Made by a program: the position numbers and the translations under genes. From Nitrospiraceae bacterium (GTDB lineage: Bacteria; Nitrospirota; Nitrospiria; Nitrospirales; Nitrospiraceae): 64,000 bases of DNA. A model generated the notes under the pieces. It was not told where the DNA came from. It saw nothing but the letters and a program-made list of their open reading frames with translations, and did not search any database. The stretch spans positions 128,001-192,000 of the forward strand of contig JBFWWG010000002.1 of the NCBI GenBank assembly GCA_050246315.1. Direction: 5' to 3'. Shown here one piece after another: positions 1 to 64,000 of the stretch. Numbering within the stretch: position 1 is the first letter of the stretch; the number at the start of each line of letters is the position of its first letter.

Positions 1-57
1 GTGAAGAGCGCGGTTCGGGGGCGATCTGTCACGTTCCTCGACTGAAGCCCCGACGCG

Positions 58-234
58 TCATTTTTTTCTGTACACGTTCAGGCCGACCTTCTCTTGCCGG
101 TTCGGAATAGTCACATTCCCCTCTGTCGAGGCGATGATGATGGTCTTGCCGGAGGCCGAGGGCCCGAACTCTTTTGACAGGTCCACCTTGATCGTCAGCG
201 TTGATCCCTCCACATTCATCTCCACATTTTTCAT
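58..234 (-). CDS. small conserved hypothetical protein (58 aa), missing from the ORF track
   Basis: Hand translation MKNVEMNVEGSTLTIKVDLSKEFGPSASGKTIIIASTEGNVTIPNRQEKVGLNVYRKK*; GGAGG RBS upstream. Confidence 0.8.
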   Translation of the reverse strand: MKNVEMNVEGSTLTIKVDLSKEFGPSASGKTIIIASTEGNVTIPNRQEKVGLNVYRKK

Positions 235-365
235 GGTATCGCCTCCCTCACCGCCGTTAGCCGCACCACCAGGACTTTCGGTTCATGACATCAGAGATCC
301 TTCTCAACCCTCTTTATCCATGAGCATCCATCGACACCCAGATTGCATCCTGATTCCCTTTTCTT

Positions 366-611
366 TCAGCTCCACAATTTGAGCCAAACATAGGGCGTCA
401 GGTAATACGCCACGGCTGACATGAGTACCGCCAGGGCGATTCCGAACAATCCCATGATCCATAAACCGACGAACGGCAGTAGGAAGACGATCAGGATCAT
501 CGCAATCGCGATGGGCGTGTGGCGTTCATAGAACTCCCTGCGCTGGGCAGCCCTCAGGGAGGTGATGAAGGACAATTCGGAAGCACGCGTCATCCGGTCA
601 GGAGAATCCAT
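366..611 (-). CDS. small membrane protein (about 2 TM)
   Basis: 81 aa ORF with a hydrophobic C-terminal half. Confidence 0.65.
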   Translation of the reverse strand: MDSPDRMTRASELSFITSLRAAQRREFYERHTPIAIAMILIVFLLPFVGLWIMGLFGIALAVLMSAVAYYLTPYVWLKLWS

Positions 612-690
612 TTCACGGGGTTGAAATTGCAGCCTCGACGCTCAAGCCCTCGCGTACGCAGATCGCGGAACCGTTCCTGAATCGCTCCGG

Positions 691-1113
691 CTACAGAGAG
701 AAGCCCCACGCATGGGCATGGAAGGTCAACGTGCCAGGACCGGCCTTCCGTTGGACGCGAAATACCAATTGTTCGCCGGGCCGAATCGGAATCGGGCCTT
801 GTATGAGGCCGACATATCGCCCGAGACCGTTCTGATTGAGACCCCCGGATTGTACGATTGGGACGTCGATTCGATCCTCGATAGTGGGCGGGATCGGAGG
901 ATCACTGGGATTGGGACCTCGCACCACCATGCTGACACACAGATTCTCTTGCGGTGCATCCTCCATGATCATGACGCTGGCCAGTTGAAGCACGAAGGAT
1001 TTCGTCTTGAGATCGATGAGGACGAGCTCCTCCGCAACATTGTTCCCTCCAGTCCCAAGCGAGGCGCTTCGGCGGACAATGTTTTTAGGAATACCGAGAA
1101 ATTGTTCCGGCAT
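691..1113 (-). CDS. hypothetical protein
   Basis: AAGGAGG RBS before ATG at 1113; beta-rich, protein-like composition. Confidence 0.65.
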   Translation of the reverse strand: MPEQFLGIPKNIVRRSASLGTGGNNVAEELVLIDLKTKSFVLQLASVMIMEDAPQENLCVSMVVRGPNPSDPPIPPTIEDRIDVPIVQSGGLNQNGLGRYVGLIQGPIPIRPGEQLVFRVQRKAGPGTLTFHAHAWGFSL

Positions 1114-1264
1114 GGACACCTCCTTGGTCGTGCAGGATCCGACTCTGACTCATCAAGATATTTCGCAATACATGTGGCGTCGTCGCGGTCGCGACGTGAC
1201 CTCAGCTAGTGATTCCCCATCTCGCGCCGCACAACCTATTGACTCCGTAGACCACCAGAGCATG

Positions 1265-1870
1265 TCATCGCGCCATCTGTCCCTGGATAAAGACCGACTG
1301 CTCCAGAGTCCGGAAAAATTGTTGGTAGGGTTCGGGAGTCTCGACGGCCCGTAGGTAGAACTGGGTGCTCGCTCGCACCACGAGTTGTGATTCGTCTCGG
1401 GTTCGCACTGTGACGGTGAGTCGCACGAGGTCGCTGCGGTTCCAGAAGGGCCCCCAAGTGCGATAATTTCTGGTCAGAAACAGCAGCGTATCCGGACGGT
1501 AGAGGAGATAGGAAGGGTCCGGTCCGACTCGCGAGCGTTCCAGATCGACGTATTTCTTGCCGGAGACGATCCCCAGCGCTTCGTCCAGGACTTCGATCTT
1601 GAAATCCAAATCCTGCATCGTGGCCACGATGGCCTGCAACAGGTTCGTACGGTCTGTCGTCTCGTAGACGCGGGTTTGCCCCGCCCGCACCTTGACCTGA
1701 CTTGCTTCCGATAGCCAGATCTGCTCGCGAGCATTCCACTGGTTCTCATGCCGCCATTCATAAGGCGAGCAACCTTGGGACATCAGTCCAAGCGAAATGA
1801 TCGATGCATAGATGAGGCCTCTGGCGGACGGAGAGGATCTCGTCGCGCATTCTCGATGTCGGACGGCCAT
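1265..1870 (-). CDS. lipoprotein, paralogue C of a three-gene family
   Basis: Lipobox SQGC; QTRxYET..MQDLDF motif and YQQFF motif shared with neighbours. Confidence 0.8.
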   Translation of the reverse strand: MAVRHRECATRSSPSARGLIYASIISLGLMSQGCSPYEWRHENQWNAREQIWLSEASQVKVRAGQTRVYETTDRTNLLQAIVATMQDLDFKIEVLDEALGIVSGKKYVDLERSRVGPDPSYLLYRPDTLLFLTRNYRTWGPFWNRSDLVRLTVTVRTRDESQLVVRASTQFYLRAVETPEPYQQFFRTLEQSVFIQGQMAR

Positions 1871-1888
1871 AACCTCTGTTGGTCTCCT

Positions 1889-2335
1889 TTACCTCCGCTC
1901 TTCCCGACCGAGGAACAGCGACCGTTCCAACGAGGCAAAGAAATTCTGATAGACTTTGGGATCCTCAATGGGCCGATTGTTGTAGATGGCATTGACGCGG
2001 ATCATCATGCGTTCATCACCTTCCGGACGCACGGTGACGGTCACGCTCACGACGTCGTAATAGTTGGGCTCAGCGAACCGGGCCGCCGTCACCAACCCCA
2101 GCGGTTCGTTGGCGCGTTCGATGATGAAGCCCAAGTCTTGCAACGCGGCGATGACCCCGCGGATAGCAAGGTTTCGGTCTCTTGTCTCAAACGACCTGCT
2201 CTGCAAACTCCGGATCTTCATCTGCGCGTCCGTCGGCGCCAACAGCTCTTGCGTAGGCTGCGGCGTCTCACACCCATATAACAGGAAGGCCCCCACGAGG
2301 ATGACGGCTGCACAGACCATTTGATGGCGACTCAT
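1889..2335 (-). CDS. lipoprotein, paralogue B
   Basis: Lipobox LYGC; QSRSFET..LQDLGF and YQNFF motifs. Confidence 0.8.
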   Translation of the reverse strand: MSRHQMVCAAVILVGAFLLYGCETPQPTQELLAPTDAQMKIRSLQSRSFETRDRNLAIRGVIAALQDLGFIIERANEPLGLVTAARFAEPNYYDVVSVTVTVRPEGDERMMIRVNAIYNNRPIEDPKVYQNFFASLERSLFLGREERR

Positions 2336-2356
2336 GTGCCCTCTCGAATGCGCTCG

Positions 2357-2956
2357 CTATATGGTAAAGGCTTCCAAAAAGACGGCCTTTGACAATTTGG
2401 CGAAGAACTGTTGATAAATTTCCGGGTCTCGGATCATCTCCATATACTGTTCCCCCGGCGGAATATATTGCCGATCGGCCTGTCCGTCCCCCTTCCACAC
2501 CACCCGATAGAACATGATGCGCACTTCCTGTCTGGTCGTCTCAGCATTCAAGGGCCTGGTGATCAAGGAAGCGGCGATCTTCTGGTGCAAATCGACCGGC
2601 ATCTGCAAGTGTCCGAGCGATAACAGCAAAGCCAGCACCCGTTGGATATCCTGGCCGTACTCGCGAGCGCTCCGTTCCTTTGTCGCACGAAGAAAGCCCA
2701 CTTCCTTGACGCTTTCCTCCACCTGAAAGCCAAGATCCTGGAGTACGGCGGCGGAGGCTGAGAGCAATTCCAGCTCGTTGGGCGTTTCGAAGAACCGGGT
2801 CTGCATTGCTCGGTTTCTTGGAATCTCCGGCGACAGAGCAAAGAAATCAGCCGGCTGTGTCTCTGGAGCGCAGCCGGCCGCCGTGGCCACCAGCAGGCAC
2901 AGGATCACGGGCAATCCCACGCCTATGGCGAGCGGTCTCCCAGGCTGTCGGCTCAT
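2357..2956 (-). CDS. lipoprotein, paralogue A
   Basis: Start moved to MSRQPG; lipobox AAGC; QTRFFET..LQDLGF and YQQFF motifs. Confidence 0.8.
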   Translation of the reverse strand: MSRQPGRPLAIGVGLPVILCLLVATAAGCAPETQPADFFALSPEIPRNRAMQTRFFETPNELELLSASAAVLQDLGFQVEESVKEVGFLRATKERSAREYGQDIQRVLALLLSLGHLQMPVDLHQKIAASLITRPLNAETTRQEVRIMFYRVVWKGDGQADRQYIPPGEQYMEMIRDPEIYQQFFAKLSKAVFLEAFTI

Positions 2957-2981
2957 GCGAGCCGAACCGTGGTGGGAGCGG

Positions 2982-3389
2982 CTAAAACTGAGTCGCGTTG
3001 TACGCAAAGTCTCGGACCTTCTTCTCTTCGTCGTATTTGATGATGATGGTGAGTGTGCGTTGGCGTTGTGAACTGGAGCTGTCCTGAGCACTGGTCCCCA
3101 GGATGATGAGGCCGGCGAAGGAGGAACTGCTGGTATCGACCCGGTCTGTGGACACTTTATCGTAGATCCAGACTTCTCGGCGTTTGTCGTCGGTTGTGAC
3201 GATATTGGGCGAGCCGAGAATTTGCGCGACTTCGGCAGCGCTGATGCCGACCTTGATCTCGCCTTGAACCTTCCCAACGGTCAGGCGGTCTTCCTTGATT
3301 TCGGCCCGTTCCGAACTGCAGCCGGTCCATGCTCCCAGTAACCCGATCGAGAGACACCATCCCAGCACCACCCTGCTCGCTTTCATCAT
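2982..3389 (-). CDS. SmpA/OmlA (BamE-like) lipoprotein
   Basis: Lipobox WTGC; IKVGISAAEVAQILGSP..EVWIY..TLTIIIKYDEEKKV matches the BamE/BLIP-fold pattern. Confidence 0.75.
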   Translation of the reverse strand: MMKASRVVLGWCLSIGLLGAWTGCSSERAEIKEDRLTVGKVQGEIKVGISAAEVAQILGSPNIVTTDDKRREVWIYDKVSTDRVDTSSSSFAGLIILGTSAQDSSSSQRQRTLTIIIKYDEEKKVRDFAYNATQF

Positions 3390-4002
3390 GCTTACCCTTT
3401 CTGGGCTCTCCCCTCTACCCACATGTTTCATGAACGCTCCTGCTGGCCAGGCCCATTACGACAGAAGAGCATGGGCGCCTCGATGCGTTGCTGCGACGAT
3501 ATCGGTCAATGGTCACAATCTTCTCCGCCGCGAGATGATCGTACGCAGCGACCCAACCGAATCCAGGTATGGCAGCCGGGCTCGCCGCTCAGTCCCTCGC
3601 CGCACTGTTGCAATTACGCCTCAGCCCTTCACGGCTGTGCCTACCCGTCACGCCTCACGACTGCCGCTACCCGTTGCTGCTTCATGTGCAACGCGACGAA
3701 GCGTCCTGAAGAATGCAGGCTAAAGCCTCTGCGCCAGAGGAAATACGCTGTTTGCTTCACGAAATCAACAGGACTGAGCTGAATGACCCGTCGTGACGGC
3801 GATAAAACCCCGGTCGGCGGCCATGCTCGTCGGTCTCAGGTCGAATGCCAGCCCTACCCAAACTTTCCGGGCACTTTCCCCTCCTTCTGTGCTCCTTCCC
3901 GATTCTGGCCGGGCTCCCCTATGCTCTAGCCACATGTACTCCGAACCGCCGCTCACTCCTCGACGCGCATCGGACCGAGGGTAATATGCAGGGAGAACAA
4001 AC

Positions 4003-4614
4003 ATGACCCGCAAGTACCCACAGATACCTCGTTTCCCAAGCGTGATGGCGCTCAGCTTCCTCCTCACCGGATGCCTGTCCACTCCCTCTGTCCCGCCCGT
4101 ACCCTCCACGATCGTCAAGGTTGTGGCGCAACGACTTCCCGAAAGAGGCACTCGGGTCATCGTCTGGGATGTGGCTCATCCTCGTCGAGACGCATCTGAG
4201 GCAGCGCAGGCCGCCATTTTCGAGTTACTGGGAAAAGAGATGATCGTCACCGAGCGAGCCGAAATCGAACGCTTGTTACACATTCAAAAGTTTTCGCTGA
4301 CGCATGGGGCCGAAGACACGATTCTGCGTGTCGGACGGTTGATGAATGCTCAACAGATCGTGTTTGTACGACAAGAAGACGGCCATGTTCATCTCCGGGG
4401 AGTCGATGCCGAAAGCGGGCGCATACTGTGGACCGGCGAAGGCTGGACCGTCACGCCTCGATACTCTCGATACGGGTACATGCGGCACGACCGGTGGGCT
4501 GACGAAGGCGCCAAGATCATCCACGCCATTCTTGCGGAACTGTGGAAGCAGGACGAGCAAATTCCCACGCAAACTGCTGGAGGACCCGATCCCAGCATGT
4601 CTGCTCGCCGGTAG
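4003..4614 (+). CDS. lipoprotein with a CsgG/HfaB-like domain
   Basis: Lipobox LTGC; VTERAEIERLL..LRVGRLMNAQQIV..GVDAESGRILW pattern. Confidence 0.6.
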   Translation: MTRKYPQIPRFPSVMALSFLLTGCLSTPSVPPVPSTIVKVVAQRLPERGTRVIVWDVAHPRRDASEAAQAAIFELLGKEMIVTERAEIERLLHIQKFSLTHGAEDTILRVGRLMNAQQIVFVRQEDGHVHLRGVDAESGRILWTGEGWTVTPRYSRYGYMRHDRWADEGAKIIHAILAELWKQDEQIPTQTAGGPDPSMSARR

Positions 4615-4939
4615 GTTGAGAGTGCTCATCACTCTGACGCCGTTGCATGAGCCTCGATCGCCTGCATTGGTGATCGACGTTGCCTGTCCCACTGGGTCTG
4701 TCAGATGCCGGACCGCAAGCCACGTTCATCGTCACTGCCCGCATTCACCCATCTGGCCCGCCCGCTTCGTGCGCTGATCGAGACCACAAGACGCTTCTCT
4801 GGATGTTGTGCCCGCCGTCCCTCCAAGGCAGGGACTCACCTACCAATGCCCGATGGTTGCCACGCGATCCATTTCGATACCCTGACACAGCTTTGAAGTG
4901 GCCGCCTATCAGGAAAGCGATGACTTCCTCGAACCTCAA

Positions 4940-5377
4940 ATGCTGCGACTGGCCCTAACGACCGCGAGTTACATGGGACTGTTGACGCTCTTGGCCGTCG
5001 CCACGCCTGGAGTCGGCCTGGTTGGCGCCGGCATCTCGATCGTGCCTGATCATCTTCGCGGGTGGGCTCATGTCCCGATGTATGGAGGGCTTGCCTGGCT
5101 GGTGATCTACTCCGCACGAGCACGCGGGTGGCCGGTCGCCTCGGCGGTGATTGTCGGAGTAGCTTTCTCGATGACGTTCGGAGTCTGGATGGAATTGGCG
5201 CAGATCTCGGCGCCAGGCAGAGAACCTTCAATCGAGGATCTCCTCTTCGACGGTTTGGGCGTCATCATGGCGGCACTGTGTGCCGTGGGATTCGCAACCT
5301 GGCGCATAACCGGATGGCTGCCCTTCATCCTCGGATTCAAACCGGCAGCGCTTTCACATGATAGGAGCGCACGATGA
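4940..5377 (+). CDS. VanZ-family membrane protein
   Basis: AHxxxYGGL..ELAQISAPGREPSIEDLLFDGLG motif; start uncertain (4898 is the alternative). Confidence 0.75.
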   Translation: MLRLALTTASYMGLLTLLAVATPGVGLVGAGISIVPDHLRGWAHVPMYGGLAWLVIYSARARGWPVASAVIVGVAFSMTFGVWMELAQISAPGREPSIEDLLFDGLGVIMAALCAVGFATWRITGWLPFILGFKPAALSHDRSAR

Positions 5378-5715
5378 TATCTCACTTACACCGACGCACC
5401 GGCAGACGAACGATTCTGAACTGTGCGGTGTACTATTCTAACGAGGGCTTCCACGCCAGCGGTCGGACGGGCAATCTCTCCCGCACGGGAGGCTGTGTCG
5501 AGGGGACCGAGCCGGTCAGGCCCGGGATGAGGCTCTCCGTCCTGGTCATTCCGCCCGATCCGCACGATTCGATCTGGGTCGCGGGGGCCACGGTACGATG
5601 GTGTCGAGGAACACAGTTCGGCGTTGAATTGACCGACATGCCCCTGGGTTCGCAAATGCGACTCGCCCGACTGGTAGCTTTCCACGGCCCGAGGCTCTGG
5701 GCCAGCATGGCCTGA
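5374..5715 (+). CDS. PilZ-domain protein
   Basis: RRxxR and NLSxxG motifs; ATVRW..FGVE. Confidence 0.8.
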   Translation: MISHLHRRTGRRTILNCAVYYSNEGFHASGRTGNLSRTGGCVEGTEPVRPGMRLSVLVIPPDPHDSIWVAGATVRWCRGTQFGVELTDMPLGSQMRLARLVAFHGPRLWASMA

Positions 5716-5758
5716 TCACGCCGGTCCCAGGTCACCGGCATTGTGTCCATGCACGATC

Positions 5759-6436
5759 TCACGGCAGATCGCTCGACCCCTCTTCACGCAGCTCATCCGG
5801 TAGCTCGTTCGGATTTTCGTCCGGTCGTGACGGCGCGACCTCTGCCAGGAAGGCTCCGCAGCGCACGATAGCCTCGCATATCGCGTCGGTAGCCCGCCCC
5901 TGCTGGATACCTTCCACAATGTCGCGCACGAGGTTGTTCCAAGTGCCGGAGGGTACCCGTTCGTTGATTCGGTGATCGGCAAGGACCTGTACCCGCCGCT
6001 CGAATAATGAGATCAGAATCAGCATGCCGGTGCCAGCCTTCGTCTGATGTAACCCCTCTTGATAGAAAAGCTGTTCGGCGCGCAGCCGGACTTTTTGAGC
6101 CATCCTCACATCCGACACGACTAAGTGAATGACCGAGGGGAACCGTCCAAGCCACTCGCCGATCCAATAGGCGACGATGACTCCCAATAACAGCAGGCCC
6201 GCGTTGCCCGCGTGCCATCCCCAAGGAAGCCAGGCAGATTCGATGGTCAGTAGGAGCGCGAGCGTCAGCCAAGCCAGGACCAGCCCGGACCGAAAGCCGG
6301 CTTCTCGATATCGGGCAGAGTTCGACACGACCATCGGCACAATCTCAGCGGATGTGCCCTGCTCCGCCTGTTCGACCGCGGCTTTGATCCGCTCGCGATC
6401 GGCATCGGTAAAGGTGATCTTGCGCGTGGATTTCAT
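5759..6436 (-). CDS. TPM-domain membrane protein
   Basis: AEQGTSAEIV..VLADHRINERV..NPNELPD. Confidence 0.85.
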   Translation of the reverse strand: MKSTRKITFTDADRERIKAAVEQAEQGTSAEIVPMVVSNSARYREAGFRSGLVLAWLTLALLLTIESAWLPWGWHAGNAGLLLLGVIVAYWIGEWLGRFPSVIHLVVSDVRMAQKVRLRAEQLFYQEGLHQTKAGTGMLILISLFERRVQVLADHRINERVPSGTWNNLVRDIVEGIQQGRATDAICEAIVRCGAFLAEVAPSRPDENPNELPDELREEGSSDLP

Positions 6437-6454
6437 GGTCGATGAGCCACCCGG

Positions 6455-7423
6455 TTACCAACTTCCGGAGGCGCCTCCTCCACCGGCATCGCCTCCGCCT
6501 CCTGAAAAGCTGTCGCCGCCTCCAAAGCCGCCGCCGAATCCGCCGCCCGATCCTTCGAGCCAGCTCCTGTCGATCCCTCCAGGAACCCAGATGACGTCCG
6601 ACTCTCGCCCAAGGTTCCGCCGGGTGCCGCGCCCGCCGCCCGCCGCCCCTAGCGTCAGCGCAATCAGCAACGATGTGACGACGGCTGCACCCAAACCGGC
6701 CGGGAGGCTTGCTGACTGTGCGATGAGGAAGGCCAGAAGACTGCCGAGGAACGCTCGCATCCGCCGCCGTCCTTGGCTTAGGACGAGTCCGGCTAGGGTC
6801 CCCACGACGATGCCGAGACCGACGGATTGTAGGGCAGTCGCAAATTCACCGGATTCCGCTGGACGTTGTAGGCGATCCGACGCCGCAGAGGTGCCTTCGA
6901 TCGTCTTGAGGGTCGCCTCGACACCGGCCGTGATCCCGCCGACAAAATCACCGGCCTGAAAACGAGGCACGATTTCATTCCGAATGATCTGAGCGGATCG
7001 AATATCGGTCAGCGTGCCCTCCAGGCCATACCCGACCTCGATGCGGATTTTGCGATCCTTGATCGCCACGAGAAGCAGGGCGCCGTTGTCCATCCCCTTC
7101 TGTCCCAGTTTCCACGTTGTGATCACCTGATGGGCATAGGGTTCCAACGGGGCTCCTTCAAGAGACGGAAGAATGAGCACAGCCACCTGATTGCCTGTGG
7201 TCTCTTCGTGAGCCTTGAGCGCGGTGGTGAGGATCGAGATTGTCTGTGCCGACAAGACGCCTGCAAGATCCACAATTCGACCGGTGAGCGAAGGCACCTC
7301 TAATGCGAAGGATCGAGCGACCGTGATCTGCAGGATAACGACCGCCACGAACAAGGCACCGACTCTACTCCCCCGGCCGACGTGTGTTCGGGTGAGAGGC
7401 AGGGGTCTGCGCTGTTCCGCCAT
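6455..7423 (-). CDS. TPM-domain (YgcG-like) protein
   Basis: DRKIRIEVGYGLEG motif; Gly-rich tail ending GGGGASGSW. Confidence 0.9.
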   Translation of the reverse strand: MAEQRRPLPLTRTHVGRGSRVGALFVAVVILQITVARSFALEVPSLTGRIVDLAGVLSAQTISILTTALKAHEETTGNQVAVLILPSLEGAPLEPYAHQVITTWKLGQKGMDNGALLLVAIKDRKIRIEVGYGLEGTLTDIRSAQIIRNEIVPRFQAGDFVGGITAGVEATLKTIEGTSAASDRLQRPAESGEFATALQSVGLGIVVGTLAGLVLSQGRRRMRAFLGSLLAFLIAQSASLPAGLGAAVVTSLLIALTLGAAGGGRGTRRNLGRESDVIWVPGGIDRSWLEGSGGGFGGGFGGGDSFSGGGGDAGGGGASGSW

Positions 7424-7463
7424 GTGCCTCACGGGTATGATTCCGGTCGATCGAACGCCGGGT

Positions 7464-8066
7464 CTAAAACCTCACATCCGGAGGCGTTGCCACGGCTTTT
7501 TCATCGGCTGCCGCGAAGTTAGGTCTTTCTTCCAGATGAAGAAGGTACTTTGCCGTCAAATTGGTGGGGAAGAACCGCACGCCCTTGTTGTATTCGGCGA
7601 CACGGTCGATATATCGTTTGCGGGCCACGGTGATGCGATTCTCCGTGCCTTCCAGTTGCGCCTGGAGATCGCGAAAATTCTGATCAGCCTTCAGGTTCGG
7701 ATAACTCTCGGCAATCGCGATCAATCGACCCAGCGCCGACGAAACGCCGGCCTGCGCTTGCTGGAACTGTTTGAACGCGGCCGGATCATTCAAGGTTTGG
7801 GGAGTGACCTGGATACTGGTCGCCTTCGCGCGCGCTGAGACCACGCTTTCCAGCGTGTCCTTTTCGTGCGCAGCATAGCCTTTGACAGTCGCCACAAGAT
7901 TGGGAATCAGATCCGCCCGTCGCTGATACTGATTGATGACCTCGCTCCATGCGGCTTTCGTATCCTCATCCAACCCCTGCAAGTCGTTATAGCCGCATCC
8001 CGTGATCAGGCTTACCACAACCGCCAGCGTGACAGCCACGGCACCGGCTGTTGATCTCCGCCTCAT
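7464..8066 (-). CDS. lemA: LemA family protein
   Basis: YQRRADLIPNLV, YPNLKA, LEGTENRI; AAGGAGG RBS. Confidence 0.92.
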   Translation of the reverse strand: MRRRSTAGAVAVTLAVVVSLITGCGYNDLQGLDEDTKAAWSEVINQYQRRADLIPNLVATVKGYAAHEKDTLESVVSARAKATSIQVTPQTLNDPAAFKQFQQAQAGVSSALGRLIAIAESYPNLKADQNFRDLQAQLEGTENRITVARKRYIDRVAEYNKGVRFFPTNLTAKYLLHLEERPNFAAADEKAVATPPDVRF

Positions 8067-8154
8067 GGACACCCTCCTTGATAGTCGTTCATCTTCATAT
8101 GATTTTGTCGGTGCGGGTGTCACCATTATGCCATGACAGTGCTACAATTGTTGC

Positions 8155-8586
8155 ATGGCGGTGTCCCGTGGCTCGCACCCTTCTGCTATACAAGATCAGG
8201 TGAGGCGCAAGATTGAGTCGCTGCGACGAGCCCTCCTGGACCTGCACAAAGCGCTCATCGAAGCGGAGCGTGTGACTTACGAACGCATTCACGGTCGTGT
8301 GGATTCGACCGGCCAACTCCTCCAACTGGTCCTGCACGATGGCTGGTTCACCTGGCTCCATCCGCTCTCGCAGTTGGTCGTTCGGATCGATGAGTTGCTG
8401 GACGACAAGGAGCAGGACACCATCGTCGACATCGAACTCGTGCTGACAGAAATCCGCGCCCTGCTCCGCCCATCGGTTGAGGGCGATGGATTCGCCCGCA
8501 GCTATTACGAAGCTCTCCAACGGGCCCCCGATGTGGTCCTCGCCCATTCACAAGTGAAGCAACTGCTCAGCCCCGCTCGTCGTTAA
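8155..8586 (+). CDS. conserved hypothetical helical protein
   Basis: 143 aa, LHKALIEAER..FTWLHPLSQLVVRIDE; coding-like composition. Confidence 0.7.
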   Translation: MAVSRGSHPSAIQDQVRRKIESLRRALLDLHKALIEAERVTYERIHGRVDSTGQLLQLVLHDGWFTWLHPLSQLVVRIDELLDDKEQDTIVDIELVLTEIRALLRPSVEGDGFARSYYEALQRAPDVVLAHSQVKQLLSPARR

Positions 8587-8697
8587 GAGCAGAATAGAGA
8601 GTGGTGATCGCCGCGGCGATGGGTAGGCACGGTGCACCAGTCTGTCCTCGGGGTGATCGCTTGCATCACCGGCCAGCTTTTGGCTATTCTCCGCGCG

Positions 8698-10341
8698 ATG
8701 ACCGAACGTCTCGCGCTCCAGGTCCTGCTTGCCGGCGCGAGCGGACTCCTCCTCCCCTTCTGCTTCCCCGATCAGCAGTGGTTTCCGCTCGCCTGGGCGG
8801 CCTTGATTCCGCTCCACCTGGCTGTTGAGCGGGCCGGACCTAAACGAGCATTCTTCGTCTCTTGGTTCGCCGGCACCCTCGCCTTTCTCGGCATCATGGT
8901 GTGGGTCGTCACTGCCATGCACGTGTACGGCAAGGTTCCGCTCTTCCCCAGTTACGGAGTGTTGGTTCTGTTTTCCCTGTACCTCGGCCTCTATGTCGCC
9001 TTTTACGGATGGGGCATCGCCCGCGTCTCTCAAGGCAAGCCGAGCTTGATGTGGCTGGCGGCGCCGTCGCTCTGGGTCCTGCTGGAGCTGGTGCGCACCT
9101 ATTTTCTCACCGGCATCCCCTGGGCCCTGCTCGGGTACTCGCAAACGACATGGCTGCCGATCATCCAGATCGCCGACCTCACCGGAGTGTACGGTGTCTC
9201 TTGGCTTATCGTGCTCGGCAACGTCGGGTTGTTGACCATGGTGCGTCTCCTCTCCAAACGAGGCCGCCAATTCCTGGGACCCTCCGCATGGATGGCACCG
9301 GTGATGGCAGGGTTCGCCCTCGTGGGTGTTTGGAGCTATGGCATCCAGGCACTCGGTCAATCCGACACGGATCTCCACTCCAAGCAACCGGACGGCAGCG
9401 GCGAGGATTCGCGCCACATCACGATCGGACTCGTCCAAGCCGACATCGATCAAGGACAGAAATGGGACGAGCGATTCCGCCAAGACACGATTGAACGCTA
9501 CCAGCGCCTGACACGTGCGGCCGGACGCAACGTGGACCTTCTTGTGTGGCCGGAGGCCGCAACCCCCTTCATCTATGAAATGGAAGGGGCCTATCAGAAA
9601 ACCGTGAGCGGCCTGATTCAGCAATTGGACACCCCGCTGCTCTTCGGGAGCCCGGCCGTGCGGCGCTATCCGGACGGCCGTCCCTATCTCTTAAACAGCG
9701 CCTACCTATTGTCGCCGGTCGGCAATATCGTCGGCCGTTACGACAAGCAACATCTCGTCCCGTTCGGCGAATACATCCCGTTTCAGCATTCGCTGCTCTT
9801 TTTTCTCGACAAACTGGTGGAAGGGATCGGCGACTTTGAGGCTGGCATCGACGCGACGGTGCTCGCCGTGCCCCAGCGCATTCCACGTCCGAGCGAGGTA
9901 CCGGGGCGACCGGTTCCGTTGGAGAAGGGCGCATTCGGAGTGGTGATTTGTTACGAGGTCATCTTTCCCGAATTGGTACGGCAATTCGCCGCGCAAGGAG
10001 CCGATTTCATGGTGACGATCACGAATGATGCCTGGTTCGGACATTCGGCCGCTCCCTATCAGCACTTCGATATGGTCGTCTTCCGAGCGGTCGAGAACCG
10101 ACGTGCCTTCGCCCGCGCAGCCAATACAGGCGTGTCAGGATTCATCGATCCTTACGGGCGCGTCCTCCAGGCTAGTCCCATCTTCACGGAGCAGGCCATG
10201 ACCGGCAATCTGCCGCTGGTACGCACCAAGACCTTCTATACGGAGCACGGTGACCTCTTTGCCTACGCCTGTGTTATAATCGCCGGGCTCTGTCTGTTGA
10301 TGAGCCGGCCCCAGTCATCAGCCGCACGTCGCGGCTGGTGA
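8698..10341 (+). CDS. lnt: apolipoprotein N-acyltransferase
   Basis: WPEAA, YDKQHLVPFGEYIP, ICYE, TNDAWFG, ANTGVS; start approximate. Confidence 0.95.
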   Translation: MTERLALQVLLAGASGLLLPFCFPDQQWFPLAWAALIPLHLAVERAGPKRAFFVSWFAGTLAFLGIMVWVVTAMHVYGKVPLFPSYGVLVLFSLYLGLYVAFYGWGIARVSQGKPSLMWLAAPSLWVLLELVRTYFLTGIPWALLGYSQTTWLPIIQIADLTGVYGVSWLIVLGNVGLLTMVRLLSKRGRQFLGPSAWMAPVMAGFALVGVWSYGIQALGQSDTDLHSKQPDGSGEDSRHITIGLVQADIDQGQKWDERFRQDTIERYQRLTRAAGRNVDLLVWPEAATPFIYEMEGAYQKTVSGLIQQLDTPLLFGSPAVRRYPDGRPYLLNSAYLLSPVGNIVGRYDKQHLVPFGEYIPFQHSLLFFLDKLVEGIGDFEAGIDATVLAVPQRIPRPSEVPGRPVPLEKGAFGVVICYEVIFPELVRQFAAQGADFMVTITNDAWFGHSAAPYQHFDMVVFRAVENRRAFARAANTGVSGFIDPYGRVLQASPIFTEQAMTGNLPLVRTKTFYTEHGDLFAYACVIIAGLCLLMSRPQSSAARRGW

Positions 10342-10374
10342 AGTCAGGGCCCTACCCCCACAAAGGATCGACGT

Positions 10375-11482
10375 ATGTTGGAAGAAAGCCGCGGGCGCGT
10401 GAAGCGCATTGCCGAACAGGTTGCGGAGCTACGAGGGCATCTTTGACCTCCCTAAACTGACTGCCGACCTTCAAGATCTGGAACGTCAAACTGAACAGGT
10501 CGATTTCTGGAAGGACACCCGGACGGCTGCGCGCGTCAGCAGGAGAAAGGCGTCGCTTGAACGCGAGCGGCGCCAGTGGGAAGCGTTGGAGCAGAAACAT
10601 GGGGATCTTCAGGCCATGCTCGAATTGGCTGAAGAATCTGGAGACCCCGACATCGAACGGGAACTGGCCGGTGAAGTCGTTGCCTTAGAACAGGCGATTG
10701 ACCTACTCCGAATCGAACTCCTGCTCTCGGGCGAGCGCGACGACAGCAACGCCATCTTGGCCATTCATCCCGGAGCCGGCGGCACGGAATCCCAGGACTG
10801 GGCACAGATGCTGCTCCGCATGTACGCCCGTTGGGCGGAGCACAAGAGCTACAAGGTCGAGACGCTGGACCTACAGGCCGGCGAGGAAGCCGGCATCAAG
10901 AGCGCCACGCTGTCTATCGTCGGTCCCTATGCCTATGGTTATCTCAAGGCGGAGGCCGGAGTTCATCGATTGGTTCGGATCTCCCCATTTGACTCGAACA
11001 AGCGCCGACACACCTCCTTCGCATCGGTATTCGTGTATCCGGAACTGGAGGACGACGTGGAAGTCGTCATTGACGATAAGGACCTCCGCATTGACACGTT
11101 TCGGGCTGGCGGAGCCGGCGGGCAGAACGTCAACAAGGTCGAGACCGCCATCCGCATCACGCATCTTCCGACCAACATCGTAGTGCAATGTCAGAACGAA
11201 CGGTCTCAACTGCAAAACCGGATGGGCGCGATGAAAATTCTGAAGGCGCGCCTCTTCGAGGTGGAACAGCAAAAGAAGGAAGCCGAGTTCAACGCCATCG
11301 TCGGCGAAAAGAAGGACATCGCCTGGGGCAGCCAGATCCGTTCCTACGTGTTCCAGCCCTATCAAATGGTGAAGGACCACCGCACCGCGGTGGAATCCGG
11401 AAACATTCAAGCGGTGATGGACGGAGAGCTGGACGCCTTTATCGAAGGGTATCTGACGAAACAGATCACGGCCAACAAATAA
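10375..11482 (+). CDS. prfB: peptide chain release factor 2 (programmed +1 frameshift)
   Basis: ATG 10375 reads [23 protein letters not shown] then CTT-TGA-C; the +1 frame carries SPF and GGQ motifs. Confidence 0.97.
10433..10447 (+). promoter_or_regulatory. prfB autoregulatory +1 frameshift site
   Basis: GAGGG-CAT-CTTTGAC: SD-like element followed by the slippery CTT TGA C. Confidence 0.92.
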
Positions 11483-11540
11483 GTCCGCCTCCGTCGCCGC
11501 GCACTGGCTGGACGGGCGGGCCATCGGAGTCGTACCGCAC

Positions 11541-13031
11541 ATGGACGAACTGAACGATCAGCGACAGCAACGCATCATGAAACTGGACCGGCTCCGCGCG
11601 CTGGGCGTGGCGCCCTACGGCACCAAATTCGCCTGGAAGGACCGAGCCGGTGTGCTCATCAGGCAGCACGGTTCCAAGCCGAAGGAACAGCTGGAACAGG
11701 AACAGGTCGCCTGCACTCTCGCCGGCCGCATCGTCGGACTCCGCCGATTCGGCAAGGCGGCGTTTGCCGTTCTGCAAGACGGAGCAGAACGCCTGCAGAT
11801 CTATCTCAAGAAGGATGTCTTGGGAGAACAGGCCTCGCGGATCTGTGAGGAGCTGGACTTGGGCGACTGGATCGGCGTGGAGGGCCTGTTGTTCCGCACC
11901 AAGACCAACGAGTTCACAGTCGAGGTGAGGCAGCTCACGTTTCTCAGCAAGGCCCTGCGTCCCCTGCCCGAGAAGTGGCACGGCCTCACCGACGTGGAAA
12001 CCCGCTACCGCCAGCGCTACGTCGACCTGATCGCCAACCCTGACGTCCACGAAATTTTCGTCACGCGAAGCCGGATCATCGGCGCGATCCGCAGCTTCCT
12101 CATCGGCAAGGGCTTTCTCGAAGTCGAAACGCCGATGATGCAGCCGATTCCCGGCGGTGCGGCCGCCCGTCCCTTCGTCACCCACCACAACGCACTCGGA
12201 GTCGATCTCTACCTGCGGATCGCTCCCGAACTGTATCTCAAACGACTCATTGTCGGCGGCTTCCCTCGTGTGTTCGAGATCAACCGCAATTTCCGGAACG
12301 AAGGCATTTCCACGATCCACAATCCGGAATTCACGATGCTGGAGTTCTACGTAGCCTACGCCGACTATCAGGATCTGATCGTTCTGACAGAGGAACTCTT
12401 CGCCCATTTGGCCTCCGAGGTCCTGGGAACCACCGAGATCGAATACCAGGGACACCAGATCAATGTGGCCAGCCCCTGGCGACGGTGGTCCTATCGCCAA
12501 GCTATTCTTGAGGTCAATCAGCTTTCTCCCGAATCCCTGATGACCGAGCAGGCTGCCAGGGACACGGCCCGGCGCCTGGGACTCTCCGTCGATCCCAAAG
12601 CCGCCCTTCCGTCAATCGTTAATGAGATTTTCGAGGAGACTGTGGAGCCGAATCTGATTCAGCCCACCTTCATCACCGACTACCCAATCGAACTCTCGCC
12701 GCTGGCACGGCGCAAGGACAGCGATCCCTCCCTCACCGACCGCTTTGAACTGTACATTGCAGGCCGTGAAATTGCCAACGCCTTCTCCGAGTTGAATGAT
12801 CCGCTTGATCAGCGCGGGCGATTTGAACAACAATCGGCACAGCGGGAGACCGGCGACGAGGAGGCCCATCATCTCGATGAAGACTTTCTTCGCGCGCTGG
12901 AGTACGCGATGCCTCCGACCGCCGGCGAAGGGATCGGGATCGACCGGCTGGTCATGTTGCTCACCAATCAGGCCTCCATCCGCGACGTGATTCTGTTCCC
13001 GCAACTACGGCCGGAAAACCTGGAGCAATAG
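11541..13031 (+). CDS. lysS: lysyl-tRNA synthetase (class II)
   Basis: [29 protein letters not shown]. Confidence 0.98.
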
Positions 13032-13033
13032 GC

Positions 13034-14305
13034 GTGCAGCTTCCTTATGAAGTGTATGTCGGGCTCCGCTATCTGCGCGCCAAACGCCGCCAGCGCACGA
13101 TCTCGCTCAACACCTTTGTGTCGGTCACCGGCATCACCTTGGGCGTCGCCGCGCTGATCGGCACACTCGGCATCATGACCGGGTTCAAAGAGGATGTGCA
13201 GGCCAAGATCATCGGCACGACCTCCCATATCATCGTGCAAGACCGCACCAAGGATGGGATCGAAGGCTACACCGCGCAGGTGCAGCAGGTGGAACAGGTG
13301 CCCCGCGTCGTCTCCGCAACCCCCTTCGTCTACAAGCAAGTCTTGCTCAGCAGCCAGGCCGGCGTGCAGGGAATCGTCTTGCGCGGCGTCGATCCCGAGC
13401 GGGAGGCCAGGGTGACGGAGCTGGGCAAGAATATGAAAATGGGCCGGCTGGAGGATCTGCTGAAGCCGGTGTCCGTCACCGTCCCGACTGGAACCGATAA
13501 TCAAACGGAGAAGGCGCTGCGGCCCGGCATCATTCTCGGCAAGGAATTGTCGTTTCGGCTGGGCGCCTTCGTCGGCGACGTGATTAACGTGGTGTCTCCG
13601 GTCGGACCGGTCAGCGCCATCAGCATCACCCCCAAGATCCGCACCTTCGCGGTGGTGGGCATTTTTGAATCCGGTATGTACGAGTACGATTCATCCCTGG
13701 CCTATATTTCGATTGACGAGGCGCAAAAATTCTTCAACATGGGGTCAACCGTTACGGGCATCGAGGTGAAAGTCGATGACATTTTCCAAGCCGGCGACAT
13801 CGCCAACGACATCGAGCACGCGCTGGGGTTCCCGTTTTCGGCCAGGGATTGGATGCAGCTCAACCGCAACCTGTTTTCGGCGTTGAAGCTCGAAAAGACG
13901 ATGATGTTTCTCCTGTTGGTCTTGATCACGATCGTCGCTTCCTTCAACATCGTGAGTACGTTGACGATGATCGTGACGGAGAAGCAGCGGGAGATCGCGA
14001 TCCTGAAAGCCATGGGCGCCACGCGGAAAGCCATCATGCGAATTTTCATGTTGAACGGGCTGATCATCGGCTTGACCGGCACGGTGGTCGGTATCCCGCT
14101 CGGGTACGCGTTCCTCTGGTTGATCGAACATTACTGGACCTTCGATCCAACCGTGTACTATATCTCGCACATTCCGGTGCACGTGCAGGCCGTGGACGTA
14201 GTCCTCGTGTCCGCCACCGTTCTCTCGATCAGCTTAGCCGCCACACTCTACCCGTCCTGGCAGGCTTCCAAGCTCGAACCGGCCTCGGCGCTGCGGTACG
14301 AATAA
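13034..14305 (+). CDS. lolE: lipoprotein-releasing ABC transporter permease LolC/E
   Basis: Four-TM FtsX-type permease; EIAILKAMGA; C-terminal ALRYE. Confidence 0.9.
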   Translation: MQLPYEVYVGLRYLRAKRRQRTISLNTFVSVTGITLGVAALIGTLGIMTGFKEDVQAKIIGTTSHIIVQDRTKDGIEGYTAQVQQVEQVPRVVSATPFVYKQVLLSSQAGVQGIVLRGVDPEREARVTELGKNMKMGRLEDLLKPVSVTVPTGTDNQTEKALRPGIILGKELSFRLGAFVGDVINVVSPVGPVSAISITPKIRTFAVVGIFESGMYEYDSSLAYISIDEAQKFFNMGSTVTGIEVKVDDIFQAGDIANDIEHALGFPFSARDWMQLNRNLFSALKLEKTMMFLLLVLITIVASFNIVSTLTMIVTEKQREIAILKAMGATRKAIMRIFMLNGLIIGLTGTVVGIPLGYAFLWLIEHYWTFDPTVYYISHIPVHVQAVDVVLVSATVLSISLAATLYPSWQASKLEPASALRYE

Positions 14306-14401
14306 CGTCATGGGTCAAGCCTCACACGTGAATCGTACAGGATCGGACCAGGATGCCTTCTCGCGCATGGCGATGGGCACATGTCGTATCACGGTGACTT
14401 C

Positions 14402-15064
14402 GTGATCAAAGTCGTCAATCTCACTAAGTCCTTTCCTATGAACGGCCGGGACCTGGTGATTCTTCGTGGCATCAATTTAGAGATCGCGCGAGGAGAATTC
14501 ATTGCAATCGTGGGAGCTTCCGGAGCCGGCAAGAGCACGCTCATGCACATCCTCGGCACCTTGGACCGACCGACGCAGGGGACCGTGTATTTCGAAGGGC
14601 AGGACCTCTTTCGCTTGCCGGAACAGGAACAGGCCGAGTTTCGCAACCGGAAGATCGGTTTCGTCTTCCAGTTTCATCATCTGCTCCCGGAGTTCACCGC
14701 ACTGGAGAACGCCTGCATGCCGGCTTTGATCCAACACCGGCCTCAGCAGCAGGCGGAGGCCGAAGCCACAAACCTGCTCCAGGAAGTCGGCTTGGGCGAA
14801 CGCCTCCACCACAAATCCGGAGAACTATCGGGTGGCGAGCAGCAGCGGGTCGCGATCGCCCGGGCGCTGATCCAGCGCCCGGAGCTTGTGTTGGCTGACG
14901 AACCGACGGGCAACCTCGACACCCACACCGGCGACGATGTCTTCGGCCTGATGCGCACGCTCAATCGAAGCCGCGGCACCACCTTCATCATCGTCACCCA
15001 CAACGAAAAGCTTTCCGCCCAAGCCGACCGCATCCTCCGCATGGAAGACGGCCTGATCGTCTGA
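14402..15064 (+). CDS. lolD: lipoprotein-releasing ABC transporter ATPase
   Basis: GASGAGKST, FQFHHLL, LSGGEQQR, ADEPTGNLD. Confidence 0.93.
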   Translation: MIKVVNLTKSFPMNGRDLVILRGINLEIARGEFIAIVGASGAGKSTLMHILGTLDRPTQGTVYFEGQDLFRLPEQEQAEFRNRKIGFVFQFHHLLPEFTALENACMPALIQHRPQQQAEAEATNLLQEVGLGERLHHKSGELSGGEQQRVAIARALIQRPELVLADEPTGNLDTHTGDDVFGLMRTLNRSRGTTFIIVTHNEKLSAQADRILRMEDGLIV

Positions 15065-15425
15065 GAGGCTCCAGGAAAAGACCGCGGCTTTGTTGGGGCC
15101 ATCAGTGCGGGGAGTACTTGTTGCGTTCCTCCTTCTGCAACGGGTCCAAGATGCACTGGGTCCCACGCAAAGAGACTCATCTCTGAAGTGGTTTCTCCAG
15201 TCGGCCAGATCTTTCCGATGGGCGCGCAATTCGCACAACGTGTGGATGAGATACGACACCCACCGGCGGATATTTCCAATCGACAGCTCTATGGTCCGAG
15301 ACGACGCCACACTATGGAATCTTGGCACGAGAGACGGCTCAGCGTCGCCTTCGTGGTAAGCGGACCAACCCGGCCGACGCCCGGAGGATGAAATCCTGAG
15401 TGTGACACGAGGAAGTCACTCTCGG

Positions 15426-17432
15426 TTACGGCGACAACTTCTGCCGCCGTCTCACATACTCTTGTATCGCCGTAACGAACGCGGCATGGCTCCAGGTCAG
15501 AGGAGACACCGACAAAGGAGCGCCAGAGTAAGGGTGCACCTGTTCGGAAAACACTCCAGAAGGCAAGGCATGGCGGACGCACCATTCGAATAGCGGCAGC
15601 GCTCGTTTCAGGTCCTCCTCGTGATGTGCCGTTGCAATGAGCCACTGAGCCAACCAAAGCGTACAGATGAACCACGGATTTCCGGGAATGTTCGCGATGT
15701 CGCTGCTCTGCTGGTGATAGTAATCGTTCTCGTACCGCGCCATTCCTCCGATTCCGGTCTTCACCCAGAGACGTTCGTGCACGGCATTAACGGTTTGGAC
15801 GATGCGCGGATCATCGGGTGGAAACATTCCGAAATACCACAACCCGAAGACCGAGGAATCCAGCGTTTCGTCGACGGACCAGCTTCCATCTGACGCGCGT
15901 TGCACCATCCGGGCAAAGCGATTCAGTTCCGGACGATACAGAATGGCTCCCACCCCATGCTTGATCTGGTCGGCCGCCCCGGCGTAACGTTCGGCAAGAG
16001 CCTTCTCGCCGAAGGCGTTCGCGAACCGAGACGCGGCAACAAGTCCTCCCCACACCGCTCCACAGGTAAAGGCCAAGACGCCGCGTCGTTCTTCCCAGAG
16101 ATCGAAGGAAGGCAAGGGCAAGCCTGTAACCGCATCGCGATAATTCGTCATGAAGTCCGCAGCGCGGATGATCAGCGATCGGTACAGCGGCTTGATGTAC
16201 TCGACATTCTTCCACGTCTCGAAACGGTTCCAGAGCGCCCACAATACGAGGGCCGTCTCGTCCTCCTGAATCGGCAGCTCCTTTCGACCGTCGCGCACCC
16301 ACGGATGCCAGCTCGATGCCAACGTCCTGTCCGGATTGTATTTATGGAGCAAATATCCTTCTTTGGTCAGGACCCGATCACAAAAGGGATAGAAGGGACG
16401 CGCGATTTCCAAGAATCCGCACAGGTCCAAGGCATAGGCAACCATCGCGCCGTCGCGAGGCCACATATAGGAGTAGGTGTCGCGCACCTCAGAGGCGATG
16501 TCGGAGTCATTGGCGGCAAGGATAGCGCCCTTGTTGTCAATCTGCGTGCGCATGATGAGGAGACTCAGTCCGTAGAGCCGACGGGTTTCGTCCGGGAGAT
16601 CGGCGAAGTCCGGCCGATGTACGTCTAACCAGAGGCGCCAGTACGAGGCCGTCCGGTCAAAAAACATCCAGGGGCCGCGACGGCGCACGGAGCGATTCAG
16701 GCGTGTGACCTCGTCGAAGTTTGACCCGACCGCCAACCAATAATACGCCGTTTGCGACGCGTGGGCCGGCACCGTGAGATGGACCGCTACCGTGGAATCG
16801 ACCGAGCCTTGGGCGATCGGGTTCCCGGAGAGCATGCCATCCTCCGCGTCCTTCCACGTTCCTTGCAGACTCTGGATCTCCTTGTGACCGCAGGCCCATT
16901 GATGGAGCCCGATGTGCCAGCCCTCGACGGAATCAGCGGCATCTTCGGGTCGTTTTCCCGGGGTGGCCGTGTTGATGAGGAACCAACGGGGGCCTTTGTA
17001 GTGATAGACGGCACGACGCTCCGGTTCATAATAGGCCGTGTCGCCCAGTTCGTGACCTGAGATATGAAAGTCATGATGGAAAAACAGTCGGACTTCGCGG
17101 TCGCGGTCCGCCCCATTTCTGACGTCAACCCGGCGTACAAGAAGACTCTGGTGAAAATCGACGGCATCCTGACAACTCAGATCAAGCCGGAGATCCGGGT
17201 GGGAGAGTTCCACCTGAGTGACTAACGTTTCATGCGAGTACCGCAGTTGTCGGTTCCAATGGGGATCGTCCAACCACACGAACAGACCATCGGCCCAGAC
17301 GCCAAAACGACAGACATGTCCGTCCGTATGATTCTCCAGGCCGACATGCGGCCAGTAGAGATCACGAAGCTGATAGGTGGCGTCGAAGTTGACGAGCAAG
17401 GACCCGTTGCCGAGAGGCAGATCACGAGGCAC
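15426..17432 (-). CDS. glycoside hydrolase family 15 (glucoamylase-like)
   Basis: YMWPRDG, DLWEE, EQV..PLTWSHA motifs; GTG start with AAGGAGG. Confidence 0.9.
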   Translation of the reverse strand: MPRDLPLGNGSLLVNFDATYQLRDLYWPHVGLENHTDGHVCRFGVWADGLFVWLDDPHWNRQLRYSHETLVTQVELSHPDLRLDLSCQDAVDFHQSLLVRRVDVRNGADRDREVRLFFHHDFHISGHELGDTAYYEPERRAVYHYKGPRWFLINTATPGKRPEDAADSVEGWHIGLHQWACGHKEIQSLQGTWKDAEDGMLSGNPIAQGSVDSTVAVHLTVPAHASQTAYYWLAVGSNFDEVTRLNRSVRRRGPWMFFDRTASYWRLWLDVHRPDFADLPDETRRLYGLSLLIMRTQIDNKGAILAANDSDIASEVRDTYSYMWPRDGAMVAYALDLCGFLEIARPFYPFCDRVLTKEGYLLHKYNPDRTLASSWHPWVRDGRKELPIQEDETALVLWALWNRFETWKNVEYIKPLYRSLIIRAADFMTNYRDAVTGLPLPSFDLWEERRGVLAFTCGAVWGGLVAASRFANAFGEKALAERYAGAADQIKHGVGAILYRPELNRFARMVQRASDGSWSVDETLDSSVFGLWYFGMFPPDDPRIVQTVNAVHERLWVKTGIGGMARYENDYYHQQSSDIANIPGNPWFICTLWLAQWLIATAHHEEDLKRALPLFEWCVRHALPSGVFSEQVHPYSGAPLSVSPLTWSHAAFVTAIQEYVRRRQKLSP

Positions 17433-17581
17433 GCGCTGATTCCTCCTTCAGGCATCCCGACAGGTCCGACCGCCGACAACCGGATCTGAGATCATCCGTG
17501 ATCCTATGCTGTATCGGCCTTCACGGGCGTTCGAAGGACATTTCAACAGCCTGCGAGTGACCCGTTTTCCGCGACCGGCTT

Positions 17582-18220
17582 TCACCGTCGCCTCCTCTCA
17601 GCGTCCCGCCGGCGAGATTGGGTCGGTGAAGCATCGAGATGGTCGGTGCTCCGCTCCTCGCCTTTTGCGGAAACAAGGTTGTCTGCTGGATAGGTAATGC
17701 GCATTCTGGACACCCGTGCGAAGGGTGTCAATGCATGTGGATGGGTGTGTGGCAGATTCGTGATGTGCTCCACGCCGAGGCCGCGGACGATCAGCGCGTC
17801 GGCGATGAGTGACCGGTGACAACGCCAGGGCACGGCTTCGGCGCACATCAGCGCGACCCGTTTCTCTCGCGCGACCTTCATGAGGCGGTTCAGTGCGATT
17901 TCAAATTCCGCGCCTTGCATGTAATCGGCGAATCCCCGGAAGGACGCATTGTGCCAGCCGAGATTCAGCGAATCGGGTCGTGCCCTCCGCAGGCCTCCGA
18001 GACCGCCGATGTGGAGATAGCCGATTCCCGCCCGTCTCAATGAGAGCGGCAAGGTCTCTCGGTTGAATTGCGGATTGTGCCGCGAGCGCGGGATCGTCCG
18101 GACATCCACCACCCGCTCAACGCCGTGCGCGCGCAGCAACTTAAGAAAGGCCTCCAGCGAGCGATTGCTGTGACCGATGGTCAGCACGACAGGCTCATGC
18201 GACCCACGGCGCGAACTCAT
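17582..18220 (-). CDS. DUF488 family protein
   Basis: TIGHSNR, DVRTIPRSR, LGGLR, LMCAEAVPWRCHR; ATGA overlap with the alkA stop. Confidence 0.88.
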   Translation of the reverse strand: MSSRRGSHEPVVLTIGHSNRSLEAFLKLLRAHGVERVVDVRTIPRSRHNPQFNRETLPLSLRRAGIGYLHIGGLGGLRRARPDSLNLGWHNASFRGFADYMQGAEFEIALNRLMKVAREKRVALMCAEAVPWRCHRSLIADALIVRGLGVEHITNLPHTHPHALTPFARVSRMRITYPADNLVSAKGEERSTDHLDASPTQSRRRDAERRRR

Positions 18221-19119
18221 GCCACTAACCCCCTTCGGTCGAGACCATCGAGCAACAGATGAAAGTAAATCAACCCGGCGAACGGTCTCCACTTGTGCAG
18301 CACCTTGTGAACATGGTCATAGTCCGGCGGCCGTCTAAGCCGCAACCAGCGTTGGAGCCCCTTCTGTGCCCCCACATCATCGCCGGGGAACTGATGAATC
18401 CGGCCTAGGCCGCGCAACAATGTGTACTCCGCCGTCCAACGTCCCACCCCCCGCAACTCCATCAGCCGGGTCACGATCTCAGCATCCTCGATGGTCGCAA
18501 GACTCTCTGGATCGAGTGTGCCTTGCACGACCGCACGAGCCGCTTCAATGAGGGCTTGCCCCTTGCTTCGGCTGTATCCCAACGCTCTAAGCGCGCTCAC
18601 CTCGACCTTGGCCACCTCTTCCGGACGTGGAAACGCACGGCCTTCCCTCTCGGTTCCCAGCCCATAGCGCTCCGTCAACCGATTCATCAGAGTAATTCCC
18701 ACCGTCAAGCTGAGTTGCTGGCACGAGATGGCATTGACCAGAGCCTCGAACACAGTAGGGAAGCGAGGCGGCTTCAGTCCCCGAAAGCACCGGGCCAACG
18801 CATCTAGCTTTGCTTCTCGAGTCGCCAACCGATAGAACTTCCGAAGGTCCAGGTGGAGGCCTAACAAGCGCTCCAATGCAGCGGTAATGTCGGCCCGCGC
18901 CGTCGACGGCAGGTCGGCCCCGGTGACGGTGACGGTCAGCATGTTGTTCTGCTGTTTGACCGCCACCTGAGCCGGCAGTCTGCCGAGAACGAGTGTCCGC
19001 CGGTACGTCCCTTCTTCCCAGCGATCCATCGCATTGTTCGGGCGTCGACGCAGCGCCCAGACGGTCAGATCAAGCCGAAACGGCCGCACCGGATGCAATG
19101 CAAACTCGATCTGCCTCAT
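18217..19119 (-). CDS. alkA: DNA-3-methyladenine glycosylase II (AlkA, HhH-GPD)
   Basis: FEALVNAISCQQ, LRGVGRWTAEY, FPGDD, WRPF. Confidence 0.88.
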   Translation of the reverse strand: MRQIEFALHPVRPFRLDLTVWALRRRPNNAMDRWEEGTYRRTLVLGRLPAQVAVKQQNNMLTVTVTGADLPSTARADITAALERLLGLHLDLRKFYRLATREAKLDALARCFRGLKPPRFPTVFEALVNAISCQQLSLTVGITLMNRLTERYGLGTEREGRAFPRPEEVAKVEVSALRALGYSRSKGQALIEAARAVVQGTLDPESLATIEDAEIVTRLMELRGVGRWTAEYTLLRGLGRIHQFPGDDVGAQKGLQRWLRLRRPPDYDHVHKVLHKWRPFAGLIYFHLLLDGLDRRGLVA

Positions 19120-19180
19120 GGTTCAGGAGCACCTGCTCGTCCCGCTCTGCCGCAGTAGAAGTCATCGTGAATCATGTGGG

Positions 19181-20089
19181 CTAGATATGTTTCACCGTCA
19201 GCACCGGACAGTCGGCTCGACGCAACACGGCCTCTGCCACACTCCCCAAAAGCAGACGAGAGACACCACGACGGCCGTGCGTACCCATCACAATCATGTC
19301 ACAGGCCTGCTCCTGGGCAACCTCCAGAATGACGTCGGCGGGCGAGCCCTCCTTGATCAAGCATCGAGCAGTCGAACCTTCCGCTTTGAAGCGCTCCGTC
19401 ATGTCCAACAGTCGTGTTTCGATCGACTCTCGTAACTTCTCCCAGCCGGCAAACGCACTCATGCTGAAGCTGACTCCGAGCGATCGCCACTCCATCACAT
19501 GGAGAATCGTCACCGAGGCGTGGAATTTCCTACCCATCTGAAGGGCACAGTCGACCGCCGGCAGCGACGATTCCGACAGGTCCGTGGCTAACAGGATGTG
19601 CCGCATGCGGACGGTATCGGTCGATGCACGGGGCGACATTTCGTTTCGGCTGAGATGAAGCGGCCTGACTGTCAGGACCGGACAGGACGCTCCTTTGACC
19701 ACCCGCTCCGCAGTGCTTCCGAGGAGGACATGTTCTAGTCCGCTGTGTCCGTGAGAGCCGACCACCACCAGATCCGCCTTGAGGGTTCCTGCTACGGCGA
19801 CGATCCGTTCGCTGGGTATGCCTTCCTCCTGATGCGCCTGAGCACGCACCCCTGTCCGTTTCATGTGCGAAGCCAAACCTTCGAGTTTGACCTCGATTTC
19901 CTGTCGGATGTGAGCAAGCCTCACATGGTCGAATGCGCCCAGAAGGTCGACGTCCGGCCAGAGCGGGATCACGTGCAATAGGTCCAGATGGTTGTTCCAT
20001 GCAGACGCAAGGAACGATGCGTAGGCGAGGGCTCGGGTCGCACCGGACGAAAAATCGGTCGCTAATAGAATCCGTTCCATTTTCCACAT
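19181..20089 (-). CDS. tandem universal stress protein
   Basis: Two USP domains (ILLATDFS / ILLATDLS; GSHG..LLGSTAE, GTHG..LLGSVAE). Confidence 0.93.
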   Translation of the reverse strand: MWKMERILLATDFSSGATRALAYASFLASAWNNHLDLLHVIPLWPDVDLLGAFDHVRLAHIRQEIEVKLEGLASHMKRTGVRAQAHQEEGIPSERIVAVAGTLKADLVVVGSHGHSGLEHVLLGSTAERVVKGASCPVLTVRPLHLSRNEMSPRASTDTVRMRHILLATDLSESSLPAVDCALQMGRKFHASVTILHVMEWRSLGVSFSMSAFAGWEKLRESIETRLLDMTERFKAEGSTARCLIKEGSPADVILEVAQEQACDMIVMGTHGRRGVSRLLLGSVAEAVLRRADCPVLTVKHI

Positions 20090-20152
20090 CTTGTCTCCCT
20101 GTCGCACTCACTTGGACACATGGTAGGCATCGACCCTCAGTGAAGAGAAGAC

Positions 20153-21319
20153 TCAAGCCATCTCGAGTGCACGCTCCAGATCGGCGATCAAATCTTCCAG
20201 ATCCTCGCAACCGACGGAGATTCTCACGAGCCCGCTCGTGAGTCCCTGCCGCTCCATGACCGCTTTCGGCGTCGCGACATGGGTCATCGACGCTGGATGC
20301 TCGATCAATGTATCGACCGTGCCAAGAGACACCGCCAACGTACAGAGGGTCAGGCCTTTCAATAACCGCTTGGCCGCCTCGAATCCGCCGGCGACTTCAA
20401 AACTAAAGCAACCGCCGAAGCCGGTCATCTGTCGGGCGGCGACATGGTGGCCGGCAAAATTGGGATCACCGGGATAGTACACCTTGATGACTTTGGCATG
20501 GCCGGACAGGAATTCGAAGAGCCTCATCGCATTGTCGTGATGCCGCTGCATGCGCAGGGAAAGAGTTCTGATGCCCCGTAGCAACAGATAGGCGTCGAAC
20601 GGGCTGAGGATGCCGCCGGTATCGCGGCGATAGGCTCGAATCTTTTCGGCCAACTCTGGGCGGGCCACAGCGAGCCCTCCGATCACGTCGCCATGGCCGT
20701 TCAAATATTTCGTCGCGCTATGGAGTGAGATATCCGCGCCGAGATTCAACGGTCGCTGGAAATAGGGGCTCGCGAACGTGTTATCGACGATCGTCAGGAT
20801 GCCCTTAGCCCCGGCCAGTTCGGCGAGGGCCCGGATGTCCGTGATCTTGCACGTGGGATTGGCAGGGGTTTCGTAGAATATCACCCGGGTGTTCTCCTGG
20901 AGCGCATGCTCGACCGCCCGGACATCCGAGGTATCGACCACGGTGGAGGAAACCCCCAAATCCGCCAAGCGCTCCGTGATGAAATGGAGGCTTGGACTAT
21001 AGAGCGCCTCTCCGCAGATGAGATGATCGTGGACCTTCAGCGCACTCAACAAGCTCCCCTGGATGGCCGCCATCCCTGAGCCGAAGGCCACGGCTGCCTC
21101 CCCGTTTTCCAGGTCCGCGACCACCCGCTCGACGGCTTCGACGGTCGGGTTTCCCATCCGGCTGTAGACATATCCGGCACGGCGACCCAGAAACAGATCC
21201 GCACCCTCTTCGGGAGAATCGAACGCGAACGTGGACGTCAGGTAAATCGGCATCGTATGAGCGTTCAACGGCTTCGTCCGTCCGTCGGCGTGTAATTGTC
21301 TCGTGGTAAATCCTTGCAT
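20153..21319 (-). CDS. PLP-dependent trans-sulfuration enzyme (methionine gamma-lyase/cystathionine lyase family)
   Basis: YSRMGNPT, FGSGMAAI, ETPANP, DNTF, SATKYLNGHGD, AVSLG. Confidence 0.88.
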   Translation of the reverse strand: MQGFTTRQLHADGRTKPLNAHTMPIYLTSTFAFDSPEEGADLFLGRRAGYVYSRMGNPTVEAVERVVADLENGEAAVAFGSGMAAIQGSLLSALKVHDHLICGEALYSPSLHFITERLADLGVSSTVVDTSDVRAVEHALQENTRVIFYETPANPTCKITDIRALAELAGAKGILTIVDNTFASPYFQRPLNLGADISLHSATKYLNGHGDVIGGLAVARPELAEKIRAYRRDTGGILSPFDAYLLLRGIRTLSLRMQRHHDNAMRLFEFLSGHAKVIKVYYPGDPNFAGHHVAARQMTGFGGCFSFEVAGGFEAAKRLLKGLTLCTLAVSLGTVDTLIEHPASMTHVATPKAVMERQGLTSGLVRISVGCEDLEDLIADLERALEMA

Positions 21320-21385
21320 GGATCGACTCCTCTGTTCGCGCCCGTCAATGCTCACGGGACCCTCACGTGATCTCGCGCGCTCTGC

Positions 21386-22216
21386 TCATCGTCGAGACTC
21401 GGGAGGAATGGCCACATCGGTGACCTTATTCTCGTCGTCCAAGAGCAGGATCACCGACTTCCCTCTCGGCAGATTGCCGAGCTTATCCTCGACAAATGGA
21501 CGCACTTCTACATAGTGCTCTTTTCCGTCGTTGGTACGAACCGTCGCCATCAAGGCCGGCGGGGTGATGAGCGTGGCTTCGAGTTGTCGGTCCGAAGCTT
21601 TGGGGACCGAACGCGTCCATTCTTGGACTTGCCGGTGAGTCACTTGGTCGTCCGCGAAGGTCGCATCCAGAATCTTGTTGGTCTCACCGATCAAAAACAG
21701 AGCGGGCAAACCGATCGGGAGCGCCGCCACCTTCAAGCGAGCCAACGGCCGAACAGCGAATGCCTCCTCTTTGCCGTTGTCCGTTCTGATCACAGCCCAT
21801 TCGTACCCCACGACGAGCGGTTGCGCCAGTTGACCTCTCACGATCCGATGCCAACCCGGCTCGTTGACCGGATGGTAGTCGACCACGAGATTCTCCGCAC
21901 TCACCGCCAATTCGATTCGGTCGCCGGTCTTGAGCGACCATTCTCCTTTCTCCAATGCGCCTTTGAGCGGAATGAATCGAGGTTCCAGTTCACCGATATT
22001 GACCCTGATCATTCCGCCTTCGATGGCTTCTACGGTTCCGAGCACGATGCGTTCTCCGGGCAGCAGAACTAAATGGCCCGGATAGGACTCCATCCTGATC
22101 GGTTCTTCCGCCCAGGCGGCCGACGTCAACACCATCGAGAAAACTAGGATCGCGCCGGCCCCTACCATTGAAGGAGACACACTTCTGTTCTTTGACTGAA
22201 CCTGTGAGACATTCAT
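21386..22216 (-). CDS. exported protein with three internal beta-rich repeats
   Basis: Signal peptide ending AWA; repeated IRTDNGKE..VRP and VRTNDGKE..VRP units. Confidence 0.7.
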   Translation of the reverse strand: MNVSQVQSKNRSVSPSMVGAGAILVFSMVLTSAAWAEEPIRMESYPGHLVLLPGERIVLGTVEAIEGGMIRVNIGELEPRFIPLKGALEKGEWSLKTGDRIELAVSAENLVVDYHPVNEPGWHRIVRGQLAQPLVVGYEWAVIRTDNGKEEAFAVRPLARLKVAALPIGLPALFLIGETNKILDATFADDQVTHRQVQEWTRSVPKASDRQLEATLITPPALMATVRTNDGKEHYVEVRPFVEDKLGNLPRGKSVILLLDDENKVTDVAIPPESRR

Positions 22217-22522
22217 TGGTCCGTCCTTTCATGATCGACGTGTGAGCGATTGGCTGTGATGTCCACTCACGGCGATCGGTGCGCGCTCTTCGCACCAGGC
22301 CTGCGATCTCCAGCGCCTTCTCGACTTGCGACCGTGCTATCCATCCGGCCGCGCACCTCGTTGACCCCCACATCGACCTCATGGAGCGCTTCTTGGCAAC
22401 AGGGGTTCAGATAGCGCGGCGTCATCCCGAGTTGTGCGCCGCCGACCCGATCAGGATCGCATAGTCCATCCTCACATCTGACACCGCTGTGATGCTCATT
22501 CGGCGGGCCGATGGTCATCGAT

Positions 22523-23974
22523 TTACCCCGTGAGACTCCGCTCCATCGCCCGAACAAAATGGATGAGAGGGGCCGGATAGAGCCCGAGCCAGAATAAAAG
22601 CCCGGTGAGCATGGCGAGCACCAGACCGTCGGGGTACGACGTGTGTGGACCCTGAGCGTACGCCGCGTCGTGAAGGCCCCGCCCCTCGCCGGCGGTCATC
22701 GCGACGATGACCCGCAAATAGTAGAACAGGCCGATGACGCTGTTGACCACAAGGAGCAGGACCAGCAGCCAGAGCGCCGAGTTCACCCCTGCGGCAATCA
22801 CGTAAAATTTCCCCATAAAGCCAGCCGTGAGCGGGATTCCTGCGAGCGATAACAACATGACGATGAAGACCGTTGCGATCCACGGTCGGTTCCAGAGCAG
22901 ACCCCGGTAGTCGTCCATAGCCTCGGCTTCGGCTCCCGGTTTGGACAAGACGCTGACGACACCGAAAGCACCGAGAGTCGTGATGAAGTAGGCGACCAGA
23001 TAAAATGTTACGGCTTCAATCGCCAACGGCCCCCCGGCCAGAAACGCAACCAGCAGATATCCCAGGTGGGCGATTGAGGAATAGGCGAGCAGACGCTTCA
23101 CATTGTCCTGCAACAAGGCCAGCAGATTGCCTGCGAACATGGACAGGGTCGCAATTCCCGCCAGCACCCACCAGAGGATCTCCGAACGAAAGGCCGCGAT
23201 CTCCACGAAGTAACGGAGCAGCAGGGCGACCATGGCGCCTTTCGAGACGGTCGCGACAAAGGCGCTCACCGGCGCCGGTGCCCCTTGATAGATATCGGGC
23301 GCCCACATGTGAAACGGCACCACCGCCAATTTGAAGCCGACGCCGGTCAGGATGAGCATCAATCCGACAAGAAAGGTGGAGGACAGGTCGCTTGTGCCGA
23401 CCAACGAGGCCGCGGTGCGGGCGAACTCCATCGTGCCGGAGTGGAAGTAGATCATGGCCATGCCCAATAGGAGAAACGCCGACGAGGTACCCGACAGAAT
23501 CAGATACTTGATACCGGCCTCCAGCGGACGAGGATCGCTGCGCCGGTAGGCGATGAGCACATAGAGAGACAGGCTGAGCAATTCCAGCCCGAGAAAGAAC
23601 GAGGCGAAATGTGTCGCGGCCGCCATCGTCATGGCTCCCAGAGTTGCGAACAACAGGAGTGCGTAGAACTCCTCGCGCTGACCCTCCTGGTTCTTCAGGT
23701 ATCCGTACGAGAGAAGTGTTACGGCCAGACTCGCGGCCAGAATAAGCCCGGCATAGAACAACGCGTACGTGTCGATAATCAGCAACGCCGTGACGGGACG
23801 AGGCGCGACTCCGCCCGCGACCGGCAGCATCAGGAATGCTACCGTCAATCCCAGCGACGTCACGGTCGCGACGACTCCATGAACACGATGAAACGCCGCG
23901 ATCATCAGCACGATCAAGGATGAAACGGTCGTGACGAGCAGCGGCAGCAGTGCGATGAAATCCGCCACGGTCAT
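22523..23974 (-). CDS. nuoN: NADH-quinone oxidoreductase subunit N
   Basis: FKLAVVPFHMWAPDIYQGAP, KRLLAYSSIAH. Confidence 0.95.
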   Translation of the reverse strand: MTVADFIALLPLLVTTVSSLIVLMIAAFHRVHGVVATVTSLGLTVAFLMLPVAGGVAPRPVTALLIIDTYALFYAGLILAASLAVTLLSYGYLKNQEGQREEFYALLLFATLGAMTMAAATHFASFFLGLELLSLSLYVLIAYRRSDPRPLEAGIKYLILSGTSSAFLLLGMAMIYFHSGTMEFARTAASLVGTSDLSSTFLVGLMLILTGVGFKLAVVPFHMWAPDIYQGAPAPVSAFVATVSKGAMVALLLRYFVEIAAFRSEILWWVLAGIATLSMFAGNLLALLQDNVKRLLAYSSIAHLGYLLVAFLAGGPLAIEAVTFYLVAYFITTLGAFGVVSVLSKPGAEAEAMDDYRGLLWNRPWIATVFIVMLLSLAGIPLTAGFMGKFYVIAAGVNSALWLLVLLLVVNSVIGLFYYLRVIVAMTAGEGRGLHDAAYAQGPHTSYPDGLVLAMLTGLLFWLGLYPAPLIHFVRAMERSLTG

Positions 23975-23977
23975 GAG

Positions 23978-25480
23978 TTATCTCCTCGAGACGACGGCGG
24001 GCCCGTCGCCAAATCGGCGCAGGTTCTCCAGGGACCGCCCGGCCGTCTCTAACACCGGCTGGGGATAGAGGCCCAGCCACACTTGGATAGCGATCATCGC
24101 TCCCAAGGTGGCCAGGTCACGCGCCGACAGATCCGGCACGTTCCACCTTTGGTGAGTGGAACCGTGAAACGTGCGCTGCATGAGCGTCAGGGAGTAGATA
24201 ACGGCGGCCACCAGGCCCGCGGCGGCGAGCGCGGTCACCGGCACACTGACGCGGTAGCTTCCCAGGAGCACCAGAAACTCGCCGATGAAGTTCCCCGTGC
24301 CAGGAAGTCCCAGCGAGGCAATTGCGAACACCAGCGTGATGGCGCCGAATCGAGGAAGGGTCTCCCACAAGCCCCCCATGCGGCGCATGTCGCGGGTGCC
24401 CAGCCGCTCCTGCAGCGCGCCCGCCAGGATGAACAGGGCGCCGGTGGTGATCCCGTGGGCGATCATCTGCATCACCGCGCCTTCCAGCGCGAACGCATTT
24501 CCGGAATAGATCCCGAGGAGCACGAATCCCAAGTGGCTGACGCTGCTATAGGCGACGAGCCGCTTGAGATCGGTCTGCGCGAAGGCCAGCACCGCTCCGT
24601 AGAGAATGCCGCTCAGACCCAACGTCATGGCGATCGGCGAGAACGCCTCAGCAGCATCCGGAAAAAGCGGCACCGCGAATCGGATCAACCCGTAAGCGCC
24701 GGTTTTGAGCAAGAGTCCCGCGAGAATCACGCTCCCGCCGGTTGGGGCTTCGGTATGGGCGTCGGGGAGCCAGGCGTGAAACGGCACGGCCGGGAGTTTC
24801 ACCGCGAAGCCGGCGAAGAATCCCAACATCAACCACATGGCCACGGTCCGGTCCATCGTGGTCCCCAGCAATTGCTGGTAGTCGAACGTCACCGTACCGG
24901 TTTGCCGGGCATGGAGGAACGTCAGGCCTAGGATCGAGAGCAACATCAGCAGACTGCCGGCCTGCGTGAAGATGAAGAATTTGACGGCCGCGTAGACGCG
25001 ACGCTCGTGCCCCCAGAGACTGATCAGAAAATACATGGGCACCAGCATCACTTCCCAAAACATGAAAAACAGAAACAGGTCCATGGCCAGGAAGACTCCG
25101 AGCACACCGGCCAGAACCCACAGCAGGTTGAAATGAAAGAATCCAACGCGCTCCCGGATTTCGGTCCAGGAGGCCGCGACCGCCGTGAGGCCGAGAAAGA
25201 GGGTCAAGAGGACGAGAAGCAAGCTGAGCCCGTCGAGCGCCAGGTGGACGGTAATGCCGAAGCGAGGAATCCAGGACAGGCTCAGTTCGGCGACCCAGTT
25301 TTCTTGACTCGAGAGCGAGACTCGGGCCGCTCGCTCGACCCAGAGAATGAGCGTCAAGCCAAGATCGATCGTCAGCGCGCCCAACGCAATCCAGCGCGGC
25401 CACTGCGATCCACGCCGGTCGAGCAGCCAGGCCGCTGCACCCGCCGCGAGCGGGAGGAGAATTAGCCAGCCGAGGATCAT
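23978..25480 (-). CDS. nuoM: NADH-quinone oxidoreductase subunit M
   Basis: FWEVMLVPMY, WLPDAHTEAPT; ATGA overlap with nuoL. Confidence 0.95.
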   Translation of the reverse strand: MILGWLILLPLAAGAAAWLLDRRGSQWPRWIALGALTIDLGLTLILWVERAARVSLSSQENWVAELSLSWIPRFGITVHLALDGLSLLLVLLTLFLGLTAVAASWTEIRERVGFFHFNLLWVLAGVLGVFLAMDLFLFFMFWEVMLVPMYFLISLWGHERRVYAAVKFFIFTQAGSLLMLLSILGLTFLHARQTGTVTFDYQQLLGTTMDRTVAMWLMLGFFAGFAVKLPAVPFHAWLPDAHTEAPTGGSVILAGLLLKTGAYGLIRFAVPLFPDAAEAFSPIAMTLGLSGILYGAVLAFAQTDLKRLVAYSSVSHLGFVLLGIYSGNAFALEGAVMQMIAHGITTGALFILAGALQERLGTRDMRRMGGLWETLPRFGAITLVFAIASLGLPGTGNFIGEFLVLLGSYRVSVPVTALAAAGLVAAVIYSLTLMQRTFHGSTHQRWNVPDLSARDLATLGAMIAIQVWLGLYPQPVLETAGRSLENLRRFGDGPAVVSRR

Positions 25481-27366
25481 GAGAGTACCGTCACGGCAAC
25501 AATCACGATTGAGCCGGCGGCAAGGACCGCGGCATACCAGCGGACCCGCCCTGTTTGCGTTCGATGCAGCGCGCCATAACACTCTCGGCTGAGCCAGGTC
25601 AGGCCTTCATAGCCTCGATCGATCAGGTCATCCTTGTTTGTCCGAGCCACCCAAAGAAACGGACGTACGAACAAGAGGTCATACAGCCGGTCAAAGCCCC
25701 ACCCGGCAAACCACCAGCGCGACAAGGTCTCTCCCCACCGCGTCTCCGCCAACGTATCGACCAGGCCGGGGCGACCCAGAAACAGCAGGTACGCGGCGGC
25801 GATGCCAAACAGAGCGACGAACATGGTGAGAACTTGGAATAGAACCTCCGTTGTAACGGATGCCGTCGCGTCGATAGACGGCAGAACTTGGCCGACGAAT
25901 TCACCGAACAGGTGAACATCGCCGAGCGTTCTCGGCATCTGCATGAATCCGACCAGCAGTGCCCCTCCCGCAAGCGCGACCAGCGGGAGCTTTATCACCC
26001 AGCCGGGTGTTGATCCAACCGCCGATTTGGACTCTCCGAAGAAGACGCGGAACACAAGGCGAAAGCTGTACAGCGCCGTCAGTAAGGCACCGAGCATTCC
26101 GGCGCCCCAGAGCCAGACACCACCGATGGGCGAAGCCCAGGCTTCCCACAAGATCCAGTCCTTGCTGTAAAATCCGGCGGTCACGAGCGGAAAACCGGCC
26201 AGAGAAGCCGCGCCGGTGAGGAAGGTCCAGAACGCCACGGGAAGCGTCTTTCGCAGGCCGCCCATTTTGAAAATGTCATGCTCCTCGTGAAGACTCTGGA
26301 TCACGGCACCGGCGGCCAGAAACAACAGGGCCTTGAAGAACGCGTGGGTGGTGAAGTGAAAGAGCGCCGCCGCCCAAGCCCCCACTCCCAGCGCGAGGAA
26401 CATATAACCGATCTGGCTGATCGTCGAGTAGGCCAGCACGCGTTTGAGGTCGCGTTGCACCAGCGCGCTTGAGGCGGCCAGGAGCAGCGTGAGCGCCCCG
26501 ACAGCGGCAACGAGAGCCTGTATGGAGGGCGCGAGACTGTACAACACGTGGGTGCGCGCAATCAGATACACTCCCGCCGTCACCATCGTGGCCGCATGGA
26601 TCAGCGCGCTCACCGGCGTCGGACCGGCCATGGCGTCCGGGAGCCAGGTCTGTAACGGAAGCTGCGCCGACTTGCCAACCGCGCCACCGAGGAGCAAAGC
26701 CGACGCGGCAACGGCCAGGCTCGACCCGACCGGCCATTGTTCGACCGCGCGGGCCATGAGGTCTTGAATGTCCAGCGTGCCCAGATGCGTGAACAACAGG
26801 AAGAGTCCGATCGCGAGCGCGACGTCGCCGAGTCGCGTGACGATGAAGGCCTTCTGAGCCGCCGCTCCATTGGCCGGCTCGCGATACCAGAACCCAATCA
26901 ACAGGTAACTGCAAAGTCCGACCCCTTCCCAGCCCAGATACAACAGCAGCAAATTGTCCGCGAGCACGAGCGTCAACATCGCGGCCACGAACAGGTTCAT
27001 ATACGCGAAGAAGCGGCGGTACCCTTCGTCGCCGATCATGAACTCGGACGAATAGACGTGAATGAGAAACCCGACCAGGGTGATGACGACCGCCATCACG
27101 AGCGACAGCGGGTCCAGATAGAAACCGATGGCCGGCGCGAAGCCGGAAACGTCCAACCACGTCCATAGGGTTTGACTGTAAGCCCGCGCAGGAGGGCTCG
27201 AACCGATGAATGCAACCCCGACGAATCCGGTCAGGGTCATCGCGAGACCCACCGACCCGACTCCGACCAGCGCGATCATGGTGCGCGAGAACCGTCCGCC
27301 GGCCACGGCCAAGACCAGGAAGCCGATAAGAGGTAGCACTGGGATCAACCAGAGAAGGTCGAGCAT
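25477..27366 (-). CDS. nuoL: NADH-quinone oxidoreductase subunit L
   Basis: GKSAQLPLQTWLPDAMAGPTPVSALIHAATMV. Confidence 0.96.
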   Translation of the reverse strand: MLDLLWLIPVLPLIGFLVLAVAGGRFSRTMIALVGVGSVGLAMTLTGFVGVAFIGSSPPARAYSQTLWTWLDVSGFAPAIGFYLDPLSLVMAVVITLVGFLIHVYSSEFMIGDEGYRRFFAYMNLFVAAMLTLVLADNLLLLYLGWEGVGLCSYLLIGFWYREPANGAAAQKAFIVTRLGDVALAIGLFLLFTHLGTLDIQDLMARAVEQWPVGSSLAVAASALLLGGAVGKSAQLPLQTWLPDAMAGPTPVSALIHAATMVTAGVYLIARTHVLYSLAPSIQALVAAVGALTLLLAASSALVQRDLKRVLAYSTISQIGYMFLALGVGAWAAALFHFTTHAFFKALLFLAAGAVIQSLHEEHDIFKMGGLRKTLPVAFWTFLTGAASLAGFPLVTAGFYSKDWILWEAWASPIGGVWLWGAGMLGALLTALYSFRLVFRVFFGESKSAVGSTPGWVIKLPLVALAGGALLVGFMQMPRTLGDVHLFGEFVGQVLPSIDATASVTTEVLFQVLTMFVALFGIAAAYLLFLGRPGLVDTLAETRWGETLSRWWFAGWGFDRLYDLLFVRPFLWVARTNKDDLIDRGYEGLTWLSRECYGALHRTQTGRVRWYAAVLAAGSIVIVAVTVLS

Positions 27367-27367
27367 C

Positions 27368-27688
27368 TCATCCCCACAGGCGGGAGATCGCATCGGCGTC
27401 GAGCGTCTTGGCATGCCGGTACAGTTGCAGCACCAGCGCCAGTCCGATCGCCACCTCCGCCGCCGCCAAGGTCAGGATAAAGAGAAACATGACCTGACCA
27501 TCCGCCTGTCCCCAATTGGCTCCCGCCACGATGAAGGCCAATCCGGCCGCGTTCAACATGATCTCCATCGACATCAACATGAAGATCAGGTTCCGTCGAA
27601 CCAGGAGCCCGATCAGTCCGAGCGCGAACAACATCCCGGCGAGCACCATGCCATGCGCGAGGGGCATCGACAGCGGCACGGTATCCAC
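27368..27688 (-). CDS. nuoK: NADH-quinone oxidoreductase subunit K
   Basis: [27 protein letters not shown]. Confidence 0.95.
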
Positions 27689-27689
27689 C

Positions 27690-28196
27690 TCACAATTCCT
27701 CGTTCCTCACATGCCGTCCCAGATGATACGCGCCGACGAGGCCCGGTAGAAGGAGCATGGAGGCCAATTCGACACCGATCAGATAGGGACCGAGGAGCAC
27801 CACGCTCACCTGTTTGGGAGTTTGAACCACAATGACGTCGGCCTGGTTCAGGACGCCGGCGCCGAACAGATAAAGCCACTCGCCAACGAGGAGCGCCGAC
27901 AATACCGAAGGCCCGATCCACACCGCCGGTGTGAGCCATCCCGCCTCCCGGTCAATTGCCCGGCGTCCGAGGTTCAGCATCATGACCACGAAAATGAACA
28001 GGACCATGATGGCGCCGGCGTAAATCATCATCTCCAACATGGCGATGAACGGCGCGCCAAGAATGAAAAAGACCAGAGCCACAGCCAGAAAGGAGACGAT
28101 CAGGTAGAGCAGCGCATGCACCGCGTTGAGGCTGGTGACGACCAGGCCCGTCGCGACGACCGCCACGAGCCCTGCCAGGTAGAATGCGCCTGTCAT
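27690..28196 (-). CDS. nuoJ: NADH-quinone oxidoreductase subunit J
   Basis: [16 protein letters not shown]. Confidence 0.95.
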
Positions 28197-28708
28197 GGCA
28201 ACAGGCCCCGCACATCAACGGGCGCCGCTTCATGCTCGGCTTCGCCCTTGTCTTTCCCGCCGATTTGAAGCCCGGACACCCGATAAAAGTTGTAGCCGGG
28301 GTATTTGCCTGTGCCGCTGATCAAAAGATCCTCCTTCTCGTAGACCAGGCTTCGCCGGTTGTGCTCGCTCATCTCGAAATCATTGGTGAGCTGGATCGCA
28401 TAGGTCGGGCAGGCCTCTTCGCAATACCCACAGAAAATGCAGCGCGAAAAGTTGATTCGGAACCAGGCCGGATAGCGACGGCCCTGTTCGTCTTCCGTCG
28501 CCTGGAGCGCGATGCAGTCCACCGGGCAGGCGACCGAGCAGAGATAACAGCCGACGCAGCGTTCCTCCCCGTCCGGATCGCGTGACAAAATGATGCGGCC
28601 TCGCCAGCGGGGCGGCAAGTAGAGCTTCTCGTCGGGGTACTGCACGGTGACCGGGCGCTTGAACGCATGGAGAAAGACCAGCCAGATTCCCTTCAACAGC
28701 TTCAGCAT
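28193..28708 (-). CDS. nuoI: NADH-quinone oxidoreductase subunit I
   Basis: Two CxxCxxCxxxCP motifs; RINFSRC. Confidence 0.96.
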
Positions 28709-28720
28709 CTCATGGCTCGC

Positions 28721-29683
28721 TTACAGGCCAGACCGTCCGGCGACGACCAGCCCTCCGGTAATCACCAGGTTCACCAACGCCAACGGGAGCATGGCCTTCC
28801 ATCCGAACGCCATGAGTTGATCGAACCGAAGGCGCGGGAGTGTGGCTCGGAGCAGGATGAAGAGACCAATGAAGAAAAAGGTCTTGATCCAGAACCACAC
28901 GAATGGCGGGAGCCGGGGCCCCTGCCAGCCTCCGAAGAACAGCAGCGTGATCATGACCGATATCAGGATGATGCCCAGGTACTCCCCCACGAAAAACATG
29001 CCGAACTTCATGCCCGAATATTCCGTATGAAAGCCGGCGACCAATTCGGCTTCCGCCTCGGGGATGTCGAAGGGAACCCGTTTCGTTTCGGCCAGACCGG
29101 CCATCAGGAAAATGACGAACCCGATTGCCTGCGGGATGCAGAACCAGAGGTCTCGCTGCGCTTCCACGATGTCTCGGAGATTGAAGGATCCCGCCAGCAT
29201 CACGACCCCCATGAGCGACAGACCCATGAAGACCTCGTAGCTCAACATTTGTGCCGAGGCGCGGAGCCCTCCCAGCAGCGAGTACTTGTTGTTGGAGGCC
29301 CAGCCCGCGAGCACGACGCTGTAGACGGACAGCGACGACATGGCCAGAACAAACAGCAGACCGACATTCAGATCGGCCACGACGATGGACGGCGCGAACG
29401 GCACGACCGCAAACGACATGAGGACCGTGACGATGATGACGGCGGGCGCGATCACGAACACCGCCTTGTCGGCGAACGGCGGCACCCAGTCTTCTTTCAT
29501 GAAGATCTTGATCATGTCGGCCACCACCTGCAGCAGACCGAACGGGCCGACGCGGTTCGGACCGAGTCGATCTTGCCAGAATCCCAAGAGCCGACGCTCC
29601 AACCAGATCAAGATCGCGCTGAGCGTCAGCACGGTGGCCAGCACCCCGGCGATGACGAGGACCTCTGACAGGATATCGTTCAT
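28721..29683 (-). CDS. nuoH: NADH-quinone oxidoreductase subunit H
   Basis: [24 protein letters not shown]. Confidence 0.96.
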
Positions 29684-32409
29684 GGCTCTGCGACCCGCCT
29701 TACCGAACTCCATGCCGGGAGGACGGCATCGGTAAGGCCGGACACCATGGCGAGCCCCGCTGTACCGCGCGGAACGGCCGATTCCAGCCTCACGACGACA
29801 CGGTGCGATTGATCGCCGATTACGACTTCGACCTGTGCGTCGGCTTTGACTTGAAGCCTCGCCGCGTCGTCTGGATGCAACATCAAAGAGGCGTTCCGAG
29901 TCCGTTCTTCCACGGCGGAGGCGCGCGCACTCAATTCCTCACTCCCGAAAATCTGATACCAAGGAAGGATCAGCCACTCGTGAGCGCGAGGCTCAAAGAG
30001 CTTCGATGTGTCGCTAAAGTAAGCCACCATCCTCTTGCCGGACGGCTCGACCAGGCGGAGACCCGGCATCTCCTGTCGCAAGGAGCCGCCGATTTCACTT
30101 TGAAACTTGTTCAACGCTTGGACCGAATTCCAGCCGGGAGCCCAGTATCGGGTGATCAGCGGAGACGGCGGTTGCCCAAGGTAGCCTTCCATCGAAAACG
30201 ACAACGGCGAGTCTGGATCATCCGCTGGTTTGGGTTCGTGCATCGCCAAAGGTGCGTGCATGGCGGTTCGCCCCGTGAAGCGATGCGTCTGTCGAGGGAC
30301 TTTCTGACCGACCATGCGGAAAGTTTCCGACGGCGCGGTCTCTGTGAGCCGTTGAAACTCCGGGGTCGCCTGTGCAAGAGCCGATACGACGTCATCCAGA
30401 CTGTTCCAGACCGCCATATCTCGATTCGCGGAATGGCCTGACGCGATTGCCAGGTCCCGTATCCAGCGCCAGCTTTCCTGAATCTCCTCCTCAGGAGCAA
30501 AGACCTGGTAGAAACGTTGGGCTCGCCCTTCGTTGTTCACGAACGTGCCGTCCGATTCGGCGAACGTGCCGACCGGGAGCCACACATCGGCTTTGGCTGC
30601 GGTGTCGTGTTCCAGGTGATCGAGGAGGATGACCTTTCCTGCGGTATTCAGACAGGCATCCACCGAGACGACGGCGTTTCGACGGTATAGATCGTTCTCC
30701 AGAATAAGAATCGTGTCCGCCGTGCCCGTATTCACGGCGTCGAACGCCTCTTCGAGGCTCGTGCCTCCCAGCATGGCGAGACCCAGGCTGTTCGCCTCCG
30801 GGAGGGCATAGCAGAGCTTCGCATCGGTGCCGCCGCTGCAAAGGGCCCAGGCCACGTTCGCGGCCGCGCGAATCACCGCATCGCTCCGACACCCGGTTCC
30901 GGAGATGATGACAGGACGGACCGCCAGCCGCAGAGCGGCAGCAATGGACTCCGCCAGCGACTTGATCCGAGAGTAAGGAGCCTGGCCCTGCGGTGCCGCA
31001 TGATCCAGGTCATGCGCGACTACGAATCCGAGGGCCGCCAAATCGTCCGGCGCCCCGTGATAGGTTTCCGTCGCGATGTCCGCAAACCAGGTACCGTGCG
31101 GTGTGGCGATGAATAGCGGACCCGGTCGCGATTGGGCCGCCTCCCGCACAGCGGCGTCGTGCCAAGGTGGAATGCCCAGCTTGTCGATGACCTGCATCGA
31201 CCGTTGACGGACCGACTGTCGCACCGCCAAGGCCAAGCGAGGAGCCGTGTTGATCAAGTCCTCGCCAAGAACCAGCACCGCGTCTGCCTGCTCGACATCA
31301 CGGATCGAGGCCGGACGCGCCGGCCCGCGTTTCAGAATATCCAGAATGAGGGAAGCCAGACCGGCATCGGGCGCGGAGAGTCCATGAGAAAAGCGTTCCG
31401 GTCCGACCAACGCACGAAGCGCAAAATTGGCTTCGAGCGAGGCGCGCGGAGAGCCGATGCCGATGACGCGGTCACGCTTCTCGGCCAGCAGTGTTCCCAG
31501 TTCACGCAGGACCGGCTCCTTCTCCGTCGGAACGACCTGGATACTCCTGTTCGGACGAGACATCGCGCGACGGATGCGTCGCTCGCTGTTGACGAAGCCG
31601 TATCCGAAACGTCCACGATCGCAGAGAAAATACCCGTTGATCTCGCTATGGTATCGGTTGAGGATGCGCCGGAGCGTGCCGTACCGCTCGCCGGCGATCG
31701 TATTGCACCCCAGGCTGCAATGGACGCACAGGGACGGCGCGGTCTGCAGATCCCACTTGCGGGTGTAGTGACGCATCAAGGTCTTGTCATCGAACACCCC
31801 CGTCGGACAGACCTCGACGAGGTTGCCGCTGAATTCATTTTGCAACGTCCCGTCTTCCTGCCGGCCGAAGTACACATGGTTTCGAGAACCGAACGCGTTG
31901 AAATCCCGCCCGCCCGCATAGTCTCGGTAGAAGCGCACGCAACGATAACATTGAATGCAGCGATTCATTTCATGGGTGATGAACGGCCCCAAGTGCTGAT
32001 TCCGGAAGGTGCGTTTGTTGAAGCGATAGCGGCGATAGGCATGGCCGGTCATCACGGTCATATCTTGAAGATGGCACTCGCCGCCTTCGTCGCAGACCGG
32101 ACAGTCGTGAGGATGGTTCGCCATCATCCATTCGATGACGCTCGCGCGAAAGGCCTTCGCTTCGGGATCCTCGATGGAGATGCGCGTACCGGCGGTGGCC
32201 GGCGTCATGCAAGCCATGACCAGATGTCCTTCGCGATCACGTTCGTCTCTGAACTGCTTGACCGCGCATTGCCGGCAGGCGCCGACCGAGCCCAACGCCG
32301 GATGCCAACAGAAGTACGGCAGGTTCAAGCCGAGCGAGAGGCAGGCGTGCAGGAGATTCTCGCGCTCGTCCACCTGGTAGGGACGATCATCGATGAGGAT
32401 GGTGGTCAT
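29680..32409 (-). CDS. nuoG: NADH-quinone oxidoreductase subunit G (long, N7-containing)
   Basis: [38 protein letters not shown]; 909 aa. Confidence 0.95.
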
Positions 32410-33716
32410 GCCTTCACTCCACCCACGCCGGCACCCTCATTCGACCACGGGCAACGTTTCTCGTGGATGTGCCGTTCAAAATCGCCGCGACAATATTTCA
32501 AGATACTCCGCAGCGGGTCCATCGCTCCGGGCGCCAAGGCGCAAAAGGTTCGGCCGGGACCAAGCAGCTTCGTGTGCCCCTCGATGAGATCGATCTCCTC
32601 CATTCGTCCCTGTCCGTTCTCCAGGCTCTGGAGAATTCGCTCCGTCCAGGACAATCCTTCCCAGCAAGGCGTGCACCAGCCGCAGGACTCTTGCGCGAAG
32701 AAATGTTCCAGATTTTGTGCGAATCCGACCGGGCAGGTCTGCTCGTCCAGCACGATCATCGTCCCCGTTCCCATCCGGCTGCCCGCTCGTTGAATCGATT
32801 CGAAGTCCATCGAGAGATCCAGATGCTCCTTCACGAGCAACGCCGTGGAGGCACCTCCCGGCAGTAGGCCGCGGAGTGAGCAACCGTCTTTCATACCTCC
32901 CGCATGTTCTTCGATAATTTCTCGGATCGATGTGCCCATGGGAAGTTCCCAGGCCCCGGGCCGTTTGACGTTGCCGCTCACCCCGTAGATTTTGGTCCCG
33001 CCATCCTGCCCTCGACCGAGGCGCTTATACCACTCGGCGCCGTGAGCCATAATATGAGGGACGTTACAGAGGGTCTCGACGTTTTGCACGATCGTGGGTT
33101 TGCCCCAGAGCCCGACGACTTGCGGAAAAGGCGGTTTGGACCGAGGAATGGCGCGCTTCCCTTCCAGCGCATTGAGTAAGGCCGTTTCTTCACCGCAAAT
33201 GTACCGCCCCGCGCTCGTGTGGAGGTGCAGCTCGAAGCAGAAACCTGATCCGAGAATGTTGCGTCCGAGATAGCCGTGGGAACGGGCCTCGGCGATGGCT
33301 TGGCGCAACCGTTCGGCCGCCAGCCGGTATTCCCATCGCAGAAAGATGTATCCAACGTTCGCCTCGATCGCATAGGCGCCGATGATCATACCCTCGATCA
33401 ACTGGTGTGGGTCGCCTTCCAACAGGAGTCGATCCTTGAATGTGCCAGGTTCCATTTCATCGGCGTTGACCACGAGATACTTGGGACGGGGTGCGTCCGG
33501 TCCCATCGGCACGAAGCTCCATTTCTTGCCGGTCGAAAACCCGGCGCCGCCGCGCCCACGGAGCGTGGACTCGGTGACGAGCTTCTGCACTTCTTGGGGA
33601 GCCATCGTCCGCAACACCTTGCGCACGGACTCATACCCCCCGGCCTTCTCGTACTCGGTCACCCACAGCGGCTCGGCGTTCGGCCTGATGCGGCCCGTCA
33701 GCGGCTGCTCCCCCAT
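32406..33716 (-). CDS. nuoF: NADH-quinone oxidoreductase subunit F
   Basis: GRGGAGF, NADEMEPG, YICGEETAL, SCGWCTPC. Confidence 0.96.
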   Translation of the reverse strand: MGEQPLTGRIRPNAEPLWVTEYEKAGGYESVRKVLRTMAPQEVQKLVTESTLRGRGGAGFSTGKKWSFVPMGPDAPRPKYLVVNADEMEPGTFKDRLLLEGDPHQLIEGMIIGAYAIEANVGYIFLRWEYRLAAERLRQAIAEARSHGYLGRNILGSGFCFELHLHTSAGRYICGEETALLNALEGKRAIPRSKPPFPQVVGLWGKPTIVQNVETLCNVPHIMAHGAEWYKRLGRGQDGGTKIYGVSGNVKRPGAWELPMGTSIREIIEEHAGGMKDGCSLRGLLPGGASTALLVKEHLDLSMDFESIQRAGSRMGTGTMIVLDEQTCPVGFAQNLEHFFAQESCGWCTPCWEGLSWTERILQSLENGQGRMEEIDLIEGHTKLLGPGRTFCALAPGAMDPLRSILKYCRGDFERHIHEKRCPWSNEGAGVGGVKA

Positions 33717-33731
33717 CCCCTGCCGGTCCTC

Positions 33732-34196
33732 CTACGGATAGCGTTCAAGAATGCGATCGACGTTCGTGGCAGTCAGATCACCATGGAGATCGTCATCGAT
33801 CATCATCGCGGGAGCCCGGTCGCAGGCACCGAGACAGACGATCGGGAGCAGAGTGAATCGCCCGTCGCCCGTTGTCTCACCCATCGAGATTCCCAACCTC
33901 GTTTGGAGCTCCTTGCGCAACGTGTCGCATCCGCAGACCCAGCAACTGATACTGTCGCAGAGCAAGATCACATGACGCCCGACGGGCTTCCGAAAGATCA
34001 GGTTGTAGAACGTCGCCACACCGTCCAGCTCATCGGGCGTCATGCCAAGCAGGGCGGCGACACTCTTGAGACTCTCGTCAGAGACCCACCCGCGATGTCG
34101 CTGGACGACCTTCAAGGCTTCCACGCACCCTGCGCGTTTATCGGGATAATGCGAGACTTCCTCCTCGATGTCGCGATGTTCGATGTCCGTCAGCAT
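33732..34196 (-). CDS. nuoE: NADH-quinone oxidoreductase subunit E
   Basis: VATFY, CDSISC, CLGAC. Confidence 0.94.
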   Translation of the reverse strand: MLTDIEHRDIEEEVSHYPDKRAGCVEALKVVQRHRGWVSDESLKSVAALLGMTPDELDGVATFYNLIFRKPVGRHVILLCDSISCWVCGCDTLRKELQTRLGISMGETTGDGRFTLLPIVCLGACDRAPAMMIDDDLHGDLTATNVDRILERYP

Positions 34197-34224
34197 TGGG
34201 CAACCGGTCGGCAGCCGCGCCGTT

Positions 34225-35976
34225 TCAGCGATCCACGTCCGCGAGCACAAAATCCACGCTGCCGAGGATCGCCACGAGATCCGCGAGCAAGAGACCGCGC
34301 GAGATCGACGGAACCATCTGCATATGGGGAAACGACGGTGTCCTGATACGCACGCGGTAGGGCCACGCCGTGCCGTCGCTGATCAGGTAATAGCCGTTGT
34401 TTCCCTTGGTGCCCTCGATCCCGACAAAGGCCTCGCCGGGCGGAATCACCGGGCCCCAACTGACGCTCAGAAAATGCGTGATCAGCGTCTCGATGTCGTG
34501 CATCGTCCGTTCCTTAATCGGCGGCGTGGCCAACGGATGCTCCGCCTTGTACGGACCTTCCGGCATGTGGTTGAGGCATTGTTCGATGATCCGCAGACTC
34601 TGCCGCATCTCCTCGACGCGCACGACCGCACGGTCATAGCAGTCGCCGTGCTCCGCGATCGGAATGTCGAACTCGAACCGATCGTATCCCGAATAGGGCC
34701 GCCGCTTTCGAAAATCCCACGGGAATCCAGTCGCGCGCAGCCCGGGACCGGTCACCCCCCATTCGATCGCTTCGTCCCTTGTATATCGACCCACACCTTG
34801 CGTGCGGGCTTTGAAGATCGCGTTCCGCATCACCAGGTCGTCGTATTCGGCCAGGCGAGGCGGAAAATAGTTCAGGAACTCCCGGACCAGTTTGTCCCAG
34901 CCTTCCGGAAGATCCTGCGCCACACCCCCGATCCGGAACCATTCCGGATGCATCCGTCCGCCGCAGATCGCCTCCACGATGTGGAAAATGCGCTCCCGGT
35001 CCGTGAACATGTAAAAGACGGGAGAAAGCTGCCCGACGTCTTGCGCAAATGTGCCGTACCACACGAGATGGCTCGCGATGCGGAAGAATTCCGCCATCAT
35101 GACTCTGATGACTTGAACCCGATCGGGAACCTGGATGCCGGCGAGTTGTTCCGCCGCCAGCACATAGGGCAACTCGTTCATGACGCCCCCCAGATAGTCG
35201 ATCCGGTCCGTATAGGGAATGAACGTGTGCCAGGTCTGGCGTTCCCCCATCTTCTCCGCTCCGCGGTGGTGATAGCCGATGTCCGGCACTACGTCCACGA
35301 TCTCCTCCTGATCCAGTTGCAGGACGAGACGGAGAATGCCATGGGTGCCCGTATGCGCCGGGCCGAGATTGAGGAACATGAAGTCCGACGTCTCGCGGGA
35401 GCGCGTCATTCCCCATTCTTCGGGACGAAAGGTGAGAGCCTCTTCCTCCGCTTCCTGCTTGTCCTCCGGCAAATCGAACCGGCCCATTTCGGTTGCGCGG
35501 GCGGGATGATCCTTCCTGAGGGGATGACCTTGCCAGGTCGGCGGCATGAGGATTCGGCGGAGATTCGGATGCCCACCGAAGGTGATGCCGAACAGGTCCC
35601 AGACTTCCCGCTCGTACCAATTGGCGGCGGGCCAGAGATCGGTGATGGTTGCGATGGAGGGAACCGTTCCCGCCAGCGGAACCTTAAGGCGGATATCTTC
35701 GTTTCGCTCGAAGGAGAGCAGGTGATACACGACCGTGAAATCACCCGACGGTTGATCCGGTTTCACCCTCCGGACCCGCTCGTCGATCGCGGTGAGGTCA
35801 TACAGCATTTTATACGGCCGATTCGCCTCGTCCTTCAGATACTGGAGCATCTCGCGCACCCTCTCCGTCGAGGTCCATACGGTGGGAAGCTCATCGGATG
35901 TCGGTTGAATCGAGAATGCGTCCTGTCCGAATCGCCCTCGGAGTTCATCAACAATCGTGGTCCGGCCGATGTCCAC
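34225..35976 (-). CDS. nuoC: NADH-quinone oxidoreductase fused subunit C/D
   Basis: [12 protein letters not shown] and GHPLRK (C part) fused in frame to NLGPAH..HG, GYHHRG and C-terminal DVDR (D part). Confidence 0.95.
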
Positions 35977-35995
35977 TATTCAGGTTTCCATTCGG

Positions 35996-36652
35996 TCATG
36001 GCAGGTGATCGACCGCCGGGAAGTCCGTCGCTCGTTCTCGTTCGCCTCGTTTGCGATCGCGCTGCGAGGGCATCAGTGGTTTCGATACCTGCTGGCCGCC
36101 GACCATCCAGCTCAGCGGCCGCCGTTCCCGTCCGACCTGTTCCTGCAACAGTAACAAGCCTTCCATGAAGGTATGGGGAGGAGGAGGACAGCCGGGGAGA
36201 TAGACATCCACCGGCAAGAAGGAATCAACCCCTTGCACCACGGAATAGATGTCGTACATGCCGCCGGAGTTGGCGCACGATCCCATGGAGATCACCCACC
36301 GAGGCTCCATCATCTGCTCGTACAAACGCTTGATGATCGGCGCCATCTTGATGAACACGGTGCCGGCGACGACCATCAGATCCGCTTCGCGCGGGCTGCC
36401 TCGAACCACCTCGGCGCCGAATCGCGCGATGTCGTACCGACTCGTGAGGCTGGTCGCCATCTCCACATAGCAACAGGACAAGCCGAAGTTGAACGGCCAC
36501 AGGGAATGCTTCCGTCCCCAGGCAATCAGGTCCTGTAATTGCCCCAGGACCACATTGCGACGCACGGCTTCCTCTAGCGCACCGTCGCCGACTCCGTTCA
36601 TTCCGTCAGCCGACCGGTGAGCGCTCGCCGGCCTGTTGAGCCACCAAGGCAT
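35996..36652 (-). CDS. nuoB: NADH-quinone oxidoreductase subunit B
   Basis: [25 protein letters not shown]. Confidence 0.95.
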
Positions 36653-37049
36653 CGCCGCCCTTGCACCTCCGTACGAGACCCCGCTGCGGGGAGGTTCCCC
36701 AATCGAGCGCGCCCACCCGCCACAAGTAGGCCAGCGCGATGAACAGAACTACGATGAAGATGAACATTTCTCCGAAGCCGAGCCAGCCGGCCTCTGGAGC
36801 CGCCACGGCCCAGGCGAACAGATACACCGCCTCCAGATCGAAGATGACGAACAGCATCGCGATCAGGTAGAACTGCACCGGCAGCCGGATCTGTGCGGAG
36901 CCCGTGACGGCGATCCCGGATTCGTAGGGTTCGTCCGTCGCTTGCTCCCGATGCCGCTCACCCAGGAGCGCGGAAATCCCGATCATGCCCGCCGCAATCG
37001 CCAAGACCGCGAGAACGTAGACGGCGAAGGGCCAGAAGTGTTCGGTCAC
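36606..37049 (-). CDS. nuoA: NADH-quinone oxidoreductase subunit A
   Basis: [28 protein letters not shown] start with AGGAGG. Confidence 0.94.
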
Positions 37050-37321
37050 CGATGACCTCCTGGAGGAAACGTGGCACGAAGATCGCCGTCTGTCCCACCG
37101 TCCTGCGTCGCGGGATCGGACGCGTCGGCCCGCAAGCTCAGGAAGTCAGACCGGCCTCTCGGTTCCTGGACCGGCCGCTTCGATGTGGCTTCTGAGGATC
37201 CCGCACACTGTGCAATCCTCGCAGTCTTCCGTCGAGACAAGCTCGGGATCGCCCCTCAATCCATCCACCGGTCACGGCAAGCGGTTCCTCCGTCGCTCTC
37301 GGTCGAGCGTCGTGACGCCCC

Positions 37322-37528
37322 TTACTGACGACTGAGACGGACCAGATACTGAAACGTCGAGGGGTGATGGAGTGTAAGACGACCCCTTCGACTCTGTTGA
37401 TCCACGCTCGTGAAGATCTGGTTCCAAGAGAAATCCGGCAACCGTTGCGCGAGTTCATCGATCGTGCAGGGTCCTCGACGCTCCAAGTCTTGAAGAATCG
37501 CGACCTCGACGGTATTCACATGCGCCAT
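37322..37528 (-). CDS. small winged-helix-like protein (68 aa)
   Basis: AAGGAGG RBS before ATG 37528; ILQDLERRGPCTIDELAQRLPDFSWNQIF..SRRGRL. Confidence 0.65.
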   Translation of the reverse strand: MAHVNTVEVAILQDLERRGPCTIDELAQRLPDFSWNQIFTSVDQQSRRGRLTLHHPSTFQYLVRLSRQ

Positions 37529-37868
37529 CTCCACCTCCTTCCCAGCTCGCAACGTGTACGGCATCATCCGTGACTGCGGGATGCCGGTCCGAACGAGCCG
37601 GTCAGCGGTATCGCTCCGTGACTCAACCAATAGGCGCGCGGTGTCCATCCCAGATGCGAAAGGATCGTTCGACCGCAAGTGAGCAGAGATGCAATTCACG
37701 ATCCCTTCGACTTCTCCACACGAATTGCGCAGCGAGGGTCGGAACCGTCGGTGAAGTCCTCCGAGCACTCTCGACGCCAGCTTCTCATCGTGTGCTTCGT
37801 GCACTTACGCACTGAGCGTCGAGTGCGCCACTGCTCGGTTGCGGATTGAGCAGCATTCATGTCACCCT

Positions 37869-38144
37869 TCACGTCCTTTTCCTTGGCCTGCTCTGCGGTC
37901 TCTTGAGGCGGTGAAACTTCCGCAGATGCGCGATGATCATCTGTTCATCCCCGACAATAATCACGCCGCACGATGAATCGACCAGCGTTGGTGTCTCGTT
38001 ACGACTGGATATTCGCTTCAGGCGTTCACGCTTGGACTTGTCCTTCGAAACGTTTCTCAAGATACAGTCGATGCCCCATTCCGACATCTTCTGGCGAACC
38101 TGAGCGCTGTATTCACACTCTTCAAACTGATACAGTTCCAGCAT
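37869..38144 (-). CDS. glutaredoxin / GST-N-like protein (CxxS)
   Basis: LELYQFEECEYS..VRQ..TPTLVD. Confidence 0.75.
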   Translation of the reverse strand: MLELYQFEECEYSAQVRQKMSEWGIDCILRNVSKDKSKRERLKRISSRNETPTLVDSSCGVIIVGDEQMIIAHLRKFHRLKRPQSRPRKRT

Positions 38145-38276
38145 GCGTTCCTCTCCTCACGACTTCCCTCAAGATTTGCTCTCCTGCACCCTGCCTGGAC
38201 TCGACGCTCCTACCGTCCGACGTGGCGCGCTTCGATGCGCCACTTTCCTGACGGGCTCCGTCAACCGGATGATCGC

Positions 38277-38936
38277 TCAACGCGTAGGTCTGGTCGCCAG
38301 ACGATTGTCCACAATGTCCCAGTTGATATTCCCAAAGAAGGCTTCAATGTACTTTGGTCTGTCCGATGGTTTGTAGTCCAACATGAACGCGTGTTCCCAC
38401 ACATCGAGGACGAGCAACGGAGTGAATCCCGCCACGTTGCCGATCTCATGCAACGTGATCCAATGGTTCGAGAGACGGCCGTTCACCGGATTGCGGTAAC
38501 AGATCGCCCAACCCACTCCGCGCATTCTGGCAATGCTCGCGAAATCCGTCCGCCAAATTGCATAACTGCCGAAGGTTGTTTCGGCCTCCTTGCGAAATGC
38601 CGATGAGCGCTCCGGGTCGCCGGATCCTTGCCGTTTCAGGTTCTCGAAGTAGTATTCGTGCAGCACCATCCCGTTGTATTCAAATCCCAATCGGCGCGTA
38701 AGTTCCGAATAGGCGGGCAGTTCTTCCTGGTCCACCGTGCCGTCCTTTAGAAACTCGGCGATCCGCTCGGTGAGCCTATTGGTTTCTCGGACATACCCTC
38801 CATACAATTGAAAATGCATCTCCAGCGTCTTGTCCGAGATGCCACTGAGCCCGCTCAAGTTGAACTGCTTTGCTTGATAGCCTTGCGTAATCACCTGGAG
38901 GCCTCCAGCGGTAGATGAAGACGGGTATCGAGGCAT
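38277..38936 (-). CDS. Fe/Mn superoxide dismutase family protein
   Basis: Metal ligands in MHFQLY, LHEYYF and DVWEHAF. Confidence 0.88.
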   Translation of the reverse strand: MPRYPSSSTAGGLQVITQGYQAKQFNLSGLSGISDKTLEMHFQLYGGYVRETNRLTERIAEFLKDGTVDQEELPAYSELTRRLGFEYNGMVLHEYYFENLKRQGSGDPERSSAFRKEAETTFGSYAIWRTDFASIARMRGVGWAICYRNPVNGRLSNHWITLHEIGNVAGFTPLLVLDVWEHAFMLDYKPSDRPKYIEAFFGNINWDIVDNRLATRPTR

Positions 38937-39255
38937 GACACATTCTCACGCTCCGCGATTCAGCGCGTGCTACAACAAGGTCGTCCGGGATGCATCGCCA
39001 CGGAGCCAGGAGGCCGGAATGACGCCACTCGTTGCGGTCATCGTGTCATGTGTATAGATTGCAACAGCCGCCGCCCATCCCACAAAACTGGAATTGTCCG
39101 TCATACTTTACAGGCAAGAAGATGTCATGATCATGAGGACAGATGGCCCACGTCTCGGATCGCTCAAGATGCCGACCCGCTTGCAGGCACCCATTGAAGC
39201 GGTGCAGTATCTCAACGGTTCCTCGACCTTATCGTCCTCACCTGCGTCAGGCTTA

Positions 39256-39741
39256 TCACTCAACGACCCATACGGCGTACCCGCCCGCCTGTTTCAACAG
39301 CCGACGCGTGATCCCGCCGAAAAAGAGGCTTTTCAAGCCGGAAACGCCACGGCGGCCGACCACGATGGCCTGATAACCGCCCTTCCTCGCTTCTTCGAGA
39401 ATGGTCTCGACGATATCTTCGCCATAGCCGAACTTCATTCGGATACGAGAGGCGTGAAAGCCAGTTCGCTCCAGCGTCCGACGAGCCTTCGACAGAATAG
39501 GAGATTCCAATCTCTGCTCCTGCTTGTACCAGTCCTTTCGCTCTCTCCTGAGTTGCCTGCCCAACTCTTCTTCACGAGCAGGATCTTCGGATCCTCCATG
39601 TTCCCGCAAAACCGGTGGCAGTGGGTTAAGAACGTGAAAGAGCGTCACGGTCACGGCGGGCGTGGACCGCAGTAGCCGCCCCACATGTTGCACCGCCCGC
39701 GTGGAATCCTTGGAGCCATCCACCGCAACGAGAATTCGCAT
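39256..39741 (-). CDS. universal stress protein (single domain)
   Basis: MRILVAVDGS..IVVGRRG..FFGG..VWVVE. Confidence 0.88.
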   Translation of the reverse strand: MRILVAVDGSKDSTRAVQHVGRLLRSTPAVTVTLFHVLNPLPPVLREHGGSEDPAREEELGRQLRRERKDWYKQEQRLESPILSKARRTLERTGFHASRIRMKFGYGEDIVETILEEARKGGYQAIVVGRRGVSGLKSLFFGGITRRLLKQAGGYAVWVVE

Positions 39742-41362
39742 CAAGAGGTCGCTCCCATCGGTTGAGCACTGAAGGTCAGCTTGGCTTTTGAATATGTTCC
39801 GGTCGGCCCGCCTCTGCAACGGACGCTGAGAGGATGGCGCGAGACAAGCAACTCCAGCTTCATAGTCCACCTCTCCCCGACAGGAAAACGCCCGCGTTCT
39901 CTTGTCGGCCTCAGGAGCCCACCCACAGAGCGCGATGGCCTAGAAATCATTTCGAATTGGTGGCGTCCATCGGAACAGGTCTTATACGGCGCCAGCATGT
40001 TGCGCTTGCGCGACGACGGAGCAGCCGCCTGGGACGTCGTCTCCAGCATCAGTGCAGCTTTCCGACGTCTGTGGTCCCTATCGGTATCATCCAGTGTGTG
40101 ATACCTCTTGAGGATCCTACCGATGCATGAATGATGCTCACCGCTTCAAGATCAGGCCGCAAGCAGTCCTTTTCATAATCTCAGATCATGGCCCGAGAGA
40201 TAGGTTGCCTGCATCAGGCCATTCACCGTTCTCCTCGCGCACTCTCAAGGAAGACAGGAGTGTCGGTCCGAGGGACGTCGTTCTTGGAGAAGTGAAACGA
40301 GCTTGAGGGTTGGTCTTGTACATGACTTGCTCAAGGATGTGAGAAGCCATGACACCATCACAATTTGAGGCAATGCCCTTTCAACTCATCAAAGATCCCC
40401 ACGGAATCCCACCTTATGCAAAACTGTATCCGTCTCAGGCGAGGAGCGATTGAGCCAGGGTCAACGGAAAGTACGGTGCCACTTCCCCATCTCTTCCTGA
40501 CGAATGGTAAGGCTCGAGGTGGGTTGGTCATTTCCCATTGATAGGACATACGAGGAGTGACTTTGGTACCGTCCACTCTGCAAGCAGGACACCCTGTCCT
40601 ATTTGGCCCTCGTAGGCATGACGAAAATAATAGACCACAAGCTCTTGATGCTCTGTCTCCTCACGTGATTCGAGCATTTTCGCTCAACGCGCACAGTGTG
40701 AAAAGCGAACAACGCGCAGAAGGTTGGTACTCCCCTTAACATCGATCTCGCGTTTGTTCCCTATTCCGTTGGTGGTGAACCTCCTTCCGCGCAAATTCGG
40801 AATGTCTCTGTCGCGCATTCAATCGGGACCAAGACTTGCCTGTTTCTCATGTGATCTTGAAAGCAGTGGGGTCCGCCATTCACGAAGCGACGATTCAAGA
40901 GCTATCGCAGCGGAAGGCAGACTTCCTGGCGAGGTCGGCACCGCCTTAGGTCGTTCGCCGCCCCTGTGGCTCTTCCACAAGGAGGACTGCCGGCGCGTCG
41001 AATTGAGTCTACTGCCGGTCCAAAAAACTCAGGGCATGAGCCTGATCGATGAAGGCGAAGCCATGGGTACCGACAGCCATCTCCAGGTAGCACAACCCAC
41101 CCGGATTGTTCGAGGCAAGAGAGGTTATGATCAAGCCCAACTGGTACTGACGCAGGATGGAGCACTCAAATTGCAGGTGCGCTGCTTGACAGGGCAGGTC
41201 AATGAGTCCATGCCGGCGCATAGCCTGGAAGCCGTCACTTGAGAGAAGCGGACTGTTCAACGTCTACTTTTCTTCATGGAGAATCGGAGGTAGCACCACC
41301 GGAGCCATGAGCCACAGCTAAGCCGTCGCCCCGTCACTGAACAAGATAGAACGCATCACCCT

Positions 41363-43558
41363 ATGCAAGACTCACACATTCTTATGGAATGGAGCCGTTT
41401 TACCTCAGGGTCGGCGATCGCGAATGTCGTGCGCCCCATGATCCTGGAATCATGGGCCCGTTGCGTTGAGACCGGAATGCGCGCCGAACCCCAGTCGCTC
41501 AGCTTCAGACGGGTCAACGATGGCGAACTTGTGCAACGCCTCCAACAGAGCCGCGAGGTGCTAGAGAGAGCGAAGCCGTACCTCCGCCTGATCTCGACGG
41601 TCCTTGGATCGATCAAACACGTCGTCTATCTTGTCGATCATCAAGGCATTGTCCTCAAGAGCTGCGGGAATGCTCCCGATCTCCATCGTCGCGTTGGGCT
41701 CCTTCCGGGCTATGACTGGTCAGAGCGTGCGATGGGAACCAACGGAGCGGGAACGGCGTTGCTAACGGGCCGGCCTATCGCGGTGATCGGCCCCGAACAC
41801 TTCATGCGACATCTGCACGACTGCGCCTCCACCGCTGCGCCCGTCCATAATGAGGCCGGAGCCGTGATCGGAGCGCTTGCGATCGTCACCGCCGCAACGG
41901 ATGCGACGCCGGAACGGCTGAACATCGTCGTGCCATTCGCTTCTGCGATCGAACAAGAATCAGCCTCGATCGCCCGTAGCAAGGAGCTCATGCGGCTCGT
42001 CCAAGGCCCATACGCGCTCCTGGAACAGCACATGGCGCCCTTCTCTCCGGTTGGGGCGGCATGCATGAGCAACGAGCCGACCTGCCGAGAGTTGATCGAC
42101 TCGCTCCCCGCCGCGGTGTATCTCTGCGATGCGAACGGGGTCATTGTTCACTACAACCGTCTCGCCGCCCAGTTATGGGGTCGCGAGCCTCGGTGCGGCG
42201 ACCCTAGCGAGCGATTCTGCGGGGCCACCACCATATATCTTCCGGATGGAACCCTGCTCACTCACGAGCAGATGCCGACCGCGAGGGTCTTGCGCACCGG
42301 CCTCCCTCAGGACAATCGCGAATTGATCCTTGAGCGGGCAAACGGATCGCGCAGAACGGTCTTGGTGAATGCGGTTCCGCTCAAGAACGAGTCGGGAGAA
42401 GTCATCGGCGCGATGAACTGCATGTTTGACATTACAGATTGGAAACGCGCGGAAGACGCCGTAAGGAGTCGCGACGCCCGTCTTTCACACATCTTCTCCA
42501 GCGTCCCTGTCGTGCTCTACGAAGCCGAAGTGATCGAACCCTTCGGGCGGACTTGGGTCAGCGACAACATCGAAGGCCTCTCCGGTTTTCCCTCCGGACG
42601 CTTTATCGAAGATCCCGGGTTTTGGGCATCTCGATTACATCCAGACGACCGCGAACCAGTGCTCCGGACATTCGCCTCGCTCGGGGATCATGAGCGGCTT
42701 AGTTCCGAATACCGGTGGCAGCATGCCGACGGTCGATATCGCTGGTTCCTTGATCAGGTCGTCATTCAGCGCGACACCAACGGTCGGCCGACCGCCATTC
42801 TCGGGACGCGGCAGGACATGACCGAGCAAAGAGAAACCCGCCACCAGCTTCAGCAGTCGCTGGATCAATTGCGGATGCTCTCCCGCCGGCTCGAATTGGT
42901 GAGAGAAGAAGAACAGCGCAGGCTCGCCCGCGAAATTCATGATGAATTGGGAGTCTTGATGACCACGATGAAATTGGACCTCGCCCAGATGACCGGGTTG
43001 CTCATCGACGCGGGTCTTGGAACGGCGGCGCCTTCGTTACGACACAAGATCGTCTCGCTCGACAGTACATTGGATCAGACCATCACGGTGGTGCAACGGA
43101 TCGCCGCCGATCTTCGCCCAGGCGTGTTGGACGATCTTGGTCTGATCGCGGCGATCCAGTGGCAGGCTAAAACATTCCACTCTCGAACCGGTATTCATTG
43201 CGACGTGATCGCGGATACGGAGGATCCGCAGATCGATCCCGAACAGGCCACCGCATTGTTTCGTATCTGTCAAGAAGCACTTACGAACGTGGCACGACAC
43301 GCTCGGGCCACCTCCGTGGTCATCCGCTTCAGCGAAACAGGGGGACAAATCCTCCTCGAGATCGAGGACAATGGGCGAGGCATTCCGTCCGACAAACTGA
43401 CTGACCGCATGTCGCTGGGTCTGCTCGGCATGCGAGAACGGGCAAGCCTCGGTGGAGGAGAGGTCCATATTTCGGGGAAGCCTGGCAAGGGGACCATTAT
43501 CATCGTGCGCATGCCAACCGTTTCGGGGCACATGAATGCTGCGCACCAGACCTTGTAG
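41363..43558 (+). CDS. cytoplasmic sensor histidine kinase (GAF-PAS-PAS-HisKA_3-HATPase)
   Basis: GTNGAGTAL GAF; two PAS/PAC domains; LAREIHDELG H-box; QEALTNVARH, EDNGRG, LGLLGMRER. Confidence 0.92.
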   Translation: MQDSHILMEWSRFTSGSAIANVVRPMILESWARCVETGMRAEPQSLSFRRVNDGELVQRLQQSREVLERAKPYLRLISTVLGSIKHVVYLVDHQGIVLKSCGNAPDLHRRVGLLPGYDWSERAMGTNGAGTALLTGRPIAVIGPEHFMRHLHDCASTAAPVHNEAGAVIGALAIVTAATDATPERLNIVVPFASAIEQESASIARSKELMRLVQGPYALLEQHMAPFSPVGAACMSNEPTCRELIDSLPAAVYLCDANGVIVHYNRLAAQLWGREPRCGDPSERFCGATTIYLPDGTLLTHEQMPTARVLRTGLPQDNRELILERANGSRRTVLVNAVPLKNESGEVIGAMNCMFDITDWKRAEDAVRSRDARLSHIFSSVPVVLYEAEVIEPFGRTWVSDNIEGLSGFPSGRFIEDPGFWASRLHPDDREPVLRTFASLGDHERLSSEYRWQHADGRYRWFLDQVVIQRDTNGRPTAILGTRQDMTEQRETRHQLQQSLDQLRMLSRRLELVREEEQRRLAREIHDELGVLMTTMKLDLAQMTGLLIDAGLGTAAPSLRHKIVSLDSTLDQTITVVQRIAADLRPGVLDDLGLIAAIQWQAKTFHSRTGIHCDVIADTEDPQIDPEQATALFRICQEALTNVARHARATSVVIRFSETGGQILLEIEDNGRGIPSDKLTDRMSLGLLGMRERASLGGGEVHISGKPGKGTIIIVRMPTVSGHMNAAHQTL

Positions 43559-43631
43559 GCCATTATTTTAGGAAGCACCGGTAACCGCCGGTGTCTTGAC
43601 GATTGGCGGTCACACAGCAGCGAGGGGGCTG

Positions 43632-44255
43632 ATGTATCGCATTCTGGTTGCCGATGATTTCCCGGTCATTCGGGAAGGCGTCACCAAGGTCGTGAGTAAG
43701 GTCATGCCGGTGACGATCGGCGAGGCCGCCGATATTCCCGAAATGTTGCGGCTCGTCCGGACTCAAACTTGGGATGTCCTCGTGCTGGACATCAATATGC
43801 CGGGAGGGAGCTCGATCGACGCGCTGCGGGAGGTCAAACGCGAATATCCCAAGTTGCCGGTTCTGGTGCTGAGTATGTATCCGGAGGAGCAGTACGCATT
43901 GCGGATGTTTAAGGCCGGTGCCAACGGATACCTCACCAAGACGGCGATCCCCGCTGAATTGGTGCAAGCCATCCAGAAGGTGCTCGGTGGCGGCAACTAT
44001 GTCACCCCGCTGATCGGCGAACAACTGGCCGTGGCCTATGGAGTTCCAGGCATGCATCGCAATCATCTCAGTAATCGCGAGCTGGAGGTCTTGAGGCTGA
44101 TCGCTTCGGGCAACACATGCACGGAGATCGCCGACGAACTGTCGTTGAGCGTGACGACCATCATCACCTACCGAGCGCGCATTCTCGAGAAGCTTCATCT
44201 GAGAAACAACATGGACCTGACGCGATACGCGCTTGAGCAGAAACTGGTCGTCTAG
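43632..44255 (+). CDS. NarL/LuxR-family response regulator
   Basis: ADD, LDINMP, GYLTK; HTH LSNRELEVL..YRARILEKL. Confidence 0.93.
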   Translation: MYRILVADDFPVIREGVTKVVSKVMPVTIGEAADIPEMLRLVRTQTWDVLVLDINMPGGSSIDALREVKREYPKLPVLVLSMYPEEQYALRMFKAGANGYLTKTAIPAELVQAIQKVLGGGNYVTPLIGEQLAVAYGVPGMHRNHLSNRELEVLRLIASGNTCTEIADELSLSVTTIITYRARILEKLHLRNNMDLTRYALEQKLVV

Positions 44256-44685
44256 CCCGCATTCTTCACGAGAGGTGGTCACGAAACCGTACAGATGCGA
44301 CGCGGTGAACCCATTGCATTGGAAGCGCAATGGGTCTCGTGCGAAGAGCCTCAACCTGAAGGGTTGTCGCTATCTGCGAAGCTCCATCCGAAGGGCGAAC
44401 GAATCACACGCAAGACGGACGAGAGACAAAAGCCACCGGCGGATCTCTTTATCGGCGTCGAGACAGAAGGGCTTCGTCCGATGAGCCGCTGGTTCATACT
44501 AAGTGGGGTATGTCCCTCTTCGCTCCTCTCCCGCTCCCGACCGGCTGGACGGCCTTTTTCAACAGGCTCCGGACTATGTTGAGCCCATGGGCGAGCTCCA
44601 GCCCGGAGCTCACAGTAGTTTCGTGACAGCCTGCTAGTCGTTCCTCCAGACAGATACCGACCAACGTTGCAGCACGCTGCCACGC

Positions 44686-46059
44686 TCACGAGGTTTCTTG
44701 GGGGTTATGCCAGCCGCCGTCGATAAGCCGATCGGCCTCACGAGGACCCCAGGTGTTCGGCTCGTATTCGTACAACGGCGTCGCCACTCCTAGGATCGGT
44801 TCCACCACACGCCAGGCGGCCTCCACGCCGTCTTCGCGTGCGAAAAGCGTGGCGTCGCCCCTGACGGCATCGCCAAGGAGACGTTCGTAGGCATCCATAT
44901 TGTCCCCGGAGCTATGGTGCGCGACAAGCTCGATGCGCTCTCCCACCATCGCTTCCCCTGGCACCTTGGCCTTGGTGCCCAGGGCGATCAGCACGTCGGG
45001 GCTGAGCCGAAAGCGAAAATGGTTCGGTAGCGCCGGTTCGCGCTCGTCCAACACGGGGCAACACGGCCGCTTGAACTCGACCAGCACCTCAGTCGCTGTG
45101 ACGCGGAGGCACTTGCCGACCCGCACATAGAACGGCACGCCGGCCCACCGATCGCTGTCGATGTGAAACCGGAGTGCCGCGAACGTTTCCACCAGTGAGT
45201 CGGGTGCTACGCCGTCCTCCCGTCGATAGCCGCGGAACTGGCCCCGCACAACGTCTGAAGGACCGACCGACCGAATGGTCCGAAAGACCTTCACGCGTTC
45301 GCTTCGCATCGCTTCATGCTCGCTCTCGGCGGGCTGCTCCATGGCCAAAGTGGCGATCAACATCAGCATGTGATTCTGCACCACGTCTCGGATTGCTCCC
45401 GCCTCTTCATAGAAACGCCCACGACCCTCCACGCCGAAGCGTTCGGCCATCGTGATCTGCACACGTTCGACATGGCTGCGATTCCAACCGGCTTCGAGAA
45501 ACGGATTAGCGAACCGGAAGTACAGGAGGTTTTGGACCGGCTCTTTTCCAAGGTAGTGATCGATGCGGAAGATGGCTTGCTCCGGGAAATGCGCGCGCAG
45601 CGTCTTATTGAGCCTTTGAGCCGACGCCACGTCTCGACCGAAGGGCTTTTCCACAATAACGCGGGCATGAGCGACACAGCCGGACGTTGCCAAACTTTCG
45701 ATCACCGGCGCGAACAGACTGGGGGGAATGGCCAAATAGTACAGCGGGCGGCTCGCGGCAGCGAGTTCCTTGCGCAGACGGCCAAACGTGCTCGGATCGC
45801 GATAGTCGCCATCGACATACCGGAGCAATCCGGACAGCTTGGTGAACGCCGATCCGTCCACACCGCCGGATTTCTCGAGGCTGTCGTGGACGCGCATCTT
45901 CAACTGATCGAGATTCCATCCTGACTTCGCTACACCAATGACCGGTATATCAAGCTGGCCGCGACGGACCATGGCCTGTAGGGCAGGGAAAATTTTCTTA
46001 TGGGCAAGATCGCCGGTGGCGCCGAAAAACACGATCGCATCGGACTTTACAGTCACCAT
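44686..46059 (-). CDS. zwf: glucose-6-phosphate 1-dehydrogenase
   Basis: [21 protein letters not shown]. Confidence 0.95.
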
Positions 46060-46338
46060 GATCACGCTCCTTTCTCGCCGGCCCGAGATCACATAAGAGT
46101 CGAGATCCTAACTCCACACGTCTCCGCCCGGTTTTATGTTGGCTTAGCCCGCATGATTCATGACGGTTCGTTGCCTAGCACCCGGTGCGCATGAAGAGGC
46201 AACGGGGACCCGACCGTCGCCGAGCTAGACGGACAAGCACCGGCATGGTGGCACACGCTTTGGGCGCCGTTCGAAGCCCGGCATTCCGGATTCAAGAGGA
46301 GGATCGTGGTTTCCAAGTGCTGCGACCAGAGCGTCCGC

Positions 46339-46701
46339 TCACGCATGCTCTTTCAGATTGCGCTCGAGATAAGACTTTAACGCGAGCGCGTTGTTGTGCT
46401 CCTTGTCCTTCGCCCCGTACAGCAACGTGATGGGACCCTTTCGGACCGCCAGAAGGAGCGGACGCCAGGCTTCAGGCTTCTTGTCGAGCTCGGCGAAATA
46501 CCGGGTTTGGAATTCTTCCCATTTGTTCGGATCGTGATCGAACCATCGGCGCAGCTCCTCGCTCGGCGCCACATCCTTCAACCAGCCGTCCACATGGAGC
46601 GAGGTCCGCTTGACTCCCCTTGGCCACAGTCGATCAATCAAGAAACGGACTTCCTGACCATCGGATGGAACCATCTCATATGCTCGTTTCACCTGTATCA
46701 C
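46339..46701 (-). CDS. DUF488 / YeaO-like protein
   Basis: KRAYE, LIDRLWPRG, APSEELRRWF, TLLYGAKD..HNNA. Confidence 0.88.
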   Translation of the reverse strand: MIQVKRAYEMVPSDGQEVRFLIDRLWPRGVKRTSLHVDGWLKDVAPSEELRRWFDHDPNKWEEFQTRYFAELDKKPEAWRPLLLAVRKGPITLLYGAKDKEHNNALALKSYLERNLKEHA

Positions 46702-47142
46702 AATCTCCCCTCGCTCAGCTTCTTCGATGCCGAGCCCCCGGCCTCGGCGAGAAGCTGACGCTCCTGTCGAATGACCAGGACACCTCTCTCGCTCGTCCGT
46801 TCTTTCCGCCGCCCGCCGGTTGGGACTTGGTATCGCCCCGGCCCCGCTTGCCGGACATCGGCATCGCTCCGTTGCCTCAAGTCGAATTCAACCTCTTTCG
46901 AACGTCATGCTCATAACGACAACGCCGAGGTTTTCCTGCATCCGCGGGCAGCCAGCACTTCTCAACGTCGAATCACGCCATGAGGCAGGCAACCGGAATG
47001 GAGAGATCTGATGGGCCAATCGTCACTATGGCCGATATGGCCGAGAACCGCCGCTTCACCGTGCCGCGGCGACAAGTCCTCGGACGTCCCCCGCACGTGA
47101 GGAAAGCAGACAAACCGCAACTGCCCACGCGGCAGTCGTTCG

Positions 47143-48663
47143 TCAAGGCGCACCACCCTCGAATTGCAATCGTTCTTCTTCCTCTCTCTGTAGCGCGGTG
47201 ATCATCGAGTCCTGCATCAGTCGATGCATCTCTGCGCGCTCCACTTCCGTCAGACACGTCTTGGCGTCCTGGACGGCTGCCGTCAACAACGTCGAGGCCA
47301 GGGACGAAGGACTCTGTGAGAGGACCGATGCCATTGCGACAACCTCCGCGTAGATGCTCTGGTCAAGCTCCAAGACGAGCTGTTTTCCCCGAGGTCGGGT
47401 AGCCCCCGGCCCGGTTCCGGAAACGGACCGGATTGTCCGGATCAACGCCGCCACAGGACTGCCGTGCTCGAAGCCAAACATCACCATGTTCAGAAAGCGG
47501 TTTTCAAACTCCTTTTTCGCTTCATACACCCAGCGCCCCTGCTTGAGTTCGGTGATGTCTCCCACCGGGACGCGGAGTGCGGACAGGTATGCGGCATGGT
47601 CCTGTCCGCCTTCCATCACCCGCCGCCTGTGTTCTTCGTTCGCGCGTTGAAGAGGCCGGCCATGTAAGCCTGCAACGAGGTTATGGCAGGCGATGTGCAC
47701 CTCCTCCTGGATCGCGTCCACAGTTTGAGGAAGGCCGACCTCCACCGGGGTTGAGGAAGCGCGACTCGGGGTAATGCAGATCCCTGTCGCGAAGACCTTC
47801 TCGTATCGCTCGCTTCTTAGGTAGTGATCGACCTTGAGCAACCCATGGGCATCGGTGGGAAGAGCGCTGGCGGCAACGGCAGGGATGCCGCCGAACCGCG
47901 GCCAGTAGACACCGAAGACATAGCGAATGTCTTCTCCATTCGTGCTTCCATCATCCCTGTGTCTCGTGATACGGATGCGTTCGTCCGTCACGTCGACGGT
48001 TTCGGCGCTTCCGATCCACTGAATGTCATGAGCCGTCAAGGCACGAGTCAGTGGCTCTTGTAAAGCCGAGCCGCCGATACCCAAATGGCCTTGGTAGGGT
48101 TCCGGGGTGATGACGGTGATCGGCGCGCGGCGCCTGATCCCGCGCCTCCGAAGATCGGCATCGACGAGAAAGGCGTATTCGTAGACGGAGCCCAGAATCG
48201 CCGCGCCGGGCGCCGCGCCGATCACCATGGGTCCGGGGCGACGCACAAACTGTTCGTAGGCCTGCCTAGTCTCCAACGCCTGTTCGAGGGTAAGCACGCT
48301 ATGGAGCGCTGCGAGACCGGGAACCTCGTGCCATCGAGGAACGGCACCGCAGGCGATTATGATGGCATCGTAGGAGAGTTCCTGGGTCTTATCGACCATG
48401 ATGCGACTGCGATCGGCGTCGATGGTCGTTACGGCTCCATGTACGAAACCGATTCCGTGCGCCTCTAGGTACGGCTTCATAGGGATGACGATGTCGGCCT
48501 CGATGCGCCAACCGACCGCCAGCGCCGGATTGGAAGGGACGAACTGAAAATAGTCTCGGTCTGACACGACGGTGATGCGGGCGTCGGCGCCAAGCCGGCG
48601 CTTGAGCTCATAGGCGGCCGGCACGCCGGCGATACCGGCGCCCATCACGATAAGGTCGGGCAT
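47143..48663 (-). CDS. type-I SQR-like flavoprotein lacking the catalytic cysteines, with a C-terminal RHH-like extension (506 aa)
   Basis: GAGIAGVPAAYE, FQFVPSNP, EPYQGHLGIGG, GRWVYEAKKEFE; GGAG RBS 35 nt after the narI stop. Confidence 0.85.
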   Translation of the reverse strand: MPDLIVMGAGIAGVPAAYELKRRLGADARITVVSDRDYFQFVPSNPALAVGWRIEADIVIPMKPYLEAHGIGFVHGAVTTIDADRSRIMVDKTQELSYDAIIIACGAVPRWHEVPGLAALHSVLTLEQALETRQAYEQFVRRPGPMVIGAAPGAAILGSVYEYAFLVDADLRRRGIRRRAPITVITPEPYQGHLGIGGSALQEPLTRALTAHDIQWIGSAETVDVTDERIRITRHRDDGSTNGEDIRYVFGVYWPRFGGIPAVAASALPTDAHGLLKVDHYLRSERYEKVFATGICITPSRASSTPVEVGLPQTVDAIQEEVHIACHNLVAGLHGRPLQRANEEHRRRVMEGGQDHAAYLSALRVPVGDITELKQGRWVYEAKKEFENRFLNMVMFGFEHGSPVAALIRTIRSVSGTGPGATRPRGKQLVLELDQSIYAEVVAMASVLSQSPSSLASTLLTAAVQDAKTCLTEVERAEMHRLMQDSMITALQREEEERLQFEGGAP

Positions 48664-48698
48664 GATTACTCTCCGATCCTGCGTCGCGGTCACCCTCG

Positions 48699-49391
48699 CT
48701 ACCGCCGGTGCAACCCCGAACGCACCACCTGATACGGCCGCACGAGATAGCCCAGCAGCGCAAACCCACTCCAAATGTGAACCAGCCTGCTGAAGGGAAT
48801 GAGCGCGAACAGCGTCATCCCCAAAACCAGGTGAACCTGATAGACCAACGGCATGGTCGCCACCAAGGACGCCGCGCCGCCCCGAAACGTGACGATATGA
48901 CGGGCCCATTGGGACAAGGGAATCAGGTAGCCTCCCGAGAGTTCGCGGGCAGAAAAATATAGAGTGGTGAGGCCGAACAACAGGGTGAGAAGAATCCACA
49001 CCAGCACGACCAGATCCATCACATGCGTGGTTGCGCGGATCCTCGCATCCGTGACCCGGCGATGAATGAGCAGGAGCAGACCGGCCAAGCAAACAGATCC
49101 AAAGAGGCCGCCGCTGATCATGGCCACCAACTGATGCCCGCGCAGACTGATCCCCAGAATTCCAAACACTTCCGGCAGGAGGAGACCGACGAAATGTCCC
49201 AGAAAGAGGAACAGCACTCCGACATGAAAAAGATTGCTGCCGAGCCGGAGCGTATTTCGCTTGAGCAGCTCGCTCGAATGGCTCGTCCAGGTATACTGGC
49301 CCCGTTCAAAACGCAGCAAACTACCCAGGAGAAACACGGAGCCGGCTAGATAGGGATAAATCTGAAAGAAGAACTCGTGGACATCGCCCAT
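48699..49391 (-). CDS. narI: respiratory nitrate reductase gamma subunit
   Basis: Four heme b His: LFH..GH, VHLVLG, SRLVH. Confidence 0.95.
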   Translation of the reverse strand: MGDVHEFFFQIYPYLAGSVFLLGSLLRFERGQYTWTSHSSELLKRNTLRLGSNLFHVGVLFLFLGHFVGLLLPEVFGILGISLRGHQLVAMISGGLFGSVCLAGLLLLIHRRVTDARIRATTHVMDLVVLVWILLTLLFGLTTLYFSARELSGGYLIPLSQWARHIVTFRGGAASLVATMPLVYQVHLVLGMTLFALIPFSRLVHIWSGFALLGYLVRPYQVVRSGLHRR

Positions 49392-49400
49392 TGCGTCTCA

Positions 49401-50030
49401 TCATCCTCTCGAATCATGTCGAGCATCACCAGATCCGCCAGAGCCAGCGAAGTCACTCGCCGGAGTCCACCGCATTGAACTCCGATCACGGTTGCCTCGC
49501 ATTGTGGAGAGGATTGGGGTCAGCGCCGAACGGGAAGTCAGCGTCAGAAGAGCCTCGAAAGCGCCGACGTAGGGAGAGCCGGTATCTGCAAGCCGGTGGC
49601 GCAGGATCTGTACGACATCGTCGATGTCGGCGAGTCGCCCTTGCGCGTCTTTCGGCGGGATCAGGGACAGGAACTCGAGAAACAGCGGAAGAAAATCCGG
49701 CAATTCCCGGCTCGTCGGCTCCAGACCGAACCGTCGGTATTCTTCCACCAGTCGAGCCATCGCCTCACCTCGCTCGCGAGAATCCCCCATCCTGTGCTCG
49801 AAGACATGCAGTGAATGAGCGGCATTGCGATCAAACGTCTCGACATAGGCTTCCTGTAGATCGATCAACGGTCCGCGTTCGAGATAGGTGAACAGCCCCT
49901 CAAGCCGACGCCCGGCACGCCGGCCTCGTCCGGTCTCGGCGGAGACCATCGCCCGCAACTCACCGACCGACTGGAGCCAGTCCTGTTGGGGATAGGTCAA
50001 GAGCAGCGCGATGGCCTTATAGAGCCTCAC
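49401..50030 (-). CDS. narJ: nitrate reductase molybdenum cofactor chaperone
   Basis: LQEAYVETFD, DSRERG, ELPDFLPLFLEF; GTGA overlap with narH. Confidence 0.93.
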   Translation of the reverse strand: MRLYKAIALLLTYPQQDWLQSVGELRAMVSAETGRGRRAGRRLEGLFTYLERGPLIDLQEAYVETFDRNAAHSLHVFEHRMGDSRERGEAMARLVEEYRRFGLEPTSRELPDFLPLFLEFLSLIPPKDAQGRLADIDDVVQILRHRLADTGSPYVGAFEALLTLTSRSALTPILSTMRGNRDRSSMRWTPASDFAGSGGSGDARHDSRG

Positions 50031-51574
50031 GGCCTGCGGTTCCCTCTCCGGATGTCATTAACGCTAATGAGTTGCTGATTTGCCCGCCCCTTACCGGCGA
50101 ACAGACTTGCGCCCGTGACTCCTTCGGAAAATCGACTGTCGGCGGAGAAACCGCAGGAGCCCTGGTCATCGAAGGTGTGCGACAGGGCTTCCTGATGACT
50201 GGTAGGGATGACAAATCTGTCTTCATAATCGCCGATCGCGAGATACCGGTACATCTCCATAATCTGAGCTTCGGTCAGGCCTACCAGTTGGATCAAGGAC
50301 ATATCGGCTTGGCCCTCCAGGTCTTTCGTTCGCATGTACCGCCGCATGGCGAGCAATCGATCAACGGCGCGCACGATAGGCTCTTCGTTTCCTGCGGTGA
50401 GGAGACTGGCGAGGTATCGTATCGGTATCCGGAGCGAGGAGGTGTGCGGGAGCGGGTCGGTTTCCAGCGGTCCGACCTCGGCTGAATTGACCGCCGGCGA
50501 GAGCGGCGGGATGTACCACACCATGGGCAATGTCCGGTATTCGGGATGGAGCGGAAACGCCAGTTGCCACTCGACCGCCAGCTTATAGACTGGAGAGCGC
50601 GTGGCCGCCTCCAGCCAATTGTCGGGAAGCCCGTCCTGTTTCGCCTGGGCCTGTACAGCCGGATCATGGGGGTCCAAGAACAGGCCAAGCTGGGCCTCAT
50701 ACAGATCCTGTTCGTGTTCGACGCTCGCCGCTGTTTCGATCCGGTCCGCGTCGTAGAGGATGACGCCCAGGTATCGCAGACGACCGACGCAAGTCTCCGA
50801 GCAAATCGTGGGCTGGCCCGATTCGATGCGTGGGTAGCAGAAGGTGCACTTCTCGGCCTTCCCGGTGCTCCAGTTATAGTAGATTTTTTTATAGGGGCAC
50901 CCGCTGACGCACATCCGCCAGCCGCGACACTTGTCCTGGTCCACGAGCACAATGCCGTCTTCTTCGCGCTTGTAGATCGACCCGGATGGGCACGAGGCAA
51001 CGCAGGTGGGATTCAAACAATGCTCGCAGAGCCGCGGCAGGTAGAACAGAAAAGTGTTCTCGAACGAGGCCAGAAGGTCCGGATCGAGTCCATCGCAGTT
51101 CACGTCTTTGAGCCGTTCCGCCGTCTCGCCTCCGAGATCGTCCTCCCAATTCGGGCCATGCTCAATCTTGTCTTTGACCTCACCGGTAATGATGGACAGA
51201 GGTCGGGCGGTGGGCACGGTCGCTCCTTCCGGCGCGTACTGGAGCTGGTCGTAGTCGAACGTGAACGGCTCGTAATAATCGTCGAGCTGCGGCAGGTGGG
51301 GATTTGCAAATATGTTGGCCAGGATTCGCCAGCGCGCCCCCTGCTTCGGCTCGATCGTGCCGTCTTGTTTTCGCCGCCATCCGCCCCTCCAGTGTTCTTG
51401 GTTCTCCCATTCGTGAGGATAGCCGACGCCAGGCTTGGTTTCGACATTGTTGAACCAGGCGTATTCCACGCCTTCACGAGAGGTCCACACGTTCTTGCAG
51501 GTGACGGAGCAGGTGTGGCAGCCGATACACTTATCGAGGTTCATGACCATGGCCACCTGCGCGCGGACTTTCAT
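50027..51574 (-). CDS. narH: respiratory nitrate reductase beta subunit
   Basis: MKVRAQVAMVMNLDKCIGCHTCSVTC, CEHCLNPTC, CRGWRMC, HPEYRTLPMVWY. Confidence 0.97.
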   Translation of the reverse strand: MKVRAQVAMVMNLDKCIGCHTCSVTCKNVWTSREGVEYAWFNNVETKPGVGYPHEWENQEHWRGGWRRKQDGTIEPKQGARWRILANIFANPHLPQLDDYYEPFTFDYDQLQYAPEGATVPTARPLSIITGEVKDKIEHGPNWEDDLGGETAERLKDVNCDGLDPDLLASFENTFLFYLPRLCEHCLNPTCVASCPSGSIYKREEDGIVLVDQDKCRGWRMCVSGCPYKKIYYNWSTGKAEKCTFCYPRIESGQPTICSETCVGRLRYLGVILYDADRIETAASVEHEQDLYEAQLGLFLDPHDPAVQAQAKQDGLPDNWLEAATRSPVYKLAVEWQLAFPLHPEYRTLPMVWYIPPLSPAVNSAEVGPLETDPLPHTSSLRIPIRYLASLLTAGNEEPIVRAVDRLLAMRRYMRTKDLEGQADMSLIQLVGLTEAQIMEMYRYLAIGDYEDRFVIPTSHQEALSHTFDDQGSCGFSADSRFSEGVTGASLFAGKGRANQQLISVNDIRRGNRRP

Positions 51575-51612
51575 AAGACCTCCGTTCGTGACCGTCTTGG
51601 ACCACCTCAACG

Positions 51613-54600
51613 TTAGCCCGTCGTCGGACCGGCGCTCCATGTGACATGATCGAGCTTCCGCACGACGACCATCTCGTCTCGGTTGGTCCCGACCGTTCCA
51701 TAGTAGTTGTAGCCATAGGCCAGGTGCGCATAGCCACCGATCATGTGAGTCGGCTTCATCACAATCCTCGTCACGCTGTTGTGAATGCCCCCTCGCCGTC
51801 CCGTGGTCGGGGCCAGCGGCATGTTGATGATCTTGTCCTGCGCGTGGTACATCATCGCCACTCCGCGCGGAATCCGTTGGCTGAGGATCGCCCGCGCCAC
51901 CAGCGCGCCGTTGACGTTGACGACCTCGATCCAATCATTGTCCCGGATACCAACTTCCTTGGCTTCCGTCTCCGACAACCAGACGACGGGACCGCCTCGG
52001 GACAAGGTAAGCATCGGACTCGTCTCGCTGTAGGTTGTATGGATTCCCCACTTCTGGTGAGGTGTGATCCAACTGACGATAAGGACGTTCTTTTCATCCT
52101 CTCCCCGCCGACGGCTCAGCGCGTCAACGGATCGGGTATCCACGGGCGGCTTGTACGCACAGACCTGCTCGCCGAAGAGGCGCATCCACGGATGATCCTG
52201 GTAAAGCTGTTGGCGCCCGGTCAGGGTCCGCCAGGGGATGAGTTCCTGGATGTTGGTATAGTTCCCTGTGTAGGAGACCTTTTCCGACTCGATGCCGCTC
52301 CAAGTTGGCGAGGGGATGACCTTCCTGGGCTGGGCCACCAGGTCATCGAATGAGAACGATTCCTCGGCCCGCCCCTCGGCCAGATGTCTGTGCGATCGAC
52401 CGGTCCGCTGCGAGAGAGCGTCCCAGGCCTTGACCGCGACGCGACCGTTCGTTTCCGGAGCCAACGTCAGGATGGCTTGCGCCGCCTGTCGTGCCGTGTT
52501 CAGTTTCGGATAGGACTCTCGCTCGTCCAGGCTCACCTCCCCATTGACCTGGCGCAGCGCTTCGACCTCTTCCCTACTGTCCCATACGATTCCCTTCGCC
52601 CCGGTTCCCAGATCGCGCGTTAACGGCCCGAGTCTGATGAATCGATCGTAGGTCTCGCCATAGGGTCGCCTGACCACCGTCATGGTGGGCATCGTCTTGC
52701 CGGGGATGGCTTCACAATCTCCTCGCTTCCAGTCATCCGCCCTCATCGGCTGACCGAGCTCGCTCGGTGTATCGTGCAACAGAGGCGTCAGCACCAGGTC
52801 CTTTTGCGTGCCAAGGACCGGTCCGGCAAGTTCGGAAAACTTCCTGGCGATTTCTTTGAAAATCTCCCAATCAGACTTGCTCTCCCAGAGGGGATTCACG
52901 GCTTCACACAGCGGGTGGATGAAGGGGTGCATGTCCGACGTGTTCAGATCGTCCTTTTCATACCAGGTCGCGCTGGGCAGCACGACATCGGAATACAGGC
53001 AGGTCGAGGACATACGAAAATCGAGCGTCACAAGCAGATCGAGCTTTCCTGTGGCAGCCTCATCTTGCCAGACGACTTCGCATGGAAGCGGCGCCTCCTG
53101 TTCCTTGAGATCGGGTGCCAGGACGCCGTGGGGAGCACCGAGCAGATGCTTCAAAAAGTATTCATGACCCTTGGCGCTCGATCCGACCAAGTTGGAACGC
53201 CAGAGGAAGAGGTTTCGAACAAAATTTTGAGGATGATCGGGATCTTCCGAACCGATCGCGAGCTTGCCGCTTCTGAGCTGCTCGACGGCATACGCGATGG
53301 GGTGCGTTCCTGTCGCTTCCGCTTCGCTCACGACATCGAGCGGATTCCTGTTGAGCTGAGGCGCGGAAGGAAGCCAGCCTCTGCGTTCGGCCCGTATGTT
53401 CCAATCAATAAGATGTGTGGCATCCGCATCCGGATCGTCCTTGGCCGTCGGCGAGAGAATATCCGCCGGTCGCAGCGTTTCATACCGCCACTGGTCGGTA
53501 TGGGCATAAAAGAAGGAGGTACCGTTCATGTGTCGAGGCGGCCGGAGCCAATCCAATGCGAACGCCACGGTGGTCCAACCGGCAAGCGGCCGCACTTTTT
53601 CCTGTCCGACATAATGAGCCCACCCGCCGCCCGATCGCCCGACGCACCCGCACATGACCAGGATGTTGATGATCGCGCGGTAGACCATGTCGGTGTGGTA
53701 CCACTGATTGATCCCGTTCCCGACGATGACCAGTGAACGGCCTCGGGTCTTGTCCGCGTTCTCCGCGAACTCACGGGCGAGACGGATGATCTGATGGCGG
53801 GGGACGCCCGAATGTTTTTCGGCCCAGGCCGGCGTATAGGGCATGTCCCGATCGTAGTTCTGTGAAGTCTGATCGTCTCCAAGCCCTCGATCGAGACCGT
53901 ATCCGGCCAGCAGGAGATCATAGGCAGTGACCACGAGGCTCTCGCCATGAACGGTGCTGAGCCGCCGGGCCGGAACCAACCGGTGCATGATGGATGGGTG
54001 ATCGTCCTCAAAGTAGGGAAAGGCGACCGACACGATCTCGTCGGCCTGCGGCAGTACGCTCAGGGCCGGCACGATCTTGCGTCCGGTCGTCGCGTCGATC
54101 AGATCGAGATTCCACCGTCCTTTCTCGCGCCACCGAAAGCCGATGCTGCCGTGAGGCGCGCACAGATGTCCGGTGGCCTCATCCACGATCACCGTCTTCC
54201 AGTCCGGATTGTTGGTTTCGCCCAGTTGGCCGTCGAAGTCGGATGCTCGAACAAACCGGCCCGGCTCATATCCGTCGCCGGCGGGGCGCAGGAAGACCAA
54301 CATGGGCATGTCGCTGTACTGGCGGCAGTAGTCCAGAAAGTAGGGACTGCGGGCGGTCAGATGAAATTCCTTCAGGATGACATGGCCGAGCGCCAGGGCC
54401 AACGCGGCATCGGTGCCTCGGCGGGGAGCCAACCAAAGATCCGCAAACTTCACGTATTCCGCGAAGTCCGGAGCCACGGCGACGGTCTTGGCGCCTTTGT
54501 ATCGGGCAGCCGTATAGAAATGTGCATCGGGAGTCCGCGTCTGCGGAATGTTCGATCCCCAGACGACAATGTAGGAGGAGTTGTACCAGTCGGCAGCCTC

Positions 54601-55314
54601 GCACACGTCGGTCTGCTCGCCCCAGACCTGGGGTGATGACGGCGGTAAGTCAGCGTACCAGTCGTAAAACGACGGGATCACCCCGCCGATCAAGGAGAGA
54701 TACCGGCTACCTGCCGCAAAACTCACCATCGACATCGCGGGGATGGGAGAAAACCCCGCGATGCGGTCCGGACCGTACCGCCGGATCGTATAGACATTGG
54801 CCGCCGCGATCAGTTCCGTGACCTCGTCCCACGACGCGCGCACGAAGCCGCCCTGTCCTCGGATCGACGTGTAGTGCCCGCGTTTTTGCGCGTCCTCAAC
54901 GATCGATGTCCAGGCTTCGACCGGTGGCAGTGCTTTCCGAGCATCACGCCACAAGGCCATCAAGCGTCCTCGCACCAACGGATACTTGACGCGTTGCGCG
55001 CTGTAGACGTACCAGGAATAGCTCGCACCCCTGGGGCATCCGCGAGGTTCATGATTCGGCAGATCGGCGCGGGTCCGAGGGTAGTCCGTCTCCTGGGTCT
55101 CCCACGTGATCAAGCCGTTCTTCACGTAAATTTTCCAGCTACATGAACCGGTACAGTTGACCCCGTGCGTGGACCGCACCACCTTGTCGTGATTCCAGCG
55201 ATCACGATAGGCGTTCTCCCATGTGCGATCCTCTCGCCTGACGACCCCGTGTTTCCCTGCAAACGTCTCAAGGTTTTCACGGAAGAATAAGAGCCGGTCG
55301 AGGAAGTGACTCAC
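51613..55314 (-). CDS. narG: respiratory nitrate reductase alpha subunit (cytoplasmic NarG)
   Basis: MSHFLDRL N-terminus with no Tat signal; HGVNCTGSC..PRGC, DWYADLP, HYVGQEK, TPHQKWGIH. Confidence 0.96.
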   Translation of the reverse strand: MSHFLDRLLFFRENLETFAGKHGVVRREDRTWENAYRDRWNHDKVVRSTHGVNCTGSCSWKIYVKNGLITWETQETDYPRTRADLPNHEPRGCPRGASYSWYVYSAQRVKYPLVRGRLMALWRDARKALPPVEAWTSIVEDAQKRGHYTSIRGQGGFVRASWDEVTELIAAANVYTIRRYGPDRIAGFSPIPAMSMVSFAAGSRYLSLIGGVIPSFYDWYADLPPSSPQVWGEQTDVCEAADWYNSSYIVVWGSNIPQTRTPDAHFYTAARYKGAKTVAVAPDFAEYVKFADLWLAPRRGTDAALALALGHVILKEFHLTARSPYFLDYCRQYSDMPMLVFLRPAGDGYEPGRFVRASDFDGQLGETNNPDWKTVIVDEATGHLCAPHGSIGFRWREKGRWNLDLIDATTGRKIVPALSVLPQADEIVSVAFPYFEDDHPSIMHRLVPARRLSTVHGESLVVTAYDLLLAGYGLDRGLGDDQTSQNYDRDMPYTPAWAEKHSGVPRHQIIRLAREFAENADKTRGRSLVIVGNGINQWYHTDMVYRAIINILVMCGCVGRSGGGWAHYVGQEKVRPLAGWTTVAFALDWLRPPRHMNGTSFFYAHTDQWRYETLRPADILSPTAKDDPDADATHLIDWNIRAERRGWLPSAPQLNRNPLDVVSEAEATGTHPIAYAVEQLRSGKLAIGSEDPDHPQNFVRNLFLWRSNLVGSSAKGHEYFLKHLLGAPHGVLAPDLKEQEAPLPCEVVWQDEAATGKLDLLVTLDFRMSSTCLYSDVVLPSATWYEKDDLNTSDMHPFIHPLCEAVNPLWESKSDWEIFKEIARKFSELAGPVLGTQKDLVLTPLLHDTPSELGQPMRADDWKRGDCEAIPGKTMPTMTVVRRPYGETYDRFIRLGPLTRDLGTGAKGIVWDSREEVEALRQVNGEVSLDERESYPKLNTARQAAQAILTLAPETNGRVAVKAWDALSQRTGRSHRHLAEGRAEESFSFDDLVAQPRKVIPSPTWSGIESEKVSYTGNYTNIQELIPWRTLTGRQQLYQDHPWMRLFGEQVCAYKPPVDTRSVDALSRRRGEDEKNVLIVSWITPHQKWGIHTTYSETSPMLTLSRGGPVVWLSETEAKEVGIRDNDWIEVVNVNGALVARAILSQRIPRGVAMMYHAQDKIINMPLAPTTGRRGGIHNSVTRIVMKPTHMIGGYAHLAYGYNYYGTVGTNRDEMVVVRKLDHVTWSAGPTTG

Positions 55315-55384
55315 GCTTGACTCCTACGACACATGACTAAAGGACGGTCGACCTGGCTTACGCATGAGCAGACATTCGACGGTG

Positions 55385-55400
55385 TGCAATGACAGTACCA
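55385..55400 (-). promoter_or_regulatory. putative sigma-54 promoter of narG
   Basis: TGGTAC-TGTCA-TTGCA (GG-N10-GC), about 70 nt upstream of the start. Confidence 0.6.
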
Positions 55401-55705
55401 AGATACCGAAATCGAGAAGCGAGCGTAATTGTCACTATCAGTCGCCGCCGTTCTCTGACGAATCGATCGTTTCCGCACGGTTTGCACAGTGTGGTATGGC
55501 CGTAAAGAAGACGACTGATTACACCCCTCTTGGTCATACGCGTGCGGAGTTTCACGATGGCGAACGTGGATTCAATCGGATTGGCGCTCTGGACGGGCTT
55601 CCAGTGCGCTGCGGGAAGTCGAAGTGGAGTAGGAGGCGCGGCACGTCCGCGAGGAGCGTCTTGACAGCCTTCGGATACTTCGTCTTGTAGTCCTGGCGAA
55701 TCGTG

Positions 55706-56689
55706 TCAAAACACGAGGGTCCAGCCCTCGCGTTGAGCCTCTTCGCGCGTGTAGGCCACGCCGTGCACTTTCAAGCCCTGCGCGTCCAGCAAGGTGATGA
55801 TGCCGCCGTCGTTTCCCAATTGCACGGTTGGCGAGAGGGAAATCTGGACGGTTGCGCCGGGGTCAAGGGTGCCTCCCAGGACATGCTTGCGCTTGAGCTT
55901 GTCGGCTATGGCCCACCCGTTCAGGGTGATCCGCTGAGGGGTCGTATTCAACAGCGTGACCGTTTCGTTCTCCGGTGATGGACCGGCCGGATTGACCAGC
56001 GCGGCAATGATACGGACCGTATGATCCGGCTGTTCTCCTTCGATGCGATGACCCGTTCGGTCATCGCTGTGCCAGAGTTGTGACTGGAACTTGAGAAAGA
56101 TCGCCACCCACTGGCTGCGAGAGGGGAACTGAATCAGTACCGCGCCGTCTTGCCACACGCCATCATCGTCTCGGAAGGCATCGGAGTTCGCTTGGTTCAT
56201 GTGAATATCGTGGATGCCATTGCCCGGCTTGAAGCCGAAATACGCGTCCTTCTTCTCTGTCTCCGGCCCCCATCTCTCACCGAATACGTAGATGACCGCT
56301 TCTTCCTCCGCCATCGCTTTCAGCACGTACCGATCAAACATCTCGTTCAAGTCGTTGTCGGGTCCTGGGAGATTAAATGGAAGCGGTTTCATCCTCGTCC
56401 GATCGAAGAGGTTGCCGCGGATGAAGTCGAGGGGCAGGCCTCCAGGCCGACTCTGAAGCGAAGTGAACCCGAGCGGAAGACTCGATAATCCCGTGGTGAT
56501 GGGGTGATGGAAGGCATCATCAACGAGGTATTCCAGTTCCGACGGACTTTCCTTGGACTTGACATTCACTGCAATACGATAGTCCGAAGTCTCATCAATG
56601 AGGTGAATCTGATAGTGAGGACTGCTCCCCTGACCGAGTATTCGGCGAATGGGGCGTCCCTTCAACACGCCATAGCGCTTCAGCGGCAT
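55706..56689 (-). CDS. YukJ/DUF2278 domain protein with a C-terminal lamin-tail-like domain
   Basis: YGVLKG, PHY, RIAVNV, LDFIR, GIHDIHMNQ, WQDG; then ALVNPAG..ETVTLLN..LGNDGG. Confidence 0.85.
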   Translation of the reverse strand: MPLKRYGVLKGRPIRRILGQGSSPHYQIHLIDETSDYRIAVNVKSKESPSELEYLVDDAFHHPITTGLSSLPLGFTSLQSRPGGLPLDFIRGNLFDRTRMKPLPFNLPGPDNDLNEMFDRYVLKAMAEEEAVIYVFGERWGPETEKKDAYFGFKPGNGIHDIHMNQANSDAFRDDDGVWQDGAVLIQFPSRSQWVAIFLKFQSQLWHSDDRTGHRIEGEQPDHTVRIIAALVNPAGPSPENETVTLLNTTPQRITLNGWAIADKLKRKHVLGGTLDPGATVQISLSPTVQLGNDGGIITLLDAQGLKVHGVAYTREEAQREGWTLVF

Positions 56690-56783
56690 ACGTGTCTCCT
56701 TTGCCCCGAGGCCACGCCAGCAACGTAGCCCCTCCCGTATTTCATCCTACGAACCCTATGTCTTCCTCTCATGGAGTGCATGA

Positions 56784-56799
56784 AGCAAGGGGCGTGCCT
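56784..56799 (-). promoter_or_regulatory. putative sigma-54 promoter of the DUF2278 gene
   Basis: AGGCACG-CCCC-TTGCT. Confidence 0.55.
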
Positions 56800-57092
56800 T
56801 CCTGATTCGGACCTGGCTTCAATTGTTTCAAATAGATCAGTCGAGGACAGTGACCCTGCCGGCGGCTGCTGACGCACCCGAAAGGATACAGGCGTATCTA
56901 TCTCGATACTGATCAATTCTTCACGGGCGACAGAGGTCAAAGAAGAAGGTTCCCGGCATCTTTCCTACTGTCCTACATGGCGACCCCAAGACATACCTTG
57001 GCTCAAGCGGTGATGCCTGATTAGATAGGCGTAGATGAACTTTGAGCGATCGGTTAATCCCAAGCTCGCGAATATGTACAACCGGTAGTTGG

Positions 57093-58556
57093 TCATGCGA
57101 TACGGATGACGGGTTCGATGTGGCTGCTCGAACGCTTGACTACTTGTCTCAGGAGCTCCAGGTCGTTCTGGATGGATCGGAACAGGCCAATCGCAAGCAC
57201 AAAACCCCCAAGCCCGCCTAGGCCGAGCATGCCCAGCAAGGTTGAATGTCTCGTCGAGCCGGCTAGCGGGCTGAGCGTGAGCCCCAGCGTGATCGCCAGC
57301 ATCGGCAGCACGCCGGCGAGCAGCAGATAACGCCATATCCAGCGGCGCAGCCGTTCGAGCGCGGCTCCATCCTGCGAGGTGGTCGAGCCGGGTCGGACCA
57401 GAGGCAAGTAGAGCACGCGTGTGCACAGCCATGTCACGCCGAGGAACGGGTAAGTCGCTGCAATCATGCCGCAGATGGCCAGCGAGGCGATGAAATAGAC
57501 GTAGTTGCGCGGTTCCAATACACCGATCATCAACGGATACACAGGACCCAGTATGACCCAAAGGGTGCTCCCGATGATTGCGGCGAAGTGGCCGAGCTTC
57601 AGGCACCGCTCGCGCGTGAATCCCAGCGTAGCCACGGGCACCACCGCATCTCTTCGCAACTGCCGCAGCACACGAGCCACCGGCCAGGCCAGCCACACGA
57701 ACAGCCCCAATCCCACCGGAAAGCTGACACCGTTGCAGATCAGCGCGGCGCTCTGAAAGAGGCGTTCCACCTGCGCCATCCCCCGTTCCTGCATCGGGAG
57801 GACGATCACCTGCCAGTTATAAATGAAGTTAAACCAGGCTGCCAGGATATTGGGCAGGGAGGCAACGAACAACATGGCCAAAATCGGAAAACGGGAGGTC
57901 GCATGGCGCCAGCCACGTGGTGCCGGGCCGAGTCCTTCGGCCGCTTGAGTCAATTCCCGCAGCGGCTGCATGCGCTCGATCACGTCCCGATAATTGGGCC
58001 GGATCGACTCGATCGCCTCGAAGCGGTGAAGCGCGTCCTCCCATTGCCCCATAGACTGTACAGTCAGCGCCTCCGCATACCACCGTGACAGCTTCGGTTC
58101 GTCCGTCACGTGTTCAATGGCCTGGAAGAGTCTATCGACATCTTCGTCCCAACGTACATGAGAAAGCGGTACTCCCTGCAATCGTGCGAGCGGTCTCAGG
58201 TCAACTGGGAGGTCATCCTCGGAGGGCATTGTCGCGCCCTCTATCAAAACAGGTATGGTGGGGATGCTGTGTCCAAGAGCGTGGGCGATCTCGAGACGCA
58301 CGAAATCGTTCGGAACGTCAAGTCGGCGCTGACTGAAACGGTCAGTCACCGTGAGCCATTTTGGTCCTATGATGACAAGCAGCACCTCGCAATTGGTGAG
58401 GGCGTTTTCGATAATGCTCGTGAAGTCACTGCCTGCTTCAATGTCCTCCACGTCCAGGAAAACTTGCCGGTCACCGAACTTGTGTTTCATCTCGCTCCGC
58501 AGAGCTCGAACAAAGCCGGGGTTATCGCGCCTGTAGCTGATAAAGATGTGTCCCAT
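57093..58556 (-). CDS. TIR-domain protein with a TPR-like linker and multi-pass membrane domain
   Basis: IFISYRR..VFLD..DFVRLEIAHAL; YAEA..GQWEDA..F..PNYRDV; about 6 hydrophobic segments. Confidence 0.85.
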   Translation of the reverse strand: MGHIFISYRRDNPGFVRALRSEMKHKFGDRQVFLDVEDIEAGSDFTSIIENALTNCEVLLVIIGPKWLTVTDRFSQRRLDVPNDFVRLEIAHALGHSIPTIPVLIEGATMPSEDDLPVDLRPLARLQGVPLSHVRWDEDVDRLFQAIEHVTDEPKLSRWYAEALTVQSMGQWEDALHRFEAIESIRPNYRDVIERMQPLRELTQAAEGLGPAPRGWRHATSRFPILAMLFVASLPNILAAWFNFIYNWQVIVLPMQERGMAQVERLFQSAALICNGVSFPVGLGLFVWLAWPVARVLRQLRRDAVVPVATLGFTRERCLKLGHFAAIIGSTLWVILGPVYPLMIGVLEPRNYVYFIASLAICGMIAATYPFLGVTWLCTRVLYLPLVRPGSTTSQDGAALERLRRWIWRYLLLAGVLPMLAITLGLTLSPLAGSTRHSTLLGMLGLGGLGGFVLAIGLFRSIQNDLELLRQVVKRSSSHIEPVIRIA

Positions 58557-58666
58557 GGCTGCGTGCTTGTGGAGTCAGACCCCTGAGCCAAAGGCTGGAA
58601 GTATCGTCTGCTGATGCCGCTGACGGCACAAATGAGCAGTTTAGTTTATGTTGTTCTTACTATCGT

Positions 58667-58682
58667 CGCAACTCCTGCGCCG
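58667..58682 (-). promoter_or_regulatory. putative sigma-54 promoter of the TIR gene
   Basis: CGGCGCA-GGAG-TTGCG followed by an AT-rich tract. Confidence 0.4.
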
Positions 58683-58885
58683 GTCAATCCCACTGCGAAA
58701 CCGTCTCCACCGTGGCTCGTGCCCGATTGCCGTCATCAAGAGGGTTCGGGGGAGATCAAGAAAGGGATCCTGACCGCTTTCCCAGGCTGCCCGCTTCGCC
58801 TCGGCTCGATTCCGAGCCCCTGTTCTGTCACGGAATATCTAAGGGTCAGTGGGAAGAATTAGACGGAGAAGGTTCTTGGTGTGAC

Positions 58886-59701
58886 TTAGCCGACCGCCGC
58901 AGGGTTCAGCATCGCCTGCTTGAGAGAGGAAACAAACGTTCCAACCGAGGCCACGAGGCTGGGATCCTGTTGGTGTGTCGCAATCTGCTTGACGATCGCG
59001 CTTCCGACGATGACCCCATCGGCCACGGCCGCAATGCGCGCCGCATCCTGAGGAGTAGCCACACCGAACCCGACGGAGATCGGCACGCGGGTGAGCTTTC
59101 GAATCCGCTTCACATTCTCCTCGACATTGGTCAAATCGGTCAGCTTGGCGCCGGTGATGCCGGTCAGCGAGACATAGTAGATGAAGCCCTTGGAGGCTTT
59201 GCCCACCGAGGCCCGCCTCGACGGAGTGCTGGTCGGAGCCAAGAGAAAGATCACGTCGAGGCCTGCTTGCTCGGCCCGGTCCTTCACGGGTCCGGATTCC
59301 TCCAGAGGCATATCCGGAACGATCAACCCGTCCACCCCCGCCTGAACCGCGTCTCGGCAAAACTCCTGCTCGCCGTAGGCATGGATCGTATTGTAGTAGG
59401 CCATCAGGACAAGGGGTATTTGAGTCTGCCGCCGCAGGCCGGCGACCATCGTCAGGATGCGCCTCAACGACGTCCCGCACCGTAGCGCGCGCTCGGCCGC
59501 CTGTTGGATCACGGATCCATCCGCAATCGGGTCCGAGAACGGGACACCAAGCTCGATGACATCGGCGCCGGATCGCTCCAACCCCAACACGAGTTGCTCC
59601 GTGTCTGGAAGCGAAGGATCTCCGGCCATCAAATAGGCGATGAGGGCCTTCTCCCCTCGCTGCTTCAACTCCTCGAACCGAAGATCCAGACGGTTCGTCA
59701 C
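58886..59701 (-). CDS. trpA: tryptophan synthase alpha
   Basis: [29 protein letters not shown]. Confidence 0.97.
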
Positions 59702-60891
59702 AGCGTCACCCCCCGCAAGCGAGCCACCTGTTGCACATCCTTGTCGCCACGACCGGAGAGATTCACGATCACGATCTGGTTTTTTTTCAGGTTCGGCGCC
59801 ACCTTCATGGCTTCGGCTAGGGCGTGGGCGCTTTCCAGCGCCGGCACGATACCCTCCTCGTGGGCCAGAACGTCGAACGCCGCCAAGGCTTCCTCATCCG
59901 TCGCCGAGGTATATTGGACACGCTGCGCATCGTGATAGAAGGCATGTTCGGGTCCCACTGCCGCATAGTCCAATCCGGCGGAGACCGAATGAGTCAAATT
60001 GATCTGCCCGTTCTCATCCTGCAGGAGGTAGGTCATGGTCCCCTGCAAGACGCCCGGTTTGCCGCCCGAGAATCGCGCCGCATGTTTGCCGCTGGAAAGC
60101 CCTTCTCCTCCGGCCTCCACACCGATCATCTTGACGCGACGGTCGCCGAGAAAGGAATGGAAGAGCCCGATCGAATTGCTCCCCCCTCCCACACAGGCGA
60201 TTAAATAGTCCGGCAAGCGTCTCTCGACGGCCAGAATCTGCCTTCTCGCCTCCCGGCCGATCACCGTCTGAAAATCACGGATCATCATCGGATAGGGATG
60301 CGCACCCAAGACCGATCCGAGAATGTAATGGGTATTCCGCACATTGGTGGTCCAATCCCTCATGGCCTCACTGATGGCGTCCTTCAGCGTCCGGCTACCT
60401 GTGTCTACGCCGGTCACTGTGGCGCCGAGGAGGCGCATCCTGAAGACATTCAGCGCCTGCCGCTGCATGTCCTCCGTTCCCATATAGATTTCGCATTGGA
60501 GCCCGAACATGGCTGCCACCGTTGCCGTAGCCACCCCGTGTTGGCCGGCCCCGGTTTCGGCGATGACTCGCGGCTTCTTCATCCGCTTGGCCAGCAATCC
60601 CTGGCCGATCGCATTGTTGATCTTGTGCGCGCCCGTATGACAGAGATCCTCCCGCTTCAGGTAGATCTTGGCCCCGCCCAATTTTTTCGTGAGCCGACCA
60701 GCATAATAAAGCGGCGTCGGACGCCCGACATAGTCCTTGAGATACTGTTGGAATTCCGCTTGAAAGCGCCGGTCGCGCTTGGCCCGTTCATACTCGGCAT
60801 TGAGCTCCAGCAAGGCCGGCATGAGCGTCTCGGGTACGTACCGTCCGCCGTAGGGTCCGAACCGACCGCGGGTATCAGGTAAGATTGGCAT
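59698..60891 (-). CDS. trpB: tryptophan synthase beta
   Basis: [33 protein letters not shown]. Confidence 0.98.
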
Positions 60892-60934
60892 GGATTTTCT
60901 CATTCGGATTCAGAGGAGAGTATAGCCACGCCTC

Positions 60935-61570
60935 TTAAACGGATACAAGCCTCGCCGCCTGCACGAAAGCTCGCAGGCGCGCATGATCCTTTTTCCCCGG
61001 TGACGATTCGACTCCGCTGCTGACATCCACCCCATAGGGCCGGACCGCCGTGATCGCGTCCGCCACATTCTCCGGCGTCAGACCGCCCGCCAACAGGATT
61101 CTACAGGTTGTAGCGATCTCCGCCGCCAGACTCCAGTCGGCAAGGGTACCGGTCCCGCCGTAGGCGTGATCCGAACAGGCATCGAGCACAAAGCCCCGCA
61201 CTCCGGCTCGGCCCTGATATTCTGCGACGGCCAGAGCGGAAACCCGATCCTTCACGCGGAGCGCCTTCAGGAGCGGTCGGCCCACCTGTTCGCAATAGGC
61301 ACTCGACTCGTCGCCGTGAAGCTGCGCCATCGCGAGGCCGCATGCATCCAACGTGTCGCGCACCCTCTCCACGCTTTCGTTGACGAACACGCCGACGGGC
61401 AAGACAAACGGAGGCAAGGCCTTGACGATCGCGCCCGCCGTATGAGGATCGATATAGCGAGGACTCTTGCGGTAGAACAGGAAGCCGACCGCGTCAGCCC
61501 CGGCCTCGACTGCAGCCAGCGCGTCGTCAAGATTGGTCAGGCCGCAAATTTTGACCTTGATGCGTTCCAT
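60935..61570 (-). CDS. trpF: phosphoribosylanthranilate isomerase
   Basis: KICG, QLHG, GGTG, LAGGL, DVSSGVE. Confidence 0.96.
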   Translation of the reverse strand: MERIKVKICGLTNLDDALAAVEAGADAVGFLFYRKSPRYIDPHTAGAIVKALPPFVLPVGVFVNESVERVRDTLDACGLAMAQLHGDESSAYCEQVGRPLLKALRVKDRVSALAVAEYQGRAGVRGFVLDACSDHAYGGTGTLADWSLAAEIATTCRILLAGGLTPENVADAITAVRPYGVDVSSGVESSPGKKDHARLRAFVQAARLVSV

Positions 61571-61676
61571 CAGAATCTAGTCCACATTATTCATGGCACT
61601 TCGTGACGTTTCACCCGTTGCAATTTCAGAGCAACGGGTACCCGAAGACGCCCGCGGCGATTGCTCAGAATATCGG

Positions 61677-62003
61677 TCAGGGCGCACACACGGCCTTGCT
61701 GCGATGTTGGCCGTAGAAATCCCGGTACTCCCACTGGCAGGCCAACCCGTTTTGATCGAACGTGATGGTCATGTTTTCCGTTCGGCCGCCCTCCCCCTGC
61801 TGACTCCATTCGCAGACCTCGGTCCCGTTCTGGAACGCATAGCAGCGCGTCGGCAAGCCCAACTCGCGAACCCGGTCGTCCTTGTGGGCTCCCAGCCACT
61901 TGTCCCATTTGGCGCTGGCCTCCTTGACCTCGCCTCCGGCACAGCCAAGCAGGAGCACCGCCGTCATGGCGCTCATCGTAAACGTGACTGCGTGTCGTGT
62001 CAT
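61677..62003 (-). CDS. small Cys-containing lipoprotein inside the trp operon
   Basis: Lipobox LLGC; AAAGGAG RBS; four further Cys. Confidence 0.7.
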   Translation of the reverse strand: MTRHAVTFTMSAMTAVLLLGCAGGEVKEASAKWDKWLGAHKDDRVRELGLPTRCYAFQNGTEVCEWSQQGEGGRTENMTITFDQNGLACQWEYRDFYGQHRSKAVCAP

Positions 62004-62025
62004 GCCCGCATCGCTCCTTTCCCCG

Positions 62026-62850
62026 TCAGACACTCTGCGATGGTCCGTCCACCCCCAACAGTTCCTTCACCTTGGCGTCGGTGTCGTCCGCCCGGATCAA
62101 AGATTCTCCCACCAGCATCGCATGCACCCCGGCTTCAACCAGGCGCAGAACGTCGTCGCGCTTGTGGATGCCGCTCTCGCTGACGATGAGCTTGCCGGAC
62201 GGAATGCGCTTCGCCAGACGGTAGGTGACGGCCAAGTCGGTCGCAAAAGTTCGGAGGTCCCGGTTGTTGATGCCGATCAACCTGGCGGCCGGAATCCATT
62301 CCAGAACCGTATCCAATTCCCGCTCGTGATGGGTTTCGAACAGAACATCCATGCTCAGCTCGCCGGCGAGCTCGTGAAAGTCGATGAGCTGTTGCCGGTC
62401 GAGCGCCGCGACGATCAGGAGCACCGCATCAGCCCCATAGGCGCGTGCCTCGAAAAATTGCACGTCACCGACCATGAACTCTTTGTTCAACGCCGGAAGT
62501 CGGACCTTCTCTTTGACGGACCGGAGATCGTTCAAGCTGCCTTGAAAGAACTCCTGGTCGGTCAAGACAGAGAGGCCGGCGGCACCGCTGCGCCGATACG
62601 CCTCCGCGAGCGCGGCCGGATCAAAAGTCTCCTCGAATTCCGGTCTGAGAAGTCCGAGACTCGGCGAGGCCTTTTTCACCTCTGCGATTAAAGCGGGGCT
62701 TGCCGCGGTGTGTCTAGCCCTTAACGTGTCGACGAAACCGAGAGGGGGGACGGCATCGCGGATTTTTGCCTTCAGCTCGGACAGGTAGCCGCGGCTCTGT
62801 TTATGTCGAAGCTGCGCTCGCTTGTGCTCCAGAATCCGATCGAGAATCAT
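62026..62850 (-). CDS. trpC: indole-3-glycerol phosphate synthase
   Basis: IAEVKKASPS, SVLTD, GINNRDL, SESGI, LVGE. Confidence 0.96.
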   Translation of the reverse strand: MILDRILEHKRAQLRHKQSRGYLSELKAKIRDAVPPLGFVDTLRARHTAASPALIAEVKKASPSLGLLRPEFEETFDPAALAEAYRRSGAAGLSVLTDQEFFQGSLNDLRSVKEKVRLPALNKEFMVGDVQFFEARAYGADAVLLIVAALDRQQLIDFHELAGELSMDVLFETHHERELDTVLEWIPAARLIGINNRDLRTFATDLAVTYRLAKRIPSGKLIVSESGIHKRDDVLRLVEAGVHAMLVGESLIRADDTDAKVKELLGVDGPSQSV

Positions 62851-63869
62851 GCGGACCGCTCCTGTTGCGTGAACCGGATGAGTTTTTCCAGTTTCTCCGC
62901 CGCGGCACCGCTGTCGATGACCTTCGCCGCCTGCTGGTATCCCTCATGGAGGTTCTTGGCAAGCCCTCCCGCCACCAAGGCCGGTGCCGCGTTGAGGCAG
63001 ACCACATCGCGTTTGGGACCGCGTCTTCCCTGGAGGATGTCACGGACAATTCTCGCGTTGTCCTCGGCCATCCCCCCGGTCAGTTCCTTGAGTGGGACAC
63101 GGGTCAACCCAAAGTCTTTCGGCTCGACGAAATAACTCGACACCACGCCCCGTTTACCTTCCGCGACTCTGGTCCGGTCCGTCACGCTGATTTCGTCCAG
63201 CCCGTCCATTCCGTGCACCACGAAGCAATGTTGTGCCCCAAGGTGGACCAGCACTCGGCAGAGCATATCGGTCAGCCGTTCGTCATACACTCCGACCACC
63301 TGGACCGTCGCGCCGGCGGGATTGGTCAGCGGGCCCAGGATATTCAGAAGCGTTCGGACGCCTAGGTCCTGTCGCGGTCCGGCGCAATGTTTCATAGCCT
63401 CGTGATACAGGGGAGCAAAGAGAAAGCCGATACCCACCTCATCGATGCAGGCGGCGATCCGGTCCGGGGCGAGATCGATCCTAACTCCCAGTGCCGCCAG
63501 CACATCTGCACTCCCGCATTTGGACGACACCGACCGATTGCCATGCTTGGCCACCGTGAGGCCGGCTCCTGCCGCCACGAATGCGGCAGTGGTTGAAATA
63601 TTGAACGTGTGCGAGCGATCGCCCCCTGTGCCGCAGGTGTCCAATACCCCTTTGACGCCGATCCGGACGCGCGTGGCCTTGGCCCTCATCGCGCGCACCG
63701 CGCCGGCGATCTCTTCCATGGTTTCACCCTTGACCCGAAGCCCCATCAGAAACCCGGAAACCTGGGCGGGGGTCGCCTGCCCCTCCATGATTTCCAGCAT
63801 GACCTCCTCCGTTTCCTTTTCTGAGAGGTCGCCGCGGTCCGCAAGCTTGGCGATGGCTGCTTTGATCAT
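62847..63869 (-). CDS. trpD: anthranilate phosphoribosyltransferase
   Basis: DTCGTGGD, NIST, KHGNRSVSSKCGSAD, GLDE. Confidence 0.97.
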   Translation of the reverse strand: MIKAAIAKLADRGDLSEKETEEVMLEIMEGQATPAQVSGFLMGLRVKGETMEEIAGAVRAMRAKATRVRIGVKGVLDTCGTGGDRSHTFNISTTAAFVAAGAGLTVAKHGNRSVSSKCGSADVLAALGVRIDLAPDRIAACIDEVGIGFLFAPLYHEAMKHCAGPRQDLGVRTLLNILGPLTNPAGATVQVVGVYDERLTDMLCRVLVHLGAQHCFVVHGMDGLDEISVTDRTRVAEGKRGVVSSYFVEPKDFGLTRVPLKELTGGMAEDNARIVRDILQGRRGPKRDVVCLNAAPALVAGGLAKNLHEGYQQAAKVIDSGAAAEKLEKLIRFTQQERSA

Positions 63870-63907
63870 GTCCGGGTCACCGGCTGGGAGGAAGACATGG
63901 GGCGGGC

Positions 63908-64000
63908 TTACAACTTCAGAAAATTCCGGAGGAGGTCCTTGCCGGAGATCGTGAGGATCGATTCCGGGTGGAACTGCACACCCTCGACCCCCAACGTCCT
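63908..64000 (-). CDS. trpG: glutamine amidotransferase (anthranilate synthase component II), 3' end only
   Basis: Hand translation [30 protein letters not shown]. Confidence 0.85.

Follow-up and report, generated by a model that had tools for sequence, protein, structure and literature searches.

A cysteine-less paralogue of sulfide:quinone oxidoreductase at the end of a narGHJI cluster, with a predicted ribbon-helix-helix tail

The last gene of a nitrate reductase gene cluster in a Nitrospiraceae bacterium encodes a membrane-peripheral, FAD-binding paralogue of sulfide:quinone oxidoreductase (SQR) that is without the sulfide-oxidizing cysteine triad. Its last ~85 residues form a tail (strand, helix, turn, helix, followed by a long helix of acidic character and a conserved F-x-G-G terminus) for which structural models support a ribbon-helix-helix (RHH) fold, appended through a flexible linker. 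The explanation we favour, tentatively and at a little short of an even chance, is that the tail is a dimerizing RHH module presenting a conserved C-terminal docking peptide, on a cysteine-less SQR paralogue belonging to narGHJI clusters. Below, we describe the gene and its family, the lost chemistry of the body, the fold of the tail and its linkage to nar, before weighing this explanation against its rivals. Coordinates refer to the window, which is the whole 64,000-nucleotide stretch of DNA that was analysed.

The gene and its family

The gene has a likely ATG start at 48663 with GGAGAG just 5' of it, and a stop codon at 47143-47145. Its parts are as follows.

47143..48663, minus strand: whole gene, a 506-residue SQR-fold flavoprotein with a predicted C-terminal RHH tail (open reading frame, start codon, Pfam and phmmer)
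47422..48663, minus strand: SQR-like body, residues 1-414, with the FAD GxGxxG motif kept (AF2 full-length model, pLDDT 80)
47386..47421, minus strand: low-complexity G/P/T linker SGTGPGATRPRG, residues 415-426 (pLDDT below 50 at 415-425)
47362..47385, minus strand: predicted ribbon beta-strand, residues 427-434 (KQLVLELD), from dimer-model contacts, hhalign register and column counts
47323..47361, minus strand: predicted RHH helix 1, residues 435-447 (AF2 models)
47257..47310, minus strand: predicted RHH helix 2, residues 452-469 (AF2 models, alignment and dimer contacts)
47161..47247, minus strand: predicted long acidic helix 3, residues 473-501, with the invariant L491 (AF2 and alignment)
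47146..47175, minus strand: C-terminal motif, residues 497-506 (ERLQFEGGAP), whose F and second G do not vary in a 29-row tail alignment

The first-pass annotation had described a G/P/T linker and an RHH-like pattern beyond the normal SQR end, and its placement was accurate: the residues KQLVLELDQ...TAAV lie at 47385-47272 and the linker at 47421-47386. That this is an extension past the usual end is also borne out, residues 4-398 being those that align with a structurally known SQR (3sx6_A) and the tail-less relatives (n = 31) being 422-436 residues long.

Absence of the extension from homologues had been named as a ground for giving up the RHH proposal; the tail is in fact conserved in 43 aligned homologues of 504-530 residues, which share 39-81% identity over the whole protein. 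The linker region (residue 397 to 424) varies from 26 to 39 residues across this tailed family. L459, A463 and L491 are invariant in all 43, and L39, A43, L71, F81 and G84 in the 29-row tail alignment (tail numbers are full-length numbers minus 420). A chance extension of the reading frame was ruled out by conservation of the tail at 26-35% identity outside Nitrospira. The tailed proteins, from Nitrospira, Thiobacillus and others, form one clade with SH-like support of 1.0 on a branch of length 0.74, and a search of its own genome with the tailed protein as query gave no other SQR-like gene.

Searches with the tail led back to the same family. Among 28 short proteins matching the tail profile there was no free-standing relative; all appear to be fragments of tailed SQR-like proteins, judging by their names, their short contigs and three sequences inspected. 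Longer proteins gave 219 matches, of which the 120 listed all have the same SQR-like architecture or are fragments of it. When the 95-residue tail was compared by phmmer with 1.84 billion representatives, two matches were returned; one was a Nitrospira orthologue, and the other (P0122) was rejected as a false positive, a repeat protein whose G/P linker had been aligned. We also considered whether the C-terminal G-G might be a sulfur-carrier end like that of ThiS or MoaD, and ruled this out because one or two residues always follow the glycines.

The body and its lost chemistry

Pfam places Pyr_redox_2 on residues 3-308 and otherwise finds only related FAD and NAD motifs. By phmmer, residues 4-398 align with residues 7-409 of the 437-residue type I SQR of A. 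ferrooxidans (3sx6_A, E 1.1e-73; see also 3kpk), and the match to the A. aeolicus enzyme (3hyv) has E 6.2e-61. The likeness to type I SQR extends to the FAD motif, whose G8, G10 and G13 are invariant in the tailed family (n = 43), to the equivalents of Glu166 and His198, each kept in 43/43, and to the invariant Cys296, which is common to both. The C-terminal helices of the body are present at 377-396 and 403-414, and the helix that matches the C-terminal amphipathic helix of SQR is kept, with R377, W378, V379, A382, K383 and E387 invariant.

The differences from type I SQR concern the catalytic residues, along with the extra ~85-residue RHH-like tail, the linkage to narGHJI and the separate clade. 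At query positions 124, 156 and 348, the equivalents of Cys128, Cys160 and Cys356, none of the 43 tailed proteins has a cysteine, position 348 being an invariant tryptophan, whereas all 31 tail-less SQRs do; the equivalent of His132, also histidine in 31/31 tail-less SQRs, is replaced throughout the tailed family (glutamine in 30, glutamate in seven, aspartate in five and arginine in one). Roles for these three cysteines and His132 in the active site of the A. ferrooxidans enzyme are given in PMC6335251. Because the cysteine triad and His132 are lost, and in the light of this published knowledge of the active site, the body does not act as a sulfide:quinone reductase by the canonical mechanism. 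Among the SQR models of NCBIfam just one matches, NF049943 (type III, seleno subtype); its 81.7 bits fall short of the 525 set as cut-off.

In databases, the tailed family is nevertheless named 'sulfide:quinone oxidoreductase'. It lacks every catalytic cysteine, and a metabolic reconstruction in which its gene stands for a capacity to oxidize sulfide is probably wrong.

Predicted fold and pairing of the tail

Modelled alone by AF2, the tail has a mean pLDDT of 86 and helices at tail residues 15-27, 32-49 and 53-82. No strand is formed in the monomer models of the tail or of the full-length protein, as is expected if the strand pairs only within a dimer. A comparison with 48,161 PDB representatives by VIA-align gave best rows that were mostly RHH proteins, matched over model residues 4-51 at Z 7.2-5.3; these values are below 8 throughout, and the tool warns that such Z are common for small domains. 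The top rows were CopA-SO (6iya, Z 7.2) and Rv0298 (Z 6.9), and the RHH domain of PutA (2rbf) scored Z 6.7 with an rmsd of 1.5 over 44 residues. CopG, the PutA RHH and RHH antitoxins were likewise the best rows of Foldseek, none at E ≤ 0.001 (all E ≥ 0.25); 2rbf superposed with an rmsd of 1.4 over 42 columns and a target-normalized TM of 0.79, and CopG 1b01 with an rmsd of 1.8. With either tool, the best rows are mostly RHH proteins matched over the whole of their ~45-residue domain, at rmsd 0.8-2.5.

Evidence at the level of sequence includes an hhalign comparison of the tail with five RHH_1 domains of the same genome, which line up in register as expected, at P 5e-4 and a probability of 32%. 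In the predicted ribbon strand L429, L431 and L433 face the core and Q428, V430 and E432 face outwards, and the three core columns are alternating conserved hydrophobics (L in 34/43, I/L/V in 43/43 and L/V/I in 42/43). An S-Q-S-P turn precedes helix 2, which holds the invariant L459 and A463.

Family profiles do not recognize the tail as RHH. A Pfam search of P0001 and P0002 gave no RHH family match at E ≤ 10; on the tail, matches from Pfam and NCBIfam did not rise above noise, with PMEI at E 0.05 and a hydrogenase protease at E 0.065, and on 29 tail sequences Pfam gave a single match of RHH type (TacA1, E 0.0077, in 1/29). A six-frame search of the genome with PF01402 found six sites, none of them within the tailed gene. 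The best PDB profile matches had E of just 0.28-0.42; they were a CRISPR-associated DinG chain and the 91-residue 'DNA-binding protein' chains 4oay and 5khd, which we take to be the BldD C-terminal domain. A search of the ESM Atlas gave unnamed clusters and nothing else. The original assignment of the tail to the RHH domains is supported as regards fold, to which AF2, VIA-align, Foldseek and the dimer model all point, but it does not extend to a match with any Pfam RHH profile.

The first-pass annotation had looked to a dimer prediction for an intertwined RHH with an antiparallel ribbon, and ESMFold2 returned such a structure for the tail homodimer, with a score of 0.45 against 0.01 for the best control, although the model may here be reproducing solved RHH dimers that it remembers. 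Of proteins solved as pairs, 20 of 30 reach the pass mark, as does one of 23 proteins solved as single chains. Agreement between runs extended to at least 96% of contacts, with a partner pLDDT of at least 73. In the modelled dimer, the antiparallel ribbon is made by contacts 10:10, 11:9 and 12:8 (tail numbering); helix 2 and helix 2' form the core (40:40 and 43:39), helix 1 also packs against helix 2', and tail residues 55-70 of helix 3 lie within the interface. On this model, the tail probably joins two copies of the protein.

Linkage to narGHJI

The genes upstream of the tailed gene, from nearest to furthest, are as follows.

48699..49391, minus strand: narI, nitrate reductase gamma subunit (Pfam Nitrate_red_gam, E 1.7e-70)
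49401-50030, minus strand: narJ (Pfam)
50027-51934, minus strand: open reading frame of narH (Pfam), with a true start that is probably further downstream
51613-55314, minus strand: narG (Pfam)

The tailed gene is the last of this cluster, narI ending 35 nt upstream of it, and no toxin gene is found among its neighbours. narI lies directly upstream of the tailed gene at 13 of 15 loci, and none of 65 loci of tail-less SQRs has a nar gene within 8 kb. Among 121 Nitrospiraceae genomes, the same five carry narI and the tailed gene, and the two are adjacent in each. In Thiobacillus-type denitrifiers and the few nar-bearing Nitrospiraceae, the tailed gene behaves as a constant fifth member of narGHJI, and its product might be an accessory or regulatory part of respiratory nitrate reductase that has gone unrecognized.

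The Nrc NADH dehydrogenase of Thermus thermophilus provides a precedent for a two-dinucleotide-fold flavoprotein beside a nar operon: its NrcN, which is of a different subfamily and has no RHH tail, is a nar-linked, NDH-2-like flavoprotein dedicated to nitrate respiration. In the T. denitrificans genome, sqr is presumably annotated next to nar. A literature search found no paper describing the tailed family, although two 2006 papers on T. denitrificans might mention a member; a genetic system for that species is mentioned in PMC3753534.

The ribbon face and DNA binding

To our knowledge, nearly all RHH domains in the literature bind DNA, and the prior thus favours DNA binding. In PutA the ribbon carries T, G and K, and the ribbons of RHH antitoxins bind DNA. 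Unlike that of PutA, the ribbon of the tailed family is acidic or proline-rich. Its three outward positions are variable (P15/R9/Q5, E22/D7/V4 and P12/H9/R9/E5 among the 43 members): the central one is E or D in 29/43, the flanking ones are proline in 15/43 and 12/43, and at least one acidic residue is present on the face in 35/43. By comparison, none of 33 control RHH_1 domains is acidic at any of the three positions, these controls being non-independent (about half are NikR-like) and their register being taken from one hhalign alignment. The net charge is ~0 to -1 for the RHH core and ~-4 for helix 3 and the C-terminus in most members, giving ~-5 for the whole tail. There are basic residues also: K or R occurs on the ribbon face in 20/43, a basic residue stands ahead of the strand (position 427) in 28/43, and the Nitrospira linker is basic (TRPRGK).

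A search for candidate operators upstream of narG (55300-55720) gave three weak inverted repeat pairs and no direct repeats. Alignment of this upstream region, at first for three loci (the window, L001 and L002) and then for six Nitrospiraceae loci, revealed no shared repeat or block, but with one pair too alike and the others too diverged this comparison counts neither for nor against an operator. The chemistry of the ribbon, as read from sequence, argues against a DNA reader of the classical kind; the tailed protein may or may not bind DNA.

What the tail might do

In the favoured explanation, two tails would intertwine, with the ribbon centred on V430 and helix 2 packed on helix 2', to give a flavoprotein dimer; this may then present helix 3, which is acidic, together with the invariant F-x-G-G peptide for docking onto a partner, for which a Nar component or the flavoprotein body is a candidate. 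The ribbon, given its chemistry, would not read DNA. The F-x-G-G end is as conserved as the RHH core. RHH antitoxins provide a parallel, since they dimerize via the RHH and grip their partner with the C-terminal part. Antitoxins such as TacA, AtaR, KacA, MazE-mt9 and ParD resemble the tail in having an RHH followed by a long helix and a tail, and are among its best fold matches, some spanning 64-82 columns but at rmsd 8-12. They differ in being small free proteins; the tail here is fused to a 414-residue flavoprotein, with no adjacent toxin gene.

The role originally proposed for the tail was that of a PutA-style redox switch, with an RHH that merely dimerizes the protein as the fallback, and it is the fallback that fits better. 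As a switch, the FAD would sense the quinone pool or another reductant, and the RHH dimer would bind or release an operator, at nar or elsewhere, according to redox state. We regard this as unlikely, although it has a good deal in its favour. As in PutA of E. coli (RHH structures 2rbf and 2gpe), an RHH and a membrane-associating flavoenzyme share one chain, and few structures match the tail as well as the PutA RHH does (rmsd 1.4-1.5 over 42-44 residues, at 11-12% sequence identity). The loss of catalytic cysteines with retention of the FAD motif suits a sensor, and the keeping of the amphipathic helix as well would be typical of an enzyme turned sensor. The gene goes strictly with an operon for which redox regulation is known in other bacteria, and basic residues precede the strand. 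The likeness holds at the level of architecture only, however: in PutA the RHH is N-terminal and joined to PRODH and P5CDH domains, whereas here it comes after an SQR-fold body, and neither of those domains is detected by Pfam. The acidic or proline-rich ribbon face, the negative charge of core and tail and the want of a Pfam RHH match all count against a switch, and no conserved block was found upstream of narG in the six Nitrospiraceae loci. Topology may count against it too, SQR being reported to face the periplasm in R. capsulatus but the cytoplasm in Cupriavidus (PMC6335251); a periplasmic position of the tailed protein would rule out DNA binding.

A bolder form of the same idea, which we hold to be somewhat less probable again, is that of a second, independently evolved PutA-like device, in which a catalytically disarmed SQR, its FAD and quinone site retained, senses the quinone pool (or sulfide or persulfide), moves between membrane and DNA by means of its RHH and tunes the genes of nitrate respiration. 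If true, it would place a one-component redox regulator inside the narGHJI clusters of sulfur-oxidizing denitrifiers and a few Nitrospira. An RHH placed C-terminal to an SQR-fold flavoprotein and bearing an acidic ribbon would be either an uncommon case of the fold serving something other than DNA binding or else a new switch of the PutA kind.

It is rather improbable that the tail is purely structural, with an RHH that stabilizes a dimer or oligomer, or aids folding or membrane delivery, and has no ligand of its own. The passing dimer model and the fact that the conserved RHH positions are hydrophobic core residues would accord with this, but helix 3 and F-x-G-G are conserved as strongly as the core, so that a simple clamp is an insufficient explanation, and the 31 tail-less SQR relatives manage without one. 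That the tail is not RHH at all but a generic three-helix appendage, its likeness reflecting a common small-domain arrangement, would explain the silent Pfam profiles, the poor PDB profile matches, the strandless monomers and the fold-search values (Z < 8, Foldseek E > 0.2), yet is very improbable given how homogeneous the fold-search lists are (mostly RHH proteins over the whole domain), the register with RHH_1, the alternating hydrophobics and the antiparallel ribbon contacts of the dimer model.

Transcription across the cluster

Downstream of the tailed gene there is one further feature.

47118..47138, minus strand: terminator-like hairpin beginning 5 nt past the stop codon, suggestive by its position only

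The region holds two hairpins against a mean of 1.4 in shuffles, which is no excess, and contigs assembled from RNA libraries extend across the one at 47118-47138. Such contigs fall short of proving a single transcript, DNA carry-over is possible, and stretches that they leave uncovered carry no information. They also cover part of the tail-coding region (X15, X16 and X17), and the junction of narI and the tailed gene is bridged by contigs in three runs, each of a different study (X15 at 48167-48818, X16 at 48237-48884 and X18 at 48392-48795).

Gene and extension

P0001, the sulfide:quinone oxidoreductase (SQR)-fold flavoprotein considered here, carries a C-terminal tail. What is new is the setting of its probable ribbon-helix-helix (RHH) domain, fused here for the first time to a disarmed SQR whose gene acts like a fifth member of the nar cluster. 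The positions in the window are:

49092..47143, minus strand: longest open reading frame of the tailed gene
48663, minus strand: ATG preceded by GGAGAG, 35 nt beyond the stop of the upstream gene; a plausible start, giving 506 residues
47421-47386, minus strand: linker SGTGPGATRPRG
47385-47272, minus strand: tail segment KQLVLELDQ...TAAV

The coordinates in the first-pass annotation proved exact when the reading frame, linker and KQLVLELDQ segment were read again. All Pfam matches in P0001 are to Pyr_redox_2 (residues 3-308) and short FAD/NAD motifs, and the one NCBIfam SQR model that is matched scores 81.7 bits, far below its cut-off of 525. Against PDB sequences (phmmer), residues 4-398 align with residues 7-409 of the 437-residue A. 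ferrooxidans SQR 3sx6_A (E 1.1e-73); the A. aeolicus SQR is matched at E 6.2e-61. By this comparison P0001 extends approximately 80-85 residues beyond the canonical end, as had been claimed from the sequence.

At E <= 0.001, 465 proteins match P0001 (7999 candidates scored). The best 120 of these have lengths of 504-530 residues, with 97-100% of the query covered in nearly every case (P0080 reaches 78% and P0097 93%); within the same 120, identity is 72-80% for Nitrospira and mostly 39-44% for the rest. The named sources outside Nitrospira, among the matches listed, are Thiobacillus, Hydrogenophilales, Burkholderiales and Gammaproteobacteria. Forty-three relatives were aligned (A1), and the tails of 29 of them make up a second alignment (A2), from which P0097, with its end out of frame, and redundant rows were omitted. 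The consensus of A2 is L-E-I-R-L-P-x-D-x-x-x-E-L-R-A-L-A-x-x-L-G-x-x-P-x-x-L-A-x-x-L-L-x-A-A-x-x-D-A-K-x-x-L followed, after a gap, by R-R-E-L-L-x-x-x-L-P-E-x-Q-P-G-V-x-F-x-G-G, with L39, A43, L71, F81 and G84 (tail numbering, full number minus 420) invariant in all 29 rows. The extension might have been absent from homologues; it is conserved throughout the aligned relatives. No homologue among the matches listed has a Pfam annotation on the tail, and no published description of it was found in a literature search that did not reach some possibly relevant 2006 papers.

Fold and dimerization of the tail

The tail very probably adopts the RHH fold. The RHH-like pattern noted in the first-pass annotation is upheld by structure predictions and fold searches, but not by sequence profiles: Pfam RHH families match neither P0001 nor the tail sequences, a six-frame scan of the whole genome with PF01402 gives six sites elsewhere and none in the tailed gene, and a PDB profile search with the tail yields nothing better than E 0.28-0.42. 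AF2 on the tail alignment (pLDDT 86) predicts helices at 15-27, 32-49 and 53-82 with an extended segment ahead of helix 1, and the full-length model places these helices at 435-447, 452-469 and 473-501. No PDB chain reaches E <= 0.001 with the tail model in Foldseek, where MazE-mt9, KacA, AtaR, CopG and the RHH of PutA rank best, the last (2rbf) superposing with an rmsd of 1.4 over 42 columns and a target-normalised TM of 0.79. Among 48,161 representative chains, VIA-align is led by CopA-SO (Z 7.2), Rv0298 (6.9) and the PutA RHH (6.7), and since Z < 8 is common according to the tool's own warning, the weight rests on the homogeneity of the list. Further top rows are TraM, TacA, CdbA, ArtA, SvtR, AmrZ, HP0222, NikR, omega, Arc and ParD, and each top protein is aligned across its whole domain of about 45 residues. 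Most of these are RHH proteins; for rows 3 and 26 the title itself gives this. Finally, when A2 is compared by hhalign with five RHH_1 domains of the same genome (A4), strand falls on strand and helix on helix (P 5e-4, probability 32%).

An intertwined RHH dimer with an antiparallel ribbon had been anticipated, and the ESMFold2 homodimer has both features. It scores 0.45 against 0.01 for the best control, a pass that may be partly memory because RHH dimers abound among solved structures; of 30 proteins solved as pairs, 20 attain the mark, as does one of 23 solved as single chains. At least 96% of contacts recur between runs, and the partner has a pLDDT of 73 or more. Contacts 10:10, 11:9 and 12:8 form the ribbon, with the dyad at V430; helices 1 and 2 both pack against helix 2'. 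Fold and dimer are thus supported by the models.

A disarmed SQR

The body was compared with 31 tail-less SQR relatives, chosen for full flank from 65 tail-less loci. Catalytic roles for the SQR cysteines and for His132, Glu166 and His198 are described in a review (PMC6335251). All three cysteines are present in 31/31 tail-less SQRs and in 0/43 of the tailed family, which has I/L/M/V at 124, I/V/L at 156 and, at 348 (the Cys356 equivalent; window ~47620-47622), Trp in 37 and Arg in six, all Nitrospira sequences. The His132 equivalent is histidine in every tail-less SQR vs Q30/E7/D5/R1 in the tailed family. Equivalents of Glu166 and His198 are retained, as is Cys296 (window ~47776-47778; 43/43 tailed, 30/31 tail-less). 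Invariant in A1 are G8, G10, G13 and the helix R377-E387, counterpart of the SQR C-terminal amphipathic helix.

In a tree built from the catalytic part alone, up to the column of residue 398, all 43 tailed proteins group in one clade (SH-like support 1.0, branch 0.74); gain of the tail and loss of the cysteines therefore coincide in a single lineage. A search of the genome of the window (G000) with P0001 finds no canonical SQR, the sole other match being a weak Pyr_redox (33% identity over 126 residues), so that the tailed gene, annotated as SQR elsewhere in the family, is the only SQR-like gene there, and it lacks the catalytic cysteines.

Linkage to narGHJI

48699-55314, minus strand: narG, narH, narJ and narI (Pfam), the four genes upstream of the tailed gene; cytoplasmic type

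Eighty loci were fetched with A1, 15 with a tailed protein and 65 with a tail-less SQR, and searched by tblastn with NarI, NarJ and NarG of the window. NarI ends just ahead of the tailed gene in 13/15 tailed loci; none of the three queries has a match in any of the 65 tail-less ones. The two tailed loci without a NarI match are L008, where the gene begins at the contig end, and L014, where the 369 nt upstream hold a PpiC-type rotamase fragment. Among 121 Nitrospiraceae genomes the tailed gene is full-length in G000, G070, G061 and G115 and contig-truncated in G116; exactly these five have NarI, adjacent in each, and 41 further genomes have only an SQR of ~420 residues. NarG of the window is ~65% identical to Thiobacillus-type NarG. 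Together these results suggest that narGHJI and the tailed gene were acquired as a unit by this Nitrospiraceae genome.

The narH reading frame (50027-51934, minus strand) is listed at 635 residues, with an overlap of ~320 nt with the end of narG; the true start probably lies further downstream than 51934, because Thiobacillus-type NarH frames are mostly 513-515 residues. P0150, a 128-residue protein on a 28,906-base contig, joins the first ~85 NarG residues to the last ~45 of the tail (...RERVRFEGGAP), and looks like the scar of a deletion that took the narG-to-tailed-gene region as one block.

Possible function of the tail

Most likely, the tail acts as a dimer with a docking end: the intertwined RHH would, on the models, dimerize the membrane-bound flavoprotein, and the dimer would present the conserved acidic helix 3 and F-x-G-G end to a partner, much as RHH antitoxins hold theirs with their C-terminal part. 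The docking role is suggested by conservation and ribbon chemistry; given the strict nar linkage, the first candidates would be one of the Nar components or the body of the flavoprotein itself.

The principal alternative is that the tail binds DNA, which we consider unlikely. Nearly all known RHH domains do so, and K/R stands just before the strand in 28/43 members. By the dimer model and hhalign, L429, L431 and L433 point into the core, and 428, 430 and 432 point outward; the commonest outward residues are P15/R9/Q5/S4, E22/D7/V4 and P12/H9/R9/E5, respectively. This face has at least one acidic residue in 35/43 members and K/R in 20/43. Twenty-nine Nitrospirota genomes supplied 33 distinct RHH_1 domains as controls, which are not independent since about half are NikR-like; at the equivalent HMM positions 1, 3 and 5 these hold no acidic residue (0, 0, 0) and few prolines (2, 0, 0). 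Net charge is about -1 for the RHH core (range -4 to +2) and about -4 for helix 3 plus the C-terminal end. Comparison of the regions upstream of narG in the window and the L001/L002 loci, and of six Nitrospiraceae upstream regions, showed no element in common. SQR topology varies between organisms according to PMC6335251, so that a cytoplasmic location is not assured. A full redox switch like that of PutA, the model first proposed, is less probable still.

Neighbouring genes and transcription

L003:9653-9973 and L012:5069-5389, also in L005 and L015: DsrC-like protein, following the tailed gene
L007, L009, L010, L012 and L013: 106-108-residue reading frames listed by size, following the tailed gene
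55706-56689, minus strand: DUF2278 and lamin-tail-domain protein, directly upstream of narG
57093-58556, minus strand: 487-residue TIR-domain protein, beyond the DUF2278 gene
41363-43558, plus strand: PAS-PAS-HisKA_3-HATPase sensor kinase, 3.6 kb downstream of the tailed gene

In nine Thiobacillus-type loci a reading frame of 106-108 residues directly follows the tailed gene, and all four that were scanned are DsrC-like. True DsrC has a penultimate cysteine; the two translated copies keep one cysteine (..QACK..), end in AWSTG and lack the penultimate one. The ~400-residue frame after the DsrC-like gene is NnrS in all three loci scanned there, and three Thiobacillus-type loci have a gamma-glutamyltranspeptidase gene. 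In the window the next gene encodes a DUF488 protein (Pfam), and 5 nt past the tailed-gene stop begins a hairpin with a T-rich run behind it.

Contigs of three RNA libraries from three studies span the narI/tailed-gene junction without mismatch, and three RNA runs have contigs over part of the stretch that encodes the tail. This is weak evidence that the tailed gene is expressed, and such contigs are no proof of one transcript with narI. The sensor kinase is a candidate for a conventional regulator of nar; L001 has a similar-sized reading frame at the matching place.
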